Source of the DNA: a bacterium
GTDB taxonomy: Bacteria > Hinthialibacterota > Hinthialibacteria > Hinthialibacterales > Hinthialibacteraceae
Assembly: GCA_963663405.2 (NCBI GenBank)
Contig: CAXXSM010000023.1
Location: 1 to 64,000, forward strand
Reading direction: 5' to 3'
DNA length: 64,000 bases
The notes beneath the pieces were generated by a model. The model was given only the letters and a program-made list of their open reading frames with translations, made no database searches and had not been told where the DNA came from. This document shows, piece after piece, positions 1-64,000 of this stretch. The position numbers were made by a program, and so were the translations under genes. Within the stretch, counting starts at the first letter, position 1; every line of letters starts with the position of its first letter.

Positions 1-627
1 CTTCGTACCGGCCTTACATCCGTGACGGATGCGATTGACGTTTTTGATCGTGGGCGCAGGGGAAAATTGGTGACGGCGTATCTGTTTTTCGATGGATCAA
101 ATGACCGTGATTTATTGGAGCGAAAAAAGGGGCGGAGTTCAGTGGAATGGGCGATGTACTTACCCCTATGCGCTGCTGTAAAAACAACGATCGGAGCGGG
201 GCGATTGTGTTTAACGATTCGGAAGCGCGGATTCTTTTTTCCTTCCATGCACGCGGCGGAAATGTATAGAAAAAGAGAGTCTTCTTACCCAGTTTTTTTC
301 TTCGAAAGCCGCGCTGTTTTGGTTTTACGTTTGGAGGGCCCTTCCTCACAGACCATCGTTCAACCGGTTCGTGAGAAAACTATATTTAATACAAATTCAT
401 GAATTTGGAGAAAACTATCAACTTGATCGTAAATCTTTCCGATGAGCCGTTTACGAAGATTATGAAGTTTCCGAATACGGATATTGATATACCGGTGACG
501 GGGGGGGTATGGGGTTTTCGGTTGTTGGGTCGTAGTGTTGTGATGGGGGGGGGGGGCTTTGATATGAATTGTTGTTTTTTTGTTCAATGCCAGGGCAGAA
601 AAAAGCCTTGCCCTGGGCGCCCGCTAT

Positions 628-706
628 TTAAGACCATATTTGGGCGCCCGTTAACGGTCAGTAGGTTGTGATGGGCTACGCTGCGCTTTTAGCCCATCCT
701 ACGGGG
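628..706 (+). repeat. ~79-bp direct repeat, copy 1 (contains a GTAG-type REP palindrome)
   Basis: TTAAGACCATATTTGGGCGCCCG...GATGGGCTACGCTGCGCTTTTAGCCCATCCTACGGGG recurs nearly identically at 1352-1430. Confidence 0.9.
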
Positions 707-881
707 CTATTGCGTATACCAATAATGTACATTTTTTGATCGCATTGACTTATGTGGTATTATATTTTTATTATATTGCAAGCAGGAGGCAATCCGCTTT
801 TTGATTATTCTGCGAGATTGCTTTGATAGATAATCGATTATGGTGGGCTTTGCTTCGTTCATAGCCTTACACAATTGACTA

Positions 882-1355
882 ATGGCCAAACTAAAGTTTC
901 AAATCTATTTGTCGTTCTCTCAGATATGCGTATTTATAAGTTCATTGGAAAATCCATTCAATTATTGGAGTGATCGTAATTTCTCACAGGGCTTTTCTTG
1001 GAGGCCTGGTAGCGCCTCTTTCAGAGCTTTGACTGAAGACGGGGATCATCATGTATTTCTTTTTATAAATGAACCAGTTCCTTCTTTGCCTACCAACTGC
1101 GTACGTGCATTTAAAGTCCCATTCGAGACTATTGATGGAATTGTAGAAATAGCTAGCATATCCGATTCAACGCAATTAGAAATAACACCAGGACTATACA
1201 CTTTGCGCGTTGAATTTCTGGAACCTTGTCCAGATGGCATCCCAGAAATAAATATACGATTTAATAAGGGCGTTTCTGATTTTAAAGTTTTGAAAGCGGA
1301 TAGCGAGTTAGATATAATAACAGATTTTGACTTGATGGCTAAACCAGCTACTTAA
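882..1355 (+). CDS. ComJ-family protein (competence protein J / putative immunity protein)
   Basis: 157 aa, low GC; SFSQICVF...PFNYWSDRNFSQGFSWRPGSASF and RAFKVPF...EIASI resemble the ComJ family. Confidence 0.7.
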   Translation: MAKLKFQIYLSFSQICVFISSLENPFNYWSDRNFSQGFSWRPGSASFRALTEDGDHHVFLFINEPVPSLPTNCVRAFKVPFETIDGIVEIASISDSTQLEITPGLYTLRVEFLEPCPDGIPEINIRFNKGVSDFKVLKADSELDIITDFDLMAKPAT

Positions 1356-1625
1356 GACTATATTTGGGCGCCCGCTAATGGTCAGTATGTAGTGATGGGC
1401 TACGCTGCGCTTTTAGCCCATCCTACGGGGGTGATATGAATTGTTTTTGGGTTCAATGCCAGGGCAGAAAAAAGCCTTGCCCTGGGCGCCCGGTGAATAG
1501 AGCCTTGCCCTGGGCGCCCGCGTGGTTGATAGTCAATTTTGTAGGGTGGGCTAAAAGCGCAGCGTAGCCCACCTTCAATATATACAATCGAGGATTTAAT
1601 GGAGCGCGGGCGTCTCACCCGTGAT
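1352..1625. repeat. Direct repeat copy 2 plus a cluster of REP-like palindromes
   Basis: 1352-1430 copies 628-706; GCCAGGGCAGAAAAAAGCCTTGCCCTGGG at 1458; GTAGGGTGGGCTAAAAGCGCAGCGTAGCCCACC at 1541; ATGGAGCGCGGGCGTC at 1599. Confidence 0.85.
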
Positions 1626-1695
1626 TGTTTAATTCAATAGGGTAAAGAGGGGAAGCGTTGGGGTGTTATGAATGGGTTGAGTTATAATGACGCGG

Positions 1696-3128
1696 CTAAT
1701 TTTGTAGGGGGGTGTTTGAATTCGGGGAGGATATCCAGTCGATTACTCCGTAATGGCGCGCCCAGCGGCAGCCGCCTTCGAAATCATCGCTGAGCATTAT
1801 TCCTTTGGCGATACAATATTTACAATACGATTGATATTTGCAGTCTCCACATACTTCTTCAGTAGGCAGTTGGACGGTACGCCAGCGGCGGGCGTTTTCG
1901 CTGATGGTAATCTCTTCCATTGATTGGTGGAAAATGTTGCCAAACGTGAGATAACTCTCCTCAAGAATCACACAGGGACGGATCTCGCCGGCCGCGCCTA
2001 AAACAAAACTTGTAAATCCAGCGCCACATCCTTGCTCTTCAATCTCATCCAGGCGGGATTGGGGGATAAAGGCCATCATATCCGCGTATTTCTCTTGGCG
2101 AATTTTATCGAATTCTTTTAAGAGTTTGTTTTGTTTGACGCGGGATACATCCCAATTGATCTTTTTTCCCCGGCCCCAAGGTGAAACCGTGTTGTGACTA
2201 AACAAGCGGGCGCCGGCCGATCGGGCAAGTTTGAGGGTTTCTTCAATATCATCCACTGTGTTTTCATACACACACATCGCGGCTCGAACCAAGATCCCTT
2301 GATCGGCTAACAAGCGAATCCCTCGCAGGGTACGTTCCCAACTCCCGGCAACGCCGCGCGCTTCATCATGCAAATGCGCTTTGGAAGAATCCAGGGAGAC
2401 ATTGCCAGACGACCGCGTTCTTTGTATTGACCCAGTTTCTTCGCGATCGCTTCTGTGACCAACGTTGCCGTTGGTTAAAATGCCCAGTGGACTGAACCGG
2501 GGCGCGCAGAATTCGATGATTTCTTCAAAATCAGGATGAAGCAGGGGTTCCCCACCTGTCAATTCAACCGAATGCAGTCCATTTTTGATGAAGAGTTTCC
2601 AAGACCTGTAACAATTTATCTTTTGAGAGGATCTCTTTCCGTGTTGGCCCGGAATTGCAATAACAATGATGACATTGCAGATTACATCGCGTTGTTAGTT
2701 CAATAAGAAGATTCGTCGGCATGTAATATTGATCGCTTCCGGTTACACGCACGGCATGGGCGGAGGAATTTAATTCGTCAAATATATGCAATCGCCCGTT
2801 TTTTTGAAACGAGTTAAAGAAACGGATCGCTGGAATCCATTCATTCATAAAGTCTTTCTTGTAATCATTACAATAGGAGAGAATGATATTGTTGATGTTT
2901 GTCTTGCCGTCGACATATTGCAAGTATCGAGCGTAATCGACGGTGACAAATCCCGATCCTTCTCCATTGAACGTATTCTCTTTATCCGTTTCCGTATACC
3001 AAAAAAGCATTGCTTTATCCGGCATCAGGTGGAGTGAGAGTTTCTTCATTCGCGGATGGATATTTTCCCAGCAATTCGACCGGTGGGATGGAAGGAATCT
3101 GGAGAGTGTTCGTTTCTGATTGAACCAT
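1696..3128 (-). CDS. Radical SAM/SPASM RiPP maturase with N-terminal RRE (AlbA/PqqE-like); frameshifted
   Basis: ORF 2564-3049 has an RRE-like VDGKTNINNII segment and CxxxCxxC (RCNLQCHHCYC). ORF 1696-2562 has TGGEPLLH, CGAG...GEIRPC and SPASM Cys (CGDCKYQSYCKYC). Probable true start is the ATG at 3128 with another indel. Confidence 0.9.
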
Positions 3129-3214
3129 AAAAAACTGCCTTATCTGATATGATATTTATGAATGTAGAGTGGGGCCGCGTCTTGATTAGACGCTGGATGC
3201 ATGTATCTTTTACC

Positions 3215-3330
3215 AGGTGGGTCGATAAGGCGTGGACCCCAACCTACTTCAGGATTTTATGGTGGGCTACGCTTCGCTTTTAGCCCACCCTACTTCTAGG
3301 TGGGTCGATAAGGCGTGACCCACCCTACTT
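3215..3330. repeat. REP-like palindrome cluster between precursor and maturase genes
   Basis: AGGTGGGTCGATAAGGCGTG(G)ACCC...CCTAC occurs twice, flanking GGTGGGCTACGCTTCGCTTTTAGCCCACCCTAC. Confidence 0.75.
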
Positions 3331-3381
3331 CAGTTCATTTTATCTATTCGTTGTGATCTTAATTATAAGGATTTATATAGA

Positions 3382-4029
3382 TTAAAATTCACCTGTTGAA
3401 GGCGCTTTGAAGGAGCCGGCTAATCCGAAGAGGCCGCCAAGTCCTGCGATACCCGCCACTTCAAAATCTGGAATCGGGCCATCGGCAAGACATAAAACAC
3501 AGCCGGAACACGCGGAACAACCTGCGCAGCCGGAAGCCGCGGCGGCGTCATTAGGAATCGGTGGGTGTAATGTATCCGGTGTCGCCAATTGAGCGATGAT
3601 TTCACGAAACGAGACCGTTTGTGAAGACGGTTCACCGTCGATGGGTACAATCAATTCCATCTGCCCTGTGAAGTTTTTCAAGTTTTCAGGTGAAATGATA
3701 TGCGCTGTCGCTTGTCCTTCTCCGGCGGCGTTGTTCATTTCTAAAATGGAGCCAAACACATTTGTATCGCCTTGACGATAAATGTGCATATTCAAGGTCG
3801 TGTCAGCGAAAGGCGTTGTGCAAACTCGAATTCGCTGCATATTTCGCGCTACCAATTGACGATCCAACAGTTTGGCGGCGTCGTTTTGAAAATCGGTTCC
3901 TGGCGCGGCTTGGGCGAATGAATTTTTACTCATAGCGGCTGCGGCGAACAACACCCCTGCGCCCATCATTCCTGACTTTGTAAACATTTCCCGGCGATCC
4001 ATTTTTGTTCCTTCGTTTTGGCTGTTCAT
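3382..4029 (-). CDS. Tat-signal RiPP precursor with C-terminal subtilosin A-like sactipeptide core
   Basis: RBS AAGGAG then MNSQ...; MDRREMFTK twin-Arg plus h-region; C-terminus SGCAGCSACSGCVLCLADGPIPDFEVAGIAGLGGLFGLAG versus subtilosin A NKGCATCSIGAACLVDGPIPDFEIAGATGLFGLWG. Confidence 0.85.
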   Translation of the reverse strand: MNSQNEGTKMDRREMFTKSGMMGAGVLFAAAAMSKNSFAQAAPGTDFQNDAAKLLDRQLVARNMQRIRVCTTPFADTTLNMHIYRQGDTNVFGSILEMNNAAGEGQATAHIISPENLKNFTGQMELIVPIDGEPSSQTVSFREIIAQLATPDTLHPPIPNDAAAASGCAGCSACSGCVLCLADGPIPDFEVAGIAGLGGLFGLAGSFKAPSTGEF

Positions 4030-4052
4030 AGTTATCTCCTTTGATATTTCTG

Positions 4053-4907
4053 TTAATTGGTTTGGTCTATAATGAGCCAATCTCTTACATTTGTGTCGTT
4101 GATATTTATGCAATCCCATGTTCCTGTCTTTTCAATCGGGAAGGTTTGGATCAGTTCCATACAATCCCATTGAAGATTGTCAGGGATTTGTACGCTGACG
4201 CATTGCCAGGAGTTTTCACGGGGCACGTTGGGCGTTGTCAGTAGGTAGAGGCAATCCCATTGGAGGTTGTCGGGGGCTTGTACGCTGACGCATTGCCAGG
4301 AGTTTTCACGGGGCACGTTGGGCGTTGTCAGCAGGTAAAGGCAATCCCATTGGAGGTTGTCAGGGGCTTGTACGCTGACGCATTGCCAGGCGCTTTCTCG
4401 AGGCACGTTGGGCGTTGTCAGCAGGTAGAGGCAATCCCATTGGAGGTTGTCGGGGGATTGTATGCTGACGCATTGCCAGGCGTTTTCTCGTGGTACGTTG
4501 GGTGTTGTCAGCGTGTAGAGGCAATCCCATTGGAGGTTGTCGGGAGCTTGTACGCTGACGCATTGCCAGGAGTTTTCTCGTGGCACGTTGGGTGTTGTCA
4601 GCTGGTAAAGACAATCCCATTGAAGATTGTCCGATTCTTGGATGCTGACGCATTGCCATGAGCGTGATTGTGAGATTGGATCAATTCGAATGATTTCCTT
4701 GCATTCCCAGGTTTGATCTTCTTGCGATGAATCCTGCAATGTCACACAATCCCATTGGAGTAATGAGGGGATTGGTTTTGTGGGGAGAAGTATTTCGCAA
4801 TTACTCGAATCAAAAATGGCGTGAGCTGAATATGAAGATGATAGTAGTAATAATATAATCAAATTTGTAAATAAATTTTGTTTGTATGTCACCCGTATAA
4901 CCTCCAT
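4053..4907 (-). CDS. Secreted W-x-C tandem-repeat protein of unknown function
   Basis: Signal-like IILLLLSSSYSAHA; 30-aa repeat WQCVSVQAPDNLQWDCLYLLTTPNVPRENS; 15 WxC motifs; stop lies 23 nt before the precursor start. Confidence 0.8.
   Translation of the reverse strand: MEVIRVTYKQNLFTNLIILLLLSSSYSAHAIFDSSNCEILLPTKPIPSLLQWDCVTLQDSSQEDQTWECKEIIRIDPISQSRSWQCVSIQESDNLQWDCLYQLTTPNVPRENSWQCVSVQAPDNLQWDCLYTLTTPNVPRENAWQCVSIQSPDNLQWDCLYLLTTPNVPRESAWQCVSVQAPDNLQWDCLYLLTTPNVPRENSWQCVSVQAPDNLQWDCLYLLTTPNVPRENSWQCVSVQIPDNLQWDCMELIQTFPIEKTGTWDCININDTNVRDWLIIDQTN
4161..4658 (-). repeat. Coding tandem repeat, 90-bp unit, about 5.5 copies
   Basis: CATTGCCA recurs at 4201, 4291, 4381, 4471, 4561 and 4651. 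Confidence 0.95.
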
Positions 4908-5097
4908 TCATGATAAAATAAATATAAGCATTATATTTTGATCAAAATAAATACTTTACTGATTTGGTATAGTATCACAGTTTTTTGGAATTGAAATGGG
5001 TTTTTTCGGGGAATAGGAAAAAAAAACCCTCCCCCCTCGTTTTTGTGATCGTGGATCAATCTTTTTTCTGATCCATGAAATTAGGGAAAAATCAATT

Positions 5098-6739
5098 GGG
5101 TGTAACTCGCGCTCCGCGCTATGCAGCCTGTTCCCAGATTTCATTGATCATCTCTCGATATGGATATAACTTATGAACGTTTTCTTGAATACGATGGTCT
5201 TGGAAAGCCTCCCAATCGTCATTGAGAAAGACGGCTCGCAAGTCCAACATGGCTTGAGCGCCTTCGGTCCGCCAACGCATTCCTGTTCCTTCCATTCGAT
5301 CCTTGACTAAGTGACGGCAAGCCCCTTCGACCACCCCACTCCCGATGGGATAGCCAAACGCTAAATAATAATCATAGCGCATATACTCTCGGTTATTTTC
5401 CAAATACGTAATCACGCGCTCCAGCTGTCTCTTTTTTCGCCCCCCGCAGACCTCGCTTGGTTCCCATTTGTCTCAAGCCACCAATCACTCGGCCCACTTG
5501 CCCTTCGAGTAAACGAGTCAGACGGAGTTTCACGAATGTTTCCGCTTCTTCACTCCCTTCCGGAACGAAACAATAGGCGGCGCTCCACAGGCGTTCCATG
5601 ACGTGATAAATATCGATGATGCAGACGGTATCGACTTCATAGGCTTCGGCTTTTTTCCACAACGCCCGTTCCCCGTCCATCAAACAAACGACCGCTTTAT
5701 TTCCAGCTGCATTCCGGATGTTCAGTTCCTCCGCAAACCATTGGAAGATTCGATCTTTTCCGTTGCTCTCTTCGCCTTCCATCTCTCTTGTCAGTTCCGC
5801 CCGCATCTGTTTGTGGCGCGGAACGGGGCGGTTTGCGCTCTGCTCCTTCCGGAAGATTTCATTCACCACGTCCTCCGCCTGACGAGGAAACGGATCGATT
5901 GTATACACTGCGCCTACACACGCTTGACGCTTTTTATTCGCCTTTTCTCCTCGTTTCCGTCTCCCCGGCTCAACCGTCTCTTCCCGCCGCATCGGTACTC
6001 CCTTCCCATCCGCCGTGAGAACTAGAATCGAGCCCTCTTCTTCCGCGGCGGGTGTGGGCTGCGCCCAGCGAAACGCTTCCACCTCTTGCGCCATGGCGCC
6101 GTTCATATATTCCAGACTGCGAACCGACTGGCCAATCCCCAATATCCGTTCCAAGGTTTGACTGGATTGCTGATAAGAGTTTTGCACACAAAACGCCTGC
6201 GACCATTCTTGGAGTAAAAAGGAAAAATCACTTTCGGGTAAATTCAGCCGGGCGTCCAACGGAACCACCTCATGTTTTTGGCTCTCGCGAGTTCCATAGA
6301 CCGTTCGGTTAATCATGATTTCACCAAAGACGGATACATACCGCTTTTCGTATTGCGTGTCCAAGCGGCGTAAGGTTTTCCCGTCCGGCTCAATGGTAGG
6401 ACCGAGGTCGCCCGTTTCCTTGCCGGTCGATCGTCTCTTCCAGCATGATTCGGCCAAGATTCATAAGACCGCTCCATAGCTCTTTCTCGATTTGATCGAT
6501 TGGGATTCCGTTTTCGGCTGCTTCTTTCACCTCATTCCACAACGCGGCAAACTGATCTTTCGACTTGAAAATTTCTCGTTCTTGTTCCATCATCAACCTG
6601 GGGCCTCATTTCAGTCAGGATATACATTGTTTTCATGGACTAATGTTATACCTGTTGAGGCCCTTTTTAACAAGTCATAAATTACACTAACTATAATATA
6701 ATCAATACTTTATGAAATCGAGCTCCGCGGGTTACACCC
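5098..6739 (-). mobile_element. ISKra4-family insertion sequence
   Basis: Terminal IRs GGGTGTAACTCGCG (5098) and CGCGGGTTACACCC (ends 6739), 13/14 match; flanking duplication AATCAATT at 5090-5097 and 6741-6748. Confidence 0.9.
5119..6596 (-). CDS. ISKra4-family DDE transposase (frameshifted across ORFs 6390-6596, 5393-6457 and 5119-5415)
   Basis: ADGKGVPM, LMDGERALW, DIYHVMERLW and GYPIGSGVVEGACRHLVKDRMEGTGMRW motifs. Confidence 0.9.
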
Positions 6740-6892
6740 TAATCAATTCAATCAATGGTGGCGTAGATATGTAATCAGCGGTTATTCTTGAAGATCGATC
6801 GGGAAAGTGAAGATATATACATTTTGTTAATGTTGTGTGGTGAAAAGACGCAGGTTATCTTTTAGGGCCGGTGGAATCGGGGAAGGGATGAA

Positions 6893-7283
6893 TTATTTGT
6901 TTTTTTTGTCAACTGTTTCGAGGAGTTTTTGGATGGTCTCCCGGTCACCCTGTTTCAGTCTGACGCAACGGAGAAAGGTCTCAAACATCTGAACCGGATC
7001 TTTTGGGAAGAAGGTTTTATAGACGTATTTCATTACGGTTTTTTGTTCTTTTTTTAAGTGTAATTGTGGGATAGTAGTAAAACACGCGGCCGGTTTTTTT
7101 ATGCCGCAGCATGCCTTTTCTTTCAAGAAATCTCATCATAGTCGCAATGGAGGAATACGCGCCGGCCGTCTCGTGGTCCAGTGTCTCTTGGACATCCCGA
7201 ACCGTCGCTTTCCCCAGTTTCCATACTGCGCTCATGACTTGCATTTCTCTTTCGGAGAAGATTTTTGATTCTCGCCTGGACAT
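6893..7283 (-). CDS. BlaI/MecI/CopY-family transcriptional repressor (frameshifted)
   Basis: SEREMQVMSAVWKLGKATVRDV...YSSIATMMRFLERKG...GRVFYYYP winged helix; C-terminus continues in ORF 6893-7126. Confidence 0.85.
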
Positions 7284-7698
7284 TCCAACCCCCCCATGGA
7301 ACTGAATGTTTGCGCGTTATCCTACGCCTTGTTGTCAGTTTTCGCGAAATGGAGAAATGTTTAAACCTATGATAAACAATCCCAAGATAAAAGCGTAAAA
7401 AAACGCTGCGCCATTTCGTTTTGAGTTTTATTTTTAAGCGCTGATTTGGCGCTATGATTAATAACATATAGTGTATTTTTTCGTTTTAACGAATTGATAC
7501 ATTGAATTATAAGTGTAAAGATAAAAGGAGTCAATGTCAAGGTATTACGCAACTATTATAATTTTAGTTGTGAGGTGTAGAAAAATGATTGATTGATGCC
7601 TTATTTCCGATGGAGGAGATCAAAAAGGCCATTTAACTCCACTTCGGGCGCAGGTCACGATTTGGTTGTAAGACCAATTCCACAGCCGCTCTTTGTCA

Positions 7699-8984
7699 TC
7701 ACACAATGCGACCGGTTCGACGGTCCATCCACCTGGATAGCAGAAGGCTCCAATCCATTGAATGCCTATGGCTGCGACCAAAAGGAATGAAAAGAGGATG
7801 AAGGAATCCCCGCTTGGAGGCGATTTTCGGCCATACCGCCGCTAGGTAGAGAATGAGGAATGGATAGGTTTCAATCTGATATCGCGGACCGTAATGAGAA
7901 TTGCCTCCCCACCAGACAATGTATTTTGAGAAAACAATCAGCATTAGAACCGGGCCGGGGATCGAAAGAGCGATCAGTTTCCAGGTTCGGGATGTCTTTC
8001 TCCATATCGCGATCATCCCCCAAAACGCAAAGAGAAGAAACGGGCTGAAGATCAACAAACCCCGGCTGGGGCTGATCAGCTGACCGGCAAGACCTGTCGC
8101 CAGCGGGGTGGACCAGGAATCACCCCGTACCCGGTCCAGTTCCCAATGGAGAGAGTGCATAACGATATCGCCGCCTTTCCAGGATCCGAAAACGGCGAAG
8201 TTGTAACTTAGAAGCAGGGCGGTAAGGCATCCAGCTGGGAGAATGAAATACCAACAATTGCGTCGATCCAGGCAGAAAACGCTCATGCAAAGGGCCGCCA
8301 TTCCCGCTCCATTGACCGTACGGCATAACACAGCGGAACCCGCCGCTGCGCCGGCGAGCAGCAAAAAAACCATTGTGGGATCGTTAGGTGGAAGAATGGT
8401 TGCGATTGAGGGCCGTTTGTTGGATTCAAATCCAATCGATTGTATTCGAACGCGCGGACTAATGCGTAGAAGCAGAGAGTCCACCAGAAGACGCTGGGAC
8501 CGTGCTGCCAGAGGCTTTGGGCGGCGATGGGCCAGAGGGCTGTGCCAAGACCATACGCCATCGATAGGATGAGGGCTCCAGCCTTATCGATTAAGTATTT
8601 TAATGTCAAGTACATTAGCATGACGGATGCGGCGGTATAGAGCGCGCCGGTGAGTTTTCCGAGATGGGCCCATACATTCTCAAACATCCCAATCCAGATG
8701 AAAGGCGCGAAAATGGGAGCGGCCATCATGCCCGGTAAAATAGGGTAATTTGAAACAATATGACCGCGTTGTTCCGACACATAATAGGGAAGGGAAGGAT
8801 ACGGGATATAGTCGTGCAGGTCATCCAAGAAGATCGAGCCATGTTTAACGATATTCGCGGCGACGAAAATCGTTGGCGTCGGGTCTCCACTGCTGATCTC
8901 ACGCCCGTTAAGCATGTATAACAGAAAGGGGACAAAAAAAATAAGGAGTTTATGGGAATCAATAAATTCAGCGATTGTTTTCAT
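7699..8984 (-). CDS. Multi-pass membrane protein, probable GT-C type glycosyltransferase (frameshifted)
   Basis: SGDPTP, SNYPILPG, AQSLWQHGP, SPSRGLLIFSPFLL and WWGGNSHYGPRY motifs in two overlapping hydrophobic ORFs. Confidence 0.6.
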
Positions 8985-9256
8985 TCTTTAAAATAACTTT
9001 CTATTTTTATCCGATTGGCAATCCATTGCGTTGCGGCCGGATGAAAAAAAAAATTAAAAAAAAATTAGCCGGGCGAACGATCGCTACGAAAACTATATGA
9101 AAAAATAAAATATAATAACATCGTAACACGTCAAGCTAAGAAGAATAGGTAAGAAAATAGGATGCGTGGAAGCCAAATCGCCGTTATATGATATATTAGG
9201 AACTATATGGCTTTATCAATATGAAAAGAATTGGTTCAAAAGGAGTGTGCAAGAAA

Positions 9257-9631
9257 ATGTTGACAAAAAGAACTCTCTATCCAATAGCCGTTGTATCGGC
9301 CGGTGTGATGATGTTGCTGAGTGGCTGCGCTGGGATGACAGCCGCGCAGAAAGGCGCTCTTGGCGGCGGTGCGATCGGCGCGGTGGCGGGTCAAATCATC
9401 GGTGGAGACACGGAAGCGACTTTACTCGGCGCCGGCATCGGGGCGCTCACGGGCGCGATCGCAAATGATTACGTCGATCAGCAGAAAGAAGACGCCTATC
9501 ATCAAGGCGCGCGGGATGCGAGTGTCCAACAGACCTATACGACTCCTCCTCCACCAACCGCCGAACCCCGCGTCTACAAAACGGAGACCAAAACGACGAC
9601 GGAGTATTATTACAGCACCTCCCCACGCTGA
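9257..9631 (+). CDS. Glycine-zipper lipoprotein
   Basis: Lipobox LSGC; KGALGGGAIGAVAGQIIGG...GAGIGALTGA. Confidence 0.85.
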   Translation: MLTKRTLYPIAVVSAGVMMLLSGCAGMTAAQKGALGGGAIGAVAGQIIGGDTEATLLGAGIGALTGAIANDYVDQQKEDAYHQGARDASVQQTYTTPPPPTAEPRVYKTETKTTTEYYYSTSPR

Positions 9632-9648
9632 AATAGCCGTCCTATTGG

Positions 9649-9688
9649 AAAACGCCCGGGATTCCTCTTGTGAGTTCCGGGCGTTTTT
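9649..9688 (+). terminator. Intrinsic terminator
   Basis: AAAACGCCCGG...CCGGGCGTTTTT hairpin right after the lipoprotein stop. Confidence 0.75.
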
Positions 9689-9790
9689 GTGTGTAGTGAG
9701 ATTAATCGCGGATTAGATGTGGTCTGGAATTATGCCAGGGCAGAGAAAAGTTAAGGCTCCGGCGTAAACACTGGCACTTGTCCTGTGTAC

Positions 9791-10163
9791 CCATGTTCGA
9801 TCAATCATGGGTGGGAACGCCTGCGTTCCATTGGTTTTGTGGGATTTACGCCAGGACAGAAAAAAGCCTTGTCCTGGGTACCCGGTGTTTGAACTGGGCG
9901 GCCATGTTCGATCAATCATGGGTGGGAACGCCTGCGTTCCATTGGTTTTGTGGGATTTACGCCAGGACAGAAAAAAGCCTTGTCCTGGGTACCCGGTGTT
10001 TGAACTGGGCGGCCATGTTCGATCAATCATGGGTGGGAACGCCTGCGTTCCATTGGTTTTGTGGAATTTACGCCAGGACAGAAAAAAGCCTTGTCCTGGG
10101 TACCCGGTGTTTGAACTGGGCGGCCATGTTCGATCATTCACGGGCGGGACGCCCGCGCTCCAT
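9791..10163. repeat. BIME-like tandem array, three 111-bp units plus a partial unit
   Basis: CCATGTTCGATCA starts at 9791, 9902, 10013 and 10124; each unit holds two different REP-like hairpins. Confidence 0.95.
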
Positions 10164-10167
10164 ATGT

Positions 10168-12210
10168 TTATTCTAGAGTTTTTACTTTTGATAGCGCGTT
10201 TTCGAGATATTTGATGTTGGAATCGTCGAGGAGTTTTTTGCGGTGAGAAAATTGTGTGAGATGAGCGTTAAAGATCTTTGGAGAAGAATAGAGTTCGCTC
10301 GCGATTTTTGTGAGCCGTTCGTAATCCGGTTTGTTCCCCAATGCTTTTTTAAGCGTTCCCCCCGCTTTTGAATATTGTCTTGCAGCGAATTGTGACAGCG
10401 CCGCCCGTATTGTGATATTTGTGTCTTGTGGCGTATGGATCATTGCGCTTTGGTATTCAATAACGGCTTTCTTATAAAGACTTTGTTCGAACATCGTATC
10501 GCCGCTCCGTATGAGTTTCTGAACGGGAGATAGAGTTTGTTCATGTCCGGTTTGGCCGATCGTATCTTTATCATTGGGGATTGTGTCACTCTTCTCTGCC
10601 GATGTGTTCGCCGATGAAATGTCTTGTGTGAGATCCACGACGGATTCATGTGTCGTTTTTGGGGTATCCAATTGATCCCAATTGATTGATATTTGGGGTG
10701 TCTCCGGTTGCTCTTCCTCACTGGCCGATTCAATCGTCAAAGTCGCGGCGTATTGGCCACTCAGCGGGGTTGGTGATTTCGCTATTCGAAGTGGTTGATT
10801 GGAGGTGAGTGGTTTGGGGGGCAGCCATTTGTATCCCTGGTTCCATAACGGTTTAGAAGGTTTTTCTTGTGAAATCTGGATTTGGGTTTTTTGATCTGAT
10901 TTATTTTCTATCTCTTGAGTGGAATATTCGAGGAGATCCTCCCGGTTCGTTAGCTGGGGCGCCATCTGTGTCCGGCGTTTTTTTGAACGAATGGACGCCC
11001 AGTTCTTACGGTAGTTACCTGATTCGAAGCGGTCTCGATAATTTCCTGTATCATATGATTTTCTGTATTGTTGGCTGACGTTCGGTTTTGGCCTTGAATG
11101 GTATCGTGGTTTTTTAGGTGACGCGGCGGGAGCGTTTTTGATTTCGATTGGTTGCTTTTTTAAGATTGAATTTGAGGATCTACCGTTATTGGCCGTTCTA
11201 TTCTTCCGCATTTTGATTCTATATGGAAACGCCTTTTTACCTAAGAATCTCCTGTTTTTAACAGTAAGATTCACATTTCCAACATGGTATTTAACCTCAA
11301 CGCCTTCATTGACGTAGATTTTCAACGGCTGCGGTTTCGCATTCTGATCTCTTAGATCCAGCGTATATAACGTTTGTCCAACAACCATCACGGCCCTGTT
11401 TCCAGCGCTGGAAATATCGTAATCCTGTATTCCATTCTTTGTAAACGATGTTATCCGTTTCAGAGCGCCGCCGATCGTGGTTTTATAGAGGTTTACGCAA
11501 TTGAATTTCCTGCCGGAGAGAAAATAGAGCGTCTGTTTATCGCCCCATTTCGCCTGACTATCGTTTCCTTTCCATTGTGTGACTTGAAGAAATTCATTCT
11601 TTTTGCGGTTGAACAGCCATATATCACTGCTCTCAGTCTTGTGGGAACGGCTCCTTGTTCCTTCCGCTCCTTCTCCTGTGAACGCTACCCATACGCCATC
11701 GGGGTTGATGGATGGTGATTCGCCATACCCATCATGAAATGGACGAACGGCGCCGTCTTGCAGAGTGACTGCATAATGTTGGATTGATGAATCGCGGCCG
11801 CTTTTTGTTTGGGAAGAGAATATTAACGCCTCCCGCCCATTTTCATCGATTCCGAAGCCTATCAACGCGCAGGATTGGTTTGTTTTGGTTACGCGCTGGA
11901 GCCTTGAGCCATCGGCGTTCATGAGATAGAGATTTTGAACGCCATCGCGTAATGACTCGAATGCGATCTGTTTTCCATTACGGCTCCAGCTGGATCGATA
12001 ATCACGGCCCGGATGATTGATCAACCGGCTCGCCAACCCTCCATTCGATGAGACTTTCCATAGATCCCCCCGCCAGGAAAAGACAATCGTTGAACCGTCT
12101 GGGCTTAGGGATGGATACATGGGATGATCCACGAACGTTTTTGCCCAGGCGTGTGGATAGCACCCCAAAAAGAAGCAGATGAAAAAAATACCGCGCAGCG
12201 TGATAAACAT
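10168..12210 (-). CDS. Secreted protein: PD40/tricorn-like beta-propeller, low-complexity linker, C-terminal TPR domain
   Basis: Signal peptide; YPSLSPDGSTIVFSWRGDLW; NLYLMNADGS; C-terminus paralogous to 24180-25769. Confidence 0.75.
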   Translation of the reverse strand: MFITLRGIFFICFFLGCYPHAWAKTFVDHPMYPSLSPDGSTIVFSWRGDLWKVSSNGGLASRLINHPGRDYRSSWSRNGKQIAFESLRDGVQNLYLMNADGSRLQRVTKTNQSCALIGFGIDENGREALIFSSQTKSGRDSSIQHYAVTLQDGAVRPFHDGYGESPSINPDGVWVAFTGEGAEGTRSRSHKTESSDIWLFNRKKNEFLQVTQWKGNDSQAKWGDKQTLYFLSGRKFNCVNLYKTTIGGALKRITSFTKNGIQDYDISSAGNRAVMVVGQTLYTLDLRDQNAKPQPLKIYVNEGVEVKYHVGNVNLTVKNRRFLGKKAFPYRIKMRKNRTANNGRSSNSILKKQPIEIKNAPAASPKKPRYHSRPKPNVSQQYRKSYDTGNYRDRFESGNYRKNWASIRSKKRRTQMAPQLTNREDLLEYSTQEIENKSDQKTQIQISQEKPSKPLWNQGYKWLPPKPLTSNQPLRIAKSPTPLSGQYAATLTIESASEEEQPETPQISINWDQLDTPKTTHESVVDLTQDISSANTSAEKSDTIPNDKDTIGQTGHEQTLSPVQKLIRSGDTMFEQSLYKKAVIEYQSAMIHTPQDTNITIRAALSQFAARQYSKAGGTLKKALGNKPDYERLTKIASELYSSPKIFNAHLTQFSHRKKLLDDSNIKYLENALSKVKTLE

Positions 12211-12337
12211 TCGTTCCCCCTGCGATTGTTTTTTATTATGCCATACAGTGACGTTACGCGCGCCTGTCTAATTCCATAGTGTATATCGTTTTGATGAAGG
12301 CGCCCACTGACTTATCGAAGAGGGTTGTTTTCTATCG

Positions 12338-12518
12338 ATCACGGGCGGGGACGACTGCGCTCCATTGGGGTTGTGGGATTTACGCCAGGGCAGAAAAACG
12401 CCTTGCCCTGGGTACCCAAATCGGTTTTTGGATTTTTAATCACGGGCGGGGACTCTCGCGTTCCATTGGGGGTGTGGAAATTACGCCAGGGCAGAAAAAC
12501 GCCTTGCCCTGGGTACCC
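12338..12518. repeat. BIME-like pair of composite REP units (~102-bp period)
   Basis: ATCACGGGCGGGGAC...TTACGCCAGGGCAGAAAAACGCCTTGCCCTGGGTACCC occurs twice. Confidence 0.85.
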
Positions 12519-12558
12519 ATAAGAGTACGACGTTAACTCCATTGTTACGATGTCGCTC

Positions 12559-14941
12559 TTATCGCAACAAATCGACGAATAGATTTCCTCGGAGGTTGTT
12601 GATTTGGGATTGGACGGAGAGGTTGCTTTTAAGGAGGATTTCGGCGTTGGCTTGGATGGTGGATTGACGGGCTACGTCGACATCGGTGATGCGGGAGCGG
12701 GACGCGAGGAGGTTTTCCGCCGCGACGGCGAGATTGTCCGTTTCAAGTTCGAGCCGGTTTGTGAACGCGCCGATCTCTTGGCGGATGCTTCCGACTTGAT
12801 TAAGCGCTTCATCGACGATTTGGAGGGCTTCATCAACGCCGCCTTCTTGAGTGACGTCGATATCGTTGAGGCTTCTACCTTCGCCCAGACCCAGCGCGGA
12901 TGGACGCGCGTCTCCGAAGTTAATTCCCAATGTATCCCCTGCGTTGGCTCCGATTTGGAAATTCGCCTGTTCGCCCGCCGCTGAAATCATGACGGTTCCA
13001 TAATCATTCACTCCTTCAAGAGGAACATCCACAATCGCGTCGAAATCGAGGGTCAGCATTTCGCCTGGCCGGATTCCACTTTCAAACTGGACGTTTTGCT
13101 GCCCCGCGCCGAATTGGACTTCGGGGCCATTGTTCAGGCTGCCGGTGAATTCTTCGCGTGTGTTATTGATCGTGTCCGTTCCATTGGTCAGATTCGTTCC
13201 CATGCGGAAGGTGATTTCGGAGGTTTCACCGTCATTATTGTCTTCTCCGTAGAGTGTGACCATTTCTCCCGCTTCGGCGATCTGCGCTGGGCCGCCGTTA
13301 AGACGCACTGTGGCGGTTTCAGCGTTGCCCGCTTGGACGGTGGTTCCGGAATCGGTAATTGTGCCGAAATCGCCGCCGCCTGTGGAACGGTCGTTGACTG
13401 TGAGTGTGAAATTGCTTTGCGACGCGCCCGCGAGATCATCCGTTAATTGGATTCGGCCATCTTCCGTCAACGCGGCTGTGGCGTCTGTAAATCCTCCCTG
13501 CCCGCCAATGCCTCCAGCGGCTTGGGTTTGATCACGCGCGTTCAGTTCATCGATTAGATCCTGCATCGTGGTTGCGGCTCCATCACCGGCGCCAGTGTCA
13601 AGGGTGGAGATCGTAACTGTGCTAGTGAATGTGGAGCCATCAGCGTTGGCTCCATTGATCTGAATGGTATCTCCCTGCGCGAGGGTGGCTCCATTGAATA
13701 CGGAGCCGATCAGGTTTGTGTTCGCGTCCGCCGCAGCTCCAGTCCCGGTTTCAAACGCGATTTGGCTTTCGACAACGCGGTTATTGGCTTCCCTCACATT
13801 TGAGATTTCCATCGTAATTTGGCCGGTATTGAAAGTGGAGCCGGTGAAGGCGGTGACGGCGTTCCCTGCCTGGGCGCCGGAGGCTGCGCCCGCGATGGTT
13901 TCCTGCCGGGTGATTCCAGTTGTGGTTTGGATATCGCCGTTGGCGTTAAGGACCGTGAAATCGATGTTGAAATTCGACACGCCGCTGTCCGCGCCGTTTT
14001 GGAATTCCAGGCGGCCGGTTGTTTCATTCAAACCGGCGTTTGTTTCCCCTGCGGTGTTGCCTGCGGCGGTGTTAATTCCCGCGCCCTGTTCGGCGTTGTC
14101 AATGGTGGATCGGATGGCGGTGGTGAGATCGTCCATCGTCGTTCCCCGCGTCAATGGATAGTGTACCCGTGAATCCCGTCGTTCCATCGGCGAGGGTTCC
14201 TTGAAAGGCGATTGTACCGCCGTTTTCGAGGTTTGCGCTATTGAATGTCAGGCCGGATAACGCATCCGTTCCCTGCGCGGCGCCGCCGGCCGTGTCATTG
14301 AATGTGGAGAGCGTGACCGCGATATCCTGTGTGTTTTGAATACCGGAATTGAGAACCTGTTGTTCGCCGGGCGCTTCGCCCGCGGTGATTTGTGACGCGC
14401 CTTCCTGCGTCATTCGGACCGTGAAGAAATTTTCCTGGGTTGTGAGATCGCTTTCGTCTACGTTGATGCCCTGAGCGGAGGAACCGGTGGGAATACCAGC
14501 GGTAAGAGCCTGGGCGCCGTTGAGAAGCGGATTTTGTCCGAATTGCGTGGTTTCGGCGATACGGTTGATTTCGTCCACATTCGCGTTGATCTCGGTCTGG
14601 ATGGCTTGGAGAGCGTTCTGGTCGTAGACCGCGGTGTTTCCCGCCTGGACGGTCAGTTCGCGGATTCGTTGCAGGCGGTCTGTGATGGAAGATAAACCTT
14701 GATCGGCCACGTTCGCCACGTTGACGCCTGACTGGGCCGCGTCGAAGGCTTCGTTCAGACCGGCGATTTGGGTTTGCAGTTCATTGGCGACCCGCAGGCC
14801 GGACGCGTCATCCGCGCTGCGGTTGATCCGGAGGCCTGTGGAGAGACGCTCCAAGGATTCCTTTAATTGCGGTGCAATGAGATTGTTTAGATTAAAGAGC
14901 GATTGCGCCGCCAAGTTGTTGTTGAGTCTGGTAATGCTCAT
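12559..14941 (-). CDS. fliC: Large flagellin (~790 aa; frameshift near 14140)
   Basis: N-terminal LERLSTGLRINRSADDASGL and LQRIRELTVQA; C-terminal FQIGANAG, RQEIGAFTNRL and ENLLASRSRITDVDVA. Confidence 0.9.
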
Positions 14942-15021
14942 GATGAATTCCTCCCTGTTCTGTCTACGCCGTTTGATTGGACGCAGTTTTATCTTCCATG
15001 ATATTGATACTCTTTGTTGAT

Positions 15022-17829
15022 CTATTTTGTCTGTTCTTCTTCATTCGTTTCTGTGTTTTGGAGAGCCTTGTTTCGTAAGGAGAAGAAGTCTGTTGGCTCC
15101 TCTTCCGTTAGTGATCCTAAAATGCCCATGCGTGATGATTGATCGAAGATGCCCGCCGTGTGGGGTTGGGGATTGATTCCCCGGCTTTTTGCCGGTGGGA
15201 AGATTCCCGTTTTTGGAGGTGTGTAGATCCCCAGTTTGTTTGACTGGCCCAGCATTCCCGATTCATAGGGAGGGCTGAAGACGGATGGCTCTTCGGAGGG
15301 GGCGAAAATATTGTTTTGTGGTGTGAAAGGGTTTGTTTCCTCTTGGATTTGTTTCAGCATCGGGTCGAGTAGAATATCGTAGAATTTCTCATGTGTGATA
15401 TTCGCTTGGGATAAGATCGCCGCCTGGGCGTTCATTTGGACGGAATTCATTGTGCCTTCAGCGGTCTCTTTGGCGGTATCCGCGTCCACGATCCGTTTTT
15501 GCGCCGATTCGATGGATCGCGAGGAAAAATCGATCAATTCAGCGGCTTCTTCCATTCCGGTGGCGATCGCGTCGATTTGTTCTCTTGCCTCTTTCATTTG
15601 TTGCAGCGCCTCCTCTACGATTGTCATCGCCAATTCCGCGCCTGATACGGTGCTGACGTTAATCGTCCCCAAATTGGCGGCGTCCGTTCCAAGATTGTCT
15701 ACATTCAGATTCGCCAGCGCAAATTGGGTGGAATTCCCTTTGCCCGATCCGATTTGAAAGTTCAGTTCGCGGCTTGTGGCGGAGAATATGATCTGCCCTA
15801 CGTTTTGTCCGTTGATCGACGTTGTTTCAACGTATGCGTCAAAGTTCAGCGCGAGCCGTTGGGTGGAAGAACCTGAATCCGATCTTGTTGTGAAGATCAC
15901 ATTCTGCTCTCCCTTATGAAATTGGACGGCGCCTCCACCGCTTAAGGCGCCTTCGTATACATCTTCCGTGACGTACAATTCATCTCTCCCTTCCACAAGT
16001 CCGCTTCCAATTCGAAATGTGATTTCCGGGGTGGTTTGACCGTTCTGCGCGGAACTGGTTCCTTGAAGTTTTACCATCTGACCCGCTTTCACCGTTGTGG
16101 CGGCTCCACCATCGACGGAAATCGTGGCGGATTCCCGGTTGCCTTCATTCACGATTTTCGACCGGATCGCCGTGACGCCTTTCTCGGCGGTGGAGGCGGT
16201 GTTTGAGAAGACTGGATTGACAGGGCCGGGGTATTTGGAGTATTCATCAAACCGGCTGACAGTAATGGTGAATTGGGTTGAAGAGGAACTGGAGATGTCG
16301 TCTTCCAATACAATCCGTCCGTCATCGCTGAGCGTGGCGGCGGCATGGTTGAAGCCGAATCCTTCCCAACTGCGGTCCCGCTGACCGAGTTCGTAGATTA
16401 GATCGGAGAAGGTTCGGATCTTCGCTCCTTCCATGTCGCTGGAGAGGACGATGCTGTTGTTGCTTGTGCGTGGCGTCAAGCCGTCGATGACATAAGAGGA
16501 GGTGAATTGCGTCCCGTCGGGATCGGTTCCTTGAATGCGGAGGACATCCCGGTCGCGCAAGGTCACGCCGTTTATCGTTGAATCGCGGAGCAGATCTGTT
16601 TGTTGCGCGTATTCCCCCTTTGCGTTTAGGAAGACCTCATCGGATACGATGACGCGGCTGGAGGCTTCTTGAACGTTTGTGACTGCGATGTCATATTGGC
16701 CGCTGGAGAACGTCGAGCCGGTCAAATGGCGGTGGGGCTTGTTGCCGATTTTGGCGTTGGTTCCCGATGTGGCGACGGCTTCATTGGCGATTGTACCGGA
16801 TCGCTCGATTCCGAACGTGGTCTTGAGTTGTCCTTTTCCACGGCTTCCGTAGGCTTGAATGCCGAAACTGATGTCGAATTGGGAGAGGGAACCCGCTTGT
16901 CCACTAGTGAATGTGAGACGCTTTGTCTTCTCATCAAAGCCTGTGTTGGTTTCTTGAAGATTAGAGCCGGTCTTCGTGTTGATATCTGTTCTTTTTTCGC
17001 TTTGTCAATCTCTTTTTGGATGGTCTCGATAAGATCTCCAATGGATGTACTTTTTTTGATTTTTAATTCACCGGAGAATTCGGTCGATCCATCGGCGAGA
17101 ACGCCTTTGAATACAAGCGTGTCTTTATCGGTCCAATTCCACACGGTTGACAAACATCCCCAGAAGATCACTTTCTATGTTCTCCGCGCTTTCGAACTGG
17201 GCGACGGAGACGGCGATATCGGTGGATAAACCGACGCCTGTGTTATAGATTTTATCTTTACCGGTTTTGATCTGTTCCGAGCCTTCCTGTACTTGTTCGT
17301 ATGTCAAGGTAGCGCTGCCAGTATTCAAGGTGGACGATGTGGGGCCACTCGCGACGCTGACGCCGGATTGTTGGTTTCCCGCCTTGATTTCCACTGTGGT
17401 TGTGAAAGAGCCATCGAGCAGAGACTGTTTACCGAATGTTGTATTCTTAACGATGGAATCAAGGAGCTGGCGCGTTTCATCGATTTCGGCCTGGAGAAGG
17501 AGACGGGAATTGGGATCGGCGGACTGCGCCGCGGAGGAGGCTTTCTCCCGGATTGATTGTACGTGCTCGATCATTTTGTCGATCGCGTTTCGGGCCGTGT
17601 CGGCGATATTGTATCCTTCCTGCGCGTTGATAGCCGCTTGGTTGAGGCCCCGGAACTGACTTTCGAGCTTTGTGCCAAGAGAGAGTCCAGCGGGATCGTC
17701 ACCCGCTTGATTGATGCGGACGCCGGAACTGACACGAACGATGTTTTTTTGCAGAGCGTTATCCGTCTGGGTCAAATTTCTGACGATCCCAAATGCGGCC
17801 GTATTGAATCGAATACTCTCGACCACCAT
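15022..17829 (-). CDS. fliC: Large divergent flagellin-like protein (~930 aa; several frameshifts) with C-terminal extension
   Basis: RVSSGVRINQAGDDPAGL; FQIGSGKG; SAQKRIVDADTAKE...QAAILSQAN, followed by a ~120-aa tail. Confidence 0.8.
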
Positions 17830-17888
17830 CGTTTGATCTCCAAATGAATGGTTTTTGGGGGAGGGATTTTAAAAATTGACTTTTTCGC

Positions 17889-17915
17889 TAAAGTTTTAGC
17901 GGAATTTGCCTATAA
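17889..17915 (+). promoter_or_regulatory. sigma28 (FliA)-type promoter pointing away from the flagellins
   Basis: TAAAGTTT...GCCTATAA; TAAA-N15-GCC(T)ATAA, 7/8 match to the -10 consensus. Confidence 0.55.
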
Positions 17916-17979
17916 TGAGAGAAGGGCATATTTGGACAGAGAAAACGTCAGATATCGTTCCAAAATATCAACTTAGGAT

Positions 17980-18516
17980 TATCACACAGCGGCCGGAATT
18001 TACTGTCCGAGCGCTGTGGCGGTCGATAAAGCCATAACTCACTTCTCTTGGCCGGGATGCGAGGTTATGGCTTTTTTTACCTTCATCTGACACTTCCCTG
18101 TGTAAAAACCTACCGCTTCTCAACCCCTCCGCCTGACTTCCTTGTGATACAGTGAATCTTTATTTGAATCACGCGGACGCGTGGTATGTTCACGGCGTTC
18201 CCAGCGCCGCTATTGGAGGCCTCGGAAACTCCTTTTGCGGAAACCGGTTAAGGGAAGCGTATCCATTCCAACAGAGCCGACCCACTTGGACGCGTCTGCG
18301 GCGGTTAGGAATTTACACGTTTAACACTTACCCGGATCCAAACAGGGAACGCGGTTGTTGAGACCGCTCTGGAAGATGGATTCATGGGGGGAGGACTTTA
18401 CGGGAGGTAAAGAACTATCACCCATACGCCGAATATTACGTGACGGCGCTGTGTTGGTCGACGAAGCCATGACTCACTTCAATCCTTTGGCCGGGATGCG
18501 AGATTACGGCTTCTTT
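17980..18516. ncRNA. Putative structured non-coding RNA region with a duplicated ~100-nt element
   Basis: Homologous hairpin elements at ~17980-18078 and ~18416-18516; 11-bp stem between 18172-18182 and 18290-18300; no credible ORF. Confidence 0.45.
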
Positions 18517-18620
18517 CCATCCATACCGTCCAGGAACTATCTCAACGGTAATTTATAAGGATTACTCCTTATCTATATTACTAATAATAAAGAAACGGGA
18601 TTTTCCCGTTCTCGAATCCA

Positions 18621-18648
18621 TTATCGGCAATACTTTATAAGAACTTTA
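18621..18648 (-). promoter_or_regulatory. sigma28 (FliA/SigD)-type promoter oriented toward the flagellin genes
   Basis: Minus strand reads TAAAGTTC...GCCGATAA (TAAA-N16-GCCGATAA, perfect -10). Confidence 0.75.
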
Positions 18649-18743
18649 GCTCTTTTTTTGATTTTTTCATAATTTTTTTTGTCTCCAATAATAGTAAATT
18701 ATATTTTCAAAATATTAAAATTTGATTATTTATGGATTGTTTA

Positions 18744-18771
18744 TTGACATGATTTGTTTTCGCGTTATACT
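18744..18771 (+). promoter_or_regulatory. sigma70-type promoter
   Basis: TTGACA-N16-TATACT upstream of the ORF at 19064. Confidence 0.55.
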
Positions 18772-19063
18772 AGTCTGGAATTTGAAATACAAACGTCGTT
18801 TTCGAATACTATTATAACACAATTTTGTTTAATTTATTTAAATTGTAACCTTTTTTTAATGAGAACTGAATTTCTGAGAGTTTCTCGTTCGCGATTTCTC
18901 CAGCGATTCATTTTCATCTGCAGGTTGTGATCTCACTGATGATTTATATGTGGATGCGATGATCCTTGGTTCTTTAACTGGTCGCGAATGGAACCAAGGG
19001 GAGCGAATCGCGAAACCGGCCACGCGGAGCATATTCCCTAAATTCTATGAGGGCTGAGGAGGG

Positions 19064-19666
19064 ATGGCTGTGCGTGAGAATGAATGGTATCAACGAAAAT
19101 CGAGCCGGGAATCTCAGGTTATTCGTCCGCTTTGTTGTTTCCGGTGCCAAATGCCATTAAAAAAGAATAAAAACAATCGATTAAACTGGTTTACTGAACA
19201 GAGATATAAGAAGAAGTTATTTTGCCCGGCTTGTGAAAAACGAGACCGGTTTCTACTCGCTCATGTCAATGTCTGCATTCGTCTCTATGGGGGGATGATC
19301 TCTTTGCATGACATCATTGATCTATACGACAATCAGGAACGGATCGAGAAACTCTATTTTGACCCATTCGCGGATGTGCGCGGCCTTTACAAAGGGAGAG
19401 ACAAACTCTGCATACACGACATTCATGGATGGGTGGAGGATGGCGCGATCTTTAAAACCTGGAACTCGAAATTGACCAATAGCGCGGTCAAAGCCCGTGA
19501 GGAAATCCAATTACAGCAGAAACTTCTTGAGGAGAGGAAAAAAGCGGTCGAGAAGATCTGTGTGGATGTGGATGGCGCTGAAGAGGATGAGAAGGAATCG
19601 CTTTCCCGTCTGCGGGAGAGTGGAGGGGCTTCTATGGGGAAACATCGTTGGATCGCTGGGCGGTGA
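19064..19666 (+). CDS. Zinc-ribbon protein resembling the YvyF-type flagellar operon protein
   Basis: CFRC...FCPACEK followed by an HTH-like segment ending IHGWVEDGAI; next to the flagellins. Confidence 0.5.
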   Translation: MAVRENEWYQRKSSRESQVIRPLCCFRCQMPLKKNKNNRLNWFTEQRYKKKLFCPACEKRDRFLLAHVNVCIRLYGGMISLHDIIDLYDNQERIEKLYFDPFADVRGLYKGRDKLCIHDIHGWVEDGAIFKTWNSKLTNSAVKAREEIQLQQKLLEERKKAVEKICVDVDGAEEDEKESLSRLRESGGASMGKHRWIAGR

Positions 19667-19838
19667 TTGGGTGGAGGTTTAATGGAGACAGGCCAAGCGA
19701 AAAAATGAGATTGCGCATGGTTTAATTGTACCTTTGTCTATAGATCTTTTTTTGAATCACGGATGGCGCGGATGGAGATGGATTACATCGCGGAAGATAA
19801 ATCGTGGTTTTCGCGCTTCTTTTTTTGAAACTGATAAA

Positions 19839-20086
19839 TGTAGGATGAGCTAAAAACGAAGAACAGTAGGATGGGCTAAAAGCGAAGCGTAGCCCATCAT
19901 TTCTTCTACGGATATTGTACGGGGATATGTTCGATTGATCACGGGCGGGGACGCCCGCGCACCCGCACCGCAAACCATAAAAGTATAAGGTGGGCTACGC
20001 TTCGCTTTTAGCCCACCCTACAAAATTTTAGCCTCATTGTGCGGGGATGTGTTGGATTAATCACGGGCGGGGACGCCCGCGCTCCA
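19839..20086. repeat. REP-like palindrome cluster
   Basis: GTAG-type hairpins at ~19867 and ~19989 and ATCACGGGCGGGGACGCCCGCGC at ~19939 and ~20060, between convergent genes. Confidence 0.8.
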
Positions 20087-20105
20087 TTATCTTCACATTT
20101 CCTTT

Positions 20106-20609
20106 TTATAGACTAGGCTCTATCACTCGCTCAATGATCCCTGTTGTTGAGTGGCCGTCTTTTTGGACTAGGTATAGTTTTCCGTTGTTGCGTTCTAAGA
20201 TTGGGGCCTCGATCAAGTCGGTTCCATACGTGTTGTCTTTAACGTGAACATCAGGCTTCACCTCTTCGACAAACCGCAGGCTTTCCGGCTCATCGAAAAT
20301 CAGCGCCATGTCCACATAGCGTAACGCCCGAAGCATCACCGCCCGTTCCTCTTGCGGAACGATGGGGCGGAGTTCGCTTTTGTATTGCTTCACCGATTTG
20401 TCGCTGTTCAGACCGACAATAAGAAAATCCCCCTGCTCTTTGGCTTCGCGCAGTAACCGCTCATGGCCGACATGGATAATATCAAACGTCCCGTTCGTCG
20501 TCACAATCTGTTTGCCTTCGCTTCGCAGACGCTCTAATACAGGCAGCCATTTCTCTTTTTCGTCAATGTGAAAGATCATACTATCCTCATTTTGTAATTG
20601 ATTAGCCAT
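20106..20609 (-). CDS. rfaE2: D-glycero-beta-D-manno-heptose 1-phosphate adenylyltransferase (RfaE domain II / cytidylyltransferase family)
   Basis: TNGTFDIIHVGH, LIVGLNSDKSVKQYK, RPIVPQEERA, HSTTGII. Confidence 0.85.
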   Translation of the reverse strand: MANQLQNEDSMIFHIDEKEKWLPVLERLRSEGKQIVTTNGTFDIIHVGHERLLREAKEQGDFLIVGLNSDKSVKQYKSELRPIVPQEERAVMLRALRYVDMALIFDEPESLRFVEEVKPDVHVKDNTYGTDLIEAPILERNNGKLYLVQKDGHSTTGIIERVIEPSL

Positions 20610-21243
20610 TTGATGTAATCGATTCCTTTCTTGAGTTTGGGGGAGAATACGCTTTTTTGATAATTTTTACGGTTCATCCGGTAATTGAATAAAAAATCAT
20701 TTTGGAGAATTGCGATCTTTGTTCAGGATGGCTTAATTGTCTGAACCATGATTCTAAAGATTATAGGATTACCATGATTTTAAAATCAAGAAAATCAAGT
20801 AAGACAGCGCCAGCTGGCTGGCTTTTTAATCAAGGTTCAGATAATAAGGATCCTGCATAGAACTGTAGGAGGGGCTAAATACCGGCGCTTGCGCCGGAGC
20901 CTTAAGCGAAGCGCAGCCCATCATTTCTAAATAACTTGTTGTCTATTCCCGTAAAACGAGAAATCATTATAGAATCAAAACTAGAACACGCAATGAGACT
21001 ACCCATAGAATTCCTCCCACTGAACTATCCCAAACGCGACTTCGTTCATGGATTCGGCTTACGCAAAAGTTCTATATCCCTTCACCCGCGTGGCTTAGTT
21101 TCTACAATATCATGAGGCGCGCGGCGCGGAGGTTGACCGGGGCTAGTTATGTGAAATTCCGGTTTCCTATAGGCCCCGCCGCATGCGGTTTTCGGCGCCG
21201 TTTCGCCGAACCGCCGCCAATCTATTTATAAAAGGTAGTGGAT

Positions 21244-22077
21244 ATGGTATTTCAACTGACGCGCGATTTAAACGAGTTGAAGACAATCGCCAATCAAATT
21301 CGGATACATGTCGTTCAAATGCTGGCGAAAGCCGGTTCGGGTCATCCCGGCGGTTCCCTCTCCGCGGCGGATATTGCGACAGCGCTCATGTTCGGCGTTA
21401 TGCGGCATGATCCCCAAAATCCCAAATGGGCGGAACGGGACCGGTTTATTATGTCCAAAGGACACTGCATCCCCGTTTGGTACGCCGCTCAGGCGATCGC
21501 GGGATACTTTGATGAAGAGGAATTGATGTCGCTGCGGCAGCTGGGATCGCCGCTGCAAGGCCACCCGGACCGCGTGCGGCTTGACAGTATTGAAGCTTCC
21601 ACCGGCTCACTCGGTCAAGGGCTCTCCATCGCGCTCGGACAGGCGCTGGCGGCGAAAATGAATAACGCTGATTGGCGCGTCTACTGCATGATCGGGGATG
21701 GAGAAGCGCAGGAAGGCCAAATCTGGGAAGCGGTACTGGCCGCGGGGAAATTCAAATTGAACAATTTGACCGCGATCCTTGATAACAACAACGGCCAGAT
21801 CGACGGTTATGTGGAAGATGTGATGCCGCTCATGCCGATCGGCGATAAATGGAAAGCCTTTCATTGGCATGTCATCGAAATCGACGGTCACGATTTAGAT
21901 CAGATCTTTAATGCTCTCGATGAAGCGAAAACAATTGAAGACCGCCCCACTTTGATCTGGGCCAAAACGATCAAAGGAAAAGGCGTGTCTTATATGGAAA
22001 ACAACATCGGCTGGCATGGGAAAACGCCGAATGAAGAGGAATTGAAACAAGCGCTCATCGACTTGAAAGCCGTCTAA
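21244..22077 (+). CDS. tktA: Transketolase, N-terminal (ThDP-binding) subunit
   Basis: AGSGHPGGSLS, RDRFIMSKGH, STGSLGQGLS, GDGEAQEGQIWE. Confidence 0.95.
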   Translation: MVFQLTRDLNELKTIANQIRIHVVQMLAKAGSGHPGGSLSAADIATALMFGVMRHDPQNPKWAERDRFIMSKGHCIPVWYAAQAIAGYFDEEELMSLRQLGSPLQGHPDRVRLDSIEASTGSLGQGLSIALGQALAAKMNNADWRVYCMIGDGEAQEGQIWEAVLAAGKFKLNNLTAILDNNNGQIDGYVEDVMPLMPIGDKWKAFHWHVIEIDGHDLDQIFNALDEAKTIEDRPTLIWAKTIKGKGVSYMENNIGWHGKTPNEEELKQALIDLKAV

Positions 22078-22124
22078 ACGATTGCGCCAATCGCACACAA
22101 TCAGGAAAGGTATGGAAAGATATT

Positions 22125-23064
22125 ATGGCGAATAAAGCATCCCGTCTCGCGTTTGGAGAAGCGCTGGCCGCCTTGGGTGAAACTCATCCCGAAATCGTCG
22201 CGCTCGACGCGGACTTAAGTAAATCCACTATGACTTGTCTGTTCGCGGAAAAATTTCCCGAACGATTCTTTGAATTCGGTATTGCGGAAGCCAATATGAT
22301 CGGCGCCGGCGCCGGTCTGGCGCTCGAAGGGAAAATCCCATTCGTCTGCAGCTTCGCCTGCTTCATCACGGGACGTTACGACACCATCCGCATGTCATGC
22401 GGCTATTCCGAAACGAACGTCAAGATCGTCGGCACCCACGCCGGGATCGGTATCGGTGAAGACGGCAACAGCCAGATGGGTTTGGAAGATATTGGTCTGA
22501 TGCGCGGTCTGCCCGGATTCACTGTCATTCAACCCGCGGACGAAATCGAGACGAAACAGGCGATCGCATTCGGCGTTGAACACAAAGGTCCGGTCTACTA
22601 CCGGTTAACGCCGCCAAAAACTGCCTGATGTCAACGGTGAAGACTATCAATTCGAAATGGGAAAAGGGGTCGAACTCGCTCCTGGTTCCGATATGACCAT
22701 TCTCGCTACCGGCGGCACGGTATCCCACGCGCTTCGGGCTAAAGAAATCCTGGCGGGCGACAAAATCAACGCCCGGATTGTCAACATCCATACGATCAAA
22801 CCGATCGACGTGGATTTGATCGTTCGCTGCGCGAAAGAAACGAAGTGCCTCCTCACCGTTGAAGATCACAACATCATCGGCGGATTGGGAAGCGCCACAG
22901 CTGAAGTCCTCTGTGAACACCACCCGGCGCCATTGAAACGCTGGGGGATCTTGGATACTTTTGGACAATCCGGCGGCGAGAGAGATCTCTATAAGGCGTA
23001 TAAAATAGACAGCGAAGGAATCGCTGAAACAGCGGCGGGCTTCTACCGAAAAGTTACCGGGTAG
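22125..23064 (+). CDS. tktB: Transketolase, C-terminal subunit (frameshift near 22620)
   Basis: DADLSKST, FGIAEANMIG, GEDGNSQMGLED, then HTIKPID and VEDHNIIGGLGS in the second frame. Confidence 0.9.
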
Positions 23065-23302
23065 CGCAATGGAGCGCGGGCGTCCCGCCCGTGAAACAAA
23101 CGTGATGGTCAATTATCTGGGTAGCAAGGGGAGGGCTTTTTTCTCTTCTTTTTTAATTTCTGGAAGGACGCCAGGGCAGAAAAAAGTAAAGGCTCCGGCG
23201 CAAGCGCTGGTATTTGCCCTGGGCGCCCGTCGTGAAAAAACAGATGAAATCCATGGATACCCAGGGCAAGGCGTAGTCTGCCCTGGTTTTAACAATCACT
23301 AA

Positions 23303-23983
23303 ATGAAGAATGAAATAATCGTGACCTCTTCCGCAGTCAAATTACAAGCCATAGTTGGTGAATCGCAGATTGCCCGATTTCATGAAGATGTCTCGCCGAC
23401 CCTTTATGATGAATGTCTGTCAAGCAATGACGCTTTGCGCCATTCAGAAGATACCCTTCACATCCAATCCTTGGATGAAGCGATCGCGTTAGCGCAGACA
23501 GAAGGTCCTATATCCGCAAACCGGATTCTTCTTGATTGGCGGCGTTTTGACGGACGGTTTTCTGAGTGGTTGATCTATCTCGCGCCTGCGCTCTACCGTT
23601 GGATTGGACGCGAATTCGCTCTCATTCTGCCTGAAGACAGATCTCCCACCAAAATCATCCCCGCTATTGCGGATTTGCTCCGCTCGTTGGAACTGCGATC
23701 ACGTGGAATTCGTATTATCTCCTGCCCCACCTGCGCCCGTTGCCGGACGAATTTCCCAGTTATGGTTAAATCGATCGAAGACCGGCTGGCCGCAATTGAT
23801 AAAACGCTGGATGTCGCCGTCATGGGATGTGAAGTCAACGGTCCCGGAGAGGCGAAAGCGGCTGATATAGGTATCGCTTTCGGAGACCGGAAGGGAATGC
23901 TCTTCAAACGGGGCGAACCCATACGGACTGTCAACATCGAAGACGCGGCGGATGTGTTACTCAGCGAAATTGAAAAACTATAA
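23303..23983 (+). CDS. IspG/GcpE-like protein retaining mainly the C-terminal [4Fe-4S] domain
   Basis: IISCPTCARC and VAVMGCEVNGPGEAKAADIGIAFG; only 226 aa and no TIM-barrel motifs. Confidence 0.7.
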   Translation: MKNEIIVTSSAVKLQAIVGESQIARFHEDVSPTLYDECLSSNDALRHSEDTLHIQSLDEAIALAQTEGPISANRILLDWRRFDGRFSEWLIYLAPALYRWIGREFALILPEDRSPTKIIPAIADLLRSLELRSRGIRIISCPTCARCRTNFPVMVKSIEDRLAAIDKTLDVAVMGCEVNGPGEAKAADIGIAFGDRKGMLFKRGEPIRTVNIEDAADVLLSEIEKL

Positions 23984-24179
23984 TGTCTTGATTTCCTTTC
24001 TCTTCCGAAAAATCAGAACAAAAAATGTACATTTCCTCTATTTTTTGCTATATTCCTGTAATATATTGAGAAGTAGCCTTGGATAAGAATTCGCATTACG
24101 CCACCCATCTAGCCAAGGCTGTTTCTGTTGCGATTAAATATATGAGTAAATCTGTCTGAAATAGAATAAGGGAGGAATC

Positions 24180-25769
24180 ATGAAACGAATCGCCCGTATT
24201 CTTGCCATTTTCTTTATCGTATTTCTCATGCCTTTATTTGGAGGCGGCTCTTCCGGCTGGACGTTTGAAAAACCGGAACGCATCGTCAATTTCAAAAAAG
24301 ACAAAAAATCGACGACATCCGAACGAGACGTAAAAGCGTTTCAAAAAAAGGCAAGCACGTCAATAAAAAGGAATGTGAAAGCCTTCCAAAGAAAGGCCAA
24401 AACTTCTCAACAGAGGGATGTCAGAGCTTTCCAAAGAACAACAAGCGTCACACAATCAAGAGATGTGAGCGCTTTTCAGAGGAAAGCGACTCCCGTACCC
24501 ACTCGGGATGTGAGATCCTTTCAAAGAAATGTTACTCCCATCCCCACTCGGGATGTGAGATCTTTTGAACGAAAGGTGACCCCTTTACCCACTCGAGATG
24601 TGAGATCCTTCCAAAGAGAAGCCCCCCGTTTCCCCGTCAGGGATGTGAGCGCTTTTGAACGAATTAGTTCTCCCGGTGGTTCCGGCGAAAGTACAACTGG
24701 AGGTCAGGGCGATTCTGGAACACCGAGTGATGGTGGAGTATCGGACCAGGGAACGGGAAGCAAACCAAACCGCAGCCAACAATATAGAGAAGCATTCGAA
24801 CCGGAAAATTACCGGGAACGTTTTCAATCTGAAAACTATCGCAGTAACCGCTCCCCCTATGGTTTCACCAATCAACAATTGCGATCCGGTTTCAGATACC
24901 GGAGTCGATACTATCCCAATGGAAGATACGCGAGAGATACCAATCCATCTTTGGAACCGGATGACGGGGACCGGGATTATTTGACTGGGGATCAGAGCCA
25001 GACGGATACGTCCGGAGCCGAAACGCAAAGCCAGTCCCGCGTATACTGGAAACCGCCAACGCCGCAGTGGATGATGGATTACAACCGCCTGCCTCCAAAA
25101 AATACGGGAAATCAACCGCTTCAGATCCCGCAATACATCCCCCCGTTGAACGGGCAATATGGAGCGCCTCAAACCACCCCATCGGACAAAGAACAGGCGG
25201 ACGAGGATCAACCGGCGGATACTCCACCGCCTGATTTGCAGAAGGGGGACAAAATCGACGAATCCGCATTGGATTCGGCGAAAGACAATTCTGAAGAAGC
25301 GGATTCTAGGGCCGCGGCACAATCTTCCAACAATGCGGAGTCAAACGCGCAAACGTTGAGCGCTAAAGACGAACTCGAACTGGGAAAGAGTTTAACTCCC
25401 GCCCAGCGGCTTGCTCGCAGCGGCGATTCTATGTTCGAACGCCGGCTTTATTACAAGGCTATCAGTCAATACGAAAGCGCGATGATCCACGATCCGGATG
25501 ACCAAGATATCGCCATTCGAGCGGCGCTGTCGCAGTTCGCCGCGCGCAAGTATACCACAGCGGGAGGAACGCTGCGGAAAGCGATGGGCGAGACTCCCGA
25601 TTCCAACCGGATCTCAAAAATCGCGCGCGAACTCTATCCCTCAGCCAAAGAATTCAACCAGCATCTTTCCCGATTTTCCCTCCGAAGAAAGAGCAACAGC
25701 GATTCAAACATGGATTATCTCGATCGAGCGCTGTCACAAGTCCATATTTCGGGTGATGAGGAGAAATAA
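24180..25769 (+). CDS. Secreted repeat protein with C-terminal TPR domain
   Basis: Signal peptide; eight 15-aa R(D/N)Vx(A/S)F(Q/E)(R/K) repeats; C-terminus paralogous to 10168-12210. Confidence 0.75.
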   Translation: MKRIARILAIFFIVFLMPLFGGGSSGWTFEKPERIVNFKKDKKSTTSERDVKAFQKKASTSIKRNVKAFQRKAKTSQQRDVRAFQRTTSVTQSRDVSAFQRKATPVPTRDVRSFQRNVTPIPTRDVRSFERKVTPLPTRDVRSFQREAPRFPVRDVSAFERISSPGGSGESTTGGQGDSGTPSDGGVSDQGTGSKPNRSQQYREAFEPENYRERFQSENYRSNRSPYGFTNQQLRSGFRYRSRYYPNGRYARDTNPSLEPDDGDRDYLTGDQSQTDTSGAETQSQSRVYWKPPTPQWMMDYNRLPPKNTGNQPLQIPQYIPPLNGQYGAPQTTPSDKEQADEDQPADTPPPDLQKGDKIDESALDSAKDNSEEADSRAAAQSSNNAESNAQTLSAKDELELGKSLTPAQRLARSGDSMFERRLYYKAISQYESAMIHDPDDQDIAIRAALSQFAARKYTTAGGTLRKAMGETPDSNRISKIARELYPSAKEFNQHLSRFSLRRKSNSDSNMDYLDRALSQVHISGDEEK

Positions 25770-25915
25770 AGGTTAACGGTATGCCATCCTGGGGGGGAAT
25801 ATATGCGGGCGGGACGCCTGTGTTACTCATCTAATATTTAAAAATGGTCAGGAATTACGCCAGGGCTGAAAAAAGCCTTGCCCTGGGTACCCACCCGCAT
25901 CTGGAGAATCTAAAT

Positions 25916-26623
25916 ATGGCTTGGACAAAAGAATCTGCGATTAGAGAAATGGAGTCATTAATCAAAGAGGCTCAAAATGTCGCTAATTATGACAAAGCAT
26001 CGCCCGAATTTTCACGCTGGTATCTTAATGTATCCATTTTTCTTGAAGAGATATTTGGAGGATCATCCAAAATCGTTCTATCGTTTCGTAAATTAAGGTT
26101 TTATCCTTCGGGTTCTTTTGTTATTCAATCTTTTGATATTCAGGGAGCTTTAAATGAAAGGAATCATGGCGCTTTTATTGATGACCTCAATCTAAGTATT
26201 GGAATCATTCAAGCGGGTATTGATGAACTTTCTCGCAAATCTCTGAGTGAAGTATATCAAGGAAAAAATACTCCAAGAGAGTCAAGTATGTTAATTCGAG
26301 TTCTCTCATTAGCAGAATATAAGATACGGAAAACAATACGAGATATACCGGCGAATGAAAAAGAAATACAAGATGCGTTCGAGAATTTATTAATTGGAGC
26401 TGATATCCCTTATAAACGTGAACATCCTCATATAACTTATTCTTCAAAAGAGTATATTCCTGATTTCTCTTTTGAGAGAATTGATCTTGCGCTTGAAGTT
26501 AAATTTTGTGCACGAAAGGACAGAGAGAAGAAAATCATAGCCGAGATGAATGATGACATAATGGCATACAAGACAAAATTTGGAAATATAGCTTTCTTAA
26601 TCTATGATGTCGGAAAGATAAGA
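25916..26623 (+). pseudogene. PD-(D/E)xK restriction-like nuclease (DpnII/MboI-type C-terminal domain), 3' end interrupted
   Basis: NEKEIQD...YIPDF...ALEVK...DDIMAY...FLIYD; low GC; the frame runs directly into an IS1 fragment. Confidence 0.6.
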
Positions 26624-26880
26624 TTAATCGGGTTGTGCTATCAATGGCCGTCCAGATCCATGTCCGCCCATACTCCTTTTCCAATTCTTCTTCGCTAACA
26701 CTTTTCTTTTTTTTACAAAGGTCCAGAGTTCGTCCAGTTGGACCTCGGTCATCTGGAGGGAATGGAGTAAATTGGATAAAACCAAAGCACAGTGTTCACC
26801 GGCGCGAAGGATGACTCGGTTCACTGTGTCTTTATCAAGATTCAGTAATCGAGACGTAGATCTTTTCAAATCAGAATTTA
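26624..26880 (-). mobile_element. IS1-family transposase remnant
   Basis: RSTSRLLNLDKDTVNR HTH and VQLDELWTFVKK motif; fragment only. Confidence 0.7.
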
Positions 26881-27169
26881 GCCAAAGAGATGACGTCTTA
26901 ATCAAGGTCTGTCATAACTCACCTAAAACATTAAAACTGAAATTTCGATTAAACAATGTGAAAAGAAATCAAGCAAGACGTTTAAGATATGTAGTGTAGA
27001 TCGCAGGCGCCTAGGGCAAGGTTTAAAAAAACTTATCCTTGTTACACATTCTCATCTGATTTTTTAAGAAATAAAAGTAAGTGCTCACTTGACGGGTGAA
27101 TTGCAGTTAGAGATAAAATGGGGGTGAGATAATTTGCGGGCGGGACGCCCGCGCTCCATTGGCTCTCAT

Positions 27170-28492
27170 CTAGTCGTGTTTTATTATGCTTGCGCAGCGG
27201 TGGCCGCTTAGGACGGCTCCTTCCATTGTGGCGGGAAGGCCGGTGTTGGTCCAATCTCCGGCTAGGTATAGGTTTTTAATTGCGGTTGTGTGGGGGGGGC
27301 GTTGAACCGCGTTCTTTGGGGTGAGAGAAAAGGTGGCGCGGCGTTCCCAAAACACGGCTGCGGATTGAGGAACTGTATTCTGAATCGAAGGATACGCTTC
27401 GCGGAGATCGTTGATCGCGATCTGGATTAGTTCCGCCCGCGTCCGGTTGAGTAGATGATGGGCGGCGCTGACTAATAAACAGACGCAGTTCTTTCCACTT
27501 TCGTTGGATTTCATGAAATTCGAACGGTGAAACGCCCATTCGAATGTGGTTCCGGTCAGGCAGCAGAAATCTTCATCGGCTATGGGATTTTTGTACCAAA
27601 GATATACGCATAGGATTGGGGATTCTCCTAAATCGGGTATGGTTATCCGATCATTCAATCCGGAATTGTCGAGTAATTCGCTGAGATTGTTCGCGGGGAT
27701 GGCGCTGATTACCGCGCCGCTTGGAATTATCTCACCTGATTTTAATTGAACGCCGGTGATACGCTCTCCTAAGAATTTGAGTTTTTCGACTCGCGCACCC
27801 AGTCTTACTGTTCCTTTCCGTTCTTCGATGTATTGAATCGCTTTGTCTCCGTGCAGATCTTGAAGCGGCGTTATGGCCAGGGCCATGTTTGAATCTTTTG
27901 CGGCTCCGAGAAACGCTTGTTGGAGAACTGTTGCGAGGGAGGCCGCGTCGGCCTGTTCGAAGGATTCATTTAAAGTGGAAAGTGTGATTGGGCGCCACAT
28001 TAGTTCATTTAATTGTTCCGGCTGCTTTAAGCGCGCGCAGAATTGTTCGGTGGTCTCGCGGGGATTGCAGGGCTGGTATTTCCGGATCGCCCATCCAAAG
28101 CGGGCCGCGTTCCATACATCCCGGATGCCGAATGAGCGCATCCGGATCATGCCAGCGAGCAGGTGAAATGGTCCCGGCAGGGGAGGGCAGCGTAAACTGT
28201 CGTGAAAGCCATTCGCTCCGCGGTAGGGGATGGTTAATGATTTTTGAACTTGCACGCAGTCATCTGTACCCAATTGACGCAGGAGGGAGAAGGTTTCGTG
28301 GTAACAGGCCATCAGCGCGTGTTGGCCGTTGTCGATCATGGCTCCTGAATGCGGATCGCGGATGGAGTAGGTCCGGCCGCCGAGGAAGGGCTTTTTTTCG
28401 AGGAGAGTGACGCGGGCTCCATTTTGGGCCAATTGCGTAGCGGCAGCGATTCCTGACAGGCCTCCTCCGATGATTACTACATCCGCGTTCAT
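27170..28492 (-). CDS. hpnE: Hydroxysqualene dehydroxylase HpnE
   Basis: IIGGGLSGIAAA, LGGRTYS, IDNGQH, LAGDWTNTGLPATMEGAVLSG; ATGA overlap with hpnD. Confidence 0.9.
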   Translation of the reverse strand: MNADVVIIGGGLSGIAAATQLAQNGARVTLLEKKPFLGGRTYSIRDPHSGAMIDNGQHALMACYHETFSLLRQLGTDDCVQVQKSLTIPYRGANGFHDSLRCPPLPGPFHLLAGMIRMRSFGIRDVWNAARFGWAIRKYQPCNPRETTEQFCARLKQPEQLNELMWRPITLSTLNESFEQADAASLATVLQQAFLGAAKDSNMALAITPLQDLHGDKAIQYIEERKGTVRLGARVEKLKFLGERITGVQLKSGEIIPSGAVISAIPANNLSELLDNSGLNDRITIPDLGESPILCVYLWYKNPIADEDFCCLTGTTFEWAFHRSNFMKSNESGKNCVCLLVSAAHHLLNRTRAELIQIAINDLREAYPSIQNTVPQSAAVFWERRATFSLTPKNAVQRPPHTTAIKNLYLAGDWTNTGLPATMEGAVLSGHRCASIIKHD

Positions 28493-29343
28493 GGTATCAA
28501 ACATCTCCAGCGGCTGCCCAGCCAGCAGCCGAGGGCGTAGAGGATTTTTAACGAGGTGGGGACACGGATTCGTTTGGCGTAGATGTTATAGTCCGCTTGC
28601 CGGATCCGTTTCAACAGGTTGAAATAGATTTTCCGCATGATTTCGGCGGGGAAGAGAAGATGATGATCCCGCCGTTCGTAGCATTGAACCGCCTGTTGGT
28701 AGAAACGGAGGGCGCGTTCTTCTTGGAAGCGCATCAGTTTAATGAACGCGGGGGAATAGGTCTCGTTTAAGAGGTCTTTTTCGCTGTATTGAAACCGATC
28801 GAGATCTTCTTGGGGGAGGTAAATCCGCCCTTCCCGCGCGTCTTCACCCACGTCTCGCATGATATTGGTTAATTGCAGCGCCGTTCCTAGATTCAGGGCG
28901 TAGTTTTTTGTTTTTTCCGAGCGGTAGCCGAAGATCTCGATGCAGATTAATCCAACCACGCAGGCTACGTGATAGCAGTATTTTTCTAAATCCGCAAAGG
29001 TGGAGTAGCGTTTTTGACGCAGATCCATCTCGACGCCGTCGATCAACGCTTCGAAGTATTCTTTGGGGAGTGAGAATTCTTCAATTGTTCCGCTGAGGGC
29101 TTGTGTGATGGGATGGGATGGACGGCCTTCGAAACAGGCGATCAGTTCGTCCCGCCAGCGATCCAGTTCCCGCCGGGCGCTATCTTCGTCACGGGCGTCA
29201 TCGACGATATCGTCACTGTGTCGACAGAAGGCATAGAAGGTGAAAATCGCGTCCCGTTTCTTTTTGGGAAGAAATAAGAAGGAATAATAAAAATTGGTTT
29301 TGCTTGATTTGGTTTTTTCTTGGGTGTACTGATTGACGTCCAC
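28489..29343 (-). CDS. hpnD: Presqualene diphosphate synthase HpnD
   Basis: SKTNFYYSF, YAFCRHSDDIVD, ALQLTNIMRDVGEDAREGRIYLP. Confidence 0.9.
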   Translation of the reverse strand: MDVNQYTQEKTKSSKTNFYYSFLFLPKKKRDAIFTFYAFCRHSDDIVDDARDEDSARRELDRWRDELIACFEGRPSHPITQALSGTIEEFSLPKEYFEALIDGVEMDLRQKRYSTFADLEKYCYHVACVVGLICIEIFGYRSEKTKNYALNLGTALQLTNIMRDVGEDAREGRIYLPQEDLDRFQYSEKDLLNETYSPAFIKLMRFQEERALRFYQQAVQCYERRDHHLLFPAEIMRKIYFNLLKRIRQADYNIYAKRIRVPTSLKILYALGCWLGSRWRCLIP

Positions 29344-29390
29344 GCGCTCCGCTCCTGGATGATGATCCAGCCTCGATCTCCGGTCGAGTA

Positions 29391-30353
29391 TTATTTTCCA
29401 TTGATTCCCTGCGCGAACAAACGCTGAAGCCGCTCGCGGCGGCTTTTGATTCCCAGCAACGAGTACGCGCCCAAATGCAAAAAATCCCATTTGGAGAGTT
29501 TAGGGCGTTTTTCAAACGCGTTACAGTCATTCAATAACGTTCGGGAAAGAATTGTGGCTCCAGTCAACCAAGTTAACCGCAATTCCGCCGAGAGCGGCCA
29601 GTGGACACGCTCTACTAATGGATAACCCCGATCGAACAGCGCCCAGGTTCGTTCGATTTGCCGCAGGAGGAGCCGCTGGAAGCGTTCGTCGAATACTTGC
29701 GCGAAATATTCATCTTCGCTGTATTGTTCTTGTTGCATATCCCGTTTGGGGATGTAGATGCGATCTTTTTTTTGATCGATGGTGATGTCCTGCCAGAAGT
29801 TCGTTAATTGCAGCGCTGTGCAGATGCAGTCGGAGAGTTCGAACAATTCTTCGTCCCGGTAGCCGAAGAGATATAGGATCAAGCGGCCTACTGGATTGGC
29901 GGAATACCGGCAATAGCCGAGAACGTTCTCAAATTCTTCATATCGCTTGACGGTGACGTCCATTTTGAAGGCGCGCAGGAGTCCCTGGAACAGATCGGCG
30001 GGCAATTCGTATTTTTGCACCGTGTCCGCCAATGCGATAAAGATGGGATGGTCCGCTTTGCCTTGATAGCAATCGATCAGTTTCCGTTCCCATTCGTTGA
30101 GCAGATCCAGCCGTTTTCCTTCGTATGAGGCTTCGTCGGCGAAATCATCCGACACCCGCGCGAATGAATAGATCGCCGCGACGTGCGGGCGCAGGGGTTT
30201 TGGGATTAACAGCGATCCAACCGGGAAATTTTCATAGTGAGAGGCGGTGATATCCCGGCAGAAGCTGTACGCCGTCTCCACCGTGCAATCGGCTGGGGGA
30301 GGCTGCGTTTTGAGATGATAAAACGCTCGAAGCGCTTGAGCGGAGGGGATCAT
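29391..30353 (-). CDS. hpnC: Hydroxysqualene synthase HpnC
   Basis: HYENFPVGS, DDFADE, YCRYSANPVGRL, ALQLTNFWQD. Confidence 0.92.
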   Translation of the reverse strand: MIPSAQALRAFYHLKTQPPPADCTVETAYSFCRDITASHYENFPVGSLLIPKPLRPHVAAIYSFARVSDDFADEASYEGKRLDLLNEWERKLIDCYQGKADHPIFIALADTVQKYELPADLFQGLLRAFKMDVTVKRYEEFENVLGYCRYSANPVGRLILYLFGYRDEELFELSDCICTALQLTNFWQDITIDQKKDRIYIPKRDMQQEQYSEDEYFAQVFDERFQRLLLRQIERTWALFDRGYPLVERVHWPLSAELRLTWLTGATILSRTLLNDCNAFEKRPKLSKWDFLHLGAYSLLGIKSRRERLQRLFAQGINGK

Positions 30354-31023
30354 GTTCCTAACCTTTCCTTTTTGAGATGGTGTCAAAAAGGTTTTTTCAA
30401 AAAAAATGTTTAATACAGTTTATCTGGGAAATGAGTATTCTTGAAATATTAATTACTGATGCTACGCAGATTCGACAAATAATCTATTAATTTAAAGAGA
30501 AAAATAGATTGATTTATCTTTCTTTGTCTGAATCTGGATATCCAGGATGATTAGGATTTTCAGGATAGGAATCATCAGAGTGGAATCTGTCAGCGGATAG
30601 TAAAATCCATTAATCAAGTAAAAAATCCTGAACATCCTTTAATCTTGGCCATCTTGATTCAGACAAAAATAATCTTAAAAACAATGGCTCATCCGGAAAT
30701 TGGGCGCATTGCGTTTTTTCTTAGGAAATTTCACCATTTTTTGTAAGTTTTATCATTGTGATACCTCAAATTTCCTAGGAAAAAAGCATCGATACTCCGT
30801 GATCTGTTAAATGTCAAAAGTAATCTGTCAAATATTTGTGTATCTTATTCTATGATTATCTAATCTTTGAATAGACTATCGGAATATTGATTATTGGGTG
30901 TTTTGCAATCTGTTTTTTAAAATGATCAATACAAGGATTTCTTTAAATCTTAGCAAGTTTTTCAAGATTCTTAAGTATAGAATATTCAATCAGTTATTAA
31001 CAAAGAAAAAAATAGAATTGGTA

Positions 31024-31107
31024 TTATCCGTATAACTGTGGAGCGTGTGGATAACGGCTTTATCGTTATCCAAGTGGCTGTGGGCAATATCGATAGATTT
31101 GTCCACA
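31024..31107. promoter_or_regulatory. Cluster of DnaA-box-like 9-mers
   Basis: TGTGGATAA (31046, perfect), TTGTCCACA (31099), TTATCCGTA, TTATCCAAG and TGTGGGCAA next to an AT-rich tract. Confidence 0.5.
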
Positions 31108-31458
31108 GACACGTCACGATCCATAGGGCTTTCGATTACACTTTTTATTAAAAATTCAATCGATGTGCCCAATTTCCGGATGAACCAAAACAATCTCTAT
31201 TGGTAGATTTGCGTAACATCAGTTAATATTTTGAGATAGTAGAACTCATTATACCGGTTTAAATCCCAGGGTTAAAACCCTGGGCTATTGTCTTTTGTCC
31301 CGTAAAGGCTCCGGCGCGAGCGCCGGTAGGACAATTCACCCAATCTGTAAGCAATACCATTCTTGGTGGTTAGCCGTTTGATTCTTTGAGATATGGTATC
31401 ATACTCTTAAGATTCGCTCCACTCTTTTCGTGGAGAAAACTGGATTAGGAAGTGACGT

Positions 31459-32967
31459 ATGAAATCCCGATGGATTTTTTTATTATTGATTGTCATCTGC
31501 TACGGATGCAGCCAGATTACGCCGGAGGAGCGGTTGCGGCAAGCCACGGATTTACTGGCGGAGAATGAGTTTGATCAAGTTCTTACGCTTCTGCACGACT
31601 CATTCGCCACCCCGACAGAAGAAGAACAACGGTGTCTCTTGCGGGGATTAACTTATACTTGGAAAGAGCAGTGGGATTTGGCGAAGGATGAATTCAACCG
31701 GGCGATCGAGCAGATCAAACCGGCGCCTGAAGTGGATTTCATCTATCCAGAAAGTTTGCGCAGCGGCCAGGCGTATGAGGAATTCCGCGATCTCCGGTTT
31801 TCCGAAGATGACATGCGATATTTGTGGCGGGTTCTGTGGCAGCGCCGAATCGCGGAGCGAGTGACAGGTGATCTCCAAGATCCGATGGAAAAAACCATCG
31901 CTCTCTGTGATTATGTTTACCGTCATATTCAATTTGGGATTATCGAGGGGGGGTACTGTTTCGATAAACCGTTTCATATTTTGATCCGTGGGCAAGGGCT
32001 TTGTGATGAATTGGCGTGGGAACTCACGCAGTTGCTACGCGCTGTGGGATTGGAAGCGCTTCGCCTTGTGTTATATCGGGATCCCAGTTTGCGCGAACAA
32101 TCCAGCCCCCATACGTTGGCAATGGTGAAGATCGGTGAATCCTGGTTACCGGTTGATCCGACGTTGGGCGTTATTTTGAAAAATGTGACTACAGGGAAAC
32201 CGGAAGGATTCCCGCAGAATTTTTTAATCGATCCAGTTCCTGAAGACGTCCAGGCGTTTGGGGATGAGAAGAAGCCGATTGACGGATTTCTGGAGGAAAT
32301 TAAATCGTTTGGACAATACGAGGAATTCGCCGACGCTTTTTATTACTCGCTTCCCGCTGTTGATTATGAAGTGGAAGCGCATACGCCCCGGTTTCTTCTT
32401 CTTGCGCAGCGCTTGAAAAGGCTTGTTGAGATTCCGGCTCTCGCGGTTCCTTTTATAACAATCGGCGCGCCGGAGTTGGATCCGGATACGAAAAAAATTA
32501 TCAATTGGGTTCCTATCCGTTTGAATTATATCTACCAGATGACGCAGGAATCGAACGCCCAGCAAAGGCAGTACACGTTTACTATATATCGATACCTTCT
32601 CCCTATTCGTGAAGCGCGATTAGCCCTGTTGGCGGGGGATTATGAGAGGGCCGAACAGTTGTTCAGCGCTGAATTCTCTAAAATTGGAATTAAGCCTCTC
32701 GCGCTGGAGGATTATGAATATTACATAGCCGTGTCCGCATATGAACAAGGCCGTTTTGAGGAAGCGGAAGACCTATTCCATTCTTTTCTTGAAAAGAATC
32801 CCCATTCCAATTGGATGAATCGCGCCTATTATCAATTGGCCCTGCTGGCTTGGATGGGAGGCGATCAGACGAAGGCCGATTCTTATGTAGAGAAATGCGG
32901 TCAAAATCATGAGGGGGGGCTTTTTCGGTGGGTTGTGAAACTTGGCCTTGTACCTGGGCGCACGTGA
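31459..32967 (+). CDS. Lipoprotein with TPR repeats and a transglutaminase-like domain
   Basis: Lipobox-like CYGC; putative Cys-His-Asp triad in GQGLCDELA, SPHTLA and VDPT; C-terminal TPR AYYQLA. Confidence 0.7.
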   Translation: MKSRWIFLLLIVICYGCSQITPEERLRQATDLLAENEFDQVLTLLHDSFATPTEEEQRCLLRGLTYTWKEQWDLAKDEFNRAIEQIKPAPEVDFIYPESLRSGQAYEEFRDLRFSEDDMRYLWRVLWQRRIAERVTGDLQDPMEKTIALCDYVYRHIQFGIIEGGYCFDKPFHILIRGQGLCDELAWELTQLLRAVGLEALRLVLYRDPSLREQSSPHTLAMVKIGESWLPVDPTLGVILKNVTTGKPEGFPQNFLIDPVPEDVQAFGDEKKPIDGFLEEIKSFGQYEEFADAFYYSLPAVDYEVEAHTPRFLLLAQRLKRLVEIPALAVPFITIGAPELDPDTKKIINWVPIRLNYIYQMTQESNAQQRQYTFTIYRYLLPIREARLALLAGDYERAEQLFSAEFSKIGIKPLALEDYEYYIAVSAYEQGRFEEAEDLFHSFLEKNPHSNWMNRAYYQLALLAWMGGDQTKADSYVEKCGQNHEGGLFRWVVKLGLVPGRT

Positions 32968-33149
32968 TTGTTGGGGATTTGGTGGATTCATGCCAGGGCA
33001 GAAAAAAGCCTTGCCCTGGGCGCCCGCTTTTCGTTAAAAGTGGGAGTTAAAGGTGGGCTACGCTTCGCTTTTAGCCCACCCTACAAAGCTACAACGCTGT
33101 ATAATTACCTATCCACGACCATTTCATTGTTCCTTTCTTGGAGATGAAA

Positions 33150-33719
33150 ATGCCTATTCCTGAAAAAAAAGAGCGGTACACGTACCAAGATTACTGCGGA
33201 TGGCTGGATGAACAACGCTGGGAATTGATTGATGGCAAGCCTTATAATATGACACCTGCGCCATCGTTCCATCATCAAACGATCGTTGGGAATATATACT
33301 CGTATCTTAATTATGCGCTTAAAGGAAAGAATTGTGTACCGTCGATCGCTCCCAGCGACGTTGTTTTATCAAAGGATGATGTCGTTCAACCCGATGTGTT
33401 CGTTGTTTGTGATCCGGAAAAAATAACGAAAGAGAACGTGCAGGGGGCTCCTGATCTTATAATTGAGGTTCTCAGTCCATCGACGGCGAAAAAAGATCGA
33501 TGGGAGAAGCTGAAACTGTATGAACGATATGGCGTTATTGAATATATCCTCATTGATCCGGATGGTCAGTATGCGGAGCGCTATCTTCAAGGAGCTGGTG
33601 GGCTGTTCGATCAGAGAGAAATCTTCGATACAAACCAAAGGATTCCCTTGCGATCTATATCGGGCTTGGAACTACCGCTTTGGGAAGTTTTTGGAGAAGA
33701 ACCACCCGAAACATCATAG
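33150..33719 (+). CDS. Uma2-family (DUF820) endonuclease-like protein
   Basis: YTYQDY...RWELIDG...PAPS..HQ, VVQPDVFVVCD, GAPDLIIEVLSPST. Confidence 0.92.
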   Translation: MPIPEKKERYTYQDYCGWLDEQRWELIDGKPYNMTPAPSFHHQTIVGNIYSYLNYALKGKNCVPSIAPSDVVLSKDDVVQPDVFVVCDPEKITKENVQGAPDLIIEVLSPSTAKKDRWEKLKLYERYGVIEYILIDPDGQYAERYLQGAGGLFDQREIFDTNQRIPLRSISGLELPLWEVFGEEPPETS

Positions 33720-33793
33720 ATGGGAGTTTTTGTGTGTAAGAGGCGTCTTGCGCTGTGCTTTTAGTAAAAGGTGGGCTACGTTGCGCTTTTATC

Positions 33794-35188
33794 TCACCCT
33801 ACAAAGCTATTTAGATATTTCTCCAACATGGTGTAACCATCGTCAGCCACCTTATTTCTATCAGAAGCATCATCGGGATTCAAACCATTCTTCTTTTCCC
33901 AACTATCGGGCATACCATCATGGTCGGAGTCGGTTGGCGCTGATGCGCTTTTTAATTCAGGCCAGCCGCCAACATCATTCTGAGAATCAATAATGCCGCT
34001 CTTTTTTGATTGATCTTGCATCGCATTTTTTTGTTTGTAATTTGGTCCTTCATAGGTTGCAAACTCGTTTCGAACTTCTTCAATTATGCGTGTATCAACC
34101 GCATCGCGTTTGGGTAAAGTCGCGCCTGCATTTTCAAGAACGGATAAATAGGCTTCCTCCGCTGTTTGTTGGTTAATGGGCATGGATGGCCAAGGTTCAT
34201 CCATCTTGAATTTGCTAACTGAATCTACAGGTTGTATACCGCCATCCCAATTATTGGCCGAAACGGCGGTATTACCCTCAACTACATTATCAGCAATATA
34301 CCATCGTCCAGCGTCAGCGGCTCCATTGCGTGTCGAAGGGGCTGCTATACGCTGCAAGGTTTCTCCCGGGCGGGTTGCAGGACCGGGTTTATAATAATTG
34401 CCAACCATATTGATCCTGGTGAAATTAAATTTGGGATTCCCTTTTTGCTGTTTTTCACCTCCATAACAACTTTGATATCCCCAATTGTATAACACATTAT
34501 TACGATAATCCGTATTTCCGCATCCCGAAGCGAAACGGGGATTGCGACTTGAGTGATGCGCTATAAGGTTATGATGGTAGGTGCTGTTGTTTGATCCCCA
34601 AATCCCTCCAAATCCATGATGACCTTTGACATGGTTGGATTGATATAAGCTTTCCGCAATCAAACACCATTGAACCGTTACGTTCTCATTATGATAAACG
34701 GACATTGTCTCATCAACACTCCAACTGGCCGATACATGATCAAGGATTAGGTTTTTGTTGTATCTACTTGAAACGGCATCTGCATCTACGCCCGATTCAT
34801 CGCCTAACCGTACTCGTATATACCGAATGATGACTTCATCGGTTCCAATTGATAATGGGTAGCGTTTAATGCAAATTCCATCTCCTGGAGCCGTTTGTCC
34901 GGCTATAGTGATATACGGATTGCGAATCGTTAAATTACTTTTTAGGTCTATCGTGCCTGAGATCCTAAAAACAACGGTTCGCGGCCCTTCCGCTTCAACT
35001 GCGGCGCGAAGGCTTCCTTCACTGGAATCATTCAAGTTCGTCACTTCATAAACTTTGCCACCTCTTCCACCAACCGTATATTTTCCATACCCTTCAGCGC
35101 CAGGGAACGCAAGTTGCTTCTGTGCAAAACTGGTTGCAGACCAGAAACAGATAATGATTAGTAATCCTGTTTTATAATATGGATACAT
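33794..35188 (-). CDS. Pectate lyase (PL1 family)
   Basis: LAFPGAEGYG, GGRGGKVYEVTNL, TIAGQTAPGDGI, DHVSASWSVDE, RNPR. Confidence 0.9.
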   Translation of the reverse strand: MYPYYKTGLLIIICFWSATSFAQKQLAFPGAEGYGKYTVGGRGGKVYEVTNLNDSSEGSLRAAVEAEGPRTVVFRISGTIDLKSNLTIRNPYITIAGQTAPGDGICIKRYPLSIGTDEVIIRYIRVRLGDESGVDADAVSSRYNKNLILDHVSASWSVDETMSVYHNENVTVQWCLIAESLYQSNHVKGHHGFGGIWGSNNSTYHHNLIAHHSSRNPRFASGCGNTDYRNNVLYNWGYQSCYGGEKQQKGNPKFNFTRINMVGNYYKPGPATRPGETLQRIAAPSTRNGAADAGRWYIADNVVEGNTAVSANNWDGGIQPVDSVSKFKMDEPWPSMPINQQTAEEAYLSVLENAGATLPKRDAVDTRIIEEVRNEFATYEGPNYKQKNAMQDQSKKSGIIDSQNDVGGWPELKSASAPTDSDHDGMPDSWEKKNGLNPDDASDRNKVADDGYTMLEKYLNSFVG

Positions 35189-35236
35189 AATAATCCTCCA
35201 ACTATTAGTTTATTTGTTCTTAAAAAGCGATTAATA

Positions 35237-36703
35237 CTACTCTATTTCGACAACGACTCTCTGGTATCTCGTTAATGGTGGGGCGCCGTTATCCGTTACT
35301 TCACAAATGATATGGATGGTTTTTCCTTTTGGGGCATCGCTTGGCACAGTAAACAAGGCATCCTGTTTATCGACATTTTTTATCTCGATGTCGCCATCAT
35401 AAGTGTCTGCCTCTCCATACCGCCACCAGCGGTAAGTCAATTTGTCTGCATCCGGATCAGTTGTTCCTTCTGCACTGAATTTCACTTTTACTCCCGGCTT
35501 GACTTGAAGATCATTCGCATGAGTAAGTTTGACGACTGGAGGATGATTGGCGTCTTCATAGGATTTTACACACCAGTCTGCCCGCGCCGCGAAATCATTC
35601 TGAATTACATCAATCCAGCGCCACTGAGGTTTGAGATACGCAGTGAGTTTCTCATCGTTCGGGATATCCTCCTTCACACGCTTGCGCCCCCACGCCGAAC
35701 TTCCATACCAACGGCCTGTTGGATACTCGTACCCAGGTTCCTGTACAGGATCGAGCCATGTGTTATCGCGTACATTAACAAAACGGCCACCCCAACCGCC
35801 CCAGCCTGGCGATTCCGCGCTGCGCAAGCCAGTCGGTATGACGTGCAGAAACGAAGGCGAGTCACCCTCGGACCGGAAACGCCCACCATCGTGCGCTTTG
35901 TACAAGGCAAGCAGAGGACCGTGGTCCTGCAGGAGATTTTGGTTCATCCATTTCGCGGAATAGTAACGCTTCATTTCCTGAGAGATCTCCCTCCTCTGAT
36001 GGTCGTACGCCATAGCGATGAACTGGTCGGAAATGATGGTGGGAATGTTGTACTGTCCCCAGTTTGGACGGATATAGTCTTGGTAAGTCGAATCCTGTTC
36101 CCAAATAAAATAGAATCGTATCTTGTTCGCCACATAGACCATTTTTTCCGGGTGTTCTTCTTCAATGGTTTTGAGGGCTCTAGCGATTGTGTTAGGACCT
36201 CCCCAGGCTTGTAGCCAGATGGGGCGGTCATCCGATTCATCCAATAAGACTTTGGCTATATGCTGTGAACCAGGAGTGATTTCATCCATCTCTCCCTCTG
36301 ATTTCACATTCCCTAAAAATGTGCGTTCTTGCAGATACTCCGGTGTGGGATACCGGCTGTCATGCTTCACTAAATTTGGATAGACCTTTTTATAAGCACT
36401 CAAGTAAGGTTGAATCCAATCATCCCCAACCCAATTGTGTCCATGCGAATGATATTGAGAACTCGAAGTGACAATCCCTTCGATATCCCATTCATTGGCA
36501 TAAAGTAAAAACCGGACCATAGAACACTCGTCATCGATTTCACCGTCACTTGTAACGATCACTCGTGGCTTCTTAGCTGTGGCAGTATTGTGACAAACGT
36601 CTATTAAGACAGCAACCAGAAAAAATAGTAATACACTCATTTTATATAAAAATGAGTTTCTAAGGTTTACTCGTTTAAGATTTCTCTCGCAACTCATTAT
36701 CAT
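35237..36703 (-). CDS. DUF1593 / nucleoside hydrolase-like domain protein
   Basis: PRVIVTSDGEIDD..SMVRFLLYANE, WGGPNT, EGDSPSF, GWGGWGGRF, NDFAARADWC, LTRYQRV. Confidence 0.85.
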   Translation of the reverse strand: MIMSCERNLKRVNLRNSFLYKMSVLLFFLVAVLIDVCHNTATAKKPRVIVTSDGEIDDECSMVRFLLYANEWDIEGIVTSSSQYHSHGHNWVGDDWIQPYLSAYKKVYPNLVKHDSRYPTPEYLQERTFLGNVKSEGEMDEITPGSQHIAKVLLDESDDRPIWLQAWGGPNTIARALKTIEEEHPEKMVYVANKIRFYFIWEQDSTYQDYIRPNWGQYNIPTIISDQFIAMAYDHQRREISQEMKRYYSAKWMNQNLLQDHGPLLALYKAHDGGRFRSEGDSPSFLHVIPTGLRSAESPGWGGWGGRFVNVRDNTWLDPVQEPGYEYPTGRWYGSSAWGRKRVKEDIPNDEKLTAYLKPQWRWIDVIQNDFAARADWCVKSYEDANHPPVVKLTHANDLQVKPGVKVKFSAEGTTDPDADKLTYRWWRYGEADTYDGDIEIKNVDKQDALFTVPSDAPKGKTIHIICEVTDNGAPPLTRYQRVVVEIE

Positions 36704-36851
36704 TTTCTAACTCTCCACATATCTAAATTTTGATTTGATTTTATCATCGATTTTCACGCGACACTCTACGCGAATCAAGTTTCCAAAAAAACTTACGAAT
36801 TCAGGGAACGATTTCCCTGAGCAAGGATCTATGCAGCCTTAAGATCCACCC

Positions 36852-38183
36852 CTAAAATGAATTGGGATCGTATTCAGGAATGCGCATTTGTGAGCTGACG
36901 GCGGCGATTTTGTCACGGAGGCGCTCCCATGAAGAACGCATCCGCACATTGACGATCAATCCAATCCCCAACATGCACGACAACAAAAACGAGCCCCCAT
37001 AAGAAATAAATGGAAAAGGAAGACCGGTCACAGGGAGAAGCCCGGTAACCATGCCCACATTAATCGTGATATGCGTGAAAAACATCGATAGAATCCCTGT
37101 GACGATCAAGGAGCCTTCCAGCGTTTTCGAAATCACCGCGGTTTCAACTCCTCGTGTCAACAACAGAAAAAATCCTCCAAGCAGAATCGAAACCCATAAA
37201 AATCCCATCTGTTCCCCCAAAACCGAGAAGGCGAAATCGTGCTTGAATTCCGGCAGGAATTTGTATTTACTCTGCGTTCCCATGCCTACGCCCTTGCCCC
37301 AAAAGCCTCCTGATCCAAGCGCGATTTTTGATTGATCGAGATTCCAATTGCTCCCTCTAATATCCTCATCTTGCGCGAAATACGCTTCAAACCTCATCCT
37401 CGCGTGGGAGGGAACCTGATTCCAAATCGCGGGTCCGAACTCATAAATCACAACAAACAACACAATGCCAGCCGATAAAAAAGGCGCCCAGACACTCGCA
37501 GGCGTCTTTTGAAAAAGGGAGATGGCTAACAAAGCAAGCAGTATGACCAACCAGATCAAAATCCAAATGATATCATGATTGATGGCCATGAGACTCAAGG
37601 CAGGTGACACAATGAGAGCAAGATACATTCCCGGCAGTCCCGCTACGTACATCATAATCAATGTCACTGGGACAAAGACCAGCGCCGTGCCATAATCAGG
37701 CTGTTTCAAGATTAACAAAGAAGGGATAGCGCCGATCACAAGCGGTTTGATGATATCCAACAGGCCGTTCCATTCCCCCCGTTGTTTGGATAACCATTTC
37801 GCCAGAAACAAGATAGTAGCCAGTTTGGCGAATTCAGATGGCTGTACTTGAACGGATGGCAGAATCTTAATCCAAGAATCCGCCCCATGGCTACTATGTC
37901 CTAATGGTGTAAAACAGAGAAGTAGACTGAACAATCCAACAATATAAATCAATCCCGAACATCGTACCAAAAACTCAAAATCGACAAACAAGATCCCGAT
38001 CATCGCTAAAAAGCCGATTGCGGTCCACTGAATCTGCCGGACCCATTCCGTATCCGAAGGATTATCGATCGTCGCGCCGGCCAGCGCGAGGATACCGATC
38101 ACAATCAAACCGATCGTGAGTAACATGGAAAAGTAATCAATTTCAAACAGGATCTTTGTTTTTATCACGCTGATACGCCTCAA
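36852..38183 (-). CDS. rodA: Rod shape-determining protein RodA (SEDS family)
   Basis: QPSEFAK, QPDYGTA, QSKIALGSGG, PVTGLPFPFISYGGS; directly after PBP2. Confidence 0.93.
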   Translation of the reverse strand: MRRISVIKTKILFEIDYFSMLLTIGLIVIGILALAGATIDNPSDTEWVRQIQWTAIGFLAMIGILFVDFEFLVRCSGLIYIVGLFSLLLCFTPLGHSSHGADSWIKILPSVQVQPSEFAKLATILFLAKWLSKQRGEWNGLLDIIKPLVIGAIPSLLILKQPDYGTALVFVPVTLIMMYVAGLPGMYLALIVSPALSLMAINHDIIWILIWLVILLALLAISLFQKTPASVWAPFLSAGIVLFVVIYEFGPAIWNQVPSHARMRFEAYFAQDEDIRGSNWNLDQSKIALGSGGFWGKGVGMGTQSKYKFLPEFKHDFAFSVLGEQMGFLWVSILLGGFFLLLTRGVETAVISKTLEGSLIVTGILSMFFTHITINVGMVTGLLPVTGLPFPFISYGGSFLLSCMLGIGLIVNVRMRSSWERLRDKIAAVSSQMRIPEYDPNSF

Positions 38184-39963
38184 TCATTTTCATCGCCATA
38201 GGAGATGCGATTTCTCCACCGTGTCCACTATTTTCAACAAGGACCGTCACAACAATCTCCGGGTTTTCGAAAGGCCCGTAACAGACAAACCACGCGTGCG
38301 GTTCCCGGCCTCCTCCCACCTCCGCTGTGCCGGTTTTCCCCGCCAGAACGAATTCCTCGTTGCGAACCCGCCGTCCAGTGCCCCGGTCCGTGTTCACCAC
38401 TTCCCACATGGCTTTATGGCAGGTTTCCCAGGTAGATGGCTTCGCCTCGATCTTTCGCACCTCAACAGGATCAAAGGTATAGATTTCTTCCCGGTCCGTC
38501 GGGGAAACGACGCACTTGGCGACACGGGGTTGATAGAGCGCCCCATTATTGACCAATGCGCATAGACCCGTGCTGATTTGAAGCGGCGAAAGCGCGAGCG
38601 AACCTTGTCCGATTGATAGATTGATCATCTCACCCGGACTCACGGTGTTTGGTGTTGGCAATGGATAATTGAATCGTTCTCCGGGAAGATCGATCCCCGT
38701 TGGACCTTTAAACCCAAAGTTCACCAGCCAGGGGAACAAGCGGTTCATCTTTAATTCCTGCCCGACCATTTTGTAAAAATAGCAGTCACAGGACAATTGC
38801 ACGGCCTGGATCATATTCATGGCTCCGTGCCCCCGGTGGTAATCATGCCAAATGTGACACTTCTTATCCTGGCCGTAGATTAAAACATGACCGGGGCAGT
38901 AGACTGTCGCGGAAACCGGCGTATTCAATTCTTCCAGCAATGCGGCGCAGTAAAACGGTTTCATGATGGAACCGGGAGCGTATTGACTCCGTATCGCCCG
39001 GTGATAGAGAGGATTGTCGCGATCGAAATTGTACTCCCGGAACTTTTCGTTGTAGAGATTGGGATCAAACCGGGGGCTGGAGGCGAGAACGAGGATGGAA
39101 TTATCGTTCGGATCAGCGACAATAATAGCCCCTCGCGAAGCGCCCAGAATGTTCTCCGCTTCCCGCTGCAAATTCGCGTCTATCGAGAGCATGATATTCA
39201 TTCCAGGGATAGAGGGTTCAATCTCCCACGCCTGCCCATGTTGAATCTGCGATTTATCGACCATCACCCGGTTCAATCCATCTTTGCCCCGGAGATAGGA
39301 TTCGTATTGTTTCTCGATTCCGCTTTTCCCAATGACGTCATTTTGTGTATACCCCAATTCCTTTCTCGTCTCTAACTCGTGGAAATTGATCGGACCCGCG
39401 CGGCCAATGACGTGAGCCGCGAGTGATCCGTTGGGGTACTTGCGTTTATAGACTTTCCGGTAAAACACCATCGCCTCAATTGGGAATTCAACGCGCCGTT
39501 CCCGTACCGCCACATAACGGTTGTAATCAATCTGTTTCGCGACAGGAACACGAAAATGCTTGTACCGGTAATCCGGATTATTGACCTTATAATTCCGCTT
39601 CAACGTATCCGTTGGCATTTCGAGAATTTCGGAAAGAAGCTGGATGGATTTTTCGATAGTCTCGTCAACACAGCGCGTGGCGTCTTTTATCCGGATCGGG
39701 AGATAGATATCCCAATACGGTTCATCCATCGCCAGAATTTCGCCGTCCCGGTCGAGGATTTTTCCTCTCATGCTCTGGATAGGAACGTTTCTGAAATAAT
39801 TCCGCTCCGCTCTCTCCTTATAAAAGGATTGCTGCAAAATCTGGATCGACCAAAGCCGGGAAATAAGAATCGCGAAGACGGTCATGCAGAACAAGAGAAA
39901 GACTTGCAGCCGGCGATCAATGGTTTTGGGTTTCGGTGTGAGCAGTGATTTAGATTGCATCAT
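38143..39963 (-). CDS. mrdA: Penicillin-binding protein 2
   Basis: RGKILDRDG, GKSGIEK, SxxK (PGSIMKP), KTGTAE; within the mre operon. Confidence 0.93.
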   Translation of the reverse strand: MMQSKSLLTPKPKTIDRRLQVFLLFCMTVFAILISRLWSIQILQQSFYKERAERNYFRNVPIQSMRGKILDRDGEILAMDEPYWDIYLPIRIKDATRCVDETIEKSIQLLSEILEMPTDTLKRNYKVNNPDYRYKHFRVPVAKQIDYNRYVAVRERRVEFPIEAMVFYRKVYKRKYPNGSLAAHVIGRAGPINFHELETRKELGYTQNDVIGKSGIEKQYESYLRGKDGLNRVMVDKSQIQHGQAWEIEPSIPGMNIMLSIDANLQREAENILGASRGAIIVADPNDNSILVLASSPRFDPNLYNEKFREYNFDRDNPLYHRAIRSQYAPGSIMKPFYCAALLEELNTPVSATVYCPGHVLIYGQDKKCHIWHDYHRGHGAMNMIQAVQLSCDCYFYKMVGQELKMNRLFPWLVNFGFKGPTGIDLPGERFNYPLPTPNTVSPGEMINLSIGQGSLALSPLQISTGLCALVNNGALYQPRVAKCVVSPTDREEIYTFDPVEVRKIEAKPSTWETCHKAMWEVVNTDRGTGRRVRNEEFVLAGKTGTAEVGGGREPHAWFVCYGPFENPEIVVTVLVENSGHGGEIASPMAMKMIEAYQRDKNKDPV

Positions 39964-39964
39964 C

Positions 39965-40471
39965 TTACGCGTTCCGTCCTCCCCACAAGGTTTCGACGTC
40001 CCGCTCAGGCAGCTGAATTGGAGGAGAGGACCAGGGGAACAGATAGAAACAAATCCCGGCGACAATCGCGCCGGCGAGTATATACGCTTCCATCTGCTGA
40101 ATGGAAACACCCGTATTGAAATTCGACAACCAGAAAATCACCTCGCCAAACCGGACAAGGCCACAGAGGAGCATCCCAATAAATAACCGGGAAATGGAAA
40201 ACTGCGCCCAGAACAAAACCCGAATCCGGGCGACGATCATCACCATTAGCAAATAAAGACAGGAGTGCATCCCCATCAGATCCACATTAACCGCGTCCCA
40301 AAAGATCCCCATAATGAACGCCAGCAGATACGCCTCCCCCATAGGACGGGTTAAAGCGGAATAAATCACCGCCAACAACACAATATCCGGAGTCCAGATT
40401 CCCCAATTGAAGAAAATCCGGATCGAAAGATCCCCCAAAAAAATTCCCGTCATTTGCAGCCAGTATTTCAT
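39965..40471 (-). CDS. mreD: Rod shape-determining protein MreD
   Basis: 168-aa hydrophobic protein with PDIVLL and AFIMGIFWD; directly before mrdA. Confidence 0.8.
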   Translation of the reverse strand: MKYWLQMTGIFLGDLSIRIFFNWGIWTPDIVLLAVIYSALTRPMGEAYLLAFIMGIFWDAVNVDLMGMHSCLYLLMVMIVARIRVLFWAQFSISRLFIGMLLCGLVRFGEVIFWLSNFNTGVSIQQMEAYILAGAIVAGICFYLFPWSSPPIQLPERDVETLWGGRNA

Positions 40472-40573
40472 TGTGATTTCTATATTGTTGAACTGTGTGG
40501 TTTAACTATTTGTCTATTCAAAATATACCAACGTTTCATCCTGCGGGAACCGTTTTGTTTCACAATCTGAAGT

Positions 40574-41467
40574 CTAAGATTGAATTCGCTTCAACAATAA
40601 ATTGTGTAGTTCCCTGAAATCATTTGGTGCTTGATTGAGAGGTTTTCTCATCAGATCTTTGAGAATCTCACGCCTTTTATCGATCCCTTGCAGTATATTT
40701 CCTTTTGCGTCTTTGATTTCGAAATAACTGTTAACAATTGAATTTACTATTTCTTTTCCACTCTGTAATTCCAACCATTTCCCGCATCCGAATTCAAGGA
40801 TTTCTTTACTACCAGATAATAATTCAAAGATATCATCGAATCGTTTCTCGATTTCTCTCACATCTAATTTCTTGGTTACTTTGTTTTTATAATTCGGAAA
40901 TTCACTCGCAGTGGTCAGTTTTTCAATCGCATCCTCTCGGCTTTGAAAATCTTCTAATCGCTTGAATTTCTGAATCCAATTCTCTTTGAAATCTTCCCGA
41001 ATTTCCACAATCACTTGATTGGCCGCATCGATATAAATCCGCTCCTGAAAACGGCTAAGAATCTCTTTGCGCAATTGTTCTTCTGAAATAGAACAATGTT
41101 CTGATAGAATAAGAAATTCTGGATCTAAAAAATAATTCTCAATTTCACGCCGCCGCCACACAAGAAGATTCTTCTTTGATGGATCGGGGAAATTACTCCA
41201 GCTATTTTCAATGAATTCATCAGTATGATAATCACGGTCGATTAAGAAATAATAATTCGGATGATGCTTATAAAGCGCTTCCGCTACGCTATGAATATGG
41301 AACGATGGGCCTAACGGTTTCACTTTAATGTTTATTTTTTTATCATTCAAGAATTCCTCTAAAACAACCGAATCCAAAGAATTTTCATCTTTGCCTTCCA
41401 CAAATAATACATGTTCTCCACTCTGCCTGATCGATTCCGCCCGCACCCCGGATTGAACAGCAGTCAT
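40574..41467 (-). CDS. DUF4435-like TOPRIM nuclease (AriB/OLD-TOPRIM-like)
   Basis: LFVEGKD, IDRD and REIENYFL motifs; low GC; 4-nt overlap with the upstream ATPase. Confidence 0.75.
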   Translation of the reverse strand: MTAVQSGVRAESIRQSGEHVLFVEGKDENSLDSVVLEEFLNDKKINIKVKPLGPSFHIHSVAEALYKHHPNYYFLIDRDYHTDEFIENSWSNFPDPSKKNLLVWRRREIENYFLDPEFLILSEHCSISEEQLRKEILSRFQERIYIDAANQVIVEIREDFKENWIQKFKRLEDFQSREDAIEKLTTASEFPNYKNKVTKKLDVREIEKRFDDIFELLSGSKEILEFGCGKWLELQSGKEIVNSIVNSYFEIKDAKGNILQGIDKRREILKDLMRKPLNQAPNDFRELHNLLLKRIQS

Positions 41468-42549
41468 CCCTTTCCTCCCCCTGATGCGGTTAGTAAAACC
41501 CGGTGATCTTCCGGCACAGCGGAAAAGACATCTTCAGAGTGCGTAGCAATGATATATTGATTCTCCGGCGCGATATCATATAAAGACCACATAAATTTCC
41601 GATGCCATTCCGCATTCAGATGAAGCTCTGGTTCATCAATGAGCACAATTCCTGGATTATTTTTTGTGTTATACCATATAAGAAATAATGTGGAAATGAT
41701 CTCTTTTTGACCGGAACTTAAACCATCGAATGTATATGATTCGCTACCATTTTCAGGAGTGATTCTAATATCAACTGTGTTGTTAGCAGCAGGACGTAAC
41801 TTTTCAATTTTTCCACCAGCATAACGAAAAACTAAATCATTTAATTTCATCAGTTCTTCATGCGATTCTTCCATATCAAAATTCTCGAAAAGAGATGCTT
41901 TGCTCATCATATATTTCAAAATCTCAACTTTGAACAAACTAATTGGAAAATCGCTTCTATCTCTATATCTCATTTGTCTCATATATTTATAATCATCCAC
42001 CATCATTCCAAGTTTTGGATTCCCTTCTTGTACTTTCCTATAACTGTGAAAGTATAAAAAGGGAGACAAGATTAATGGTTCTGAATTCAATGCTATTATT
42101 GAATACAAAAAATGCTCTACAAGGTTTTCAATATACTTATTAGGTTTCAATATTGTTTCAAACGGCTTTATATTTCCCTCAAATTTTAATCCTATATCCT
42201 TTGAAAACGTTAATTTTATTTTTATGTCTTTTTCATTTATATCGAAATTTCCTTCAATAATTGCTTTATTCGTTCCAGCACGAATTAATAAATCAAATAT
42301 ATTAATCGGTGTTTCTCTCCACATTGATCTATTGAAATTCTCTTTCCCCAAAAAAACACCAAGAAACAAAAGCGCGCACGCTTCCAACACCGATGTCTTC
42401 CCCACTCCATTTTTGCTGCCCATGGCAAAAACATCGGGATCGTTTTTCATTAATGGAGGAGGGAATTCCAGATCGAGGGAATCGAGCGCTTTGAAATTCT
42501 GTATTTTTAAACGCCGAAGTTTGATCCCCACGTTCTCTTGCTTGGGCAT
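41464..42549 (-). CDS. ABC-type ATPase (AAA_15/AAA_21; AriA-like)
   Basis: IQNFKA, Walker A GSKNGVGKTS, signature LSSGQK, Walker B LIDEPELHL, ATHS. Confidence 0.85.
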   Translation of the reverse strand: MPKQENVGIKLRRLKIQNFKALDSLDLEFPPPLMKNDPDVFAMGSKNGVGKTSVLEACALLFLGVFLGKENFNRSMWRETPINIFDLLIRAGTNKAIIEGNFDINEKDIKIKLTFSKDIGLKFEGNIKPFETILKPNKYIENLVEHFLYSIIALNSEPLILSPFLYFHSYRKVQEGNPKLGMMVDDYKYMRQMRYRDRSDFPISLFKVEILKYMMSKASLFENFDMEESHEELMKLNDLVFRYAGGKIEKLRPAANNTVDIRITPENGSESYTFDGLSSGQKEIISTLFLIWYNTKNNPGIVLIDEPELHLNAEWHRKFMWSLYDIAPENQYIIATHSEDVFSAVPEDHRVLLTASGGGKG

Positions 42550-42667
42550 GATTTGAGTTCCCTTATCGCAGATCGAAAATGATCCGTTTTCTGTTATTAA
42601 TGATCTATGACGCAATGAAAACAGTTCGATGAGAAGAATTCGTGGATTAATCCGGCTTGAATCCGCG

Positions 42668-43552
42668 TCATCCGTCTGTCATTAGAGACAGCATTTCGTC
42701 TTCTAGAGACGTTGTGGTAATAATGAGGACCGATTTGACGGATTCAAAATCGACCGCGGGTTCCACGACCAATCCCTCTTCGGACGTGGCGTCGCTGATA
42801 TAGCCGACAAGAAGATCGCGTGGAAAGACAAATCCCTGCCCAGAGGTCCACACCGCGTTCCCCGGTGAAGGATAGTTGTTCTCGTCTCCCCCAGCGATTA
42901 GATGCTGGTCTTGAAAGATTAATTGTTTTCCCTCTTCCGTCCCACAGACGACACCCTCATACGAGGTGCCTTCCACATAACACCCTACGGCGCTTCCCGG
43001 ATCGGTCAGCGGCATAACCCGCGAGGCGTGCTCTTTCATCCGGATTGTCCGCCCGATTAATCCCTGCGTTGTCCAAACCGGCATATTATTGGACAGCCCA
43101 TCCACCGAACCCCGATTGATAATCAGAGACTGCGTCAACCGTTTCTCCCGGTACCGCACAATCGCCGACACCGCAGGGAAATCCTCTTCATGCGGCATCC
43201 GCAGCGCGTCAAGGTATGACGCATGATCCTTCAGTTTGTATTTCAACTTCGCATTTTCAAGTTTCAACGTCTCCATCTCTTCACGGAGAGCGATCAACTC
43301 TTTTTTAGCCCGGAAATTTTCGAGCAAGCCGGAAATCTGAGAGGAGACAAAATTCCGCACGCTTTGAATCGCGCCGATGGGATAGAGAATTACGCGGGAG
43401 ATCACATTCGAGGACTCCATCCCTTTATCGGACGAATAATAGAGCATCAATAAGACAGAAAGAATGAGTAAAGCAATCCCTAACGTTCGTGGCCGAATCA
43501 GAGAGGATTTCTTCTTTCGGACGGATGTATATCGATTCGATGTGAAAAACAT
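42668..43552 (-). CDS. mreC: Rod shape-determining protein MreC
   Basis: N-terminal TM helix, coiled coil, IINRGSVDG, GLIGR, TSGQGFVFP. Confidence 0.9.
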   Translation of the reverse strand: MFFTSNRYTSVRKKKSSLIRPRTLGIALLILSVLLMLYYSSDKGMESSNVISRVILYPIGAIQSVRNFVSSQISGLLENFRAKKELIALREEMETLKLENAKLKYKLKDHASYLDALRMPHEEDFPAVSAIVRYREKRLTQSLIINRGSVDGLSNNMPVWTTQGLIGRTIRMKEHASRVMPLTDPGSAVGCYVEGTSYEGVVCGTEEGKQLIFQDQHLIAGGDENNYPSPGNAVWTSGQGFVFPRDLLVGYISDATSEEGLVVEPAVDFESVKSVLIITTTSLEDEMLSLMTDG

Positions 43553-43581
43553 AACAATCCGTTTTAAATCAATGAAAGGGA

Positions 43582-44661
<1,080 letters not shown>

Positions 44662-45122
44662 CTAGAATGAGTATGAATACGAACGGGCGCCGGTGGAGCA
44701 GTAATATAAAACTGAATCTCGAAAACGAGCGCATCCGCAGTTACCGCCGCGACTCATTTTCATCTGCAGGTTGTGATCTCGATCATGATGAATTACTAGA
44801 AAGTAACACATACTATTATGACGTTGATCAATCACTCCACCTTCAATCCTTCGCTGGATATTTTTTTATAATACTTAAAACAAAATCGATAGTACATTAT
44901 TTCTCGAAAGAGACTTAACAATCATCCTATTCCGCTAAAGATAATACCTTGAAAACATGATTCCTATAAGTCATAACGCATAAAAAACAATAGTGCGATC
45001 AAACTCTTCACAATAATGTTTGTTATGGTCAATCAATATTCCCCTCGCTTACGATATCGTATAGTATTATAATGGCGTTGTTACGTTAGTTCTGGTAAAA
45101 ATATAATTCTATTCTGTTTTTC

Positions 45123-45152
45123 AAAAAAACCCCCGGAGCAAATCTCCGGGGG
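45123..45152 (-). terminator. Intrinsic terminator downstream of smc
   Basis: CCCCCGGAG-loop-CTCCGGGGG with a T-run on the minus strand. Confidence 0.75.
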
Positions 45153-45364
45153 GTAAGAGATGCACGGGCGCAAAGGCGCCTTATGGAGGCAAGATTAAAT
45201 TTTTCGAACGGAGCGTTCATGATTTTACCCGGATAGATGCGGCAAAATGATCCTAAAACGTGACGCAAGCAAAATGGCTATCTGATAAGTCCATTAAAAC
45301 TTGTATATCTATGGGTAAATCTATTTTTACTGTTTCGTCCCAGATAGAAATAACGATAAAACGC

Positions 45365-48300
45365 TCAAACCGCCACTTCTTCTGGGACCAATTCCTCTTT
45401 TTCTTCTGTGTCCGCCTCTTCTGGATTTGGATCTTTTACTCGATCGATCTTGGAAACGTTCCCTTCTTTGAATTTCATGGAATAAAGGGATGAAACCCCC
45501 TCTTCCGCCATAGTGACACCATACAAAGCGTCACACATTTCCATTGTCTTTTTGCTGTGGGTAATAATGATAAACTGAGACCGGTCGAGGAAATTCCGTA
45601 AAATTGTAGTGAAACGGCAGATATTCGTTTCATCCAACGGCGCGTCGATCTCGTCGAGAAAACAGAAGGGACTCGGTTTGATTTCATAAATCGCAAACAG
45701 AAGAGCCACCGCGACCAACGCTTTCTCTCCACCGGAAAGCAGTGTAATCGATTGCAACTTCTTTCCAGGAGGCTGGACCTCAATCTCGATCCCGGCGTCC
45801 ATTGGATCTCCATCGAGAAGAACGAGTTCGGCGCGCCCTCCGTTGAACATCTTTCGGAACATACGGCTGAAATTCTCTTTGACCACTTCGAATGTCTCCA
45901 AGAATAGTTTCACCGTCGTGCCGTGAAGTTCTTTTGTAGTACTGAGTAAATCCGCCTTCGATTTTTCTAAATCATTCTTCTGCTCTTCAAGAAAATCCCG
46001 CCGTTCTTTCACTTCTTCGTATTCTTCAATGGCGAGTTCATTGACGATTCCCAATTGAGACAAGCGCCGCCGGAAAAATTCAACTTTTTCCTTTATTTCC
46101 GCATCGCTGCGGTCGTCGCGCTCCAATTCCTCCCGGTTCTCAAGAGTAGAGAACGTTTCTTCCAGTTTTTTCTCCCAATATTCTTTTTCCACCGTCAAGC
46201 GCATTTGGTCTTGATCGGATTTCTCTTTCTCTTTTCGGAGGGATTCAAAAAGTTCTTGAAGACCGGATTCTTCTTTTTCCACTTTTTGAATATCGGAGCG
46301 CAATCCCTGATTGATCTCCTCGCATTGGCAAAGTTCCTGCCACAATTCTTCGCGCTCAGTTCGTAATTCCGTAATGGTGTTTTTCGTTTCCTCGATGGCT
46401 TGGCGCGTTTCGAGGCGGCGTTCTTCCTGTTGGGCGGCAAGATGTTTCTTCTCTTCAATTCCTCTCTCCAGTTCATGGAGATGACGTCCAAGAGTCTCAA
46501 TATCCGCTGTCCACCGCTCGTTATCCTTCTGTTTTTCCAGCAGAATCATCCGCTGTTCATTGATCTGTTCTTCAAGCGCTTTCCGTTCTTGCACAATCCG
46601 GTCGATTTTGGTCTGGCATTCAATCAACGCGGTTTCGAGCGCATTTCGTTCTCGTTCGAAACCAGCGGATTGCAGTGTCCGTTCCTGCTCATCCCGCGCG
46701 CCTTCTTCCAATTTCCGGGAGAGGCTCTCATATTCCGTTGAGACTGTTTGCAGAGATTGTTCCACACGCTGGAGTTGCGTCTGTGAGCGTTGGAGTTCTT
46801 CTTTAACCACTTTAAGACGGTTTTTCAGATCCAACGCCGTCTGCCGGACTTCATCCCGCTCCACACTCAACGCGCCGATCTCTTTTTGGATATCCTGCAG
46901 GTGAGAATCCAACCGGGCCCGTTCGCCGTCCAATGTTTGAACGATCTCTTCCAGGCGCGTGATTTCCGATGCGCGGTTCAAGATCTGCGATCCGGTCGAG
47001 TAGCCGCCGATGATACATCCATCGCTGTCGATCACGTCTCCCATTGGCGTTACCAACCGGTACCCAGCGGGGAGATCAGGACGAAGCAGCAACGCATGTG
47101 AGAAATCATCAACCAGATAAACCCGGTCCAAAAGCTGTTGGATGAAAGGCTTGAAGTTATCCTCACAATGAACGAAATCGGCCGCTCGTTTTACTTGCTG
47201 TAAAATAGAGGGAGTTGATTCCGGCTGGTGATTCCCATCTTGTGTAAAAAAGGTCACGCGGCCTTGTTTCTCTGTCCGGAGCCGCTCGATCGCCTGCGCG
47301 ACGGCGTTGTCGGATTTTGTGACGACCGCCTGTAATTTATGAGACAGCGCGGCTTCAATGGCCCGTTCATAACCGGCTTCCGCCTGGATCCGCTCCGCCA
47401 CGGTCCCAACCAGTTCCGATTCCAATCCCGTTTCGTCTCGCAATAAAAAACGAACGCCTTGATCGAAACCTTCCAAATTGGCTTGCAATTCCCGCAGAGA
47501 CTCCAAACGCGAGCGGCTCTGCTGCCACCGCCGTTCACACGCGTTCAAACCGGTTTTCGTCAAGGAAGCCGCTTGGGAAAGATCATCCAATTGTTGGCTA
47601 AGCGACTCGGAACGCTGGTTCACCTCATCGATCTGGGTTTCGAGAAGAATTTCTTCCTGGGCGAGTTCTTCCTGGCTCGTTTGGTGGGTTTGGATCTCCT
47701 GCTGCAGCTGTTCTTTCTCTTCCTGCAGTTTCGATACGCGCGTTGTGAAAAATTCGCGGTCCCGTTCCCAAATACGCTGTTGATTGTTCAGCTCGGTGAT
47801 TTGATTCTCTATTTTAATAAATGCTTCCCGCTTCTCTTTTCCTTCGCTTTCGACCGCAATAAACTCCTGACCGATTCGAGAAAGATCCTGTTCCAATTCA
47901 GAAACCGTCTGGCGAAGGATTTCAATCTCTTGTGTGAGAGACTCGGTTTGTTCCCGCGCGTTTTCAATCCGCTGATTCTCTTCCTCCCACCGTTTTTGAT
48001 CGGCCTCACATTCACCCAGAAGACGAGTGCGCAGCTGTTCGTATTCATTCCCGCGTTCAGACAGATCGTTCAAATGGCGTTCCATTTGTTCGAGGCGCGC
48101 GGTCGACGAGGTGTAAAGATCCCGTTTTTCCTGATTCGCTTCATCCTGTTTTTGCAAGTCTGCAGCCAACGCATGTTTGCGCTGGCGGATTTCAACGATT
48201 TGTCCTTCATAGGTTTGAAGCTGCGCCTGTAAGCCGGTGAGACGAGCCGTCACTTCCTCCAGCCTGGAAAAGAGGGTTTTTCCTGACCGCATGTGAAGCG

Positions 48301-48982
48301 TATATTCCGACTCGTTCAGCTGTTTGCGGTATTTTTTCGCCAATTCCGCCTGTTTGGCTTGCCGTTCCAGAGTCCGGCAGCGCTTCTGGAGTTCAGAAAG
48401 AATGTCATCGATGCGGGTGAGATCCTGCTCTGTGCGCTCCAGTTTCCGCAGCGCTTCATTTTTTCGATGGAGATATCGCGAAACGCCCGCCGCTTCTTCT
48501 AAAATTTCCCGACGGTCCCGTGGTTTCGCGTTGATGATCATATCAACGCGCCCCTGCTCCATTAGTGAATAGGAATTGGTCCCAATCCCTGAATCCAGAA
48601 ACAGATCGGTTACATCTTTCCGGCGGCATTTCGTCCGGTTGATCAAGTATTCGCTATCCCCGTTCCGGTGAAGGCGCCGGGTGATTTGGACTTCTTTATA
48701 TGAAATCGGAAGCAAATCGTCTGTATTGTCAAACACCAAAGAGACTTCGGCCAAACCGGCCGCGGGGCGGGCGGCGGTTCCATTGAAGATCATATCGAGC
48801 ATAACGTTCCCACGAAGCCGCCGTGCGTTTTGTTCGCCCAACACCCAGCGTATGGCGTCCGAAACGTTTGATTTTCCGCATCCGTTCGGACCGATGATCC
48901 CCGTCAACCCTTGATCAAAATCAACTTCGGTTTTCTCAACAAACGATTTAAAACCGGAAACAGTCAATTTACGAAGATACAT
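45365..48982 (-). CDS. smc: Chromosome segregation protein SMC
   Basis: [14 protein letters not shown], long coiled coils with a hinge, [15 protein letters not shown]. Confidence 0.98.
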
Positions 48983-49193
48983 ACTCTGTCCTTATGTACG
49001 AAAATGAGGCGTCTTAATGAGGAGCCAATTTCGTGAATCATTCCCGGTGGGTCGATTAAACGTGACCCACCCTACCGCTCTGACAGCAACAGTATAGCAT
49101 CAGAAAGTCATGAAAAACCAAATCAATCGTGACTGGGAAAGAATATAAAGGAACACGGCTGGATTGTCAACAGCAAAAACGCTATAAAGTGGT

Positions 49194-49293
49194 TTATCCA
49201 CACTCTATCCACAAGATATAGTGCTATCCAATCAAGATTTTAATTCCTGAATCTGTACGACTTACGATTTAGACTCTATCTTTGTTATTCACA
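49194..49293. promoter_or_regulatory. DnaA-box cluster with an overlapping NrdR-box-like palindrome upstream of smc
   Basis: TTATCCACA (49194), CTATCCACA (49205), TTATTCACA (~49285); CACAAGATATAGTG (49210-49223). Confidence 0.5.
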
Positions 49294-49820
49294 ATTAAAT
49301 TTTTTTTTTCTGAAGCGTCTTAAAGTTATTCGTTAATATGCAAATATTCTAGAAATTTGAGGGAATATACAGTATAGAGGGGGTTACTAACATATAATCC
49401 ACAAGATACAGAGTTATATTAAGTATAATTTAATTACTGATATTACTGAACTTATGAACATGCAATCTAGTAAGAATTCACAATCACATTGACAAATGGA
49501 ATTATTGGTGATGAATAGCGGAGAATCGATTCTATTTGGATGTTTTTTGAAGGGGAATTTCTAAAGTGGGTGTGGAATGTGGGTTCATCCATTTAATCTG
49601 GCAAGTTGTTGTACTTGACATGGGGGGTGGTTGATTACCAGGGGAGTAAAAGCCTTGCCCTGGGTACCCGCTCATATAAAACGTGATTATGAAGGTGGTT
49701 TGGGATTATGTTAGGGTAGAGTGAAAAAAGGTATTGGATTAAGGATTTGTTAGTTGCTTATGGATACCCAGCCGAGAAGAATACGCTTGACGTATAGCGG
49801 ATTTTTTGTTATTTTAAATT

Positions 49821-50105
49821 ATGATCCGGAGTTATCGCGATAAAAAAACAGAGCGCTTCGCGGATGGGGAAAGAGTTCAGCAATTTGAGCCGTTCCGCCG
49901 GCAAGCGGAAAAACGGCTTCGCCTCCTTGAAGCGGCAGTCACCTTAGATGATTTGCGTCATTTGCCAGGAAACCGTCTCGAAGCCCTCAAGGGTGATAGA
50001 AAGAGTCAGTACAGCGTTCGGATTAATGACCAGTGGCGCATCTGTTTCGAGTGGCCGGAAGGCGCAGACGGCCCTGAAAATGTGGAAATTGTGGATTATC
50101 ACTGA
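49821..50105 (+). CDS. higB: Type II TA toxin HigB (RelE/ParE superfamily)
   Basis: MIRSYRDK, PGNRLEALKGDRKSQYSVRINDQWRICF, VEIVDYH. Confidence 0.95.
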   Translation: MIRSYRDKKTERFADGERVQQFEPFRRQAEKRLRLLEAAVTLDDLRHLPGNRLEALKGDRKSQYSVRINDQWRICFEWPEGADGPENVEIVDYH

Positions 50106-50118
50106 AAGGAGAATGATT

Positions 50119-50433
50119 ATGGCGCGCACACCGATCCATCCTGGAGAAATTCTTGCCGATGAACTTAACGAACTTGGATTGAGCGCGGCGGGACTTGCGC
50201 GTCTTATTGATGTGCCTGCCAATCGAATCAGTCAGATTATTGCTGGAAAACGCAGTATTACCGCCGACACGGCTTTTCGCCTTGGACGTTACTTTAGAAC
50301 ATCGCCTGATTTATGGATGAATCTTCAAAAAACATATGAACTGGATCTGGAACGGAGTAAAATTGGTCCGATCCTTGAACGGCTTCCACAACGGCCTTTC
50401 GCCAGCCAGATGGAGGAAGCGCAAGGTTTGTAA
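50119..50433 (+). CDS. higA: Antitoxin HigA
   Basis: PIHPGEIL, RISQIIAGKRSITADTAFRLGRYF, WMNLQ..YEL. Confidence 0.95.
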   Translation: MARTPIHPGEILADELNELGLSAAGLARLIDVPANRISQIIAGKRSITADTAFRLGRYFRTSPDLWMNLQKTYELDLERSKIGPILERLPQRPFASQMEEAQGL

Positions 50434-50444
50434 TATAAGGGTTT

Positions 50445-50542
50445 ATCATCTCTTTAATGGGCGCCGTTTAATTTCAGCGCGGAAATCGACTCGTATAGAA
50501 CGAAGGATGTATTGGAATTGGATTGGAGGAAATGAGATATGA
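50445..50542 (+). pseudogene. 3' remnant of a BrnT-family toxin
   Basis: RRLISARKSTRIERRMY matches the BrnT C-terminal motif; the frame ends overlapping the brnA start. Confidence 0.55.
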
Positions 50543-50874
50543 AAAACGAAAAAATCATTCAATATACTTTTGATGAATTGGATCAGAAAAAAGAACGTGG
50601 AGAGTTCCCCGCAACTGATTGGAAGCGTTTGGAAACAATGTCTGATGAGGAACTGGAAAAATCAATTCAAGATGATCCGGATTCCAATCCTTCAATGTCT
50701 CCTGAACATTGGGCGGCGGGGCGTCTCGTCACTCGAAAAAAAGTCAATAAAGTCCCGATAAGCATACGGATCGATCCAGAGGTTTTATCGTGGTACAAAG
50801 CAAAAGGCCATGGGTATCAGACTTTAATGGTGGATGTTTTACGGACGTATGCGAATGCTCATGATAAAACGTGA
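50539..50874 (+). CDS. brnA: BrnA-family antitoxin
   Basis: TDWKRL, KVPISIRIDPEVLSWYKAKGHGYQTLM..VLR. Confidence 0.85.
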   Translation: MKNEKIIQYTFDELDQKKERGEFPATDWKRLETMSDEELEKSIQDDPDSNPSMSPEHWAAGRLVTRKKVNKVPISIRIDPEVLSWYKAKGHGYQTLMVDVLRTYANAHDKT

Positions 50875-51223
50875 TTAGGAGGGTAGTTTGGGATTCTGTT
50901 AGGATAGAATATGGAAAGGTTCCGATGGGAATACCGGTATTTGCAATGGGCGTCCGCGCGTTGGCTTCGCTTTTCGTTAAATGGTGGGAGTTAAAGGTGG
51001 GCTACGCTTCGCTTTTAGCCCACCATACAAGACTAACAAGCGATTGTGCTTGACGTGTGGGTTGGTTAGGGTGGTTGAATGCCAGGGCAGAAAAAAGCCT
51101 TGCCCTGGGTACCCGCAGAAAAAAGTAAAAGCTCCGGCGCAAGCGCCGGTATTTACCCTGGGCGCCCGCGCATGTGTGATTGTATTGAATATTTGTTTTA
51201 CCAATCCTGTTCTGGGGAAGGGG

Positions 51224-52270
51224 TTATCCAAAATAGGTTTGGGATGTTGCGGCGGCGGTGATGTTTTCTTCCAGGTGTTTGAAATTCTGCATATCCGCGT
51301 TTACGACGTCGAGTCCATGTTCGAGGGCGTAGATGTAGGCGCGTTGAAAGGGGCTGAGGGGAGTTTCTTTGAATTTTTTGTCGTAGACTTCATCGAACGC
51401 GGTGGGGTCTCCTTTTCCGGCTGAACTCATCGGCGCCAGATAGCGAACTGTTTTCATTCCGATCAGGCCGATTCCCGCGTCACGGGATTTATTTAAGATG
51501 TTCTGAAGTTTACTCAATACCGGCGTGCCTTCTTCAAGGCTTTTTGTGTCCCAGTCGTACCATCCAGAGGGGGTAACGCCGATCATGGCGAGATCGTACC
51601 ATCCTGTTTCGATCGCCGCTTCTAATGTTTTGGCGGCGTTCTTGTGTGTGCTTATGCCGAAATGGCCGACTTTTCCAGCGGATTTGGCATCGAGAAACGC
51701 TTGATAAATCTCTTCACTTTGAATCACGGCTGGATTGTTGACCGCCATTAGATAGTAGGCGTCGACGTAATCGGTTTGGAGATCTTTTAGACTTGCGTTT
51801 AATAGTTTGGTCCAAAATTTGGCCGCTGTTTTGGCCTGTTCGAGGGTGATCGATTCATCCGGTTTCACTCGAAGGGAGGCGAGGGGGGCTTTGGAAGCGA
51901 CCCAGATTTCGTCTCTGTGCGCTTTCATGAATGGGGCCAGGGTTCGTTCGCTTTGTTTGTAATATATATCCGATCCGATATCGTAGTGATTGATTCCCAC
52001 TTCGAAGGCGCGGTCAAGCAGCCGGACTCCTTTTCCACCAGCTAATGCGGCCCCGCAGCCAAAGACCAACCGGCTGGACATGAAGTTGGTCCGGCCCAGT
52101 TTACGGTATGTCATCGATGACCGCTCGTTCCGGTGAATCAGAGTTGGCTCTTTGGGCGCGGTTTCCGCCTTTTGGATTGCCGCTGGAAAGAGGATGGAAG
52201 TACTTGCTATCGCTGAAAGTTTGGCGAATTCGCGTCTGTCCATAGAACCGAGGTTTTTGGTTTCGTTCAT
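51224..52270 (-). CDS. Tat-exported aldo/keto reductase
   Basis: MDRREFAK twin-Arg signal; MTYRKLGRT, SLKDLQTDYVD, GKVGHFGISTH. Confidence 0.85.
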   Translation of the reverse strand: MNETKNLGSMDRREFAKLSAIASTSILFPAAIQKAETAPKEPTLIHRNERSSMTYRKLGRTNFMSSRLVFGCGAALAGGKGVRLLDRAFEVGINHYDIGSDIYYKQSERTLAPFMKAHRDEIWVASKAPLASLRVKPDESITLEQAKTAAKFWTKLLNASLKDLQTDYVDAYYLMAVNNPAVIQSEEIYQAFLDAKSAGKVGHFGISTHKNAAKTLEAAIETGWYDLAMIGVTPSGWYDWDTKSLEEGTPVLSKLQNILNKSRDAGIGLIGMKTVRYLAPMSSAGKGDPTAFDEVYDKKFKETPLSPFQRAYIYALEHGLDVVNADMQNFKHLEENITAAATSQTYFG

Positions 52271-52327
52271 TTTGAACCCTTGAAAAACTGTATTCTCTTT
52301 GATTTTGTCTTCATTATCATCTATCTC

Positions 52328-53257
52328 TTAGCCGTTGTCGAGTTGTTTCCATAGGATGATGGCGGCTCGAAGGGCCTGGCCTCGCTTTTCTACCGATGTC
52401 ACACCTGCAAGACAAAATCCTTTTTGGAAGATGATGTCGTAGTACGATCCCATATCACAGATGATCAATTCAACGCCGTTTATGGCTAGGCGTTCCACTT
52501 TTTTACCGTATTGTTTCGCATAGGCGGCGTATTGGTCTATGACAGACTGGATTGATTCTTGTGAATCCAGGCGGGAGAGAAAGACTGAAACGGGGCCGTT
52601 ATCAATTTTGTACTGGGCTGTGTATGTGTTGCGCATGAAATCGAGTCCTAGCGCGTCGGTGAGGAAATATTGGATGGAATTTTGGATAAGACCGTCTTTG
52701 GGGAGGGCGTTCAGTCCCCAGACTGGTTCCCCGGTTTCCACGAGGAAATCCGTTGTTTGACGGGCTAAATCCAAACAGATTTGCCGGAGTTCAGGAGTAT
52801 CATCCGAGGCGATGATTTGGATGTAATATTGGCCTTTCCAGATGTAGCAATTTGCGCTCGATTGGTAGGCGGCGCGGCCGAAATCGAGAGGCGGCGCGTC
52901 GATTGATCGCTCTCCTGAAAACACGCCGAACGCGTTGGTCGGCGTTCCCATATTGTAAATCGAGAGATCGATGAAGTGGTCGTTTCGTCCGATTTTTTCG
53001 AAACTGGCGAACCATAATTCGATTGCATCGAACGCGATATAGTATTCCGCGCGTCCGTTGATTTGTTCGTAGAGGTTCTCGGGTGTGAATCGCAGAACTC
53101 GATCGCTGAGAGTCCATCCATTTGGAGTGAGAGCCGTTATACGTTCGGAAATGTTTTCACGCGTTGTTTTAGTTATGTCCTGATGGCCGCATGAGATGAC
53201 GGTGTATAGGATTATGTGGATTGTGATGATGGTTGTTGTTTTGTTGATGGATTTCAT
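52328..53257 (-). CDS. DUF6599-like putative lipoprotein
   Basis: Lipobox-like ISC; NLYEQINGRAEYY, IYNMGTPTNAFGVFS. Confidence 0.65.
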   Translation of the reverse strand: MKSINKTTTIITIHIILYTVISCGHQDITKTTRENISERITALTPNGWTLSDRVLRFTPENLYEQINGRAEYYIAFDAIELWFASFEKIGRNDHFIDLSIYNMGTPTNAFGVFSGERSIDAPPLDFGRAAYQSSANCYIWKGQYYIQIIASDDTPELRQICLDLARQTTDFLVETGEPVWGLNALPKDGLIQNSIQYFLTDALGLDFMRNTYTAQYKIDNGPVSVFLSRLDSQESIQSVIDQYAAYAKQYGKKVERLAINGVELIICDMGSYYDIIFQKGFCLAGVTSVEKRGQALRAAIILWKQLDNG

Positions 53258-53519
53258 TGTTTTGGACCGAAGATTCAATTTGGGTTTTGGATAGAATAAT
53301 GGTTGGATTGGGGATTGGGAATGGCTTAAGGGGGAATATGCCAGGGCAGAAATGAAGAGGGAAGGGAATCTTCGGCAAACTCGCATAGTATTAATTGGTA
53401 AAGTTTTTTTTGGTTGGCGTATATTTTTAATTCCGGATTCCATTTATTTTTGTAAAATCGCGGGATGGATATATATAAAATCGCGGATTGGATTTTTATA
53501 AAAACGCGGGTATAATTTT

Positions 53520-54806
53520 GTGAAAAACGCGGATTGGGTTACGTGTTCTGTGAAAACAATTTATCCACGATGGCAGATGAGGCAAGTTGAACGCGCGCTC
53601 AAGACAAGGCGTGTCGTGCTTTTGTCTGGCCCCAGGCAATGCGGGAAAACAACGTTAGCCAAACTTCTTGTCTCGAATGAGCGGGCATATCGGACGCTTG
53701 ATGATCCGGCATTGAAACAACTTGCGGAAAATGATCCGAGTGGTTTTGTCCGGCACACCGGTAAATGCCTAATCATCGATGAAATTCAGCATGTACCCAA
53801 TCTGATTCCCGCCATTAAAATGATTGTTGATGAGGATACAAGACCGGGTCAGTATCTATTGACGGGTTCGGCTCAGATTACGTCTTTGCCTGGCGTGCGA
53901 GAGTCTCTGGCAGGCCGGATCAGGAAGATACGATTGCGCCCTTTATCACAAGGAGAATTGAAAAAACATGAGCCCACTTTTTTAGAACGGGCTTTCAAAG
54001 GTGTTTTCTCTGAAAACGTATCACAAGAACTGACCCGAAAGAGGATCATTGAGACTGCTTTTTGCGGTGGATTTCCCGAAGCGATAAGACTTGATGCCCA
54101 TGAGCGGCGCGAGTGGCACAAGGATTATATCGATGCGCTTCTGGAGCGGGATTTAAAAGAAATCGCGCGTATTCAACGCCGGGACGCCATGCGAGAATTA
54201 ATTGCCGTAGCCGCCGCGTGGACCGGAAAATTCATGGATATTTCCGCAATTGGATCTGGTCTTTCTATCCGGAGACCGACGATTGAATCCTATCTAAATG
54301 CGCTTGAGGCTCTTTTTATTGTTGAACGAGTTAAACCATGGACGCGAACGGATTACGAACGAGTGGGGAAACAGGATAAACTGTTTATGACGGATAGCGG
54401 CCTTATGACATCCATTCTTGGATGGAGAGACGATCAAGTCGAACTAGATCCGGATCGATCGGGAAAACTGATTGAAACATTCATGTTCAATGAAATCGCC
54501 GCTCAGGTTGACGCTGGTGGCGGCGAATATCAGTTGTTTCATTATCGTGATCGGGAAAAGCGGGAAATCGACTTTCTCATCGAACGTGAAGATCGAGCGT
54601 TACTTGGTATTGAAATAAAAGCGGGTTCGAATATTAGGAAACAAGATTTTCGGCATATAAGGTGGTTTCAGGATCACATCGCTAAGGATAGGCCGTTCAC
54701 CGGTGTTGTTTTATATGCTGGGGAACAAGCAGGCGTTATGGGGGATAATCTCTGGGCGGTTCCGTATTCCAATCTTTTGTTTCCCTCTGATCCGAATTCG
54801 TTTTAG
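53520..54806 (+). CDS. AAA_14 ATPase with C-terminal DUF4143
   Basis: GPRQCGKTT, IIDEIQ, LTGS, ESLAGR, KLFMTDSGL, YRDREKREIDFLIE. Confidence 0.9.
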   Translation: MKNADWVTCSVKTIYPRWQMRQVERALKTRRVVLLSGPRQCGKTTLAKLLVSNERAYRTLDDPALKQLAENDPSGFVRHTGKCLIIDEIQHVPNLIPAIKMIVDEDTRPGQYLLTGSAQITSLPGVRESLAGRIRKIRLRPLSQGELKKHEPTFLERAFKGVFSENVSQELTRKRIIETAFCGGFPEAIRLDAHERREWHKDYIDALLERDLKEIARIQRRDAMRELIAVAAAWTGKFMDISAIGSGLSIRRPTIESYLNALEALFIVERVKPWTRTDYERVGKQDKLFMTDSGLMTSILGWRDDQVELDPDRSGKLIETFMFNEIAAQVDAGGGEYQLFHYRDREKREIDFLIEREDRALLGIEIKAGSNIRKQDFRHIRWFQDHIAKDRPFTGVVLYAGEQAGVMGDNLWAVPYSNLLFPSDPNSF

Positions 54807-54884
54807 GGATTGATGCCAGGACAGAAAAAAGCCTTGTCCTGGGTACCCGCGCCCGCGCTCCATAAATGAAAAAAGGGAAAAATG

Positions 54885-54923
54885 AAAAAAGCGGAGCTGA
54901 AAAGCCGGGGGACTCAGCTCCGC
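54885..54923 (-). terminator. Intrinsic terminator of glnA
   Basis: GCGGAGCTGA...TCAGCTCCGC stem with a T6 run on the minus strand. Confidence 0.8.
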
Positions 54924-54983
54924 CAGAAGGAGAGAAATAGTTTTCAGTACGCGAATGTGAGACGTACGAAAACTGATTTCTCC

Positions 54984-56399
54984 TTAGCAGTCGTAGTATA
55001 AGAAAAATTCGTAGGGATGCGGGCGAAGACGAACGGGATCGATTTCGTTTTCGGTTTTGTAGTCAATCCAGGTGTCGATGACGTCTTGTGTGAAGACATC
55101 GCCCTGGAGGAGGAAATCGTGATCTTTTTTGAGCGCTTCGATCGCGCCTTCCAATGAACCGGGGACTTGTGGGATCTGGGCGAGTTCTTCCGGTGGCAGA
55201 TCGTATAAATCTTTGTCAAGTGGATCGCCTGGATCGATTTTATTCAAAATGCCGTCCATTCCCGCCATCGCGATTGCGGAGAACGCGAAATAGCCGTTGC
55301 AGGAAGGATCGGGGCAACGGAATTCGACGCGTTTCGCTTTGGGGCTGGGGGAATACATTGGAATCCGGACCGCCGCGCTGCGGTTTCGTTGTGAGTACGC
55401 TAGATTGACCGGTGCTTCGTAACCGGGAACCAACCGTTTGTAGGAGTTGGTTGTGGGGGCGCAGAAGGCGATCAGCGCGTCCGCGTGTTTTAAAATTCCA
55501 CCGATATAATAGAGCGCTTCCTGGGAAAGACCCGCGTATTTATCGCCTGCGAAGAGGGGGGTGTCGCCTTTCCACAAACTGGAATGGACGTGCATGCCGG
55601 AGCCATTGTCGGAAAAGATCGGTTTTGGCATAAATGTGGCGGTTTTGCCATGTTTCCGGGCGATGTTTTTGACGACGTATTTGTACATCATCAATTGATC
55701 GGCCATTTCGACGATCGGAGAGAACCGCATATCGATTTCGCACTGTCCAGCGGTTCCGACCTCATGGTGATGCGCTTCAATATCTACGCCAAGTTCGATC
55801 AAAGTCGCGACCATCTCTGAGCGGATGTCTTGGAGGGTGTCGACGGGTGGAACGGGGAAATAGCCTTCTTTGTGGCGGGGACGGTGTCCGAGGTTTCCGC
55901 CTTCCACATCGGCGTCGGAATTCCAAATTCCTTCAACGGAATCAATTTCGTACATGCCATAATGGGCGGTCTGACCGTAGCGGGCGCTGTCGAAAATAAA
56001 GAATTCCGCTTCGGGGCCAAAGTAAATCTGGTCAGCGATGCCTGTGGACCTGATGTATTCCAAACATTTTAGGGCCACATTGCGGGGATCGCGGGTGTAC
56101 CGTTGTTTGGTGATCGGATCAAGAATTGAACAGGTCAGTGAGAGGGTGGGGATTTCCATGAACGGATCGACGAACGCTGTGGTCGGATCGGGCAGGATTA
56201 ACATGTCACTTTCGTTGATCGCCTGCCATCCGCGGATACTTGAACCGTCGAATCCGAAACCTTCTTCAAATGAATCCTCTTCCAGACAGTGTTGAGGAAC
56301 GGTGAAGTGCTGCCATGTTCCTGGGAAATCCTGAAATTTGAAGTCAACGAACTGGATCGACTTCTCTTTAATCATGCTGAGTACTTCTTTTGGTGTCAT
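54984..56399 (-). CDS. glnA: Glutamine synthetase type I
   Basis: [43 protein letters not shown], adenylylation-site-like DLYDLPPEE. Confidence 0.98.
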
Positions 56400-56753
56400 T
56401 TTTCTCTCCTTCGGCTTACATAGAATGGATTGGGTTTAATAAGATTTAATCGCTTTCAAAATCAATAGATACGCATACATCTCCGAGGGATGTCATTCTC
56501 AGAATTCATCAGAAGAATTCTATCCATGTAACAACATAAGGTGGATAAATGATAATCCGCTCGTACGGCGATAATCAGAGACCCCGGCTTCGTAGGCGTC
56601 TAAGGCGAAACGGTGATAGGTCATATTCCCAACACGTCACTCCATGATGAAGATGTTAATCCAAGATGCGTGTTTAAACAATGGAGTTTATATAGGATAC
56701 CTTTAACCGTAACGTCATCTATAGTTTGGAATGTTCTTTCGTTCTTTTTTCTA

Positions 56754-56769
56754 TGCAGATAATGTGCCA
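56754..56769 (-). promoter_or_regulatory. sigma54 (-24/-12) promoter of glnA
   Basis: Minus strand TGGCACATTATCTGCA fits GG-N10-GC; candidate TGT-N10-ACA activator sites at ~56842-56878. Confidence 0.7.
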
Positions 56770-57331
56770 GATTTTTATATTTCTATAACGTGTTCATTCT
56801 ATTGGTTTTATATAGAATCGTCGAAAATGACTCTTTTAAATTGTTCAATTGTAGACATTGAGTGTTGTTAATTGAACAGTATATTGTTACAAAAATGTAA
56901 GAAGGAGATTGTTTGTAGGATTAAAAACAAGAGATTTTGAGGAAGGAGAGATGAGAGTAGATAATGACCATTCAAGAAAATATTTTAAGAGATTCATTTG
57001 AAATTATTCCTCGTTCTTTCAATTCATACCTTGAAGAAAAGTAAAAATTAATATTAAATATTATTATCTAATATTAATATTTTGTTTAAATAGAGTAATA
57101 AAGAATTGCTTTTTCAATATTCGATGAAGATTTTTTGGAAAAGAAAATGTATTCAATGAATTCTTTGAAGAAGATTGAAAAAGGTAATTTTTCTTTTTGT
57201 GTTCTCGCGTTTTATAAATGAGAGAGAGTATGAATTATTGCATTAAGAGGTATTCACGGAATTGACGCTTATAAAAGTTCTGTTATTTTATATCCATCAC
57301 TTTCACAGAGGAAAAAAGAGTGTAAAATTTC

Positions 57332-57361
57332 TTGACAGAGTTTTTATTTTCGTGCTATACT
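57332..57361 (+). promoter_or_regulatory. sigma70-type promoter
   Basis: TTGACA-N18-TATACT with an extended TG. Confidence 0.55.
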
Positions 57362-57517
57362 AAATCGTGAATTATTTTTTTCAATACAGAAAGATGTTTA
57401 GCAAAATCGTTTTTATTGTTCTACAATTGGGTATTGATTGATCGATTGTTTTTTTAATTGACTTGTTATTACTCGCTTGTTGAATGGACTGCTGAGGATT
57501 GGGAGAATAACCCGATT

Positions 57518-58535
57518 ATGACTCGTCGAAGAATCACATTCAGTCAAATCGTCTGCCGGAATCCCCGGATGGAGCAAATTGTCCGTACTGCTGAACGGAT
57601 CGCGAATTCGGATACGATGGTTCTGATTACCGGCGAAAATGGATGCGGAAAGGAAACGCTGATTCAAGCGATTCATCACGCCAGCGACCGGAGTGAGGGG
57701 CGGTTTGTTTCCGTGAATTGCGCGGCTCTTCCTGATACTTTGCTCGAAACGGAATTGTTTGGACATGAGAAAGGCGCGTTTACGGGCGCCGTCTATTCCC
57801 GGAAAGGAAAGTTCGAGCAGGCGCAGGGAGGCACCTTGTTTCTGGATGAAATCGGAGAGATGAGCATGACCACGCAGGCCAAGCTGCTGCGGGTTCTTGA
57901 AGAAGGAGTGACGGAACGTATCGGGGGCAACGAATCGATCCCGTTGGATGTCCGGATTTTAACCGCTGGGAATCAGAATTTCCATCGTCAGGTGATTGAT
58001 GGCTCATTCCGGCAGGATTTATATTATCGTTTGAAGGAAGTGCAGTTGGATATCCCGCCGCTGCGCGAACGGAAGGAAGATATTCCGCTTCTCGTCGATC
58101 ATTTTATAAAGATATATAACAAACAGTATCATAAGAATATTACGGGCGTATCGGATGCGGCGCTGCAGTTTCTCCGCCGTCATGATTGGCCGGGGAATGT
58201 TCGCGAGCTGCATCATGTGATCAAATGCGCGGTATTGATGAATGACACGCAGGATATGGTCTGGCTTGAACATATTCCCCTTGATATTCATTTGGCGGAA
58301 TCGGCGAAAATGGCGGAGGAGAAGGCGGATACAAAAGCCGATGAGCTGCTGGAGATTCTCACTCTGGATGAGGCGGAAAAACGTCATATTTTAAGAATTT
58401 TGGAATTTACCCGGTTTAAACAAGAGTCAAGCGGCCAATATTTTAAAAATCTCACGGCCGACTCTGGACCGGAAAATTGAGAAATATCAGCTGCATGGTA
58501 TTAAAGTGCAGGAAAAACCTCCGAAAACAAAATAA
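57518..58535 (+). CDS. sigma54-dependent Fis-family activator (AAA+ and HTH; frameshift near 58420)
   Basis: GENGCGKE, ELFGHEKGAFTGA, LFLDEIGEM, FRQDLYYRL, WPGNVREL; HTH AANILKISRPTLDRK in the shifted frame. Confidence 0.92.
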
Positions 58536-59257
58536 TAAGCGGCGTTGGATTTTTATAAATACTGCCTAAGGAGAAGCGCCCATAACTTGACAGAGGACCA
58601 GCTCCCACGATACCTTTCGTAAGTGTGGTTATGAAGAAAGGGAGTTCCACAGAAAATCGATCGAATACTAAATGTAATTAAAATTATTTCTGGCAAAGGA
58701 AAATGAACCGCGGCGGGATTTGCGGATATGATTCTTTGTGAGGCGTATGGAAATCGTATTCTTTCGTAGGGCTCATATTTCTCATTTCACATGTCCTATG
58801 GGATGTGAGAGGATCTAAGGAAAATCTAACAAATAAGGGCGAAGCGGCTGATTATACGGATCGAAATAATCGATTTTTAGTGAAGGGCGCTTATCCAGTT
58901 TTTACTTTGCGAAGGCGCCAGGAATTACAGTACTATCAAAACGTTTCTTCCGTTCTATTCATAATGGAATTCTATTTTCCAGGTCATTTTTTCTTTTTTT
59001 TCTACTCGCATTGATTCAAGGAGAAAACAACGCTGTTGACCTTAATCCAGCCGGACCAAAATGGTATGATTTTTGTGCGATGCGGCGTCCAATAAAGCCC
59101 TGCAAGGCGAAGTTTAGACATATCTTATTATGAATAGTATTTCCGCACGGATATCTTAAAGAGGATTTAATTTTTTGCCGTTCCGCCCTATAAAACTTTT
59201 GGGTCCACTGACACGTTATTATAGAGAGAAGAACCAATCACGGCAGCGAGGTGTATC

Positions 59258-61074
59258 ATGATAGTGAAGCAGCGTATGACATTTCTCTCTTTTCTTTTTA
59301 TTTTCTTTTTAAGTTTTTCTTTTCTGTTATTTGATATTTCTCCCGGCATTGGCCCAATACAACCGCGGTGGGTATGGGGGTTATGGTAATAGTGGCGGGT
59401 ATGGTTCCGGTGGTTATGGTTCCGGTGGTTATGGTTCCCGTGGCGGGTATGGTTCCGGTGGCGGGTATGGTTCCCGTGGCGGGTATGGTTCCGGTGGCGG
59501 GGATGGTTCCAGTGGCGGGTATGGTTCCAGTGGTTATGGAAGTGGTGGTTATGGGAGCGGTGGGGGCCGGCGGAGCAGCCGGCGGAGCAGCAGTCGTTCG
59601 GGGGGGTATGGGAATACCGGCGCATATAATCCCCTATGGGAATCAAGGCGCGCAGGCAGACCACACCAACGGGCACATCCTCCAATCAACGAAGATCTTT
59701 GTCTGGAAATACCACACGGGGCGCATTGGCTCCGACGAGCAGCGCGGGCGCGGCGGCCCAAGGCGGTCTCTCTGTCCAAGGCGCATCGGGCGCCACTAAC
59801 GCCGCGCGGCGCGCCGTAGGGGGAAACCAGCGCACTGCGCCTGTGCGGAAAACCGCAACAAGCGCCGGAAGTGCGAATTCGTAAATCAGCTGTTATGCGG
59901 CTGCAGACCGCTAATACTCTCGCTGTAGTCAATGAACCGTTTGTGGTCGACGTGATTCTCTCTTCGCCCAAGGGATTGGGATTCGATCAAATTGGATTCG
60001 CTTTGCAATACAATCCTGTGGATATCATGCCGGTGGAAGGACAGGACGCGGAAGGCCGATGGATTCCGGCGTCTGTTCTGACGATTCGGGAAGAAGCGGG
60101 AACCGCGGAAACGAAAGCGGGGGAGAAAGAGAAGGAATCTCCTTATCTCTTTGATAAAAAAGCGTCGAACTATACAATCCAAACGAATCAAATCGATTCC
60201 GCGAATGGATTTTTCTATTTATCCGCCAAAGTCAAGAATGAGACCAGCGTCGATTCCGGACTTATCGCGCGGATCAACTTTGTCCCTCTCAAAGAAACAA
60301 AGAAATCGAGCATTCAGTTTGTATTTGAGGATGTGACGGCGGATAAGGAGAGTAAACCGCCGTTGCTCACGTATCTTGTCGCGGAGAAGGTCGATCAACT
60401 GGGATCAAAGTTTAATCCGAAGGATGGTGTGATCAATCTCGATCTGCAAATCTTCAACACACGTGAAGAAGTCCCCGATCGCGCTGAGATTATCAAAGCG
60501 AATGAGAAATATAAGGATGAAGGCGACGATTCTACGTTCAATACCCGTCTTTATTTGATTCCCCGGAGTAAACAGGTCGATATGGGTGATTTTTTAGATG
60601 TCGACGTTTATCTCGATAATCCCGACCGGGAATTGATTGATTCGGTGAGTCTACTGATCGCTTACAATACGAATGTGCTTGAAGCGGTGGATTTGGATGA
60701 ACGGATGGCGGGGATCAATATAAACGATGAAAATTATCTTCGTGATTTCCCCTTGGATTTTAGTATCTTAAACTCGGTTGACATTCAGAAAGGGATTATC
60801 GATTACCGTAAACGAGGGTATCGAGTGCCTGCGCGGGGTGATGGGGTATTTGCGACGATCCGGTTTAAGGCGCTTCGCCCCACGACAAAAACGACCTTCC
60901 GGGTTTTGTATAATGAAACCGGGGGAAGATCCCACGACAGGCGTGTTTTACCGGTCTCAAGACCGTCTGGGCGCCGCGGATGATCCATTTGACGGGCGGA
61001 TGACCGCATCTGTCCAAATCCGGGCGACCGCCGCTTATTTAAAACGGATTGAAAGTCAAGGAGAACGGGGATAA
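59258..61074 (+). CDS. Exported protein with Gly/Tyr/Ser-rich N-terminus and two cohesin-like domains (frameshifted)
   Basis: Hydrophobic leader, GGYGSG repeats, two beta-rich modules (FALQYNP...GLIARINF; LLIAYNT...GVFATIRF). Confidence 0.55.
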
Positions 61075-61167
61075 CGGTGTTTATCCCTTCCCTGAACGGG
61101 TGAGTGTTGATACAATCGTCTGGTTTGGACAATCAGCGAATAAAATAGAATTAAAGGGAACGGTTGC

Positions 61168-63308
61168 ATGGCTAAGATTCCCCCAACTCGTAATTGACAT
61201 TGGGCAAGATCGAATCAAAATCCTTCAAGTCCCGCTCTTCGAAAAAGGGCGTACAAATCGTGAAGGCGGGCAGTAAAACCGATACTGCTTCCTCCCAATG
61301 CGGAAGCGGATGTGATTCAGAAGCACATACAAGAGACGCTTCCGATTCTCTTGCAGGAGTTGAGTATCAAAGAGAATCGGGCGATTGTGACATTGCCAGG
61401 GGCGCGCGGCGTTTACCCGCCGTTTAAAAATACCTGTTGTCCGCGGCGGTCAATTAGAACGCATTGTCAAGTATGAAGCCCGTCAGCATATTCCATTTCC
61501 TCTCGATCAAGTCAATATGGACTATAAAGTCTTTACTCCGGCGGGGGATGGCGGGCAAGCCGATCAGTCGGAATTGGAAGTCCAGCTTGTGGCGGTCCGT
61601 AAAGAAGTGGCGGATACGTACGCCGCGATTTTGAAGAAATGCAAAATCCGCGCGGATATCATCGAAGCCGCTCCGATCTCCATTTACAACGCATACGCCG
61701 GCTCACTCAAGCGTGATCCGGAGGAAGTGACGGCGCTCATTTCCATCGGCGCGTCGGGCACGGACATTGTGGTCGAGCAAAATGGCTCGATGCAATTCAT
61801 GCGGAACGCTCCCGAGGCCGGGTCTTCGTTGACGACGGCTCTTGCAAAAAACTTAGAAATTCCATTTGATAAGGCGGAAGAGCTGAAGACCAAACCCGCG
61901 CCGGACTATTCCCAGGAAGAGGGGGAAGGCGGTTCCATTACAGCGGATAAAGTTTCTGCGATTTTGGAAAAAGGTTTCGAGCGGATCGCAACAGAAATCC
62001 GCCGGTCGTTTGACTTCTATGTTTCGCAATCGGACGCGATGCCGGTGACCCGTGTCTTTCTCTCCGGTGGAAGTTCGAAGATGGAGGGGGTCACGGACTT
62101 CTTGAGTGAGCGTCTTGGCGTTCCCGTGGAACTGTTTGGACGCGAGTGATGTCGAATGCGTCGAAATCCCGGCGGAATATGAAGAGAGCCTCCGGGGGGA
62201 AGCTTCATTAATCGGGATGGCGATACGCGCGGCGGGTCAGGCGGTTTGCGCGCTCAGTTTTTCACCGGAATCGACGAAGATGCGGCTGGAACTGGAACGC
62301 CGGTCGCCGATGCTGGGTCTGATGGCGGTTTTGTTGGTGGCGATCTGTGGTCTTTCGATCTACTGCCTGCAGTTATTGGTGGAATCGCATCGGAGCGCGG
62401 TCGCGCAGGTGAATGAGATCATTTCACCCCGGTGTGGACGCCGCGCCCGAATTGACCCGTGTCCGTGGGGGAGCAGAAGGAATACGACGAGCGGATCGAA
62501 CGGATTCAAAAAGTCGCGGAAAAGCGTGGTGGATTGACTCGTGTTTTCCTGGAAATCCAACGGTTGGTGCCCCAGGATATTTGGCTGGAAAATATTGCGA
62601 TGACCAGCAAGAGCATGACCATTAAAGGGCGGGCGCTGAATGACGAGAAAATATCGACGTATCTGCAGAACCTTTCCATGTCCCCCTTCTTTGAAATCAA
62701 CGCGGTTGTGGCGACGGATGTGAGTGTGGCGGCGGGGACGACGGGAAGCGGGCAGTCGCAGATGGACTTCACGATCGAGATTCTTCAATTTAACGATCCC
62801 ACGGAACAGGAAGTAAAATTTGTTGAAGAATTCCGGAAAGAGACCCAGGATCAGGATATTTCTGTTCTTCTCGTCCGTTTCGACCGGGCAGGGATCTATG
62901 GATCCTGATGCGCCGGCGAAGCTCATCGTCGGTCTGTACAGGCCGGAAGATGACAATGAAAAAATACTCATGCTCAATAAAATATTCACCGCTGTGAAAA
63001 AGGCGGAGGATGAAACGATCCAGAAAGTGGAATTGCGTTTTCACGATCGGGAAAGCAATGAAGTGGAACGCAACGTCGTAACGAAAGAACTCTATACGCG
63101 GTATAATGACCGGCAGCTTGACAAACCGGGTTTCATCCAGGAATTTGAAATCCAGACACCGCCTCCAAGCCCCACACCTTCGCATACGCCCACGCCGGAA
63201 TTGGAAGAGGGTGAGAGCAGAGGCATGGGGATGTACGGCATGGGGATGTATGGCATGGGGATGTACGGCATGGGCATGGGTGGGATGATGGCCCCCGGTG
63301 GTGGATGA
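61168..63308 (+). CDS. pilM: Type IV pilus assembly PilM, apparently fused to a PilN domain (frameshifted)
   Basis: LVIDIG, EARQHIPFPL, ISIGASGT, EIRRSFDFY, LSGGSS; then a TM helix and PilN-like VPQDIWLENI...IKGRA. Confidence 0.75.
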
Positions 63309-63478
63309 TCGTAGTAACCGTCAAGATTGTGAACACAGCAGCAAATGAAAATGAGTCGCGTGAGGAATTTAGAGCGAGTAAGCCTCTAAAACTCAATTTC
63401 ATATAATTGAATGTGAAATGCCGCTCGTGATTGGAATGATAAACCGCGCGCAAACTGAACAACAGAGGGAGTATTACG

Positions 63479-64000
63479 TTGGCTCTTTCCATAGACAAAG
63501 AAGCGTTACTCGAATTTTTAGGTAAAAATAAAGATCCCCTTTTTGTATCGATTCTGGCATTGATTCTTGTTGTGGGAGGCTGGTTTCTCTATCAGCAGAG
63601 TTCCCAAACCGCAGGGCAGATCATCGATCCACTGCTCAAACAGGATGATCGGTCAGGACGGACAGGCGGCGCCGGTGGGACGGCGCAGGCGAAAGTGACT
63701 GCGGAGCAAGTCGTTGGGATGCTGCTGGACAAGCGGAATCAAGAAGTGTATTCGTCGCAGCGGAACCCATTTGGCTCACCAGAAGATCAGCTCCGCATGC
63801 GTCAGGAAGTCCAGTCCGTCTATGATCGCGCTGTAAACTATTTTAAAAATAAAGACTACGAGGCTGCGCTTACAGAATTCGATAAAGTGATCGCGCTTGA
63901 TGTCACTGAGACTCGGATCCCCTATCCCGTCACTCCCTCTGAGTACAAACTCCTCGTCACGCAACAGAATTTGAAGGAGAATTTGGATAAAATTCTCCAG
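63479..64000 (+). CDS. Membrane-anchored TPR protein, partial (runs off the window)
   Basis: RBS GAGGGAG then TTG; TM helix; YDRAVNYFKNKDYEAALTEFDKVIALD is TPR-like. Confidence 0.6.
   Translation, partial: MALSIDKEALLEFLGKNKDPLFVSILALILVVGGWFLYQQSSQTAGQIIDPLLKQDDRSGRTGGAGGTAQAKVTAEQVVGMLLDKRNQEVYSSQRNPFGSPEDQLRMRQEVQSVYDRAVNYFKNKDYEAALTEFDKVIALDVTETRIPYPVTPSEYKLLVTQQNLKENLDKILQ

What the first reader, a model, noticed from the sequence alone, without database searches (positions are those of the whole stretch)
1696..4907. Candidate new RiPP system: Tat-exported subtilosin-like sactipeptide with a large pro-domain
Seen: three co-oriented genes, namely a WxC-repeat protein, a 215-aa precursor and an RRE-radical SAM-SPASM enzyme. 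The precursor has a twin-Arg signal (DRREMFTK, h-region, SFA-QA), a ~125-aa pro-region, a core containing CLADGPIPDFEVAG...GLFGLAG, and a 10-aa tail (SFKAPSTGEF). Knowledge: Bacillus subtilosin A (core ...CLVDGPIPDFEIAGATGLFGLWG) comes from a 43-aa precursor with an 8-aa leader. It is modified by the radical SAM enzyme AlbA, and its alb operon also encodes an ABC transporter and peptidases. No such transporter or peptidase is adjacent here. Inference: the thioether-crosslinked peptide is exported folded through Tat as a protein fusion, in a probably diderm non-Firmicute host. I do not know this architecture from described sactipeptides.
Basis: partly seen in the sequence, partly recalled or inferred. 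Interest (0 to 1): 0.92.

Follow-up and report, generated by a model that had tools for sequence, protein, structure and literature searches.

The report
Tat-signal protein carrying a subtilosin-like core
A rare three-gene cassette in an uncultured double-membraned bacterium encodes a 215-residue secreted protein whose tail looks like the cross-linked antibiotic peptide subtilosin A, next to the enzyme that would cross-link it, which suggests such peptides can be made as part of a protein and exported already folded.

Summary
On the minus strand lie a Sec-signal WxC-repeat protein (4053-4907), a 215-aa precursor (3382-4029) and an AlbA-like radical SAM/SPASM enzyme (1696-3128). The precursor's C-terminus matches Pfam Subtilosin_A above its cut-off. 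The N-terminus has an invariant RR, a mild hydrophobic stretch and a basic c-region. Two distant relatives carry near-textbook RRxFLK motifs.

The same three genes, with an intact maturase and different flanks, occur in 3 of 35 genomes of the phylum. No transporter or peptidase lies beside any of them. The host has LpxC, Omp85 and TatC.

The maturase "frameshift" is an assembly error. An independent contig from a public run lacks five single letters there, and removing them gives one open 475-aa frame.

Only six protein clusters with this architecture turned up in 5.8 billion, and seven paper searches found no description of it.

Best reading: the C-terminal hairpin is cross-linked in the cytoplasm and the protein then leaves through Tat. 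Export, cross-links, any release of the peptide and the WxC protein's role are all inferred. I rate it a new variant of a known kind, interest 0.66.

The parts
4053..4907 (-). WxC-repeat protein, 284 aa. It has a Sec-type signal (no RR), 15 WxC motifs and 16 Cys. First gene of the cassette.
   Evidence: Homologous to the upstream genes in G015 and G016 (36% identity, E 5e-49). No Pfam or NCBIfam family above threshold with a matched stretch.
4162..4662 (-). 90-nt tandem array (5.6 copies, 90% matches) that encodes the 30-aa double WxC repeats.
   Evidence: The number of WxC motifs differs between genomes: 15, 9 and 14.
3382..4029 (-). Precursor gene, 215 aa plus stop.
   Evidence: Orthologues of 209-210 aa at 52-54% identity.
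3910..4029 (-). Codons 1-40: twin-arginine-type signal. RR at residues 12-13, h-region MMGAGVLFAAAA, K in the c-region, SFA|QA site.
   Evidence: R12 and R13 are invariant in 6 of 6 members; P0005 has RRSFLR and P0007 has RRRFLK. TIGR01409 scores only 2 of 6 members, weakly, and not this one.
3589..3909 (-). Codons 41-147: conserved domain of unknown fold. The model shows one helix, then six strands, then a short helix.
   Evidence: AF2 blocks for residues 51-140 have pLDDT 64-88. Foldseek against the PDB finds nothing at E <= 0.001. No sequence relatives outside this family.
3535..3588 (-). Codons 148-165: low-confidence linker ending in the conserved small-residue run (AAS) just before the first Cys.
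   Evidence: pLDDT < 50. 8 of the 12 listed amino-acid changes in close relatives fall in codons 141-155, straddling the end of the domain and this linker. A164 is invariant.
3415..3534 (-). Codons 166-205: subtilosin-like core. Five Cys every third residue (168, 171, 174, 177, 180), the DGPIPDFE turn, and a Gly/hydrophobic C-arm.
   Evidence: Pfam PF11420 match at 3424-3522. The five Cys are invariant in 6 of 6 members. The 4 listed substitutions in the core are all synonymous.
3385..3414 (-). Codons 206-215: variable follower tail.
   Evidence: The tails differ in length and sequence in all relatives.
3129..3381 (.). Spacer between precursor and maturase, filled with REP-like palindromic elements. 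The orthologous spacers are 42-47 nt.
   Evidence: Summed contig depth is about 700 at 3196-3309 in run X1, and a relative in X2 skips 84 nt here.
1696..3128 (-). AlbA-like radical SAM/SPASM maturase. It reads as 475 aa once five spurious single letters (near 2406, 2413, 2465, 2582, 3041) are left out.
   Evidence: 60% identity over 454 aa to the intact 462-aa orthologue. CxxxCxxC and a Cys-rich SPASM domain are visible in the sequence.

Best explanation
This is a self-contained three-gene cassette for a protein-sized sactipeptide precursor that leaves the cytoplasm through the Tat pathway.

Proposed mechanism (inferred step by step):
1. The 215-aa protein is made with a twin-arginine signal, a folded domain of about 105 aa, a flexible linker and a C-terminal core of about 40 residues homologous to subtilosin A.
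2. The cytoplasmic AlbA-like radical SAM/SPASM enzyme links the core's cysteines (up to five, spaced every third residue) to alpha-carbons of the opposite arm. This locks the core into a hairpin. By the register of subtilosin A the likely pairs are C180-F189, C177-A192, C174-A195, C171-G198 and C168-F201.
3. The product is then cross-linked and folded, so it is exported by Tat, which carries folded substrates, rather than by a dedicated ABC exporter. The signal is cut at SFA|QA.
4. In the periplasm of this diderm host it meets the Sec-exported, disulfide-rich WxC-repeat protein. That protein is always encoded just upstream and is most likely a partner (immunity, docking or processing).

Whether the hairpin is then cut off behind the conserved AAS run or stays on its carrier domain is open.

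Shown here: the homology of core and enzyme, the conserved gene trio, the intact enzyme gene, and the presence of Tat and outer-membrane genes. Inferred: the cross-links, the Tat route, the cleavage and the partner role.
For: Core: Pfam Subtilosin_A at 42 bits against a cut-off of 25. Five Cys and the turn motif are invariant in 6 of 6 long-form members. The 4 listed substitutions in core codons of near-identical relatives from other studies are all synonymous.

Enzyme: AlbA is the best of the NCBIfam models for both window pieces and for both intact orthologues, at 203-207 bits over model positions 48-433, with the next family at 118-135 bits. The closest solved structure is the sactisynthase SkfB, E 1.4e-26. 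It is 27-35% identical over most of its length to enzymes that sit next to short subtilosin-like precursors. It is the only AlbA-like gene of this strength in the genome; the next match scores 44 bits.

The enzyme gene is whole. Run X1's contig leaves out single letters at 2406, 2413, 2465, 2582 and 3041. A contig from another study (X3) shares the first three. Removing them gives one open 475-aa frame.

Cassette: the same order WxC-precursor-maturase occurs in G015 and G016, with unrelated flanks and no transporter or peptidase.

Tat: RR is invariant in 6 of 6 members. P0005 has RRSFLR and P0007 has RRRFLK. A basic residue sits in the c-region in 6 of 6. The best 12-residue hydrophobic windows average 1.57-1.99, against 1.85-2.47 for the three WxC signals. 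TatC is present in all three host genomes. LpxC and Omp85 are present.

Partner: the mature WxC proteins have even Cys counts of 16, 10 and 14, as expected for periplasmic disulfides.
Against: No Tat HMM scores the window's own protein. Pfam TAT_signal matches 0 of 6 members; TIGR01409 matches 2 of 6, at a best E of 0.033. I could not run TatP or SignalP.

The enzyme is far below the AlbA equivalog cut-off (about 205 bits against 850), so identical chemistry is not guaranteed.

AF2 gave no confident model of the core or linker (pLDDT < 50). The middle domain matched no known fold.

The family is very rare: 3 of 35 genomes of the phylum and six clusters in all. Conservation therefore rests on few, partly related sequences.

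The window's contig ends 1.7 kb past the maturase, so a downstream gene could be missed there, although the two orthologous loci show none.

There are no expression data and no mass data.
Confidence: 0.6

Rival explanations
1. A classical released sactipeptide with an unusually long leader. The RR-containing N-terminus and the middle domain serve only as a recognition and solubility leader in the cytoplasm. An unlinked protease and exporter elsewhere in the genome release a small subtilosin-like peptide.
For: Other subtilosin-like cores sit behind leaders of many lengths, in proteins of 43 to 105 aa. A conserved small-residue run (AAS) directly precedes the first Cys, and the linker is fast-evolving. 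The follower tails are variable.
Against: The invariant RR, h-region, basic c-region and small-x-small site in 6 of 6 members, with canonical RRxFLK in the two most distant ones, are hard to explain without export. No transporter or peptidase is linked in 3 of 3 loci. By contrast, a classical locus (L016) carries two 317-340-aa ORFs (no family scan run) and a membrane protein right beside its AlbA-like gene. The middle domain is predicted folded and conserved down to 21-29% identity.
Confidence: 0.15
2. Sec-exported or membrane-anchored protein. The N-terminus is an ordinary Sec signal or an uncleaved anchor, and the cysteines form disulfides outside the cytoplasm. The radical SAM enzyme modifies the protein before or during translocation, or not at all.
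For: The Tat HMMs fail on the window's protein. The h-region hydrophobicity (1.57-1.99) overlaps that of the WxC signals (1.85-2.47).
Against: RR is invariant while its neighbours vary. The co-encoded WxC protein, which has no cytoplasmic modification enzyme of its own, uses a signal without RR. The core and enzyme co-occur as in sactipeptide loci.
Confidence: 0.12
3. The enzyme's main or second substrate is the WxC-repeat protein (for example Cys-Trp or Cys-alpha-carbon links at each WxC). The subtilosin-like protein is then a co-substrate or a decoy.
For: The WxC gene is conserved in 3 of 3 cassettes, and its Cys-bearing motif is strictly periodic.
Against: It has a Sec-type signal and even Cys counts, which fit plain disulfides. 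The enzyme's relatives pair with subtilosin-like cores, not with WxC proteins. No WxC homologue was found elsewhere.
Confidence: 0.05
4. A decaying pseudogene cassette next to an IS element: the frameshifted maturase means the system is dead in this genome.
For: The window shows the maturase in two frames. An ISKra4 transposase, itself split, lies 200 nt upstream. REP-like elements have invaded the spacer.
Against: An independent contig from run X1 lacks the five extra letters, and the repaired reading is one open 475-aa frame, 60% identical to the intact orthologue. The stretch 1600-3286 shows 14 gaps against that contig, while 3266-5000 shows none in the X1 pieces listed. That points to local assembly error.
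Confidence: 0.05

Closest known systems
Subtilosin A / sbo-alb system of Bacillus subtilis (SboA precursor, AlbA sactisynthase)
   Same: The core matches Pfam Subtilosin_A. It has a Cys-rich N-arm, a DGPIPDFE turn and a Gly/hydrophobic C-arm. The enzyme is closest to AlbA, with a CxxxCxxC motif and a SPASM domain. According to the review PMC8172795 (passages read), AlbA is a three-cluster radical SAM enzyme that forms the thioethers on SboA, guided by the leader and an RRE. The acceptors in subtilosin A are Phe22, Thr28 and Phe31.
   Different: The precursor is 215 aa, with a twin-arginine signal and a folded domain instead of a short leader. It has five invariant Cys at every third position. 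It has a follower tail, so head-to-tail cyclisation would need two cuts. No linked peptidases, ABC transporter or immunity genes were found. The host is diderm. The enzyme scores about 205 bits against the AlbA equivalog cut-off of 850. The subtilosin donor positions and the contents of the alb operon are recalled, not taken from a call.
QhpC/QhpD: gamma subunit of quinohemoprotein amine dehydrogenase
   Same: A polypeptide is cross-linked by Cys thioethers in the cytoplasm by a radical SAM enzyme and then moved to the periplasm of a diderm bacterium (PMC7876137, passages read).
   Different: There the bonds go to Asp/Glu side chains. A 28-residue leader is cut by the protease QhpE before export through the ABC transporter QhpF. 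Here there is no linked protease or transporter, and the precursor carries an RR signal. There is no sequence relation to QhpC.
Anaerobic sulfatase-maturating enzymes acting on signal-bearing sulfatases (recalled; named only as an AlbA-like SPASM enzyme in PMC8172795)
   Same: A cytoplasmic radical SAM/SPASM enzyme modifies a protein that carries an export signal before the protein leaves the cell.
   Different: That is a single-residue oxidation to formylglycine in an enzyme, not a cross-linked RiPP-type core. I did not test this comparison with any tool.
Short subtilosin-like precursors with AlbA-like enzymes in Bacillota and others (loci L003-L013, L016-L021)
   Same: They have the same core motif, and their adjacent enzymes are 27-35% identical to this one. 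The three Tat-type enzymes form their own clade (100/100) in an unresolved fork with them.
   Different: These precursors are 43-105 aa and have no signal. Where I looked (L016), 317-340-aa ORFs (no family scan run) and a membrane protein are linked to the enzyme.

Membership tests
Subtilosin A family (Pfam PF11420) | Match to the family HMM above the gathering score | tested here: met
   42.3 bits against 25, E 8e-11, model positions 3-35 of 35. 5 of 6 long-form members match.
Subtilosin A family (Pfam PF11420) | Small precursor with a short N-terminal leader | tested here: not met
   215 aa, with 165 residues before the core. 16 of the 20 hits are 43-105 aa.
Subtilosin A family (Pfam PF11420) | AlbA-type radical SAM/SPASM enzyme encoded beside the precursor | tested here: met
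   Adjacent gene 1696-3128. AlbA is the best NCBIfam model. Radical_SAM and SPASM are found.
Subtilosin A family (Pfam PF11420) | Linked peptidases and ABC transporter for cleavage, cyclisation and export (operon content recalled) | tested here: not met
   None found in the flanks of 3 of 3 loci. The window's contig ends 1.7 kb past the enzyme.
Sactipeptides (RiPP class) | Cys sulfur to alpha-carbon thioether bonds in the product | not testable with these tools
   This needs mass spectrometry or NMR. Only homology of core and enzyme is shown.
AlbA equivalog (NCBIfam NF012164) | Score at or above the curated cut-off of 850 bits | tested here: not met
   148.5 and 38.4 bits for the window's two pieces. 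203.3 and 207.1 bits for the intact orthologues.
Radical SAM/SPASM peptide maturases | CxxxCxxC cluster motif and a C-terminal SPASM domain with auxiliary-cluster cysteines | tested here: met
   CNLQCHHC is in the first piece. SPASM PF13186 scores 40 bits against 21.5 in the second piece, which has seven Cys.
Radical SAM/SPASM peptide maturases | N-terminal RRE (PqqD-like) domain for precursor recognition | tested here: inconclusive
   The N-terminus aligns to AlbA model positions 48-155, but no PqqD family was reported at E <= 0.01.
Tat (twin-arginine) substrates | RR motif, followed by hydrophobic residues, a mildly hydrophobic h-region, a basic c-region and a small-x-small cleavage site | tested here: met
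   By inspection. RR is invariant in 6 of 6 members, RRxFL(K/R) occurs in P0005 and P0007, and K or R sits in the c-region in 6 of 6.
Tat (twin-arginine) substrates | Match to a Tat-signal HMM (PF10518 or TIGR01409) | tested here: not met
   PF10518 matches 0 of 6 members. TIGR01409 matches 2 of 6, best E 0.033, and not the window's protein.
Tat (twin-arginine) substrates | Host encodes the translocase | tested here: met
   TatC is in G000 (read in two frames there), G015 and G016.
Tat (twin-arginine) substrates | Export depends on RR and on TatC | not testable with these tools
   This needs an RR-to-KK mutant or a tatC mutant.

The most novel reading that the evidence does not exclude
The cross-linked hairpin is never released. 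It stays as the C-terminal module of a Tat-exported protein of about 175 aa. That would be a 'sactiprotein', in which a RiPP-type warhead is carried by a folded domain and works together with the WxC-repeat protein in the envelope. It could act as a protein bacteriocin or as a membrane-inserting or structural element. This would make Tat a RiPP export route and extend sactionine chemistry from peptides to secreted proteins.
Probability: 0.3. Interest if true: 0.85.

Novelty: new variant of a known kind. Interest (0 to 1): 0.66.

Why it matters
According to the review passages I read, known sactipeptide clusters generally include proteases and membrane or transport systems. Those named in the review's opening passages are from Bacillus.

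Here the same core and enzyme appear in a diderm candidate-phylum bacterium, as the tail of a signal-bearing protein, with no linked exporter or protease. If the reading holds, three things follow:
- It gives a simple answer to how a rigid, pre-cross-linked product crosses the inner membrane: the folded-protein translocase.
- It offers a minimal two-gene module (precursor and enzyme) for making and exporting thioether-stapled peptides as fusions.
- It shows that genome-mining rules which expect short precursors miss such systems.

It also gives a concrete test bed for what the orphan WxC-repeat protein does.

Tried and rejected
Searches and models that gave nothing useful:
- Complex prediction of the mature WxC protein with the mature precursor: no verdict (scores 0.30, 0.37, 0.14; mark 0.32). 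I do not use it either way.
- AF2 of the WxC protein from 3 sequences: mean pLDDT 34, unusable.
- Foldseek of the precursor model against the PDB: 0 matches at E <= 0.001. The best was Pur-alpha at E 0.019 and TM 0.19-0.28, which I reject as meaningless.
- ESM Atlas for the middle domain and for the WxC protein: no usable hit.
- Homologue search with the G016 WxC protein: none of 3,799 candidates scored. The tool did not return even the query's own relatives, so this says little.
- Metagenome scan: 6 relatives, and by the table all match the core only. I opened 1 of the 6 (L016); it is a classical AT-rich locus with tandem short precursors.
- Genome-contig scan: 1 of 12 relatives is a long form (L002).
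- Promoter and terminator scan of 1500-5200: fewer sites than in shuffles, so not used.
- Pfam DUF2706 and other hits on the WxC protein have no matched stretch passing on its own. I reject them as repeat artefacts.
- The look-up of sequencing runs: no RNA holder listed, so there is nothing on expression.

Could not be reached:
The neighbours of the two most distant members are therefore unknown.

Tree: I left out three truncated enzyme ORFs (from L019, L007, L020) and one of two identical L017 copies. Deep forks are unresolved, so I claim no donor or direction.

Motif count: 4 of the 23 stored proteins (P0011, P0012, P0022, P0023) did not fit my motif pattern and were dropped. In the other 19, the C-arm is at least as long as the Cys span of the N-arm. 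This is only a weak necessary condition.

Paper searches: none of the listed papers describes a sactipeptide or subtilosin-like precursor with a Tat signal. For these I saw search listings only. The exceptions are PMC8172795 and PMC7876137, where I read passages. Supplements were not seen.

Full report
WHAT IS THERE

The window is G000:C23:1-64000, from a MAG of 8.44 Mb in 170 contigs, 82% complete. Three genes lie head to tail on the minus strand.
- 4053-4907 encodes a 284-aa protein with a hydrophobic N-terminus and no RR. It has 15 WxC motifs at alternating spacings of 13 and 17 residues. Most of it is encoded by a 90-nt tandem array.
- 3382-4029 encodes the 215-aa precursor. An AAGGAG box lies 7 nt before the ATG at 4029, and the first residues are conserved in the closest relatives.
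- The third gene appears in the window as two ORFs, 2564-3049 and 1696-2562.

THE CORE AND THE ENZYME

Pfam Subtilosin_A matches residues 170-202 at E 8e-11, 42 bits against a cut-off of 25. It is the only such match in the genome.

The two enzyme pieces carry Radical_SAM and SPASM. AlbA is the best NCBIfam model for both. The intact orthologues score 203 and 207 bits over AlbA model positions 48-433, with the next families at 118-135 bits. All are far below the equivalog cut-off of 850. The closest solved structure is the sactisynthase SkfB (E 1.4e-26).

The enzyme is 27-35% identical, mostly over its whole length, to enzymes encoded next to short subtilosin-like precursors in Aneurinibacillus, Staphylococcus, Streptococcus and others. 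In a tree of 18 rows, the three enzymes of this cassette form a clade (100/100) inside an unresolved fork with those enzymes. Three other radical SAM genes of G000 sit on long branches. The enzyme therefore groups with RiPP sactisynthases. It is a relative of AlbA, not an equivalog.

THE FRAMESHIFT IS AN ARTEFACT

I laid Logan contigs of four public runs on 1600-5000.
- A 1,729-nt contig of run X1 covers 1600-3286 with no substitutions but 14 gaps. X1 holds 91% of the sampled words and is possibly the source sample.
- The listed gaps are single letters that the contig leaves out, at 1628, 1652, 1660, 2406, 2413, 2465, 2582, 3041, 3171, 3208 and 3235.
- From 3266 to 5000, the X1 pieces listed in the table show no gaps.
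- A 151-nt contig of run X3, from another study, also lacks the letters at 2406, 2413 and 2465.

In a script I removed the five letters that fall inside the gene. The result is one open 475-aa frame from the ATG at 3128 to the stop at 1696. It is 60% identical over 454 residues to the intact 462-aa orthologue.

Other genes also read in two frames: the ISKra4 transposase at 5119-6457 and TatC on contig C91. Parts of this assembly therefore seem to carry indel errors.

THE FAMILY

A word-indexed search of 5.8 billion proteins found three relatives of 209-210 aa at 52-54% identity. One bears the NCBI name 'MAG: subtilosin A family bacteriocin'.

A full HMMER pass over 1.84 billion representatives gave 20 hits at E <= 0.001.
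- Three align over nearly the whole length: P0004, P0005 (225 aa, 33% identity) and P0007 (207 aa, 22%).
- One (P0013, 373 aa) has the core in the middle of a different protein.
- Sixteen are 43-105 aa and match only the core.

A profile search added nothing, leaving six clusters in all.

The alignment of the six shows these invariant positions: R12, R13, several residues of the middle domain (P73, F74, H82 and others), D152, A164, the five Cys at 168, 171, 174, 177 and 180, and the turn. P0005 has RRSFLR and P0007 has RRRFLK, both behind a charged N-region.

THE CASSETTE IS CONSERVED AND SELF-CONTAINED

Of the 35 genomes held for the phylum, 3 carry the precursor: G000 and two genomes of another genus, G015 and G016. 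The NCBI title of the G015 contig reads Candidatus Omnitrophota.

Both orthologous loci have the same order: WxC protein (195 and 255 aa), precursor, then an intact maturase (462 and 463 aa) after a 42-47 nt spacer. The three WxC proteins are homologous (36% identity, E 5e-49). They share a C-terminal motif, and their repeat number varies.

The flanks differ in all three genomes.
- G015: a Gfo/Idh/MocA oxidoreductase, a Gcw_chp protein and a 5'-nucleotidase.
- G016: a PIG-L deacetylase, a DUF5060 protein and an SbcD-like phosphoesterase.
- The window: a ComJ-like ORF and an ISKra4 transposase.

No transporter or peptidase lies beside any of them. A classical locus that I opened for contrast (L016) has two 317-340-aa ORFs (no family scan run) and a multi-pass membrane protein right after its AlbA-like gene.

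IS IT A TAT SUBSTRATE?

For:
- The RR is invariant, and the motif is canonical in the two most distant members.
- A K or R sits in the c-region in 6 of 6 members.
- The h-regions are only moderately hydrophobic: best 12-residue means are 1.57-1.99, against 1.85-2.47 for the three WxC signals.
- TatC is present in all three hosts.
- The host is diderm by LpxC and Omp85.

Against:
- Pfam TAT_signal scores none of the six members.
- TIGR01409 scores two of the six at a best E of 0.033, and not the window's protein.
- I had no dedicated signal predictor.

I put Tat export at about 0.7.

THE MIDDLE DOMAIN AND THE LINKER

AF2 with the six-row alignment gave mean pLDDT 56 and pTM 0.63. Residues 51-140 score 64-88 and form a helix followed by six strands. 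The signal, the linker (148-173) and the core score below 50. Foldseek found no PDB fold at E <= 0.001, and no sequence relatives exist outside the family.

In near-identical relatives from runs X2 and X3, I classified the 25 listed substitutions within the gene, one at a time, as 13 synonymous and 12 not. The four in core codons 166-205 are all synonymous. Eight of the twelve amino-acid changes fall in codons 141-155. One search did not show 12 further differences, and I do not know where in the laid stretch they lie. The core is thus the most constrained part and the linker the least.

HOW IT MOST LIKELY WORKS

By homology, the enzyme links the core's cysteines to alpha-carbons on the opposite arm.

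The Pfam alignment is ungapped over model positions 3-35. The review PMC8172795 gives Phe22, Thr28 and Phe31 as the acceptors in subtilosin A. The donor positions Cys13, Cys7 and Cys4 are recalled. Carrying that nested register over predicts the pairs C180-F189, C174-A195 and C171-G198. It leaves C177-A192 and C168-F201 as possible fourth and fifth bridges. In 19 of the 19 motif-bearing relatives I could parse, the C-arm is at least as long as the Cys span of the N-arm.

A hairpin stapled three to five times on a folded carrier cannot be threaded as an unfolded chain. That would explain why this family uses a Tat-type signal and needs no dedicated exporter.

The closest functional precedent I could document is QhpC. 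It is cross-linked by the radical SAM enzyme QhpD in the cytoplasm and then moved to the periplasm, but there only after leader cleavage by QhpE and through the ABC transporter QhpF (PMC7876137).

What happens after export is open. The conserved AAS run before the first Cys and the fast-evolving linker would suit a cut. The conserved folded domain and the absence of any linked protease would suit a product that stays whole.

The WxC protein is Sec-exported and has even Cys counts of 16, 10 and 14 in the mature forms. It lands in the same compartment and is the obvious candidate partner. Its role is a guess: immunity, docking or processing. A complex prediction gave no verdict.

NOVELTY

The core family and the enzyme class are known, and one orthologue already carries an automatic 'subtilosin A family bacteriocin' name. 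Three things seem not to be described:
- the architecture (twin-arginine signal, private folded domain, five-Cys core);
- the minimal cassette with a WxC-repeat partner;
- the diderm candidate-phylum host.

Seven full-text searches found no such report. Subscription papers and supplements were not visible. I rate it a new variant of a known kind. It rests wholly on sequence evidence from few genomes.

Noticed in passing
window 1600-3286; also 5119-6596, and G000:C91:6426-7236: Local assembly errors. Run X1's contig leaves out at least 11 single letters in 1600-3286, but none in the listed X1 pieces over 3266-5000. The ISKra4 transposase and TatC also read in two frames. Apparent pseudogenes in this MAG should be checked against reads before being believed.
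   Followed up: partly
window 3196-3330, 1400-1620 and 49046-49075: REP-like palindromic elements (core GTAGGGTGGG...CCCACC) fill the precursor-maturase spacer. Summed contig depth there is about 700 in run X1, against 3.5-5.3 in the flanks. A close relative in run X2 skips 84 nt (3209-3294), one copy fewer. They may act as a hairpin between precursor and enzyme messages; this was not tested.
   Followed up: partly
P0013 (373 aa), P0006, P0017, P0020 (94-105 aa): The subtilosin-like core also occurs in other unusual contexts. In P0013 it lies in the middle of a 373-aa protein (residues 145-195) and is followed by long Cys/Asp/Tyr-rich repeats. In three proteins of 94-105 aa it lies behind long helical-looking leaders. 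Pfam and NCBIfam name nothing but the core in P0013.
   Followed up: partly
window 5119-6596 (-): An ISKra4-family transposase in at least two frames lies directly upstream of the cassette: 161.8 and 118.4 bits against a cut-off of 205. Together with the differing flanks in G015 and G016, this hints that the cassette moves. No repeats bounding the cassette were sought.
   Followed up: no
window 882-1355 (+): A 157-aa ORF matches Pfam ComJ (competence protein J), E 1.5e-16. It lies on the opposite strand downstream of the maturase and is not conserved beside the cassette in G015 or G016.
   Followed up: no
window 7017-7283 (-) and 7699-8984 (-): A BlaI/MecI-type repressor (Penicillinase_R, E 6e-21) has no sensor-protease gene visible between it and the IS element. 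Next to it, two overlapping ORFs of 261 and 233 aa have hydrophobic, membrane-protein-like sequences and no Pfam match. They may be one gene split by another indel.
   Followed up: no
window 4162-4662 (-); L002 9384-9971; L025 5493-6260: The WxC gene's repeats are nearly identical at the DNA level in the window (90% matches, period 90). The number of WxC motifs is 15, 9 and 14 in the three genomes. This suggests recent expansion and contraction, as in surface or binding proteins under diversifying pressure.
   Followed up: partly

Follow-up and report, generated by a model that had tools for sequence, protein, structure and literature searches.

The closest described counterparts of the locus reported here are peptides and proteins in which Cys thioethers are installed by radical SAM (rSAM) enzymes. 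In subtilosin A, the product of the SboA/AlbA system of Bacillus subtilis, the acceptor residues are Phe22, Thr28, and Phe31 (PMC8172795). In the thurincin H/ThnB system, the peptide carries 4 contiguous nested links (C13–N19, C10–T22, C7–T25, and C4–S28), and Phe, Ala, and Gly are all documented as sactionine acceptors, for example in Ala25 of Trn-β and in the Cys–Gly link of streptosactin (PMC8172795). Protein-borne examples are QhpC/QhpD of quinohemoprotein amine dehydrogenase and CrpA/CrpC of Methanococcus voltae, which resemble the course proposed for the present locus in that a SPASM rSAM enzyme puts several Cys thioethers into a protein or protein subunit that is not freed as a peptide, but differ from it in that their links go to β or γ carbons (ranthionine) and form no subtilosin-like hairpin (PMC13692751). 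The account given there reports no Tat signal for either pair (PMC13692751). According to the same 2026 paper, few of the thioether cross-links made by enzymes on large proteins have so far been validated (PMC13692751).

We analyzed a 64,000-nt stretch of DNA (the window) from a bacterium of a candidate phylum. The minus strand of positions 3415–3534 encodes residues 166–205 (SGCAGCSACSGCVLCLADGPIPDFEVAGIAGLGGLFGLAG) of the ORF at 3382–4029, which is the precursor P0001. Five Cys codons (C168, 3526–3528; C171, 3517–3519; C174, 3508–3510; C177, 3499–3501; C180, 3490–3492) place the Cys residues at an exact i+3 spacing, followed by DGPIPD at residues 183–188 and by a Gly-periodic hydrophobic arm. 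An earlier reading of the letters alone (the sequence-only reading) had described these 5 Cys ahead of the DGPIPD turn, and the minus-strand translation bears this out. The Pfam profile Subtilosin_A (PF11420) matched the core with an E-value of 8.1e-11 and 42.4 bits, the cut-off being 25, so the Cys ladder is not a chance pattern; the alignment is ungapped, with precursor residues 170–202 on profile positions 3–35. The precursor is the sole PF11420 match above the cut-off in the 8.4-Mb genome. The features of the locus are collected in Table 1.

Table 1. Coordinates of the precursor, its parts, and the neighboring features in the window.
Feature	Positions	Strand	Remarks
Precursor gene, 215 aa plus stop	3382–4029	-	AAGGAG 6 nt upstream of ATG 4029; P0002–P0004 have the same Met-Asn start
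Signal-like N-terminus, residues 1–41	3907–4029	-	Polar n-region with invariant R12-R13, h-region, A-Q-A before residue 42
Domain and linker, residues 42–165	3535–3906	-	Domain of ~110 aa; linker ends in a conserved segment before the first Cys
Subtilosin-like core, residues 166–205	3415–3534	-	Donor arm C168–C180, turn DGPIPD 183–188, acceptor arm 189–205; PF11420
Predicted acceptors, nested register	3427–3465	-	F189 (3463–3465), A192 (3454–3456), A195 (3445–3447), G198 (3436–3438), F201 (3427–3429)
C-terminal tail, residues 206–215, non-conserved	3385–3414	-	Homolog tails vary in sequence and length
AlbA-like radical SAM/SPASM gene	1696–3128	-	Reads as pieces 3015–3128, 2564–3049, and 1696–2562; five extra single bases
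WxC-repeat protein, 284 aa	4053–4907	-	Sec-type signal, W-x-C repeats of ~15 aa; conserved in L001 and L022 as the gene immediately upstream of the precursor
Repeat-rich spacer between precursor and rSAM	3208–3333	.	83-nt direct duplication; REP-like hairpin at 3258–3292

The core is the C-terminal fifth of a 215-residue protein and not a small peptide gene: 165 residues precede it and about 10–13 follow it. The longest reading of the ORF is 3382–4119; we place the start at ATG 4029 because of the ribosome-binding sequence upstream of it and the Met-Asn start conserved in the homologs (Table 1). A short-read contig (X1) spanning 3266–4217 has 0 differences from the precursor region. Among the strain substitutions listed from runs X2 and X3, all 4 inside the core are synonymous and 12 of the 21 outside it are non-synonymous; these counts refer to the substitutions listed, beyond which ten further ones exist. 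A short precursor beginning at the internal Met124 was considered as the main product and rejected, given that the 123 codons ahead of it show in-frame conservation and the ribosome-binding site is strong. The 92-residue record P0035 begins at the Met equivalent to Met124, and a second start is possible. Scans for promoters and terminators returned sites no more numerous than in shuffled sequences.

Comparison of the precursor with subtilosin A revealed that (i) the two share the PF11420 family, the turn D-G-P-I-P-D-F-E, donor Cys equivalent to Cys4, Cys7, and Cys13 (C171, C174, and C180 on profile positions 4, 7, and 13), and a Phe at position 22 (F189), and the rSAM/SPASM enzyme beside the precursor has AlbA as best family match; (ii) the precursor has 5 Cys instead of 3, the additional ones, C168 and C177, lying on profile positions 1 and 10; (iii) the equivalents of Thr28 and Phe31 in the PF11420 alignment are Ala195 and Gly198; (iv) the precursor has an extension of 165 residues with a twin-arginine signal-like start, compared with the short leaders of the relatives P0022 and P0037; (v) unlike the sbo-alb system, the present one has a C-terminal tail, no AlbB–G-type genes in its cassette, and an rSAM enzyme far below the AlbA cut-off; and (vi) the host belongs to a small candidate phylum (NCBI label of the related locus L001: Omnitrophota) and is not a Firmicute. 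Judged by these comparisons, the precursor belongs to the subtilosin family of Pfam but stands outside the sbo-alb system. The predicted architecture also resembles thurincin H, with its nested hairpin, Cys at every i+3 donor position, and acceptors in i−3 steps (PMC8172795), but thurincin H has 4 links, a shorter turn, and no sequence family match, and is a released peptide of 31 residues.

The nested register, transferred from that of subtilosin A (PMC8172795), would pair C180–F189, C177–A192, C174–A195, C171–G198, and C168–F201, and each of the predicted acceptors directly precedes a small residue. The sequence-only reading had named the same acceptor series (F, A, A, G, and F), which is geometrically possible and agrees with a period-3 pattern on both arms across the family; its remark that the Gly10 equivalent is a Cys also holds, C177 being on profile position 10. 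Its further claim that both arms exceed those of subtilosin by 3 residues stands in one alignment, that of GLFGL with P0037, but falls in the ungapped Pfam alignment, where C168 (position 1) and F201 (position 34) lie within the 35 positions. Both alignments of the acceptor arm work because the arm has a period of 3, and the choice between them decides whether there is an extension; the added length is therefore no separate evidence. The arms are both hydrophobic, with hydropathies of 1.59 and 1.43. The AF2 model of the core, a method unable to show thioethers, has helices with a pLDDT below 50. A sixth Cys, C70, lies in the precursor's N-terminal domain, and 2 close homologs carry an extra Cys out of register, so disulfides are possible. 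On the whole, thioethers made by the neighboring rSAM enzyme are likely, whereas for all 5 thioethers in the nested register we put the chance somewhat short of even. As a prediction, the hairpin proposed by the sequence-only reading is reasonable and survives every sequence test applied.

Among 5.8 billion proteins, 3 full-length homologs were found (52–54% identity, 209–210 aa), all with a PF11420 match and one bearing the NCBI name "subtilosin A family bacteriocin". The family is rare, with 4 proteins at 52% identity or more in that set. A profile search of 1.84 billion representatives retrieved P0005 (225 aa) and P0007 (207 aa), two distant long forms that each have RR near the N-terminus and 5 Cys spaced as in the precursor, and about two dozen short precursors of 43–105 aa; the core also occurs in peptides of 43–60 residues that have no signal. 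A metagenome scan gave 6 loci, none of them with a long form. In the alignment of the 6 long forms, in which identity to the window protein falls as low as 21%, the invariant residues are R12, R13, the 5 Cys, L181, D183, P187, D188, and E190. The 5 ladder Cys picked out from the letters alone are thus a real feature, invariant in 6/6 long forms.

To follow the ladder through the family, cores with a recognizable turn were anchored on the Asp of D-G-P-I-P-D and the donor arm was read in threes. Of 46 distinct cores, 21 follow the subtilosin pattern of 3 Cys, in which step 2 is Gly or Ala; 12 have 4 Cys, 12 reach step 5 (11 of these with 5 Cys), and 1 has 6; P0024, which is beyond the 46, has 7 Cys and a turn longer by one residue. 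All 46 cores, and P0024, have a C-terminal arm of sufficient length for nested pairing: it measures mostly 13–15 residues in four-step cores (10 needed), at least 14 in five-step cores (13 needed), 18 in the six-Cys core (16 needed), and 22 in the seven-Cys core (19 needed). The deeper the ladder, the longer the arm tends to be (Spearman 0.70, n = 44; 0.51 in 35 short forms). On the covariation of arm lengths that had been suggested as a check, the correlation exists and the arms always suffice, but the sequences are related and the strict test rests on 2 members with at least 6 Cys. At indices 4, 7, 10, and 13 of the acceptor arm, small residues occupy 33/33, 29/33, 26/33, and 19/25 of the four-step cores and 12/12, 12/12, 12/12, and 11/12 of the five-step cores. 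Among 27 cores whose step 2 is not Cys, 23 have Ala or Gly as the facing residue; among 25 cores with Cys at step 2, 10 do. These counts fit two positions facing each other. Several short multi-Cys precursors have an F-[DN]-P motif 11–18 residues before the first Cys, and [FY]-P-D-P occurs at the same distance in 4 of the 6 long forms, with F-R-D-P in P0003 and T-P-D in the window protein. This gives the long forms the look of a short precursor joined onto the end of an exported domain.

The rSAM gene, which lies next to the precursor on its downstream side, is interrupted in the window by extra single bases at 2406, 2413, 2465, 2582, and 3041, and the ORFs 2564–3049 and 1696–2562, which taken together resemble a single radical SAM/SPASM enzyme with AlbA as best NCBIfam match, meet at a run of 5 A, in which position 2582 lies. 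The X1 short-read contig, which covers 1707–3286, lacks all 5 of these bases and one base at each of 5 intergenic places; the X3 contig, from another study, agrees with it in missing those at 2406, 2413, and 2465. Removal of the 5 bases yields a single ORF of 475 aa that begins with the ATG at 3128 and runs to a stop at position 1696. Over 454 aa it shares 60% identity with the intact L001 gene (462 aa), and it has CxxxCxxC at 148–155 and 7 C-terminal Cys. Because the short-read contig lacks the 5 bases and their removal restores one ORF, the rSAM gene is very probably intact and its split an assembly artefact of insertion errors in the window; the comparison was made on assembled public contigs over 1696–4907. 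In the intact orthologue, Pfam finds the Radical_SAM and SPASM domains and no PqqD match. Its best NCBIfam match is AlbA (NF012164), which aligns from profile position 48 and scores 203 bits against a cut-off of 850, with the next family at 118 bits; among solved relatives, the sactisynthase SkfB comes nearest (E 1.4e-26). By these scores the enzyme is AlbA-like and not an AlbA equivalog. Since 203 bits is far below 850, it is a distant relative, and its regiochemistry could differ.

The 2 genes are part of a three-gene cassette, in the order secreted W-x-C-repeat protein, precursor, and rSAM, which is present in 3 of the 35 genomes of the phylum (the window genome G000, G015, and G016). The cassettes of L001 and L022 encode a WxC protein of 195 and 255 aa, a precursor of 210 and 209 aa, and an intact rSAM enzyme of 462 and 463 aa, respectively, and the flanks of the cassette are unrelated among the 3 loci. 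The WxC gene of the window contains a 90-nt tandem DNA repeat at 4162–4662. Its protein has one further homolog among the 5.8 billion proteins, no credible Pfam family (no passing stretch), and no NCBIfam match. When the mature precursor and the WxC-repeat protein were modeled as a complex, the median score was 0.08 against a mark of 0.32, which neither supports nor opposes binding. Contig depth sums to 742 in the bin of the spacer that separates precursor and rSAM, where an X2 contig skips 84 nt.

The precursor begins with a signal-like segment in which D-R-R-E-M-F-T-K is followed by a Gly/Ala-rich h-region (mean hydropathy 1.24) and A-Q-A, as read by eye. The RR pair is invariant in 6/6 long forms. 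The TAT-signal HMMs PF10518 and TIGR01409 gave no match in the window precursor, and P0005 has a sub-threshold TIGR01409 match (14.6 against 16.7 bits). A TatC gene (PF00902; 129.5 and 93.3 bits, split over two frames) is present on contig C91 of the genome. Because neither HMM matches the window protein, we hold Tat export of the precursor to be reasonably probable and no more certain than that. In P0031 (165 aa), RR, a hydrophobic stretch, and a lipobox-like G-A-G-C precede a four-Cys core, which suggests that export signals have been joined to subtilosin-like cores more than once. TatC and 2 flagellin genes are split in this assembly, as is the rSAM gene.

The domain that follows the signal was modeled by AF2 from the six-sequence alignment (mean pLDDT 56.5 for the whole precursor, block means of 64–88 over residues ~41–140) as one helix and a six-stranded sheet (residues ~50–148). 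It belongs to no Pfam or NCBIfam family. A Foldseek search of the PDB with the whole precursor model returned nothing at E ≤ 0.001; the best hit of the VIA wide search with the same model, a pseudopilin at Z 6.6, is within the range of common arrangements. The ESM Atlas gave no usable match for the N-terminal domain or for the WxC protein.

Long folded N-terminal parts ahead of a short modified core are also known from the NHLP/Nif11-type leaders of RiPPs. Those leaders are about half as long, are not known to have an export signal, and are cut at Gly-Gly by a transporter-linked peptidase; neither the Gly-Gly cut nor such a peptidase is seen here. The combination of an N-terminal twin-arginine signal with a hydrophobic C-terminal segment occurs in the small subunits of hydrogenase and formate dehydrogenase of Escherichia coli. 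The tails of such C-tail-anchored E. coli Tat substrates are single unmodified helices, whereas the tail here is a predicted Cys-laddered hairpin with a dedicated rSAM enzyme.

The family membership, the gene order, the conservation of the Cys residues, the intact enzyme gene, and the TatC gene in the genome are observed; from them we infer the chemical steps, the number of links, the export, and the fate of the N-terminal domain as follows. In the cytoplasm, the rSAM enzyme would abstract the α-hydrogen of the acceptors on the C-terminal arm and join them to the thiols of the donor-arm Cys from the turn outward, C180–F189 first and C168–F201 last. The product would be a nested hairpin with 3–5 thioethers, 5 being the likeliest number. 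The stapled protein, by then impossible to thread in unfolded form, would be exported by Tat through its twin-arginine signal. Signal peptidase would cut after A-Q-A (residue 41), and the mature periplasmic protein of ~174 residues would keep, as its tail, the hydrophobic stapled hairpin, which would be membrane-active or serve as a membrane anchor. Head-to-tail cyclization would be absent, because both ends of the core are blocked and a cyclizing peptidase is missing. The sequence-only reading had expected the C-terminal tail, unless removed, to prevent cyclization; the tail is indeed present, but the N-terminal 165 residues block as well, and there is no AlbE/AlbF-type peptidase in the cassette. 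We consider the whole course, from stapling through Tat export without cyclization, slightly favored on the sequence evidence. That the product stays a protein has a little under an even chance, and a released peptide is somewhat unlikely.

The number of links could be smaller than 5. The donors proven in subtilosin A occupy profile positions 4, 7, and 13 only, and SKF has one thioether and one disulfide (PMC8172795). These precedents, the further out-of-register Cys in 2 close homologs, and the aromatic residue at arm index 12 (the predicted fifth acceptor), which does not discriminate between five-step (7/12) and four-step cores (16/33), speak for a partial ladder in which only C171, C174, and C180, or another subset, become thioethers and C168 and C177 stay free, form a disulfide once exported, or bind metal. 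Such a ladder is nonetheless unlikely: like the other 3 Cys, C168 and C177 are invariant in 6/6 long forms, natural thurincin H fills an i+3 ladder of 4 (PMC8172795), and 11 of the 46 cores have 5 Cys, with the period-3 acceptor arm kept to index 13.

As the sactipeptides characterized in PMC8172795 are all released peptides, the precursor might instead be that of a classical bacteriocin with an oversized leader, in which the first ~165 residues have no role beyond recognition and export and an unlinked protease frees a sactipeptide of 40–50 residues, which is perhaps trimmed and cyclized. In its favor, the F-[DN]-P and [FY]-P-D-P motifs 11–18 residues before the first Cys give the appearance of a short precursor fused to a domain. 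Large protein-like leaders are also found in other RiPP classes. Against this, neither a peptidase nor a transporter lies in the cassette or within about 5 kb at the 3 loci, whereas the classical metagenomic cluster L023 has tandem short precursors and an rSAM gene followed directly by 2 ORFs, one with HxxEH, and a membrane protein. In addition, the alignment and the AF2 model show the N-terminal domain to be a conserved folded unit, and the C-terminal tails are variable and uncleaved in sequence. We regard release from such a leader as rather unlikely, and a tail that stays on the exported protein as the better account. It could also be argued that C-x2-C-x2-C-x2-C-x2-C binds an Fe–S cluster or a metal in a Tat-exported redox protein that has no thioethers. 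Tat substrates are often cofactor proteins, and the Cys spacing would resemble ferredoxin-type motifs. This cofactor site is very improbable, however: the same core occurs in the 43–60-residue peptides without a signal, the neighboring gene is conserved and encodes a sactisynthase-like rSAM enzyme whose N-terminal region is AlbA-like, and the core is homologous to a peptide whose Cys at the aligned positions are proven thioether donors (PMC8172795).

The architecture around the core, of which the sequence-only reading names only the C-terminal tail, is more surprising than the ladder itself. A subtilosin-type module at the tail of an apparently exported protein, beside its putative stapling enzyme, is an unusual arrangement. 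A search of the open-access literature turned up neither a sactipeptide precursor nor any other RiPP precursor described as bearing a twin-arginine signal. It likewise turned up no five- or six-sactionine ladder, and the thioether matches appeared to concern lanthipeptides, PapB, and unrelated topics. As a speculative extension, which we consider somewhat doubtful, the protein may be termed a "sactiprotein": a folded protein with a five-rung hairpin stapled onto its tail by a sactionine chemistry familiar to date only in small, released bacteriocins, exported by Tat precisely because it is cross-linked, with the WxC protein as its periplasmic partner or immunity factor.

If the proposed course is true, sactionine ladders would extend from 3 or 4 links to 5, and to 6 or 7 in relatives, and the present hairpin, in the sactiprotein reading, would be the longest nested sactionine ladder described. 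Sactionine chemistry would reach a diderm candidate phylum beyond the peptides of Firmicutes. The sactionine module would be protein-borne and carry a built-in export signal instead of being released as a peptide, and in a sactiprotein this would be the first export signal within a RiPP-type substrate, in place of a leader peptidase and ABC exporter. The small three-gene cassette can be rebuilt directly and would serve as a natural probe of Tat's tolerance for covalently stapled substrates.

In the cassette shared by the window and the loci of two related genomes, L001 and L022, the precursor gene lies directly downstream of the W-x-C gene at all three loci. The secreted protein is a chain of W-x-C units, each ~15 residues long, with a pair of units making up every 30-aa repeat, and its gene in the window shows a corresponding DNA period of 90 nt (5.6 copies, 90% identity). 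One other homolog was present in a collection of 5.8 billion proteins, and no family or fold assignment was found in Pfam, NCBIfam, or the ESM Atlas.

The precursor and radical SAM genes are separated by a spacer that carries a hairpin with a 12-nt stem (3258–3292). In sequencing run X1, the summed contig depth was ~742 over the spacer versus 3–5 in its surroundings, which marks the spacer as a REP-like element with copies scattered through the metagenome. In the contig of a related strain, 84 nt of this region are missing, and the L001 spacer comprises just 47 nt. On the other side of the radical SAM gene, a convergent gene encodes a ComJ-like protein; this gene was absent beside the cassette in the two loci examined, L001 and L022. 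Elsewhere in the window, the stretch surrounding the 111-nt tandem repeat looks intergenic.

Coordinates of features in the window and related loci
Feature	Location	Strand	Details
ComJ-like protein gene	882–1355	+	Pfam PF11033, E 1.5e-16
Precursor–radical SAM spacer	3208–3333		83-nt direct duplication and hairpin
Conserved N-terminal-domain segment	3784–3822		precursor residues 70–82
W-x-C-repeat secreted protein gene	4053–4907	-	
same, L001	9384–9971		
same, L022	5493–6260		
Tandem repeat	9791–10163		111-nt unit, 3.4 copies, 97% identity
Suspected insertion errors	1696–3286; 7699–8984; 12559–14941; 15022–17829		
same, contig C91 of this genome (G000)	6426–7236		TatC

Comparison with a short-read contig revealed ten single-base insertions in 1707–3286. 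The N- and C-terminal halves of flagellin, a membrane protein, and TatC each show up as two overlapping ORFs in differing frames. Single-base insertion errors seem numerous in this assembly, and its apparent pseudogenes should not be trusted without reads.

Among the long forms of the precursor, C70, P73-F74, and H82 of the N-terminal domain are kept down to 21% identity; C70 is the sixth cysteine of the precursor, besides the five of the ladder. Other subtilosin-family proteins have longer ladders, with seven cysteines at i+3 in P0024 and six in P0019. In P0024 (216 aa) and P0008 (373 aa), the core is preceded by an N-terminal region that resembles PqqD on weak matches only (P0024 to PqqD, E 0.062; P0008 to PaaA-like_N, E 0.1), and past its core P0008 runs into a long C-terminal repeat rich in Cys, Asp, and Tyr.
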